In this document: one piece after another, positions 1 to 19,889 of the stretch
Layout: each line of letters opens with the position of its first letter
Position numbering within the stretch: position 1 is the stretch's first letter
Source: Candidatus Bipolaricaulia bacterium
GTDB lineage: Bacteria > Bipolaricaulota > Bipolaricaulia > JBHIAT01
Length of the DNA: 19,889 nt
Direction: 5' to 3'
Assembly (NCBI GenBank): GCA_046758705.1
Contig: JBHIAT010000056.1
Location: 1-19,889, forward strand
The notes under the pieces: generated by a model
Databases searched by the model: none
The model's input: the letters and a program-made list of their open reading frames with translations, nothing else
Told to the model about the DNA's origin: nothing
Made by a program: the position numbers and the translations under genes

Positions 1-51
1 GATCGCCCAAAAGGGAGACAAAATTCCTTGCGATACTTCAACTACAGTCCA

Positions 52-1008
52 CTAGGTCGTCGGAGCCATCTCGGGTCGGACAGTGAGCTGTGTTCTCTTT
101 CCCCGTCTCAGGATCACTAACTCGTAATCTCGCTCGACCGGGTTCTCATCCAGAAATCGATGGAGATCGTCGATATCCTCCACCGGACTCCCGGCGATGC
201 TGAGAATAATATCTCGGTCCCGCAGCCCCGCCTGTTTTGCCGGGCTCCCGCGCCCAACCTCCATGACCATCACCCCGCTCTCCTGTTCGATCCCCAGATC
301 CCACTTCACCTGACGGAGCAGCGGCCACCGCTGGGCCGAGATCCCCAGATATCCCCGGGACACCACCCCGTGGGTGATCAGCATTCCGCTCACCCGTTTT
401 GCCGTGTTCGCCGGGATGGCGAAGCAGATCCCCTGAGCGTATTGGATAATGGCAGTGTTGATCCCGATCACCTCGCCTCGGGCGTTGACCAGGGGCCCGC
501 CGGAGCTGCCGGGGTTAAGCGCCGCGTCGGTCTGGATGATGTTCTCGATCAAGCGCCCGGTCTGGGTCCTGAGCGACCGACCCAGGGCGCTGATCACCCC
601 GGCGGTGGCGGTGGACTGGAAACCGAGCGGGTTGCCGATCGCCACCACCAGTTGGCCGACCCGAAGCGATCCGGAATCGCCCAACTCCGCCGTCGGCAGA
701 TCGCTCTGGGAGACGCGGACCACCGCCAGATCGGTGTGCGGATCCTCACCGACGAGCTTCCCACGGAACGACCGTCCGTCGTTCAGGTTGACCTCGATCT
801 GTCCGACCTGATGCACCACGTGGCTGTTGGTCAATACGTATCCGTCGGGTGTGATGACCGTTCCGGAGCCCTTCCCCTGGCGTTGGGATCCCTGCCGCCC
901 TCCGGCCTGGACCACATCGATGTTGACCACCGCCGGGCTGATCTGCTCGGTGACACCCACCACCACCTGAGAGTAGGCATCTAACGCTCTGGCTTCTGTA
1001 TCATCCAT
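52..1008 (-). CDS. HtrA/DegP-family trypsin-like serine protease with one C-terminal PDZ domain; no obvious signal peptide or TM anchor
   Basis: Catalytic triad contexts LTNSHVV, DLAVV and NPGSSGGPL; GSGTVI and IGNPLG motifs; IQTDAA; PDZ motifs GYLGI and GSPAKQAGLRDRDIIL. Confidence 0.93.
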   Translation of the reverse strand: MDDTEARALDAYSQVVVGVTEQISPAVVNIDVVQAGGRQGSQRQGKGSGTVITPDGYVLTNSHVVHQVGQIEVNLNDGRSFRGKLVGEDPHTDLAVVRVSQSDLPTAELGDSGSLRVGQLVVAIGNPLGFQSTATAGVISALGRSLRTQTGRLIENIIQTDAALNPGSSGGPLVNARGEVIGINTAIIQYAQGICFAIPANTAKRVSGMLITHGVVSRGYLGISAQRWPLLRQVKWDLGIEQESGVMVMEVGRGSPAKQAGLRDRDIILSIAGSPVEDIDDLHRFLDENPVERDYELVILRRGKRTQLTVRPEMAPTT

Positions 1009-1063
1009 GATGATCGATCATTCTGTCCCCATCTGACGGGGAACGTCTCCCCTCCTTTACAGC

Positions 1064-1735
1064 TCAACCGAGCAACAGCCGTTGAGCCCAGATGGCCACC
1101 GGAGCGATGATCCGCCCCAACAGGCCGAGCCACAACAGCGCGAAGATGATCAGAAAGCCGAACGGCTCGATCCGGGCCATGAATATCTTTCCCTCTGGTG
1201 GCAGAAAGTAGTTCAGGATGCGGGAGCCGTCCAGTGGAGGGATGGGGATCAAGTTGAACACGCCGAGGATGACGTTGATGATCACGAACCACCCCAAAAG
1301 CAACGCTAGCGCCTCCAGGCTGTTGGTGGCAACCTCCCCCCCCAAGGAGTCCGGAGAGAACGGGGAGCGGATCGCAGCCCTGATGAACCGCCAGATGAGC
1401 GCACCCAGCAAGGCCATGATACCGTTCATCGCCGGTCCGGCGAACGCCACCAGCAGCATCCCCTGATATGGCTTCTTGAAATGCCGCGGATCGATGGGTA
1501 CCGGCTTGGCCCACCCGAAGATCACACCCCCGAAGATCGCCAGCAAGGCCGGCAGGATGATCGTTCCGAATGGGTCAATATGGGGGATCGGATTGAGTGT
1601 CAGCCGGCCCTGGCGCCTGGCGGTGGGATCGCCGAGTCGGTAGGCCACCCAGGCATGAGCGTACTCGTGAAACACGACCGCCCCGAGGATCGCAATGAAC
1701 TGCAGGATAATCACCAGTACTCTCTCAACATTCAT
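1064..1735 (-). CDS. Site-2 protease family (M50) intramembrane metalloprotease
   Basis: HExxH (FHEYAHA), AGP motif and FNLIPIPPLDG; several hydrophobic segments; SD-like GGAGG upstream of ATG. Confidence 0.93.
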   Translation of the reverse strand: MNVERVLVIILQFIAILGAVVFHEYAHAWVAYRLGDPTARRQGRLTLNPIPHIDPFGTIILPALLAIFGGVIFGWAKPVPIDPRHFKKPYQGMLLVAFAGPAMNGIMALLGALIWRFIRAAIRSPFSPDSLGGEVATNSLEALALLLGWFVIINVILGVFNLIPIPPLDGSRILNYFLPPEGKIFMARIEPFGFLIIFALLWLGLLGRIIAPVAIWAQRLLLG

Positions 1736-1759
1736 GGGCCGTGCCTCCCCACTCTCCTC

Positions 1760-3511
1760 TCAGCTCAGTTGAGACTCCTCGACCGGTTCCGGGGCCACAG
1801 TGAGCGTCCGCTCCCGGGTGAGGATGACCGCCCCCGGCTTCGCTCCCTTCGGCTTTCTCAGATACTTCACCTGGGTATAGCTCACCTCAGCCCAGGTCGC
1901 ATTCCGGGCCTTCGAGTGGTAGGCGGCGAGCGCAGCCGCTTTATGGAGCACCGTATCCGGGACCCGTTCCGGTTGGTTGTTCGTCTTGAGGATCACGTGA
2001 GCCCCGGGGACACCGCGCGCGTGGAACCAGTAATCGGTCCGTGCCGCCTCCCGGATCAGCCGATCGTTCTGCCGGCCGTTGCGCCCGACCAGAACCGGGT
2101 ATCCGTCCAGCGAATACCTGCGCGGTTGCGACCGGATCCCCTGAGTTCGATCTCGACGGCGTAATCCGACAGCGCCTTCCACTTCCCGATACCCCTGCTC
2201 GCGGAGTTCATCGGCGATCTCCTCTAAATCTGCGACCCACTCCGCCTGGGACAGGTGATGGGTCACCTCCCTCAGGTAAGTCAGTTCGGCCTCTAACTCC
2301 TGTTGGCGTTTCGCCAGTTTCACCGCCCCCCGCTTCAGCTTCTTGTACCTGCGATAGTACCTCTGGGCGTTCTGCTTGGAGGACAACCTGGGATCGAGCG
2401 AGATGGTCCGACTCCCACCCGCTTCAGCGAACAGATCCTCGACCTCGACCTCTCGGACTCCCGCCTCGATCCGATCGAGGTGCGTCAGGATGAGATCGCC
2501 GGCCTCCCGGTAGCGCTCGTACTCAAGCGCCTGGCTGCGGTCTGCTTCGACCCGTTCCAGTGCCCGTTCAACCTTGTTCACCTGACGAACTACGAATCTA
2601 TCAAGCGAATGGCGCAATGCCTCAAACCGCTCTCGCCCCCCGGCCCGATTGTGATATTCGTCCAGAGTGGCGGACGGTCCGTTTCGTCCGGCCGCCTCCA
2701 GGTTCTCAGCTCGGTAGCCAGCGAGTTCGAATGGCGCCACGGCGATCGGAGCACCGTCAGGGTCCCGGTACAGGGTCGGTTGATACGCACCGCGTCTGAT
2801 CCGATCGAAGAGCCCCGCAAACGCGCGCCACAGCTCAGCCTGTTCCTCATCCGAGAGTGAGTCGGTCGATCTGGAGGGCGGAATGTCTGCTTGTAGGGGG
2901 ATCTCTTTGGCCAGTTGGGGACCGATCCCCTGGATCCTAGCGAAGAGGGTCCGCCATACCTTCTCCTCGCCGCCAAGCAGTTGTTGAAATCCCGCCTCAT
3001 CGATCGTCATCGGGTTACGCTTCCCTTGGGAGGGCGGTGGTTGGTACGGTGCGCCCGGGATCAACGACCGGGGCGGACCGGTCCCCTGACGCATCGCTCC
3101 CAGGATTTGGCCGTCCGCGGTCCGCAGGATCACGTTGCTGTTTCTGCCCATCAGCTCAGCGCTCAGGATCCTCGTGCCCTCCCCCGCCCGCACATGAAGT
3201 TCGACGATTCGCTCGAGTTCAGGCTGTTCTATCCCGATCAAGATCCCGTTCCTTAAGTGCTTTCTTAGCAACATACAGAAGTTCGGTGGCCGTTCGGGGT
3301 TGTCAGGCGAACTCTCGGTCAGGTGGATGCGGGAGTTCTGCGAAACTGAGATCAACAGCCGATACGTTTTCAAATTCCACAGATGCAGGATCAGCAGACC
3401 CGCCTCCGGCTGGTAGATCTTGCGAATCCTCCCGCCGAGCAGTGTCGCCTTCAGTTCATCGACGATACACGCCAACATGACGCCGTCCAGGCCCATCCCC
3501 ATTACCATCAC
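1760..3511 (-). CDS. rqcH: Ribosome quality-control factor RqcH (NFACT/FbpA family); start may be 3511, 3508, 3502 or 3496
   Basis: NFACT-N (LLGGRIRKIYQP, FCMLLRKHL, ELER, ELMGRNSN), HhH (IQGIGPQLAKE), coiled coil with NAQRYYRRYKKLK, NFACT-R (VGRNGRQND, WFHARGVPGAHV, KPKGAKPGAV). Confidence 0.95.
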   Translation of the reverse strand: MMVMGMGLDGVMLACIVDELKATLLGGRIRKIYQPEAGLLILHLWNLKTYRLLISVSQNSRIHLTESSPDNPERPPNFCMLLRKHLRNGILIGIEQPELERIVELHVRAGEGTRILSAELMGRNSNVILRTADGQILGAMRQGTGPPRSLIPGAPYQPPPSQGKRNPMTIDEAGFQQLLGGEEKVWRTLFARIQGIGPQLAKEIPLQADIPPSRSTDSLSDEEQAELWRAFAGLFDRIRRGAYQPTLYRDPDGAPIAVAPFELAGYRAENLEAAGRNGPSATLDEYHNRAGGRERFEALRHSLDRFVVRQVNKVERALERVEADRSQALEYERYREAGDLILTHLDRIEAGVREVEVEDLFAEAGGSRTISLDPRLSSKQNAQRYYRRYKKLKRGAVKLAKRQQELEAELTYLREVTHHLSQAEWVADLEEIADELREQGYREVEGAVGLRRRDRTQGIRSQPRRYSLDGYPVLVGRNGRQNDRLIREAARTDYWFHARGVPGAHVILKTNNQPERVPDTVLHKAAALAAYHSKARNATWAEVSYTQVKYLRKPKGAKPGAVILTRERTLTVAPEPVEESQLS

Positions 3512-3517
3512 CGAATC

Positions 3518-3546
3518 AGTATACCAGTCGCAGTATACACCAACAA
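3518..3546 (-). promoter_or_regulatory. Putative sigma70 promoter of rqcH: TTGTTG-N17-TATACT with extended -10 TG
   Basis: Minus strand: -35 at 3546-3541, TGG at 3526-3524, -10 at 3523-3518; the GTG at 3511 follows 6 nt later. Confidence 0.6.
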
Positions 3547-3688
3547 GGTTTTCCAGACGTGAGGGGAACGTCGGGGCGGTGGGACACGGCCTCCCTGGGA
3601 ATCGGAGGTGCCATGATCATCACCGGCGTGGCACTGGCCGGTTGGGGCCGTTAATGCGGCGGACGATCTACGAACCGAAATTCGACGG

Positions 3689-3991
3689 TCAGCAACCGCA
3701 GCTCTTTGCCAGGTTCGGGCTGAAGATCGTGAACCCCTCACCCTGCTCACTGACGATGTAATCCAGGTGCGTTCCCTCGAGTTGCTCCTCGGAGTCGGGG
3801 TCCACGTGAATCTTGATGCCGTTGTATTCACGCAACGCTTCCTCAGAGAACGAGTTCTGCTTGAGCTCGGCCATGAGCCCCTCACAACCACACCCGGCAC
3901 GCTGAACAGCGAGCGCCAACACGTCGCGATCTGCCTCTTCCATCATCTTCTTGATCTTTTCAGCAGCCACGTCGGTGATCGTGATCTGCAT
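3689..3991 (-). CDS. HesB/IscA (A-type Fe-S carrier)-like protein, 100 aa
   Basis: MQITITDVAAEKIK start, GCGCEG, IHVDPDS..LEGTHLDY, GEGFTIFSPN, C-terminal SCGC. Start set at ATG 3991 (GAGGT SD and promoter upstream) instead of the ORF-track 4105. Confidence 0.85.
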   Translation of the reverse strand: MQITITDVAAEKIKKMMEEADRDVLALAVQRAGCGCEGLMAELKQNSFSEEALREYNGIKIHVDPDSEEQLEGTHLDYIVSEQGEGFTIFSPNLAKSCGC

Positions 3992-4025
3992 AATGGATTG
4001 ATACCTCACTTCTACATTCAGTGTT

Positions 4026-4054
4026 AGTGTACCACAATCCGAGGCCTTCATCAA
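4026..4054 (-). promoter_or_regulatory. Putative sigma70 promoter of the HesB-like gene: TTGATG-N17-TACACT with extended -10 TG
   Basis: Exact 17-nt spacing, TGG before TACACT, about 35 nt upstream of ATG 3991. Confidence 0.6.
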
Positions 4055-4140
4055 CCTCGGAGTTGTGGACCCGTTCACCCGCTCGATGATCCACAACTGT
4101 TCCATTCCTAAATTTATATTAACGGATCGAACGACGGATT

Positions 4141-4160
4141 CCTGTAAGGTTTATTACAGG
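4141..4160. promoter_or_regulatory. Perfect palindrome CCTGTAA-N6-TTACAGG, candidate operator
   Basis: 7-bp perfect arms, 8 nt upstream of the -35 of the qng1-tgt promoter. Confidence 0.4.
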
Positions 4161-4168
4161 TGAATCGG

Positions 4169-4197
4169 TTGTACCGAGCCCTCGTTTTCTCTATACT
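4169..4197 (+). promoter_or_regulatory. Putative sigma70 promoter of qng1-tgt: TTGTAC-N17-TATACT
   Basis: Near-consensus hexamers with 17-nt spacer; the -10 ends 14 nt before ATG 4212. Confidence 0.65.
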
Positions 4198-4211
4198 GAT
4201 GGACGATAGAG

Positions 4212-5174
4212 ATGAACGAGACGCTGGGTGTGCTGGAGACGACCCGAGGGGTGGTCGAGCGCAGTCAGGCAGTCCGGATCGACCGCCGGGCGATCGACGA
4301 ATTCTGCCACCGGCTTTTGGCGGAGAACGTTCGCCCTCCCGAATGGGATCGAAACGTCCATTTCTACGACGGCGGGGCACGAACCGTCCAGTACCTGTTG
4401 ATCCTGGACAGCTTGAACTTCTGCTTCTGGGGCGAGCCGCGATGGCGCATCGTTTACCGCGGACAGCCTCTGGACGGCTACAACGCGTTGGCCGCCGCGT
4501 TGAAGCGGACCGTCGAGGACGGGGGTCCAATCCTGGACGCAGATTATCTGTCTAAGATCTCCAAGATCGAGCTCCGCCATATCTTCCAAGCTGAGGGGAA
4601 GATTGCGCTGTTCGAGGAGCGGCTTCGTATCCTTCAGGAGACCGGTTCGGTTCTGGCCGAACGGTACGATGGAAGCGCAACCTCCCTGGTCGAGCGGGCC
4701 GGGGAACGAGCGGTCAAGCTCGCCAGGCGGTTGGTCGCTGACTTCCCGTCGTTTCGGGATGAAGCCAGTCATCGGGGCGATCGGGTCCGCTTCTACAAAC
4801 GGGCGCAGATCTTCGCCGCCGACCTCCACGGCGCCTTCGACGGGAAGGCGTGGGGGACGTTCACCGATCTGGATCGGCTCACCTGTTTTGCTGACTACAA
4901 GCTTCCGCAAGTGTTACGTCATCTGGGGATCTTGATCTATGCTCCGCCGCTTGCCGCGGCGGTGGATCTCAGGGAACCGATCGAGGCGGGGAGCGAGGTG
5001 GAGGTTGAGATTCGGGCGAGCACCGTCTGGGCGGTGGAGTGGATCCGAAGAGGTTTAGCGACGTCAGGCATGCCGCTGAAGTCGGTTGAGATCGATTGGA
5101 TCCTGTGGCATCTGGGGCAGCAGGAGCGGTTTAACAAGCACCCTCACCATCGGACGTTAACGGTTTTTTACTGA
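4212..5174 (+). CDS. qng1: Queuosine-nucleotide N-glycosylase/hydrolase (Q salvage protein, DUF2419/C9orf64/QNG1 family)
   Basis: Family motifs LDSLNFCFW, F.SFRD, FYKRAQIFAADL, LTCFADYKLPQVL, EVEIRA, EIDWILW and terminal HHRTLTVFY; adjacent to tgt. Confidence 0.93.
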   Translation: MNETLGVLETTRGVVERSQAVRIDRRAIDEFCHRLLAENVRPPEWDRNVHFYDGGARTVQYLLILDSLNFCFWGEPRWRIVYRGQPLDGYNALAAALKRTVEDGGPILDADYLSKISKIELRHIFQAEGKIALFEERLRILQETGSVLAERYDGSATSLVERAGERAVKLARRLVADFPSFRDEASHRGDRVRFYKRAQIFAADLHGAFDGKAWGTFTDLDRLTCFADYKLPQVLRHLGILIYAPPLAAAVDLREPIEAGSEVEVEIRASTVWAVEWIRRGLATSGMPLKSVEIDWILWHLGQQERFNKHPHHRTLTVFY

Positions 5175-5184
5175 GGGTATAGGG

Positions 5185-6396
5185 ATGAGCGTTTCATTCG
5201 AGGTCACCGTAAACGATCGGCAGACAGCGGCCCGGACCGGGGTTCTCAACACACCGCACGGGACGGTCGAGACCCCGGCGTTCGTGGCCGTCGCAACCCA
5301 GGCGACGGTCAAAGCGCTAACGCCGGACGATCTCAGAGGGGTCAGCATTCAGATGACCATTGCCAACACCTACCATCTCCATCTTCAGCCCGGTGAAGCG
5401 CGCGTCGCCGGACTCGGCGGATTGCACCGATTCATGGGCTGGGATGGCCCGATGATGACCGATTCGGGCGGGTTCCAGATCTTCAGTCTCGGGGCGGGGA
5501 AGGAACACGGCGTCGGGAAGATCGCCTCGATCTTCCCAGAAGAGTCCGGCCCAGGGGAACCGGAACCAGACTCCCCTAAAGAAAACTCGCTCGTCGAGAT
5601 CGATGAGGACGGGGTCGAATTCCGATCTCATCTGGACGGCTCGCTCCACCGTTTCACCCCGGAGGGCGTGATCGACATACAGAGACAGTTGGGAGCGGAC
5701 ATCATCCTGGTTTTGGATGAGTGCACTTCCCCACTCCACGACCGTGCGTATACGGAGCGGGCGATGGAGCGGACCCATCGCTGGGCGGTCCGCACCCTCC
5801 AGTACTATGCATCGCAGGCGAACAGGGATCAGGCACTGTTCGGGATCGTCCAGGGCGGCGCGTTCCAGGATCTGCGCGACAGCAGCGCACAGTTCATCGG
5901 GGGATTGGGGTTCGACGGGCTTGCGATCGGCGGCTCACTTGGTAAGTCGAAACGAGATATGCACCGCATCCTGGAGTGGACGGTGCCCCGGCTCCCGGAG
6001 CGATTGCCGAGACACCTGCTGGGGATCGGGGAGGTCGAGGATATCTTTGAGATCGTCTCCCGCGGGATCGATACGTTCGACTGCGCTGCCCCAACCCGAC
6101 TGGCACGCAACGGCGCCCTGTTCGTCCGAGGCGAGAAGAAATTTCGGATCCAGATCCTAAACGCCCGGTTCAAGGACGATCCAAGACCGGTAGCAGAAGG
6201 GTGTCGTTGCTACACCTGCCGGCATCTCTCTAGAGCCTATCTTCATCATCTGTTCAATGCCAACGAGTTGCTCTCCTACCGGCTGGCCAGCCTGCACAAC
6301 CTCTATTTCATCGAGTCGTTGGTGGAGGAGATCCGGGAGGCGATCCGGGCGGGATGGTTCTCGGAGCTCAGGCAGCGGTGGCTCGGTCATGCTTAA
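5185..6396 (+). CDS. tgt: tRNA-guanine(34) transglycosylase
   Basis: ARTG..TPHG..TP.F, ANTYHL, TDSGGFQ, LDEC, GIVQGG, HLLGIG, DTFDC..PTR.ARNG, Zn site CRCYTC...HNL. Confidence 0.97.
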   Translation: MSVSFEVTVNDRQTAARTGVLNTPHGTVETPAFVAVATQATVKALTPDDLRGVSIQMTIANTYHLHLQPGEARVAGLGGLHRFMGWDGPMMTDSGGFQIFSLGAGKEHGVGKIASIFPEESGPGEPEPDSPKENSLVEIDEDGVEFRSHLDGSLHRFTPEGVIDIQRQLGADIILVLDECTSPLHDRAYTERAMERTHRWAVRTLQYYASQANRDQALFGIVQGGAFQDLRDSSAQFIGGLGFDGLAIGGSLGKSKRDMHRILEWTVPRLPERLPRHLLGIGEVEDIFEIVSRGIDTFDCAAPTRLARNGALFVRGEKKFRIQILNARFKDDPRPVAEGCRCYTCRHLSRAYLHHLFNANELLSYRLASLHNLYFIESLVEEIREAIRAGWFSELRQRWLGHA

Positions 6397-6457
6397 GATA
6401 GGATGAGATAAGGTGATAGAACCGGGAGCACCCAATGCCGAAACTGTCTATAGTTAA

Positions 6458-7585
6458 TTAGAAAGTCATTTCGCAAATGGGACATACAAGATGCGCTAGG
6501 AACCAGTGGCCGTCAGCGTGTGTATCGAGGGGGACAAGTTTCAGCAAAATTGTGGTATTACATTGAGGGCATCGAAATTCGGTTAGGCCGATATCGCTCC
6601 ATAATTTTAGCGCATCTTCTCGACCTTCGACGATCGAAAGAGTATAAGAGCTCGTTTTTTGGTCTTTAGTGTCATTTTCCCCCAGAAAGGCGGGAATCTT
6701 GCTCAATATTTCGCGTGGTGTATGATAACCCTTTACCATGTAGTCATTTGCTCCTAACTCGAGGCCTTTTTGAATATTTTCTTTTTCTCCTAATACTGAA
6801 AGGATAATAACCGGTATTTCTTTTGTTGTCTCATCAGCACGAATTTTTTTCAAGAGCTCAAACCCATGAAGCTTCGGGAGTATTAAATCCAATAGAATTA
6901 AATCTGGTTTCTCGGTCTTGACCAGTTCCCATCCGCTTGCACCATCTTCAGCTTCTAGAATATTGTAACCACCACTTTCAAGAACATCATGGTAGATACG
7001 CCGAAATTCTACCTGATCCTCAACAATTAAAATGGTGCCTGTGTGGATGGTGGTCATATCTTTTCTCCCTAAATCGTCGGTTCTCTGGATGAGCGGGGGG
7101 CTCGCCTTCTCTTCCTCCTCCTGCTCGCTAGGGCCTCCGGGTTGCATTCGACCGTAAGTGATCTCGATCGTCCGTTTGATCTCGGCGGGGTTGGAGACAC
7201 ACGGCCGGATCTCCATACCTGTCTGGGTCCGCAGATCATCGATGATCATGACGTCATTGGGGTCGCCGATCGCCACCACCAGCCGATTGTCGGTCTTTTG
7301 GATCGGCATCACGATCTTGCGGCGGGCAAAATCCTCATCGACCAGCGCCAGCACGTCGCGATCGATCTCCTGGTCGGCCAGCTGGATATATTCATAGCCC
7401 GTCTGCTGGTAGAGCGCCTCGCCGAGATCCTCCTCGGTGATGAACCCTTCCTCGATCAGGATCTCACCGAGCAGTTTCCCAGTCCTATCGACCCTCTGAA
7501 TCGCCAGTGCCTTGTTTAATTCGGTCTCGGAGAGCACCCCCATGTCGATCAGGATCTCTCCCAAGCGATCACCGAACCTTGGCAC
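6458..7585 (-). CDS. MshEN/T2SSE_N + receiver (REC) + C-terminal CPxC...CPxC putative Zn-ribbon protein (copy A)
   Basis: RLGEILIDMGVLSETELNKALAIQ...LLGEILIEEGFITEEDLGEALYQQ; LVVAIGDP.D; REC motifs [31 protein letters not shown]; tail CPQC...CPIC. GTG start with AGAGGTG SD. Confidence 0.88.
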   Translation of the reverse strand: MPRFGDRLGEILIDMGVLSETELNKALAIQRVDRTGKLLGEILIEEGFITEEDLGEALYQQTGYEYIQLADQEIDRDVLALVDEDFARRKIVMPIQKTDNRLVVAIGDPNDVMIIDDLRTQTGMEIRPCVSNPAEIKRTIEITYGRMQPGGPSEQEEEEKASPPLIQRTDDLGRKDMTTIHTGTILIVEDQVEFRRIYHDVLESGGYNILEAEDGASGWELVKTEKPDLILLDLILPKLHGFELLKKIRADETTKEIPVIILSVLGEKENIQKGLELGANDYMVKGYHTPREILSKIPAFLGENDTKDQKTSSYTLSIVEGREDALKLWSDIGLTEFRCPQCNTTILLKLVPLDTHADGHWFLAHLVCPICEMTF

Positions 7586-7589
7586 CGTG

Positions 7590-7614
7590 GGTCACCTCTT
7601 TGTGATTATACCCC
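7590..7614 (-). promoter_or_regulatory. -10 box TATAAT plus SD AGAGGTG upstream of copy A
   Basis: Minus strand ggggTATAATcacaaAGAGGTGacccacgGTG; no convincing -35. Confidence 0.5.
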
Positions 7615-7662
7615 ACTTCACTACGTTCCGAACGGGACAGTACGCCGAAATCGTCCATATAC

Positions 7663-7737
7663 TTAGAAAGACCTTTTACAACTTGGACACGGACATACAA
7701 AATGTCCTGAGAACCAGTGGCCGTTAGCGCGTGTATT
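7663..7737 (-). pseudogene. Out-of-frame remnant of the Zn-ribbon tail of copy B
   Basis: Translates NTRANGHWFSGHFVCPCPSCKRSF*, aligning with DTHADGHWFLAHLVCPICEMTF* of copy A; begins 2 nt after the copy B stop codon. Confidence 0.85.
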
Positions 7738-7739
7738 GC

Positions 7740-8651
7740 CTAGGAGCTCATTTCTTTGATATCAGCTTTTGCCAGCAAGGCATGAATCTTGCTCAATATT
7801 TCACGTGGTGTATAATAACCCTTTACTATGTAGTCATCTGCTCCCAACTCGAGACCCTTTTGAATATCTTCTTTTTCTCCTAATATTGAAAGGATAATAA
7901 CCGGTATTTCTTTTGTTGCTTCATCAGCACGGATTTTTCCCAACAACTTAAATCCATGAAGCTTCGGGAGTATCAAATCCAATAGAATTAAATCTGGTTT
8001 CTTGGTCTTGACCAGTTCCCATCCGCTTTCATTATCTTTAGCTTCTAAAACCTCGTAACCATCACTTACAAAAACATCACGATAAATACGCCGAAATTTT
8101 GCCTGATCCTCAACAATTAAAATAGTGCCTGTGTGGATTGTCTTCGAACCTTTTCTCTTTGATAAAGAGGGCCTCTCCTCTCCCTCCTGCTCGCCAGGGC
8201 TTCTGAGGTGCGTTCGACCGTAAGCGACCTCGATCTTCCGTTTGATCTCGGCGGGGCTGGAGACACGCGGCCGGATCTCCATACCTGTCTGGGTCCGCAG
8301 ATCATCGATGATCCTGATGTCGGTGGGGTCGCCGATCGCCACCACCAGCCGATTGTCGGTCTTTTGGATCGGCATCACGATCTTGCGGCGGGCAAAATCC
8401 TCATCGACCAGCGCCAGCACGTCGCGATCGATCTCCTGGTCGGCCAGCTGGATATATTCATAGCCCGTCTGCTGGTAGAGCGCCTCGCCGAGATCCTCCT
8501 CGGTGATGAACCCTTCCTCGATCAGGATCTCACCGAGCAGTTTCCCAGTCCTATCGACCCTCTGAATCGCCAGTGCCTTGTTTAATTCGGTCTCAGAGAG
8601 CATTCCCATGTCGACCAGGATCTCTCCCAAGCGATCACCGAACCTCGGCAC
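7740..8651 (-). CDS. MshEN/T2SSE_N + REC protein (copy B), C-terminally truncated relative to copy A
   Basis: Same architecture and near-identical N-terminal half; REC motifs intact (VED, LLDL, ILS, IVK); ends EMSS*. Confidence 0.86.
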   Translation of the reverse strand: MPRFGDRLGEILVDMGMLSETELNKALAIQRVDRTGKLLGEILIEEGFITEEDLGEALYQQTGYEYIQLADQEIDRDVLALVDEDFARRKIVMPIQKTDNRLVVAIGDPTDIRIIDDLRTQTGMEIRPRVSSPAEIKRKIEVAYGRTHLRSPGEQEGEERPSLSKRKGSKTIHTGTILIVEDQAKFRRIYRDVFVSDGYEVLEAKDNESGWELVKTKKPDLILLDLILPKLHGFKLLGKIRADEATKEIPVIILSILGEKEDIQKGLELGADDYIVKGYYTPREILSKIHALLAKADIKEMSS

Positions 8652-8655
8652 CGTG

Positions 8656-8680
8656 GGTCACCTCTTTGTGATTATACCCC
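8656..8680 (-). promoter_or_regulatory. -10 box TATAAT plus SD upstream of copy B (identical to copy A)
   Basis: ATTATA at 8671-8676 on the plus strand, inside the identical 42-nt upstream block. Confidence 0.5.
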
Positions 8681-8719
8681 ACTTCACTACGTTTTAGGTG
8701 GCCTTCCACCGCCTGAGGC

Positions 8720-9799
8720 TCAAGTTAAAGGAATTTTAAAAACAAAATGGCTGCCCTTTCCCACAGCAGACGTTACAGAGATATCTCCGTGCTGCAACGA
8801 CATAAACTTTTTTGTGATATACAAGCCAAGACCCGAACCGATCTCTGGCGTTGGACCGCCACTGAAAATTTGATCTCTCTTAAACAGTCTATTTAATAAA
8901 TCGTCGGACATTCCCTCGCCTGTGTCTACCACTTCAACGATACCAAAACCGTTTTCGCTTTTTGTTCTGATCGTAATGGACCCCTCATGAGTGAATTTGA
9001 CTGCGTTATCGATCACATTGCTTAATGCGTCAACCATTTTATCTTTATCAGCAAGAACAATAATTTCATAATCCATTTCCTCAAGATTCAGGGCTAACCC
9101 TTTTTTCTTGATTCTCTCGTGATAATCTCGAACGGCTAGATCTATCACTTCCTTTAATCTGACGGGTCGTATATCGACCGATATCACGCTGCGTTCAATT
9201 CTTGATACATTCAACAGATCAGAAATCAAGCGGTAATTCTTGGAGCTTATCTCCCGCATCTCCTGGAGATATTGCTTTTGTTGGGCCGTTAAATCACCCG
9301 TCAATCCCATAAGCATGTTATCTATATATCCCATGATGAGTGCCACTGGGGTTCTCATTTGATGAGACACCATGGAAACGAAATCGCTTTTCATCTGGTC
9401 AATTTGCTTGCGCTCGATGGCATAGCGCATGGCGCGCACCAGCAAGTGGTTATCCAACTGCCCCTTGACCAGATAGTCTTGCGCACCCTCATGCACGGTC
9501 TTTACGGCGAGCGCCTCATCGTCGAGACCGGTCAACACCACGATCGGCACGCCTGATGCTTGCGTGTGCACCTCGGCGAACGTGTCAATTCCCTGGCTGT
9601 CCGGCAGCGACAGATCCAACAGGACCACGTTGATCCCTCCCTCGGCCAGGTGCTCCAGCCCGATCGAGAGCCGGTCGGCGCACTCCAGATCGAACGAAGC
9701 ACCCTTCACTTCGGCCAGCACCTCCCTGATCAGTCGAGCGTCTCCGGGATTGTCCTCGATCAGCAGGACTTTGATGTGTTCGTTCTCCATTTCATTCAC
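8720..9799 (-). CDS. Cytoplasmic hybrid histidine kinase, REC-HisKA-HATPase (start 9799 GTG or 9790 ATG)
   Basis: REC motifs [27 protein letters not shown]-box VSHQMRTP; N-box [10 protein letters not shown]1 DTGEG; G2 GSGLGL. Confidence 0.92.
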
Positions 9800-10241
9800 C
9801 CGGTGGCAGTTTCACGATGGTCAACCAAAAGTCTTCGATGGACCTCACCACCATGATGAACTGCTCGAAGTCAACCGGCTTGGTGATGTAGCAGTTCGCA
9901 TTGAGGCCATAGGCTTTGATGACATCCTCTTCAGCCTGCGAAGTGGTCAGGACGACCACAGGGATTCGCTTCAGCTTTCCATCGACTTTGATCTCCGCTA
10001 GCACCTCACGCCCGTCTTTCTTCGGCAGGTTCAAATCGAGCAGGATGAGGTCTGGGCGAGGCGCATCGGCATACTTGCCCTCTCGACGCAGGAACGCCAT
10101 GGCTTCCACCCCATCCTTGACCACATTCAGGTTGTTGCGCATCTTGCTATCATTGAAGCCTTCTATCGTCAGGCGTACGTCACCGGGGTTGTCCTCCACC
10201 AGCAAAATCTCAACAGATCTACCGATCTTTCCAATATTCAT
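9792..10241 (-). CDS. Single-domain response regulator, Rcp1 (phytochrome-associated) type
   Basis: [42 protein letters not shown] and the C-terminal FWLTIVKLP typical of Rcp1-type receivers; ATGA overlap with the upstream kinase. Confidence 0.93.
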
Positions 10242-12112
10242 GGTCGTTCACCTCCTCTGTCCGAGATCGTGAAGTGGAATGTCGAGCCCTGACCCGATTC
10301 TGACTCCACCCAGATACGTCCACCGTGGCGTTCGACAATCTTCTTGCAGATCGCCAGGCCGATGCCGGTGCCCGGATACTCCCCCTTGCCGTGCAGACGT
10401 TGGAAGATAACGAAGATGCGTTCGGCATACTTCGGATCAATGCCAATGCCGTTATCACGGATGGAGAACAGCCACTCGCCATTTTTGTGCTCCGCCCCGA
10501 CATGGATTTCTGGCGGCTTATCGCTCTGAAACTTGATGGCGTTACCGATCAAGTTCTGAAACAACTGACCCAGTTGCAGGTTGTCGGTCATCACCGTCGG
10601 CAGGGGATCGTGAATCACCCGCGTACCACTCTCCTCAATCACCATTTGTAGATTGGCGAGTGCCTGGTCCAGTACCGTCTCACAGTCGGTCGGCTCGAAA
10701 TCCTTACCCTGCGTGCCCACCCGGGAATAGGCCAACAAGTCATTGATCAGCCTCTGCATCCTGTTTGAGCCATCCACGGCATAGGCGATGAACTCGTCGG
10801 CATCGGAATCGAGTTGGCCTTCGTAGCGCTTTGCCAACAGCTGCGTATAGCTCGCCACCATACGCAGCGGCTCTTGCAGGTCGTGCGAGGCGACATAGGC
10901 AAACTGTTCCAGGTCGGCATTGGAACGCGCCAACTCCACGTTCGCCCGCTGCAGCTGTTCGGCACGCCGGCGCAACTGGGCCTCTTTCTCGGACAGGGCG
11001 GCCGCCATGGTGTTGAATTCGCGTGCCAGCAAGCCCAGTTCGTCGCCGGAGGTTTCGGGCAGACGCAGCTCCAGTTGACCCCGGCCGAAGCGCATCGCCC
11101 CGGCCTGCAGGGCCAACACCGGGCGGGTGATGGTTCTCGCCAGTCCAAGAGCCACGGCCGACGCAGTCAGCAGCGACAGACTGCCGGTCAACAGTATCGT
11201 ATTGCCGAAGGCGCGGGAGGGCTCGACCGCCTCGGCTTGGTCAATCTTGACGACGAGGCAGATTTGACGTTCGGCCAGCCAGCGGTAAACGGCAATCACG
11301 GGGACCCCACGATAGTCGTCGGCGAAGACCACCCCACTGTTACCCACCAGACAGCGGTCAACCGTCTCGGTGCGAATGGCGCGCCGGAGCACCGCAGGAT
11401 CGGAGATGAAGCGTGGCTGGGTGATGAGCAGGTTCAAAATGTTCACCAAGAAAGCGTCGTCGGTCTGGTGCAGGTCGGTGCGCCGATTGATCATGGTGTT
11501 CATCACGTCCAGGTTCAGACGCCCGGTGAGGACACCCAGCAATCTCCCATTAGCCGACCTGATCGGCGCAGAGACGGTCATCGCCGGGGCCCGGAGCGTG
11601 CGGGAATAATAGGGGTTCAGGACGTACGGGCCGTTCCGACCGTTGATAAAGTAGGGGCGCTTATCTTTGAATCTGCCCTCTTCACTCGCATCGGTGGCGA
11701 CAATGACCTTTCCGACTTCAGGCTCGATCACCAGCAACGCCATAAATCCACGCTCCTCGCCGACCCAGGGCTGTAGTTCTTCCACCACACGGTCATGGGC
11801 GGCCTGGATTGCAGCCGGGAACAACAATATGGAGTTTGACCCGACAGTTAGGGTGATCAGCTCCTTGTGAAAACGGAGTGAGGCCGCCAGGCTGACAATG
11901 TCCGACAACCGCGCCTCGACCCAGCTATTCAACGCGGCCTGCTTTTCAATGGCCACCGAAAGCAAATCCGAGACGGTGGCCACCTGGAGCGCGGCACGAC
12001 CGCTGTTATAGGAAAGCACGCTCACGCCCGCCAGGAGCCCGGCGGCGAACAGGACAAAGACCAGCGTTACCTTGGGAGTTATGTTCAGTCGCAGCTTTAT
12101 CGCCGATTTCAC
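10238..12112 (-). CDS. Membrane sensor histidine kinase: TM-dCache-TM-HAMP-HisKA-HATPase with Cph1/BphP-type transmitter (exact start uncertain)
   Basis: Two hydrophobic segments; Cache motifs RPYF..G...PYYS, VSAPI, DYRG; HAMP ITRP...[62 protein letters not shown]. Confidence 0.93.
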
Positions 12113-12259
12113 TCCTTTACGTTTTACTCTAAGGGTCGCCCCTAAATCTGTTGACGGTCACGGCCATCTGGTATCTATTATGCCCCATGTACAAATTTTT
12201 GGGTACGATGTTACCATCCTCGCTCATTTTTGGGAGGGCTCCTGAGCGGTGCTGTTGGA

Positions 12260-12288
12260 TTGAAATCGTTGCTGATCTTCGCTATAAT
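12260..12288 (+). promoter_or_regulatory. Putative sigma70 promoter: TTGAAA-N17-TATAAT
   Basis: Near-consensus with 17-nt spacer; the -10 ends 24 nt upstream of ATG 12313. Confidence 0.75.
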
Positions 12289-12312
12289 AGCGGCAAAGGG
12301 CAATAGAACGGC

Positions 12313-13095
12313 ATGAAGATTATCAGTTTCTCGGATTATCACGGGGCTTATGAAGGTTTAGAGGATTTTGAAAGAGTTATCCGGGAAGAATCCCCCGACC
12401 TTCTCCTATTCATCGGAGATATTCTCAAATTCGGCCCTCGAGCTCTGGAATTTGCATCCGCCCGGGAAGAGAAACGGGTCCCAGATCGGGATCGGGCCGA
12501 GGTCGTCGCCGATGTCGCGACGGCGGCCGAGGAATACCGGCGGTTCTTCGAGTTTCTAGGTGGACTGGACCGGTTTGTCGCCGTCATCCCCGGTAACCTC
12601 GATGCACCGAGGCGACAGTTCATGCGGGCCGCAACGGAGTTCGAGGGGGAATACAACAACCTTCGTGTCCTCCACCGCCTCTGGGCACAGGTTGGGGACG
12701 TTGCGATCGCCGGGTTCGGAGGGGAGATCAGCGAGAATGTCAATGAAGATTACTTCATGGACATCTACCCCCGGGAAGCGGTCCTATATTGTTTCAAAGA
12801 GATGGGCTACGTCGATGCGCCCCACAAGTTGTTCATGATTCACACCCCGCCTGTTGCCCGGTTCGGAGCGGTCGAGACCCACAAGCTCGGCTCCAGGATC
12901 GTCAACCAGGTGATCGAGCGCTACGGTCCGGAGTTGGTGCTGGTGGCCCACGATCACAAAGCGAAGGGGCAGACAAACGTCGGGGAGGCCGTGGTCGTGA
13001 ACGCCGGACCGTTTAACGAAGGGAATTACGCGGTGATCGAACGGCTGCGCCCGGAGACCACGGTCAGTTTTAGAAACTTGAAACGGGATAGGTAA
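12313..13095 (+). CDS. Calcineurin-like metallophosphoesterase
   Basis: Five family motifs: SDYHG, GDIL, PGNLD, IHTPP, AHDH. Confidence 0.85.
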   Translation: MKIISFSDYHGAYEGLEDFERVIREESPDLLLFIGDILKFGPRALEFASAREEKRVPDRDRAEVVADVATAAEEYRRFFEFLGGLDRFVAVIPGNLDAPRRQFMRAATEFEGEYNNLRVLHRLWAQVGDVAIAGFGGEISENVNEDYFMDIYPREAVLYCFKEMGYVDAPHKLFMIHTPPVARFGAVETHKLGSRIVNQVIERYGPELVLVAHDHKAKGQTNVGEAVVVNAGPFNEGNYAVIERLRPETTVSFRNLKRDR

Positions 13096-13110
13096 ACGAA
13101 AAGAAGATAG

Positions 13111-14478
13111 ATGAGCATATTGCTGGACGACTTCACCGCCATCACGCTCGCCGATGGGCGAGATCCTGTGGAACACATCTCGATCGCCATCGAGGGAGGA
13201 GAGATCCAGGCCATCGGATCCCCTGATACATTCGACCGTGGGGTGTTTGGCCGTGTTCTCGACGGGGAGGACAAGCTGGTCATGCCTGGTTTCGTCAACG
13301 CCCACACCCATCTGCCGATGGTGCTTTTGCGGGGCTACGCCGATGATCTACCGCTCAAGCCGTGGTTGGAGGAGAAGATCTGGCCGGTTGAGGCGGAGCT
13401 GAGGGCCGCGGGTACGGAGACGATCTACTGGGGGGCGTTGCTCGGGATCGCGGAGATGATCCGCTCGGGGACGACCGCGTGCGCCGATATGTACTATCAC
13501 ATGGACCAGGTCGCTCGAGCTGTCAAGGAAAGCGGGGTACGGGCGTTGCTCTCCTGGGGGATCATCGCTCCGGAGATTGACGAGCAGGTCGAGCGACAAC
13601 TGGAAACGGCGGCCGACTTTGTGAACGAGTGGGACGGAGCGGCCGGTGGGCGGATCGCAACCGCTCTCAGTCCCCATGCCCCTTATACTTGTGATGCCGA
13701 GGTATGGAGGCGAGCGGTCGAGCTGGCCGAGGCGGACGGAGTGCGTATCCACACCCATCTGGCGGAGACGGCCGGTGAGGTGGAAGATGCCTATCGAAAC
13801 TGGGGGGTGAGTCCGGTCCGCTATCTGGAGGATCTCGGTGTGTTCACCACGTCGGTCTTAGCTGCCCACTGTGTTCACGTCAGCGACGAGGATATCGAGC
13901 GGCTGGTGGCTCATGGCGTCCACGTCGTTCACAATCCCGGCAGCAATCTGAAGCTCGCTTCCGGGATCGCTCCGGTGGAACGGATGCTGGAGGCGGGAAT
14001 CCCCGTGGCGCTCGGGACCGATGGGGCGGCCTCGAACAACAACCTGGATATGCTCGAAGAGATCCGGCTCGCCTCATTGTTGCAAAAGGTCGAGCATCAA
14101 GATCCCACCGCCGTCTCCGCCCTGGAGGCGTTGAGAATGGGAACGGTGCACGGCGCGATGGCGCTGGGCTTTGATGGGATCGGTGTGCTGGAGGCGGGCG
14201 GGCCGGCCGACCTGATCATCGTCGACCTGGATCAGGTCCATATGGTCCCCAACTATAACCTGATCTCGAATCTCGTCTATGCGGGCCAAAGCGGCGATGT
14301 CGAGACGGTCATCGTCAACGGCCAGATCGTGATGGAGGCAAGGAAGATTTTGACATTTGATGAGGCACAGGTGAAGCGTCGAGTGAGACAACTGAGCAAA
14401 CGGTATCGAGATCGCTCAGCAGGAGGAGGGAACGAATTCAAAGATGTTAGCCAAAGAGCGCAAAGCGGAATTGATTGA
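13111..14478 (+). CDS. mtaD: Amidohydrolase, 5'-methylthioadenosine/S-adenosylhomocysteine deaminase (MtaD/DadD)-like
   Basis: [65 protein letters not shown]. Substrate is inferred from the subfamily. Confidence 0.8.
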
Positions 14479-14713
14479 ACACTACGGCGGTCATGAGACG
14501 GACACCGGATCGGCGGAGGTCCAGATCGCTATCTTGACAGAACGGATCAACGAGGTGACCGAGCATCTAAAGATCCATAAGAAGGACTTTCATTCTCAAA
14601 GAGGGCTGCAGAAGATGGTGGGGAGGCGAAGACGGTTGCTAAAGTACTTAAAACGGCAAAATATCGATCGTTATCGCGAACTGATCGATGAGCTTGGCAT
14701 CAGAGGGGTATAG
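14444..14713 (+). CDS. rpsO: 30S ribosomal protein S15
   Basis: [37 protein letters not shown]; strong AGGAGG SD; directly upstream of pnp. Confidence 0.98.
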
Positions 14714-14725
14714 AGGGGTATTGAA

Positions 14726-17134
14726 ATGTACGAGAAAGTCGAGGCTGAGATTAGCGGGAAGCGGTTTTCGCTGGAGTCGGGCAACATGGCCCGCCAGGCG
14801 GACGGCACGGTTTTGGTGTCCTTCGGGGACTCTAAGGTCCTGGTGACTGTGGTAGCGGAGGAGACGGAGCAGCGGAAGTTTTTGCCGCTTCGAGTCGATT
14901 ACGAGGAGAAGTTCTACGCGGGCGGCAAGATCCCTGGCGGGTTCATCAAGCGGGAGGGACGGCCCTCGGACGCGGCGATCCTGAGCGCTCGGATGACCGA
15001 CCGTCCGATCCGACCGCTGTTCCCGGATGGCTACTATGAGGAGATCCACATCGTGGTCACCGTGTTGTCGGCGGACCGGGACCACCCACCGGAGGTTGCC
15101 GGGATGCTCGGTGCCTCGGCGGCGTTGATGATGTCACCGGTTCCGTTCCAGGGGCCGATCGCCGGCGTCAAGATCGGTCGAGTCAACGGAGAGATCATCG
15201 TCAATCCCACGGCGGACCAGCTCGAGGAAGGCGACATGGACATCACCATCGCCGGCACCTTCGACGCGGTCACGATGGTAGAGGGTGTGATGAACGAGAT
15301 CCCTGAGGCGGTGATCTCTCAGGCGATCCAACAGGCCCACGAGGTGATCAAACAACTGGTTACGTTCCAACGGGAGCTGATCGCCCGGGTTCCAGTTGAG
15401 AAACGCGAGGTCGAGCCCGTTGAGCTCGATCCGGCGCTCATCGATCAGGTCCGCGAACGGGTATGGGATCGGTTCGAGGAACTCAAAGATGCCCCGACCA
15501 AGCTGGATCGGGATCGCCAGGCGAAGTTGCTCAAGCAGGAGACGGTTGAGGGGGTGTTGGCATCACAACCCGAAGGGCCGTCGGCAGAGGAGCTCGAAGC
15601 GCTCGAGCGTTCGGTTGGGATGATCTTCGAGGATCTTTACAAGACGTTCATGCGCCGTTCGATCCTGGACCAGGAGGAGCGGATGGACCGACGGCCTGCC
15701 GACCAGCTCCGGCCGATCACGGTCGAGGTCGGCCTTCTGCCCCGAGCACACGGCTCTGCCCTGTTCACCCGGGGGGAGACCCAAAGCCTAGGGATCGTCA
15801 CCCTGGGGACGACGCGCCAGGATGAGCAGATCATCGATCAGATGATCCGTGAGGGCAGGAAGCGGTTCATGCTTCACTACAACTTCCCACCGTTCTCCTC
15901 CGGGGAGGCCGGGTTCATGCGCGGCCCGGGTCGACGGGAGATCGGACATGGGCACCTCGCCGAGAATGCGGTCCGCGGTGTGCTGCCTCCCGAAGAGGAG
16001 TTTCCCTACATCATCCGGATCGTCTCCGAGATCCTGGAGTCGAACGGCTCTACATCGATGGCGTCGGTGTGCAGCGCCAGCCTGGCGTTGATGGACGCCG
16101 GCGTTCCTATCAGGAGGGCAGTGGCCGGGACCTCGATGGGCTTGATCGAGGATAAAGAGACGGGTCGGTCGGTGATCCTCACCGATATCACGGGGTTAGA
16201 GGATCGATTTGGCGACATGGATTTCAAACTGGCCGGGACGCGTGACGGGGTGACCGCGCTTCAGCTGGATGTAAAGACGAGCGGAATCTCCTATGAAATC
16301 ATGGAGACAGCGGTGCACCGCGCCCGGGAAGCACGCCTTCAGATCCTCGACGTCATGGACTCGGTCATCTGGGAGCCTCGGGCCGAGTTGTCCCCCTATG
16401 CACCGGTGCTGGAGATTATGAGGATCGATCCGGAGAAGATCGGGGCGGTCATCGGCACCGGAGGCCGGATCGTCCGCAGCATCATCGAGACGACCGGAGT
16501 CGAAATCGACATCGAGGACGACGGCCAAGTCAAGATCTCTGGAGATAGCCGGGAGGCGGTCGAGGCGGCGAAGCAGTGGATTGAAGAGCTCACCAAGGAG
16601 ATCGAGATCGGCGAGATCTTCGAAGGAAAGGTCGAAAAGACGACCGACTTCGGCGCGTTCGTCGAGCTGAAGCAGGGCGTGAACGGGATGATCCATATCT
16701 CGAATCTTGACGAAGGTTACGTGGATCGGGTGGAGGACATCGTCAAGCGTGGCGATCAGGTGCGGGTCCAGGTGATCGGGATCGACCAGATGGGCCGGAT
16801 CGACCTGCGTCGCATCACCGATACGGATGCAGATGTGAATGTGGATACGCAGACATCCGTCAGAGAAGCGAACACCAAAGCGACCGCTCACCCCCAGATC
16901 GAGGTCGGTGGTATATTCACCGGGACGGTGACGAAGACGACCCACTACGGGGCGTTTGTCAAACTGGAGAACGATATCACCGGCCTGATTCACATCTCAG
17001 AACTCGCCGAGGGCTACGTGAACCGGGTGGAGGACATCGTCAAGTCCGGCGATCAGGTGCGAGTCAAGCTGCTCGAGATCGATCGCCAAGGCCGCTATAA
17101 CTTCCGCAGGGTCGAGTCCGAGTCCCAGCCCTGA
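14726..17134 (+). CDS. pnp: Polyribonucleotide nucleotidyltransferase (PNPase) with KH and two S1 domains
   Basis: GKIPGGFIKREGRP, DRPIRPLFP, HGSALFTRGETQ, HYNFPPFS, RREIGHG, ESNGSTSMAS, GDMDFK; KH motif IG.VIGTGG; two S1 repeats. Confidence 0.98.
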   Translation: MYEKVEAEISGKRFSLESGNMARQADGTVLVSFGDSKVLVTVVAEETEQRKFLPLRVDYEEKFYAGGKIPGGFIKREGRPSDAAILSARMTDRPIRPLFPDGYYEEIHIVVTVLSADRDHPPEVAGMLGASAALMMSPVPFQGPIAGVKIGRVNGEIIVNPTADQLEEGDMDITIAGTFDAVTMVEGVMNEIPEAVISQAIQQAHEVIKQLVTFQRELIARVPVEKREVEPVELDPALIDQVRERVWDRFEELKDAPTKLDRDRQAKLLKQETVEGVLASQPEGPSAEELEALERSVGMIFEDLYKTFMRRSILDQEERMDRRPADQLRPITVEVGLLPRAHGSALFTRGETQSLGIVTLGTTRQDEQIIDQMIREGRKRFMLHYNFPPFSSGEAGFMRGPGRREIGHGHLAENAVRGVLPPEEEFPYIIRIVSEILESNGSTSMASVCSASLALMDAGVPIRRAVAGTSMGLIEDKETGRSVILTDITGLEDRFGDMDFKLAGTRDGVTALQLDVKTSGISYEIMETAVHRAREARLQILDVMDSVIWEPRAELSPYAPVLEIMRIDPEKIGAVIGTGGRIVRSIIETTGVEIDIEDDGQVKISGDSREAVEAAKQWIEELTKEIEIGEIFEGKVEKTTDFGAFVELKQGVNGMIHISNLDEGYVDRVEDIVKRGDQVRVQVIGIDQMGRIDLRRITDTDADVNVDTQTSVREANTKATAHPQIEVGGIFTGTVTKTTHYGAFVKLENDITGLIHISELAEGYVNRVEDIVKSGDQVRVKLLEIDRQGRYNFRRVESESQP

Positions 17135-17148
17135 GGAACAGAAACTCG

Positions 17149-18447
17149 ATGGAAACGATTTATCAGAATTGCTACCGCGAGACCCTCGTCAACGGGATGG
17201 ATCTCCTTCTGGAACAGATGCCTTATGCTCACTCGGTCAGCCTCGGTGTTTGGTTGCGGACCGGCAGCCGGGATGAACCCAAACGGCGGAACGGCATCAC
17301 CCACTTCATCGAGCATATGCTGTTCAAGGGCACACACAAGCGCACCGCGTTCCAGATCTCCGAGGAGATCGATGCCATCGGGGGGATCATCAACGCGGTG
17401 ACCGCCCGGGAATACGTTTGCTACTACGTCGACTGCCTCCCCCACCACCTCGGGGTGGCCCTGGATGTGCTGAGCGATCTCGTCCAAAACCCGCGGTTCC
17501 TCTCCGCAGAGATCGAGCGGGAGAAGGGAGTGGTTCTCGAGGAGATCCGTATGGGGAAAGAGGATCCCAAGGATGAGATCTTCGATCTGTTCGCCGGTCA
17601 CCTGTGGCAGAATGGACATCCGCTCTCGATCCCCGTGGTAGGAGATGAACAGATGGTGAAGGAGTTGACTCGGGAGGAGTTGGTACACCAATTCCATCGC
17701 CATTATCATCCTGGCAACATGGTCTTGGCCGCCGCCGGGAACCTGGATGAACGGAGGTTCCTGGAGCTGGCTGAGGCGCGGTTCGGCGATCTGAGGCGTA
17801 GGGGGCAGGCCGACAACGAGGTCGATCGCACTCCACCCCAGTCGAACGGCGGGTTCCACCTGGTGGGGCGGCGTAATGCCCAGCAGACCCATATCTGTCT
17901 GGGGACCAAGGGAATACGTCACGGGGATGAGCGACGGTTCGCCCTAGGGATCATGAACACCGTCCTCGGAGGCGGGATGAGCTCCAGGCTGTTCAAGCGG
18001 ATCCGGGAGGAAACCGGTCTCGCCTACGCGGTGTTCAGCACGATCCACCATTACTCCGATACCGGTCTGTTTCTCATCTACGCAGGCACGGATCCCGACA
18101 ACGTCAAGCAAGTTATCGAGATCTCGTTGGAGGAGATCGATCGCCTCAAGGAGCAGACCATCTCCCCGGAGACCCTGAGACTCGCCAAGGAGAAGATCAA
18201 GGGGAACCTGTTGCTCGGCCTGGAGAGCAGCCACGCCCGGATGACCCGGCTCGGGATCGCCGAGGTCTATGAGGAGCGTCCGCTGGAGATCGATGAGTGG
18301 ATCGTGAAGATCGACGAGGTCGACCGGGAGGCGGTGCACCAGGTTTCCGAGGAGTTGTTCGGATCGAATCATCTGACGCTGACGGTCATCACGCCCCGGG
18401 GGAAGTCTCACTCCGACCTCTCCGATCTTCTGGCCGATCGGACTTGA
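17149..18447 (+). CDS. M16 (pitrilysin) family zinc peptidase
   Basis: Inverted motif HFIEH (HxxEHMLFKGT), REKGVVLEEI, LGGGMSSRLF..IREETGLAY; such peptidases commonly sit after rpsO-pnp. Confidence 0.94.
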   Translation: METIYQNCYRETLVNGMDLLLEQMPYAHSVSLGVWLRTGSRDEPKRRNGITHFIEHMLFKGTHKRTAFQISEEIDAIGGIINAVTAREYVCYYVDCLPHHLGVALDVLSDLVQNPRFLSAEIEREKGVVLEEIRMGKEDPKDEIFDLFAGHLWQNGHPLSIPVVGDEQMVKELTREELVHQFHRHYHPGNMVLAAAGNLDERRFLELAEARFGDLRRRGQADNEVDRTPPQSNGGFHLVGRRNAQQTHICLGTKGIRHGDERRFALGIMNTVLGGGMSSRLFKRIREETGLAYAVFSTIHHYSDTGLFLIYAGTDPDNVKQVIEISLEEIDRLKEQTISPETLRLAKEKIKGNLLLGLESSHARMTRLGIAEVYEERPLEIDEWIVKIDEVDREAVHQVSEELFGSNHLTLTVITPRGKSHSDLSDLLADRT

Positions 18448-18472
18448 AAAACCGTTCTAAGGGTGCTAAATT
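18444..18472 (+). promoter_or_regulatory. Putative sigma70 promoter of glmM: TTGAAA-N17-TAAATT with extended -10 TG
   Basis: 17-nt spacer, TG at 18464-18465. Confidence 0.6.
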
Positions 18473-18551
18473 TTGGTTCGGGCAACCGTCCAGATTGCCT
18501 TCGTCATCTCCTTAGAGATCGAAACAGGAGGTCTTCATTCAGGTAGGGAGA

Positions 18552-19886
18552 TTGTTCGGAACCGATGGGGTACGGGGGATCGCCAACCGGGAGCTGACCC
18601 CGGAGTTGGCCATGGGGCTGGGCCGGGCCGCTTCCTTGCTTGCGGCCGGGGAGTTCGATGCCCGGGCGGTCGTCGGTCGGGATACCCGCCGGTCGGGGGC
18701 GATGCTGGAGGCGGCGTTCGCCGCCGGTCTCGCTTCGGTCGGGATCGACGTGCTGCTGGTCGGTGTGGTTCCCACCCCCACCATCCCGTTTCTGATCCGG
18801 GAGTTTGATGCCCGCTTCGGGACGATGATCTCCGCCTCCCATAACCCGGCTGAGGACAACGGGATCAAGTTCTTCGGCCCCGATGGTTTCAAGATCCCGG
18901 AATCGCTCGAGGCACACCTGGAGACGGCCCTAATCGAGAAGGCAAAGGGCGAGAAAAGGCCGATGGGAACGGGGATTGGGCGCATCCGAGTCGTGGAGGA
19001 TGGACTGCGAGGCTACCGGGCGTACCTGGCTGACGAGGTCATGGAAAATAGCGATCTGGACGGGGTTAGCATTCTCATCGACTGTGCCAACGGGGCCACC
19101 TCGGAGGTGGCCTCCCGAGTGCTGCGCGGTCTGGGAGCGGAGCTGATCCCCATCCATAACGCTCCGGACGGGGACAACATCAACCGGGCGTGTGGTTCCA
19201 CCGACATGCGGATGTTGCAGAACGCGGTCCGGCTCTACGACGTCGATCTCGGAGCCGCTTACGACGGCGACGGCGATCGGGTGTTGATGGTCGACGCAGA
19301 TGGTGAGATCGTAGACGGTGACCAACTGATGGTCTGTGCTGCCCTACACCTGGAAGGGCGGGGACGACTCGATCCCCGGACGGTCGTCGCCACGGTGATG
19401 AGCAACATGGGGATGGAACGGGCGCTCAATCGCCACAAGATCGAGCTGATCAGAACCCGGGTGGGTGACCGGTATGTGGCACAGGAGATGGAAGCGTGCG
19501 GGGCGCGGCTCGGTGGCGAGCAATGCGGGCACATCATCTTCCGGGATCATAGCACCACCGGGGACGGTCTGATCACCACGTTGAAGATCCTGGAGGTTAT
19601 GAAGGCCGAGACGGCAAGCCTTAAGGAGCTAGTGGCTCAGATGGAACGGTATCCTCAGGCGCTCAGGAACGTCCCGGCCCAGTACAAGGAGCGCTTCTCA
19701 GCGAGCGAGCCGATCGAGGAGGCGCTCACCGTTCAACGTCGCAGGTTCGGGGAAGCGGTTCGCATCCTGGTCCGACCCTCCGGCACCCAGCCCGTGATCC
19801 GGGTGATGGTGGAAGGGGAGGATGAGCCGTTGATCGCTGAGATCGCCGATAAGTTAGCAACCGTCATCGAGAAGGAGTTAAACTGA
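18552..19886 (+). CDS. glmM: Phosphoglucosamine mutase (true start may be up to 15 nt upstream)
   Basis: FGTDGVRG, phosphoserine motif ISASHNP..DNGIK, metal loop DGDGDR, TVMSN, VGDRYV, RPSGTQP; TGA stop at 19884-19886. Confidence 0.95.
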   Translation: MFGTDGVRGIANRELTPELAMGLGRAASLLAAGEFDARAVVGRDTRRSGAMLEAAFAAGLASVGIDVLLVGVVPTPTIPFLIREFDARFGTMISASHNPAEDNGIKFFGPDGFKIPESLEAHLETALIEKAKGEKRPMGTGIGRIRVVEDGLRGYRAYLADEVMENSDLDGVSILIDCANGATSEVASRVLRGLGAELIPIHNAPDGDNINRACGSTDMRMLQNAVRLYDVDLGAAYDGDGDRVLMVDADGEIVDGDQLMVCAALHLEGRGRLDPRTVVATVMSNMGMERALNRHKIELIRTRVGDRYVAQEMEACGARLGGEQCGHIIFRDHSTTGDGLITTLKILEVMKAETASLKELVAQMERYPQALRNVPAQYKERFSASEPIEEALTVQRRRFGEAVRILVRPSGTQPVIRVMVEGEDEPLIAEIADKLATVIEKELN

Positions 19887-19889
19887 ACT

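Follow-up and report, generated by a model that had tools for sequence, protein, structure and literature searches.

We analyzed a window of 19,889 nucleotides (the whole stretch of DNA studied here, positions 1 to 19,889 of contig JBHIAT010000056.1, assembly GCA_046758705.1) from a Candidatus Bipolaricaulia bacterium. The source assembly is a MAG of 319 contigs with 93.86% completeness and 4.7% contamination, and its run labels are of a hydrothermal-vent type metagenome. Genome analysis led to two neighboring genes on the plus strand, qng1 and tgt, and the following features were annotated at the locus:

4106..4211, plus strand: 5′ intergenic region and presumed promoter region, flanked by qng1 and a divergent IscA/HesB-like gene on the minus strand.
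4212..5174, plus strand: qng1 (DUF2419/PF10343), 320 aa, predicted queuosine-5′-phosphate N-glycosylase/hydrolase.
5175..5184, plus strand: qng1–tgt spacer of 10 nt; a Shine-Dalgarno-like GAGGG overlaps the qng1 stop codon.
5185..6396, plus strand: tgt, 403 aa, bacterial-type tRNA-guanine(34) transglycosylase of a Qng1-associated variant subfamily.
5494..5589, plus strand: subfamily-specific TGT insertion of about 30 aa (residues ~104–135) with the core H-G-V-G-K-I-A-x-I-F-P.
5929..5952, plus strand: remodelled substrate-pocket loop, G249-G-S-L-G-K-S-K256, as against G229-G-L-A-V-G-E-G in Zymomonas mobilis TGT.

The first-pass annotation had placed qng1 10 nt upstream of tgt, which was confirmed, the gap running from 5175 to 5184 with both ORFs on the plus strand. 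It had also placed the pair behind one promoter, a claim not borne out by a consensus scan of 3600–6800, which gave no sigma-70-like promoter. A weak TTGTAC–17 nt–TATACT word is located upstream of qng1 within 4106..4211 and scores below the promoter-scan threshold. Consensus scanning of the same 3600–6800 interval gave no intrinsic terminators, hence none between qng1 and tgt. We infer co-transcription of the two genes solely from their 10-nt distance and the absence of a terminator. Comparison with Rfam revealed no riboswitch or other RNA family, either in the whole window at gathering thresholds or in 3900–4400 at E ≤ 1. The window had further been said to hold no que biosynthesis, queA, queG/H or transporter gene, and a scan of its other 15 ORFs agrees, as none belongs to a Q-pathway family or to a known Q-precursor transporter family.

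The qng1 ORF matches the Pfam family Q_salvage/DUF2419 (PF10343) with 303.1 bits (cut-off 25) over profile positions 4–285 of 285. Its product aligns over the full length with the Qng1 structures of Sphaerobacter thermophilus (StQng1; 7U07/7UK3) with 361 bits (E-value = 5e-107). All eight named active-site residues of StQng1 are kept in this alignment at an offset of −3, the set being here F72, K196, I200, D228, Y229, D295, W299 and the C-terminal Y320. D228 and K196, which do not vary across an alignment of 16 sequences, are the counterparts of D231 and K199 of StQng1, assigned in passages of PMC9881137 as the HhH-motif Asp nucleophile and the Lys, respectively. The queuosine-recognition residues D298, W302, I203, F75 and Y232 of StQng1 correspond to D295, W299, I200, F72 and Y229, and Y320, being the last residue, matches the C-terminal Tyr. 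StQng1 frees q from Q-5′MP, according to the same passages (PMC9881137), and homology to this characterized close orthologue supports the same predicted chemistry (Q-5′MP to queuine) for the window protein. The closest named homologues among the matches listed are from Bipolaricaulota/Acetothermia. The description of QNG1 as sporadic in bacteria is outdated, with at least 556 species-representative genomes encoding a relative and 3428 of 8000 scored protein clusters matching at E ≤ 1e-3.

The tgt product scores 449 bits against Pfam TGT (PF01702) and 477.1 bits against the NCBIfam equivalog TIGR00430 ‘tRNA guanosine(34) transglycosylase Tgt’ (cut-off 306.75). Its AlphaFold2 model has a pLDDT of 89 and, when compared by Foldseek, the predicted fold matches that of Z. 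mobilis TGT closely (TM 0.95, rmsd 1.6 Å, 41% identity). D93, D178, Q223 and D299 of the window TGT, which by alignment are the likely counterparts of Z. mobilis D102, D156, Q203 and D280, are invariant in 50/50 variant TGTs, as is the zinc-site motif C340, C342, C345 and H355. We take Asp102 and Asp280 to be the catalytic residues of bacterial TGT, Asp156 and Gln203 to be substrate-binding and the CxCxxC...H motif to be the Zn site. The Cys at position 158 is likewise kept in 50/50. Although the locus had been called eukaryote-style, the TGT is of the bacterial type, with 333 bits to Z. mobilis TGT vs. 223 bits to human QTRT1 (in line with the TM value above), it retains Cys158 and has no clear Val233Gly change, and a second, QTRT2-like TGT subunit was found nowhere in its own genome.

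Two segments distinguish this TGT from the canonical enzyme. Neither Z. mobilis TGT nor human QTRT1, the HMMER matches of which are split in two at this point, has the insertion, nor do five canonical TGTs of Qng1-bearing genomes. Within the insertion H108, G109, V110, G111, K112, A114, F117 and P118 are invariant in 50/50 variant TGTs, and residues 107–131 have a pLDDT below 50 in the AlphaFold2 monomer model. The second segment is the pocket loop, where the window TGT reads GGSLGKS in place of the preQ1-type specificity loop GGL[AS]VGE and is one residue shorter. Profile–profile alignment (hhalign) puts the gap at Leu231, with Val233 replaced by Leu/Val and Glu235 by Lys/Arg; at the latter position the variant TGTs have Lys/Arg in 48/50, Glu in one and an unlisted residue in one. 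MAFFT also gives Leu/Val at position 233, which is nonetheless ambiguous, as another gap placement would yield Gly. An ungapped reading of the loop as a Val233Gly change was rejected on account of the gap at Leu231 and of family f4, which reads GGSVGRSK. The Qng1-associated TGTs examined number 53, residue conservation being counted over 50 variant TGTs, and the pocket and insertion signature is present in 33/33 assessable qng1-linked TGTs and in 20/20 TGTs of relatives. It is found in 0/5 canonical TGTs from Qng1-bearing genomes, the loop of which reads GGL[GS]VGE. Two of these five (in genomes G001 and G002) adjoin a canonical queA, and G001 carries both TGT types, its variant copy adjoining qng1. 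The Qng1-associated TGTs are a distinctive and apparently undescribed subtype.

Synteny study of the best 80 Qng1 loci in other phyla bore out the linkage, as tgt lies directly downstream on the same strand in 36 of them, while in none of the 80 is it upstream of qng1 or on the opposite strand. Clustering of the neighbors at these 80 loci gave no conserved kinase or transporter. Around qng1 only lineage-specific synteny was seen, plus an SBP_bac_5/ABC set in 6–8 Desulfobacterales loci. Among 40 relatives of the window genome a TGT occurs in 27 and all 27 of those have Qng1; the two genes are directly adjacent in 16/27, and in a further one some 1 kb separates them. None of the 40 gave a QueA-family match. 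Their QueC matches, all of ≤38 bits, were rejected as partial PP-loop matches. Cross-tabulation of a 184-genome sample of the phylum gave 125 genomes with TGT and Qng1, 10 with TGT only, 11 with Qng1 only and 38 with neither, and 29 of these 38 make up three whole families lacking both. By this distribution, the two salvage genes are passed on together and also lost together. Genomes G002–G005 have Qng1 beside a complete canonical pathway and lack the variant TGT, so Qng1 alone does not imply direct q insertion.

The genome itself encodes one TGT-family gene and one Qng1, together with the candidate substrate tRNAs Tyr-GUA, Asp-GUC and His-GUG. Direct-salvage genomes have been defined by the de Crécy-Lagard group as those with tgt present and with queA and queG/H absent. 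Here QueC (a 20-bit partial match only), QueF, QueG and QueH were not found, and a QueA-family paralogue below cut-off is present. The absence of queA, queG, queH, queC and queF from the genome thus held for the last four and for canonical QueA, which was not found, and needs qualifying for the paralogue. A ‘QueG’ match was rejected as a reductive-dehalogenase-like protein (QueG 48 bits vs. a cut-off of 200), and a ‘QueD’ (PTPS) match was rejected because its 43 bits lie below the equivalog cut-off of 89. QPTR, QueT, an ECF S-component and UPS were searched for and none was found in this genome, nor was any known Q/q importer or Q kinase. The QueA-family protein scores 258 bits against Pfam, and 182 and 157 bits against two NCBIfam equivalogs with cut-offs of 324 and 267. 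It is 63% identical to the second QueA of Thermogemmatispora, which coexists there with a canonical QueA, and 29–35% identical to canonical QueAs. Its scores fall short of both equivalogs, and by sequence it is a divergent paralogue.

The presence of this gene could point to indirect salvage, in which an unrecognized lyase would convert queuine to preQ1, TGT would insert the latter, and the QueA-like paralogue with another reductase would re-mature it; a QueL route of this type exists in other bacteria (passages of PMC11130926). We regard it as very improbable, given the resemblance of the paralogue to the second Thermogemmatispora QueA instead of to the canonical enzymes, the lack of any QueA-family gene in the 40 relatives and the failure to find QueG or QueH in the genome. 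An assembly artefact has also to be weighed, whereby a canonical pathway would fall within the ~6% of the genome that was not assembled and the pair would be an accessory salvage branch. The completeness value and the 319 contigs leave room for it, and in G001 the canonical and variant routes exist side by side. However, the assembly would have to lack several unlinked loci (queC/D/E/F, tgt–queA, queG or queH) at once, the 40 relatives, including single-contig genomes 96–99% complete (G009, G013), have no QueA or real QueC, and a second, canonical-like TGT fragment (a weak one) was seen in only 2/184 genomes of the phylum sample; the artefact is hardly credible.

Concerning substrate specificity, Glu235 and the Leu231/Ala232 peptide of bacterial TGT form a switch that recognizes the 7-substituent, the peptide being held by Glu235 (passages of PMC3660597). 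A change at Glu235/Leu231 is what an altered substrate would lead one to expect. We infer that the altered pocket (the shorter 231–235 loop and Glu235 to Lys/Arg), and perhaps the insertion too, sets queuine as the substrate. Passages of PMC3660597 report that the Cys158Val/Val233Gly exchange did not turn Z. mobilis TGT into a queuine-using enzyme. The pocket of the variant TGTs copies neither known queuine-type solution (it retains Cys158 and, by profile alignment, has Leu/Val at 233), so queuine acceptance is not predicted by the sequence alone.

These same residues favor an alternative in which salvaged preQ1 or preQ0 is what the variant TGT places in tRNA, the pathway ends there, and Qng1 has a separate role, e.g., clearing or recycling Q nucleotides: Cys158 is retained and the profile alignment gives Leu/Val at 233. 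A guanine-type (NH-exposed) orientation of the Leu231/Ala232 peptide is described in passages of PMC3660597. Replacement of Glu235 by Lys/Arg could fix the peptide in this orientation, which would presumably suit preQ0 as well. Furthermore, the tgt-only genome of Bartonella can still use preQ1, and a stop at that stage has been proposed (passages of PMC10723273), and in one tested case a qng1-adjacent transporter carried preQ0/preQ1 (passages of PMC11130926). This alternative leaves unexplained why the TGT subtype occurs only with Qng1 (53/53 examined), why both genes are lost together in three families and why G001 keeps a canonical TGT–QueA pair beside its qng1-linked copy; moreover, QueF, QPTR and QueT were not found in the genome. 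We consider it unlikely. The pocket loop and the conserved insertion (low-pLDDT in the model) are unlike those of every characterized TGT, and the pair might then act on another 7-deazaguanine or modified base, or on another nucleic-acid target, and not on queuine at tRNA position 34. This appears quite improbable, since Qng1 is not divergent but a full-length StQng1 orthologue that retains all residues contacting queuosine, the TGT scores above the cut-off of the tRNA-G34 Tgt equivalog while the DpdA model gives it 33.8 bits (cut-off 200), and no dpd-type genes lie within the window.

The best reading of the locus is that of a two-gene module in which Qng1 probably frees queuine and the variant TGT probably inserts it directly into tRNA. 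Direct salvage is the best-supported explanation because of the missing genes (QueC, QueF, QueG, QueH and canonical QueA), the co-occurrence and co-loss of qng1 and tgt, and a pocket seen only in Qng1-associated TGTs. Q or q would enter the cell by a transporter, and Q nucleotides or nucleoside could come from imported material or from turnover of the cell’s own tRNA. Qng1 would hydrolyze queuosine-5′-monophosphate, and less well the nucleoside queuosine, to free queuine, and the TGT, of the bacterial homodimer type, belonging to the special subfamily and probably made from a single transcript with qng1, would replace G34 of tRNA-Asp/Asn/His/Tyr by queuine in a single step. Q-tRNA would thus form without QueA or QueG/H. 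The core of the two-enzyme proposal in the first-pass annotation stands as the best-supported one, but its closed recycling loop does not: with no de novo route, such a loop cannot suffice and Q or q must be imported, while a known importer was not found. In an Acidobacteriota bacterium a transporter encoded beside qng1 took preQ0/preQ1 as its substrates rather than Q (passages of PMC11130926).

A broader proposal, which we put forward tentatively and think somewhat more doubtful than not, is that the Qng1-associated TGTs represent a third kind of queuine-inserting transglycosylase, of the bacterial homodimer type and of independent origin. Their specificity would come from the Leu231 deletion, the change of Glu235 to Lys/Arg and the invariant H-G-V-G-K-I-A-x-I-F-P insertion, ordered only on tRNA or substrate binding, and not from Val233Gly. 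With qng1 they would form a cassette spread between phyla, able to run in parallel with the canonical preQ1 route and, for most Bipolaricaulota, the sole route to Q-tRNA. Spread between phyla would be suggested by the TGT identities, since those of full-length linked TGTs across phyla (54–66%) overlap with the range within the phylum (54–67%).

To our knowledge, queuosine is the sole tRNA modification traded between cells as a micronutrient. Which microbes make it and which scavenge it shapes models of microbial cross-feeding, and on the direct-salvage reading the locus adds an uncultured phylum (Bipolaricaulota/Acetothermia-like) to the obligate scavengers. The variant TGT is the part most worth attention, as a natural bacterial family that appears to solve queuine use differently and offers a testable template for the determinants of preQ1 vs. 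queuine specificity. TGTs of the window type and canonical Tgt carry identical names in public records, and the signature would let annotation separate ‘q-type’ from ‘preQ1-type’ Tgt.

As a concept, the novelty claimed for the locus was overstated: direct salvage, and this genotype in this phylum, have already been published (passages of PMC9881137 and PMC11130926). Novelty is modest, as Sphaerobacter Qng1 has been characterized structurally and biochemically and queuine insertion by a bacterial TGT has been published. Candidatus Acetithermum autotrophicum, a Bipolaricaulota species reported in 2024 as a table row only, has the same gene content as the window genome. Its entry in Dataset S3 of PMC11130926 lists FolE1, TGT H5SRG2 (60% identical to the window TGT) and Qng1 H5SRG4, and lacks QueDEC, QueF, QueA, QueG/H, QueK, QrtT, QueT and QPTR. 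In passages of PMC11130926 and one supplement, neither the pocket variant of TGT nor the pattern across the phylum was seen to be described.

Compared with known systems, the window TGT shares with canonical, preQ1-inserting Z. mobilis TGT the fold, the catalytic Asp residues, Asp156, Gln203, Cys158 and the Zn site. It differs in a specificity loop (Leu231–Glu235) that is one residue shorter and without Glu235, in the conserved insertion that follows the TDSGGFQ strand and is absent from the Z. mobilis enzyme, and in the lack of a canonical queA alongside in the 40 relatives searched. The window Qng1 has its family and length in common with S. thermophilus Qng1 (7U07, 7UK3, 7U1O, 7U91) and human QNG1. 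StQng1, although from another phylum, aligns with it end to end at roughly 60% identity (by eye from the alignment), and the expected reaction, Q-5′MP to queuine, is alike. In the Sphaerobacter sp. genome examined, however, qng1 does not adjoin tgt, and a canonical-loop TGT is present with QueA, QueC and QueG. Chlamydia trachomatis also performs direct salvage, by a YhhQ/QPTR importer and a q-inserting ‘BL-TGT’ (Yuan et al., 2019, as cited in passages of PMC10723273, PMC11130926 and PMC12301720). By analogy, the window pair would likewise rely on a bacterial-type TGT inserting queuine directly without QueA or QueG/H. The C. trachomatis-type group has Gly at 233 and Leu at 158 (passages of PMC12301720), whereas the window subfamily, compared by residue description, keeps Cys158 and has the shortened 231–235 loop, Lys/Arg for Glu235 and the ~30-aa insertion. 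C. trachomatis uses QPTR, while in the window genome QPTR was not found and Qng1 is predicted to make q from Q nucleotides. Finally, eukaryotic TGT has Val at 158 and Gly at 233 (passages of PMC12301720 and PMC3660597), and this Cys158Val/Val233Gly signature of QTRT1/QTRT2 is not reproduced in the window TGT, the alignment at 233 being ambiguous. The logic of eukaryotic QTRT1/QTRT2 and QNG1 would be shared, with release of queuine by a hydrolase, its insertion by a transglycosylase and no need for tailoring enzymes.

The window holds a DUF2419/QNG1 gene 10 nt upstream of tgt, as the first-pass annotation had read it, and both ORFs were assigned by family profiles:

4212–5174, + strand: qng1, 320 aa; Pfam Q_salvage/DUF2419 (PF10343), 303 bits, with nearly the full profile covered
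5185–6396, + strand: tgt, 403 aa; Pfam TGT, 449 bits

The TGT also scores 477 bits against the NCBIfam equivalog for the bacterial tRNA-guanosine(34) transglycosylase, above the cut-off of 306.75. Both genes lie on the same strand and a GAGGG word overlaps the qng1 stop codon. The pair had further been placed behind one promoter, but a consensus scan of 3600–6800 gave neither a sigma-70-type promoter nor an intrinsic terminator, and no Rfam family, preQ1 riboswitches included, matched in the window; we therefore infer co-transcription from the spacing instead of observing it. The absence of further Q-pathway genes was borne out, as family profiles link none of the window's 15 other scanned ORFs to queuosine (Q). 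Among them are HtrA, an M50 peptidase, RqcH, an IscA-like protein and a block of response regulators and histidine kinases, together with a metallophosphoesterase, an amidohydrolase, PNPase, an M16 peptidase and GlmM. Tandem paralogues combining MshEN (PilB N-terminal-like) and receiver domains are located at 6458–7585 and 7740–8651 (− strand), and beyond them three genes at 8720–12112 encode a receiver-histidine kinase, a lone receiver and a Cache-HAMP histidine kinase. The PNPase (14726–17134, + strand, 802 aa) bears a second, C-terminal S1 domain (S1 matches at residues 626–695 and 725–790).

The window Qng1 aligns over its full length with crystallised Qng1 of Sphaerobacter thermophilus (StQng1; E-value = 5e-107, 361 bits) and scores 180 bits with human QNG1. 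The report on StQng1 structure and enzymology names the nucleophile D231, K199, D298, W302, I203, F75, Y232 and the C-terminal Y323 (PMC9881137). Every one of these is kept in the window protein at an offset of −3, including the Tyr as the very last residue, and an alignment of 16 bacterial homologues shows no variation in their columns. Bacterial DUF2419 is reported to be functional, with the S. thermophilus gene complementing an S. pombe mutant (Zallot 2014, as cited in PMC4425180, PMC9881137). Because of the orthology to StQng1, release of queuine (q) from queuosine-5'-monophosphate (Q-5'MP), and more weakly from Q, is a well-supported prediction for the window enzyme.

A pattern scan of species-representative genomes returned Qng1 relatives in at least 556 genomes, the best 80 belonging to Desulfobacterales and other Thermodesulfobacteriota, several Chloroflexota lineages, Bipolaricaulota and a few others. 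The survey of qng1-tgt linkage that the first-pass annotation had proposed found tgt immediately downstream in the same orientation in 36 of these best 80 loci, and upstream or on the opposite strand in none; five of the other 44 have <1.1 kb of downstream sequence, too short to judge tgt. Neighbour comparison of the best 80 loci revealed no other broadly conserved neighbour. In Desulfobacterales loci where tgt is not adjacent, an SBP_bac_5 solute-binding protein (eight loci) and an ABC permease (six loci) recur near qng1, as at L036:1528–3681 (− strand) and L057:491–1450 (− strand), possibly forming an uptake system for Q or q.

For both proteins, the named homologues nearest in sequence belong to Candidatus Bipolaricaulota/Acetothermia MAGs. 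The closest comparison genomes are kin to the source genome (G000, GCA_046758705.1) at class level only; 27 of these 40 relatives have TGT, all 27 have Qng1 as well, and one further genome has Qng1 without TGT. In 16/27, qng1 and tgt are immediate neighbours, and in one more some 1 kb lies between them. In a phylum sample of 184 genomes, both genes occur in 125, TGT only in 10, Qng1 only in 11 and neither in 38, counts that are given without a statistic because related genomes are not independent. Three whole families with neither gene make up 29 of the 38, and the 21 discordant genomes, mostly incomplete MAGs (56–92% complete), fall in families that normally have both. The distribution is one of joint inheritance and joint loss. 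G097, one of the few large genomes of the sample (3.7 Mb), has two Qng1 copies (contigs C77 and C166), one adjoining a variant tgt of the kind described below.

The window TGT is a bacterial-type enzyme, with 333 bits to Z. mobilis TGT vs. 223 to human QTRT1. Its AlphaFold2 model (pLDDT 89, pTM 0.89) superposes on the Z. mobilis enzyme with TM 0.95 and rmsd 1.6 Å, and the catalytic aspartates, Asp156, Gln203, Cys158 (Z. mobilis numbering, as below) and the zinc site are conserved. It belongs to a Qng1-associated subfamily, the variant TGT, whose specificity loop is GG[SA][LV]G[KRS][SD]K, whereas Z. mobilis TGT has GGLAVGEG and the canonical TGTs examined have GGL[GS]VGE. The second feature is an insertion of about 30 residues after the TDSGGFQ strand, with the core H-G-V-G-K-I-A-x-I-F-P, eight positions of which are invariant in 50/50 variant sequences:

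5494–5589, + strand: variant TGT insertion; residues 107–131 with pLDDT <50 (AlphaFold2)

Invariance together with such low model confidence suggests a segment that would be ordered only with a partner; tRNA, substrate or a dimer partner is probably needed for folding. Both features are present in all 33 assessable qng1-linked TGTs (three more, truncated or masked, were left out) and in 20/20 TGTs fetched from relatives. The signature is found neither in Z. mobilis TGT nor in human QTRT1, and five canonical TGTs from other genomes with Qng1 lack it; those of G001 and G002 lie beside canonical queA. The deltaproteobacterium G001 has both kinds, the canonical copy adjoining queA and the variant copy adjoining qng1, which looks like a pair of subfunctionalised paralogues. 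Four genomes (G002–G005, via loci L029, L079, L082, L076) combine Qng1 with canonical TGT, QueA and QueC and lack variant TGT; G003–G005 encode QueG too, and one of the four, a Sphaerobacter sp. MAG, has Leu at the Cys158 position of its TGT. A third TGT-like class, in Dictyobacter (L094) and Thermogemmatispora (L095), scores 302–308 bits with Pfam TGT, is 33% identical to the window TGT, coexists with canonical TGT, and has the pocket loop GGWPLD and [YD]CTH in place of ECT[SA].

MAFFT and hhalign alike set the one-residue gap of the variant loop at Leu231, so that position 233 still holds Leu/Val, Gly234 is retained and Lys/Arg takes the place of Glu235; alternative gap placement would give Val233Gly, and the sequence is compatible with either. 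According to PMC3660597, the Leu231/Ala232 peptide flips between a guanine- and a preQ1-binding state, held by Glu235, and Z. mobilis TGT with Cys158Val/Val233Gly binds queuine and does not insert it. Given this role of the loop, the variant subfamily would alter exactly the switch that reads the 7-substituent. The main rival explanation, a Bartonella-like endpoint at which TGT inserts preQ1 or preQ0 and Qng1 is unrelated, draws on the retained Cys158 and on what a Lys at position 235 may do; we consider it unlikely, as it leaves unexplained the exclusive association of variant TGT with Qng1, their co-loss and the paralogue pair of G001.

The source assembly (3.70 Mb, 319 contigs, 93.86% complete, 4.69% contamination; the window is contig C56) contains one TGT and one Qng1 gene. 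A genome-wide lack of queuosine synthesis genes, to which the first-pass annotation had pointed, held for QueC (just a partial match of 20 bits), QueF, QueG and QueH, but not for the QueA family. The census likewise yielded no QPTR/YhhQ, QueT, ECF S-component or ureide-permease-type carrier. A QueG candidate (46-bit match) was rejected as reductive-dehalogenase-like (RDH model 109 bits, QueG model 48 vs. 200), and a QueD candidate as a PTPS-family match (43 vs. an equivalog cut-off of 89). The PTPS-family gene adjoins an IscB-like RNA-guided endonuclease homologue on contig C73 (L006:164–1411, + strand; 134.6 bits, under the cut-off of 175). Three IU-type nucleoside hydrolases were matched, a match that does not tell QueK-like from other members. 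The GUN-anticodon tRNAs for Tyr, Asp and His are assembled and that for Asn is not. A real QueC occurs in 0/40 relatives (all matches ≤38 bits, partial). Pathway genes left out of the assembly are the least probable of the rival explanations. The divergent QueA-family gene lies outside the window:

1444–2613 of locus L001 (contig C118), + strand: QueA-family gene, 389 aa; Pfam 258 bits

It overlaps the stop of an upstream SDR gene, on a contig ordinary in GC and tetranucleotide use, and failed both NCBIfam QueA equivalogs (182 vs. 324 and 157 vs. 267 bits). Its identity is 63% with a second QueA-like gene of Thermogemmatispora (L102), where a canonical QueA is also present, and only 29–35% with canonical QueAs; none of the 40 class relatives has a QueA-family gene. 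We read it as a probable paralogue rather than as a sign of a preQ1 route, and an indirect lyase route through it seems very improbable.

The most economical account, and in our judgment a likely one, is that Qng1 would free queuine from Q-5'MP or Q and the variant TGT would put it into GUN-anticodon tRNAs. Action of the pair on a different base or target is improbable. From the two-enzyme recycling loop proposed at first, release and direct insertion survive as the best account; since the census of QueC, QueD, QueF, QueG and QueH gave no de novo route, that loop must depend on an outside supply.

The finding belongs to a known kind of system, given the earlier work on DUF2419, StQng1 and C. 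trachomatis, the last with a bacterial TGT reported to insert queuine directly (as cited in PMC10723273, PMC11130926, PMC12301720). bTGT, Qng1 and QueK have been treated as "Q salvage signature genes" and placed in similarity and neighbourhood networks, and Dataset S3 of the same study lists FolE1, TGT (H5SRG2) and Qng1 (H5SRG4) as the sole entries for Candidatus Acetithermum autotrophicum of the Bipolaricaulota (PMC11130926); H5SRG2 and the window TGT share 60% identity. The salvage concept and the same genotype in the phylum are thus already published. The TGT subtype goes beyond the first-pass annotation and is newer than that concept; the searched text passages on bacterial queuine salvage gave no description of its signature. 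Eukaryotic QTRT1 has Val158 and Gly233, and the C. trachomatis-type group is reported with Leu158 and Gly233 (PMC12301720), whereas the variant TGTs are unlike both, with the switch changed in a different way.

Follow-up and report, generated by a model that had tools for sequence, protein, structure and literature searches.

The PilB/MshE/PilF ATPases (V. cholerae MshEN, 5HTL; PilF GSPII-B; Geobacter PilB, 5ZFR/5TSG) carry an N-terminal domain with a pair of 24-residue MshEN motifs of the form (R/K/L)LGxxhhxxGhhxxxxLxxxLxxQ; as a c-di-GMP receptor, MshEN has affinities from nM to low uM. Pairing of MshEN with a receiver (MshEN-REC) is a listed architecture, exemplified by Geobacter lovleyi Glov_2262 (Wang et al. 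2016, PMC5013675, Suppl. Table 4); the table cites no experimental reference for this entry (PMC5013675), and a literature search by locus tag returned no paper. Bdellovibrio bacteriovorus Bd2402, arranged as REC-MshEN_N-unknown domain, is reported to bind c-di-GMP (0.4 uM in a note and 0.04 uM in a table of the same supplement, PMC5013675).

Here we describe two tandem genes, copies A and B, in a window of 19.9 kb (the whole stretch of DNA that was analysed). Like Glov_2262, both encode a full MshEN followed by a receiver, without an ATPase; this is the exact order of copy B, whereas copy A differs by an added cysteine tail. Bd2402 is likewise an ATPase-less response regulator that carries an MshEN motif, but its receiver comes first, it has the MshEN_N subdomain only and a different C-terminal domain, and its binding mode is not characterised. 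With the PilB/MshE/PilF ATPases, A and B share the N-terminal domain and motif pair, but they have no ATPase, lie outside a pilus operon and have a 7-residue spacer between the motifs; Geobacter PilB sequences align to this spacer without a gap.

The two-domain pairing is also common in the ESM Atlas, where 10 of the 30 nearest clusters contain both MshEN and REC (275-280 aa, score 0.97, mostly Thermodesulfobacteriota; domain order not given). A HMMER search with B against 1.84 billion representatives gave mostly multi-receiver or multi-MshEN proteins in its top 150, a depth that misses lower-scoring fusions. Of 266 proteins examined, 5 from outside the locus combine head and receiver; their arrangements differ from that of A and B, and all 5 lack the tail. 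The first-pass annotation had stated that MshEN occurs in varied fusions, some with REC, as the listed Glov_2262 architecture illustrates (PMC5013675), and that it knew of no characterised three-part MshEN-REC-tail protein; no second one was found in the searches made. Since the two-domain pairing is already catalogued in other bacteria, A and B are a young variation and not a new system. They form a young chimera and not a conserved integrator.

Our preferred reading, to which we assign a probability of roughly 0.55, is that A and B are chimeras of a PilB-type head and a receiver-zinc-ribbon protein, likely produced by one recent insertion and a tandem duplication. They would be likely phosphate acceptors of the adjacent kinase that carry a predicted c-di-GMP head, with the domains likely standing side by side rather than forming an evolved logic gate.

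Domain content of copies A and B

The features of the locus are as follows.

6458-7585, minus strand: copy A, 375 aa, MshEN head, PilB linker, receiver and four-cysteine tail
7148-7585, minus strand: MshEN/GSPII head of A (residues 1-146), GC3 0.77
7567-7496 and 7474-7403, minus strand: motifs I and II of A, within the head
7073-7147, minus strand: PilB-derived linker of A, to D171, with DNA homology to PilB paralogs
7055-7072, minus strand: former leader and ATG (M177) of the receiver gene in A, purine-rich, with AGGGAG, placed by comparison with stand-alone relatives
6686-7045, minus strand: receiver of A (residues 181-300) with D190, D233, S263 and K285, GC3 0.35
6461-6673, minus strand: tail of A (residues 305-375) with C339/C342/C368/C371, predicted zinc ribbon
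7586-7627, minus strand: 42-nt identical copy of the upstream segment, before A, at the edge of the tandem duplication
7666-7737, minus strand: remnant of the lost tail of B, beyond its stop codon (E 2.5e-6 and alignment)
7740-8651, minus strand: copy B, 303 aa, MshEN head and receiver, without tail
8652-8718, minus strand: upstream segment that arrived together with the head and, over 72 columns, shares 75% identity with the region before PilB paralog C97
8720-9799, minus strand: REC-HisKA-HATPase kinase of 359 aa with H146, a homologue of the kinases found before stand-alone receiver-tail genes
9792-10241, minus strand: single-domain receiver of 149 aa, encoded upstream in the same operon
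10238-12112, minus strand: membrane sensor kinase of 624 aa with a Cache-like domain (below cut-off), HAMP, HisKA and HATPase, first gene of the operon

Tandem MshEN motifs, a PilB/GspE-type N-terminal domain and a receiver with all its phosphorylation residues had been called in both proteins, and an HMM scan agrees. Pfam MshEN (PF05157, cut-off 23.1 bits) scores 64.2 bits in A and 71.6 bits in B, with the MshEN_C (T2SSE_N1) subdomain matched above cut-off by PF05157 at residues 63-146/147, and Response_reg (cut-off 30.2 bits) scores 92.1 and 89.5 bits. The absence of a secretion ATPase after the head is also confirmed. The PF00437 ATPase domain (Walker A/B, Asp and His boxes) has no match in A or B, PilB homology stops at residue 171, and without this domain neither protein belongs to the PilB/GspE/MshE extension ATPases.

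The NCBIfam c-di-GMP motif NF053729 (cut-off 38 bits) matches residues 7-61 over its full length, model positions 1-53 of 53, and scores 64.1 bits in A and 65.1 bits in B. Of the two motifs, R7-Q30 (motif I) has the canonical form, and L38-Q61 (motif II) has L in place of R at its first position, as first annotated. The same leucine opens motif II of T. thermophilus PilF GSPII-B (L196; Kd 6 nM, against 23 nM for L196R), and the extended MshEN consensus permits L at position 1, both according to the accessible part of PMC11731258; D108 of A aligns with PilF D266. The spacer of 7 residues compares with 5 in V. cholerae MshEN; its length varies in Wang's alignment and is shorter in the c-di-GMP binder Bd2402 (PMC5013675). 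With the motif above a curated cut-off, the head of A and B is a predicted c-di-GMP-binding domain. The genome has 9 GGDEF matches.

In the receiver, the phosphorylation residues are E189/D190, D233, S263 and K285 in A and D182, D225, S255 and K277 in B. Its core, a (beta-alpha)5 fold, is modelled with pLDDT 88-98 and matches the RR468, PhoB and VicR receivers by Foldseek (target TM 0.91-0.95). Judged from sequence, both inputs, the c-di-GMP head and the receiver, look intact.

Three further details had been partly correct. A linker does follow the head, but what had been described as an acidic linker is PilB's own linker (to D171) joined to the former 5' leader of the receiver gene. The four-cysteine tail, given as CPQC-x24-CPIC, is present with a spacing of x25. 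Only A encodes it, as stated, but B once had one, of which a remnant is left at 7666-7737. Compared with A, the junction of B is 24 nt shorter and lacks the internal ATG, and the frame is kept. In A, M177 is now read in frame and is a possible internal start.

The stand-alone receiver family and the kinase operon

The receiver and tail of A belong to a stand-alone family of about 200 aa from uncultured bacteria, whose members span 198-230 aa, without MshEN; 13 such proteins of 206-230 aa are among the 120 matches listed. Tail-bearing ORFs, 51 in all, occur at 44 of 45 loci and none has MshEN; neither an MshEN head nor a PilB ATPase was found at any of the 45 receiver-tail loci. Most of these ORFs (32/51) lie directly after a kinase at least 45% identical to 8720-9799, while 6/51 follow a tandem copy, 10/51 are at contig edges and 3/51 are neither. 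Receiver identity reaches 70% among tail-bearing members, which have the cysteines, the GHWF motif and the upstream kinase in common with A, and several loci hold tandem copies. They differ from A in their length of 198-230 aa and the lack of MshEN. On the basis of these comparisons, the family is the direct source of the C-terminal half of A.

Copy A has the CxxC-x~25-CxxC tail with GHWF, of which B retains only the non-coding remnant, and the four tail cysteines are invariant in 47/47 aligned sequences. In the PDxxR segment, A has L353 where 46/46 relatives have D, and H356 where 91% have R. Copy A is treated here, from its sequence, as a derived fusion and not as a typical family member.

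A structure model of the tail gives a beta-hairpin between the cysteine pairs; its zinc-ribbon matches are weak and below cut-off, and zinc binding is predicted. No Pfam family reaches its cut-off on this tail (best 26.5 against 27 bits), nor does any NCBIfam model. The Foldseek matches listed are all to the receiver and none to the tail, and PDB sequence matches to the tail are weak (best E 0.009), with no match among solved structures. HalOD2, an output domain of haloarchaeal response regulators and a predicted zinc finger, resembles the tail in being receiver-associated and ending in two CXXC motifs 20-25 residues apart, but has a HalX-like N-terminal part and is restricted to few halobacteria (as described in the accessible part of PMC5847659). 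The tail of A has no HalOD2 match (E up to 0.1), and the 25 families listed, out of 61, for 10 tails do not include HalOD2.

The tail was found in 0/183 other genomes of the phylum. A tail-only search of a large protein set gave 1 match (self) among 4 candidates, with a word index strict enough to miss known relatives, and a genome-collection scan with the receiver-tail alignment, in which the pattern used was that of a generic receiver, matched over its full length at 1 (L027) of the best 80 loci. A targeted literature search found no description of a receiver plus four-cysteine tail family. The tail, with its conserved PDxxRxDGHWF segment, appears to be an undescribed receiver output domain with a conserved cognate kinase.

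Copies A and B are part of a two-component operon and do not lie in a pilus locus. The kinase at 8720-9799 is intact and its DHp helix matches 20 distinct homologous helices, and the alpha-1 helix (kinase contact) and beta5-alpha5 loop of the A and B receivers agree with the family. From gene order and the conserved contact residues, this kinase is likely the cognate phosphodonor of both receivers. A tRNA scan of the 19.9-kb window gave 0 genes.

Origin of the fusion

The head and linker are 66-77% identical to scattered PilB-type ATPase paralogs of the same genome, while the next external head relative is 39% identical. In a tree, the heads group with the own-genome paralogs (7-row group, 83/95, not starred), and the A and B receivers form one clade (98/89). 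MshEN was found in 0/40 class relatives. GC3 is 0.77-0.78 in the heads and 0.75-0.79 in host genes, against 0.31-0.35 in the receivers (receiver plus tail, 0.31-0.44). Homology at the DNA level to four PilB paralogs of the genome breaks off at a single base, 7073, which marks the fusion point, and A retains AGGGAG and an ATG at the family start position (M177, shared by 41 of 44-46 aligned relatives).

Upstream of the heads, homology to the C97 region begins 2 nt after the kinase stop. The 8652-8718 segment contains TATAAT and a GAGGTG RBS and may act as a promoter; a promoter/terminator scan gave 4 promoter-like sites against 3.3 expected, none of them on the minus strand ahead of A or B. The donor is ambiguous: the upstream part resembles C97, the coding part is nearest C55/C60, and the exact donor paralog is absent from the assembly. 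An IS200/IS605-like end upstream of the head was considered and rejected, as nothing but C97 and the two copies matched this segment. A recurring upstream element precedes paralog C55 and is absent before A and B.

Divergence is far lower between the heads of A and B than between their receivers (dS 0.04 against 0.20), which requires gene conversion or separate head acquisitions. In a further sequencing run, X4, related copies differ by ~10-14%, which rules out a brand-new fusion. The MshEN-REC-tail fusion was seen only in this lineage. The fusion is real and likely arose recently in this one lineage.

By sequence comparison, the ancestral operon comprised a sensor kinase, a receiver, a hybrid kinase and a stand-alone receiver-tail gene. 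The 5' end of a PilB paralog, some 580 nt that contain its upstream region, RBS and 171 codons, would then have been inserted, in frame, between the kinase stop and the receiver RBS; the boundaries can be read from the sequence, and we infer the insertion event from them. The unit was probably duplicated thereafter, B losing its tail and internal ATG and A keeping both, so that A may also make the original ~199-aa regulator. Each half has nearer relatives elsewhere, among the PilB paralogs of the genome and in the receiver-tail family, so that an origin independent of Glov_2262 is likely; the step in GC3 and the internal RBS that was kept agree with this.

Function and alternative explanations

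In the chimera reading that we prefer, H146 of the kinase is predicted to pass phosphate to D233 of A or D225 of B. Given that the tail is lost in B and altered in A, the two proteins would mainly be phosphate sinks or modulators of that phosphorelay, and c-di-GMP on the head would at most alter their stability or location. The youth of the fusion and its flexible linker also suggest independent domains and a sink.

Selection on A and B looks weak in the comparisons available. The receiver of B has no in-frame ATG/GTG/TTG start, yet its dN/dS against A is 0.48 (p 0.04); for the heads, dN/dS is 0.78 on 14 changes, which is not significant. The neutral probability of an open frame at this divergence is 0.12 for the receiver and 0.65 for the head. 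Among the changes listed for run X4 (40 of 57), A and B have 12 non-synonymous to 7 synonymous, compared to 2:9 in the neighbouring tgt gene (Fisher p 0.026), counted on contigs of depth 2-7 that may include cross-mapped copies. Departures of A from conserved columns (5/55 in the receiver, 3/23 in the tail) are equalled by 41% and 37% of 46 relatives. Junction indels, one of 24 nt between A and B and two of 3 nt each in the X4 contig, leave the reading frame intact.

It is somewhat unlikely that A and B are near-neutral debris of domain shuffling, a tolerated fusion that adds nothing new, with the working product being the receiver-tail protein made from the internal RBS and ATG of A, and B decaying. 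The AGGGAG and ATG kept in A at the family start position M177 and the loss of the tail from B would fit this view, as would a tail in A without the otherwise conserved D (46/46) and R (91%), the X4 ratios (12:7 against 2:9), and the other mosaics and deleted PilB copies in the genome. However, three junction versions are all in frame, the receiver of B is intact without a start of its own, and all phosphorylation and c-di-GMP motif residues are kept. The departures of A from conserved columns are also within the family range, and the X4 counts are subject to the shallow depth, incomplete list and possible cross-mapping already described.

The first-pass annotation proposed an adaptor or decoy at a type IV pilus/T2SS platform. 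In such a selected two-input device, the c-di-GMP level would govern docking of the head on PilM/PilC of the pilus platform or on PilB, and phosphorylation of the receiver would switch this docking, so that the kinase operon would control pilus assembly. With the head 66-77% identical to PilB paralogs, PilB binding surfaces are probably retained, and the N1 domain has been proposed to engage the platform and binds PilZ (accessible part of PMC11656802). The genome has pilM/pilN/pilO-like genes, two pilC and PilT-like ATPases beside its 9 GGDEF matches, the frame is kept in three junction versions, and the large clusters of 275-280 aa MshEN plus REC proteins elsewhere indicate that the pairing can be useful. 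Against this, the 19.9-kb window is without a pilus gene, none of the 45 receiver-tail loci has an MshEN or PilB neighbour, purifying selection is weak, and the donor paralogs are scattered outside pilus loci, some internally deleted. With A and B in a two-component operon, the fusion seen only in this lineage and the tail an inherited passenger that B lost, we consider the adaptor proposal unlikely.

Also unlikely is a newborn coincidence detector for c-di-GMP and the phosphorelay. Here, a lineage that acquired and amplified PilB-type ATPases would have reused the promoter and c-di-GMP head of one of them as a cassette, much like an exon, and so connected to pilus control a foreign kinase operon whose zinc-ribbon output domain is undescribed, convergently with the MshEN-REC proteins of other phyla and tuned by tandem amplification.

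Under the preferred chimera reading, A and B add little as a signalling system: MshEN-REC is catalogued, they were seen in one uncultured lineage, and signs of selection are weak. They are a clear record of the birth of a multidomain regulator, in which the breakpoints, likely donor family, unfused ancestral operon, swallowed RBS and start codon, and duplication can all be read. Together with their unfused relatives, they provide a ready comparison for whether joining MshEN to a receiver creates coupling. The stand-alone receiver-tail family and Glov_2262-type proteins are better experimental targets than the fusion itself.

An assembly chimera, in which a PilB paralog was joined to an unrelated low-GC contig through the repeated head sequence, would account for the sharp GC step at the junction and for near-identical repeats that break contigs inside the heads and leave the whole stretch spanned by no single piece, but it is rejected as extremely improbable, as the junctions of A and B differ from one another and both are spanned by separately assembled contigs. 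In each of the high-share runs X1-X3 (three samples of one study, possibly including the source sample), contigs cover 6799-7231 (junction A), 7889-8297 (junction B) and 7598-7916 (end of B to start of A) with 0 differences, which answers the chimera concern raised in the initial annotation. In run X4, a diverged contig with 24 differences, which include two in-frame insertions (3+3 nt) beside them, likewise crosses junction A.

Domain structure and reality of the fusion

Two adjacent genes in the window join an N-terminal MshEN head to a receiver:

6458-7585, minus strand: gene A, MshEN head, receiver and four-cysteine tail, 375 aa
7740-8651, minus strand: gene B, MshEN head and receiver, 303 aa

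As the first-pass annotation had described, both proteins combine a head and a receiver (PF05157 and PF00072, each well over cut-off in a Pfam profile search), and the same search found no ATPase domain in either. Residues 7-61 cover the complete NCBIfam c-di-GMP motif NF053729 (64.1 bits in A, 65.1 bits in B; cut-off 38 bits). Motif I (R7-Q30) is canonical and motif II (L38-Q61), preceded by a 7-residue spacer, begins with L in place of R, as had been read. All phosphorylation residues noted earlier are retained (E189/D190, D233, S263 and K285 in A, with equivalents in B). The tail of A does contain CPQC and CPIC, but their spacing is 25 residues rather than 24 (CPQC-x25-CPIC). The description is therefore confirmed with small corrections, while the interpretation placed on it is partly supported.

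An assembly chimera had been raised as a possible source of the fusion. The stretch is contained in four public DNA sequencing runs of one study, three of them with 95-96% of its sampled words, and the source sample is possibly among the four. Each of runs X1-X3 has contigs that cross, with 0 differences, the head-to-receiver junctions of A (6799-7231) and B (7889-8297) as well as the boundary from B to A (7598-7916). No single contig in X1-X3 covers the whole A/B region, because the near-identical heads break contigs. In run X4, a 217-nt contig bridges junction A with 24 differences and two 3-nt insertions, and in another contig a receiver end runs straight into the upstream segment of a further diverged copy and then its head. 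Both junctions hold: the fusion exists, and diverged relatives are present in at least one further population.

A family of receiver-tail regulators

Besides A, a full-length search returned 13 tail carriers among the best 120 of 1,758 matches, all 206-230 aa and without MshEN; the search had a length range outside which shorter family members fell. Scanning metagenomes with a tail alignment gave 44 loci, or 45 with the addition of L027. Of the 51 tail-bearing ORFs (from 44 of the 45 loci; complete ones 198-214 aa), 32 lie directly after a kinase whose identity to the catalytic part of the neighbouring kinase (8720-9799) is 45% or more, 6 follow a tandem copy, 10 are at contig edges and 3 have neither neighbour. 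These counts are not independent, since related samples supplied many of the loci and some loci are duplicates. An MshEN head or PilB ATPase is absent from all 45 loci; at least several of them also carry homologs of the window's 149-aa receiver and 624-aa kinase. Among 183 other genomes of the phylum, of which 70 are at least 90% complete, the tail turned up in none.

The regulators at these loci (L027, L107-L149) are ~200-aa proteins in which the four-cysteine tail is accompanied by a conserved PDxxRxDGHWF segment; their genes usually come immediately after one type of histidine kinase gene and often form tandem pairs. This family is apparently new to the literature; a search of mainly open-access work found no study of it or of an MshEN-REC-zinc-ribbon protein. 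Against Pfam and NCBIfam models, A's tail scores below cut-off throughout. A structure predicted for residues 177-375 from 47 sequences (mean pLDDT 87) shows an ordinary receiver joined by a low-confidence link to a small domain, in which a beta-hairpin lies between the two pairs of cysteines; two receiver clusters in the ESM Atlas share the tail shape (TM 0.79 and 0.82). Among described output domains, haloarchaeal HalOD2 comes closest (excerpt of PMC5847659); a profile search of the tail showed no match to it. A 329-aa double-receiver protein (P0199) matches the tail profile weakly (31 bits), suggesting that the tail may occur in a second architecture too.

The available text of Wang et al. 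2016 lists "MshEN - REC" without reference, for G. lovleyi Glov_2262, Deltaproteobacteria and Deinococcus-Thermus, and describes Bd2402 (REC-MshEN_N-unknown) as a c-di-GMP binder (PMC5013675). B shares the architecture of this catalogued kind, and the two families occur together in 10 of the 30 Atlas clusters nearest to B (score 0.97). From this listing and these clusters we expect B to work like the catalogued proteins, although its origin is probably independent of them. The domain pair was thus already known, but the statement that no characterised protein is known with A's three-part architecture stands: full-length, locus and literature searches yielded no second one. The fusion forms a known domain pair anew, and an apparently undescribed tail has come along with it as a passenger.

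Origin of the head and proposed history of the fusion

PF05157 has 10 matches in this genome compared to none in 40 sampled class relatives. Heads on C55, C139 (two), C60, C258 and C97, contigs of the same genome, share 67-77% identity with the A head across 61-148 aligned residues; two others, on C166 and C271, are further removed at 43-46%. Outside this genome, the top match of residues 1-172 reaches 39% identity. A tree places the A and B heads among these paralogs (7-row group 83/95, not starred; A+B 97/99). Most paralog heads belong to PilB/GspE-type ATPases, several not in pilus loci; the C55 paralog lacks Walker A and B, and that on C97 the MshEN_C subdomain. DNA homology to four paralogs stops at one common base, 7073 (codon D171). 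Upstream, 8652-8718 is 75% identical to the region preceding the C97 paralog (E 3.6e-7) and starts 2 nt past the neighbouring kinase's stop codon. GC3 is 0.77-0.78 in the head, as in tgt, pnp and glmM (0.75-0.79), 0.31-0.35 in the receiver and 0.44 in the tail. In A, the first 15 nt past the fusion point read TTAGGGAGAAAAGAT, which resembles leaders of stand-alone receiver-tail relatives, followed by ATG (M177), the family's start position.

We propose that a low-GC kinase-plus-regulator module entered the lineage, and that ~580 nt of the 5' end of a PilB paralog then inserted, in frame, behind the kinase stop and ahead of the regulator's RBS. The head-receiver-tail unit would then have duplicated, as argued by an identical 42-nt piece upstream of both genes and by the receiver clade of A and B (98/89). 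B would later have dropped 24 nt of the junction, the internal ATG among them, plus about 115 nt of tail, of which a remnant lies at 7666-7737. Between A and B, dS is far lower in the heads (0.04) than in the receivers (0.20), a gap that points to gene conversion, with two separate acquisitions of the head as a possible alternative. Taken alone, this origin is very probable. The fusion is real and lineage-restricted, and probably young.

The PilB/GspE-type ATPases form a lineage-specific expansion (C55, C60, C97, C139, C258, C166, C271, C46, C207), scattered in the genome with pairwise dN/dS of about 0.3-0.6; the C271 copy appears frameshifted. A ~100-120-nt element upstream of the C55 paralog (12257) repeats elsewhere on C55 and C60 and was not found ahead of either A or B. 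The neighbouring kinase is mosaic too (GC3 0.78 in its receiver, 0.44 in the HisKA-HATPase part), its receiver having 75% DNA identity to C110. Past A's stop, a 38-nt scrap (6411-6448) is 82% identical (E 0.001) to C48:15662-15699, which resembles the DDFG-motif stretch of genes for EAL phosphodiesterases; another such scrap comes after the tail remnant of B, just before 7627.

Predicted working and selection

In the neighbouring kinase, H146 and the ATP-binding boxes are retained, and the DHp helix matches 20 distinct helices of kinases at related loci; both receivers agree with the family consensus in their alpha-1 helix and beta5-alpha5 loop. Together, these features predict that the kinase phosphorylates D233 in A and D225 in B. 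The genome has 9 GGDEF matches, and PilF GSPII-B binds c-di-GMP with a Kd of 6 nM with L at the equivalent motif position, L196R being weaker at 23 nM (available text of PMC11731258). The R-to-L change in motif II is therefore no sign of decay, and by analogy the A and B heads are predicted to bind c-di-GMP.

On the most likely reading (probability roughly 0.55), the proteins act as acceptors or sinks of phosphate, and the c-di-GMP-binding head is an add-on. An unlikely second is that the fusion is near-neutral debris and that the internal start of A still yields the original regulator. Evidence for selection is mixed. In favor of selection, all three junction versions are in frame, B's receiver is intact although it lacks its own start codon, receiver dN/dS (B vs A) is 0.48 (14 synonymous, 26 non-synonymous; p 0.04), every motif residue is retained in both proteins, and A's departures from conserved columns fall inside the family range. 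Against it, an open receiver frame at the A-B distance has a neutral probability of 0.12, head dN/dS is 0.78 (14 changes), B has lost the tail, and A's tail has lost a D that all 46 relatives keep, as well as an R kept by 91% of them. Non-synonymous to synonymous differences in X4 are 12:7 in A/B compared to 2:9 in tgt (p 0.026), a count resting on 30 rows among 40 listed of 57, at contig depth 2-7, and leaving out 8 rows at 7279-7303 (paralog contig, also in X1-X3), one intergenic row and one kinase row.

The first proposal, an adaptor or decoy at the pilus kept by selection, is slightly less likely still: no sign was seen that the two inputs are coupled or directed at the pilus, the pilM, pilC and PilT-like genes lie elsewhere in the genome with none in the window, and receiver-tail loci have no pilus-ATPase neighbour (background on partners of the PilB N1 domain from an excerpt of PMC11656802).

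Elsewhere in the genome, a 105-aa protein (L010, C177:3862-4179, minus strand) carries NF053729 above cut-off (50.5 bits). Its ~40-aa N-terminus resembles, by eye, a ribbon-helix-helix DNA-binding domain, making it a candidate minimal c-di-GMP-responsive transcription regulator. At 4212-6396 in the window, a gene for a queuosine salvage protein (PF10343) comes immediately before the tRNA-guanine transglycosylase gene tgt (PF01702), which is convergent with A and ends 61 nt from the stop of A. The low-GC divergent intergenic region at 12113-12312, between a sensor kinase gene and a metallophosphoesterase gene, probably contains the operon promoter.
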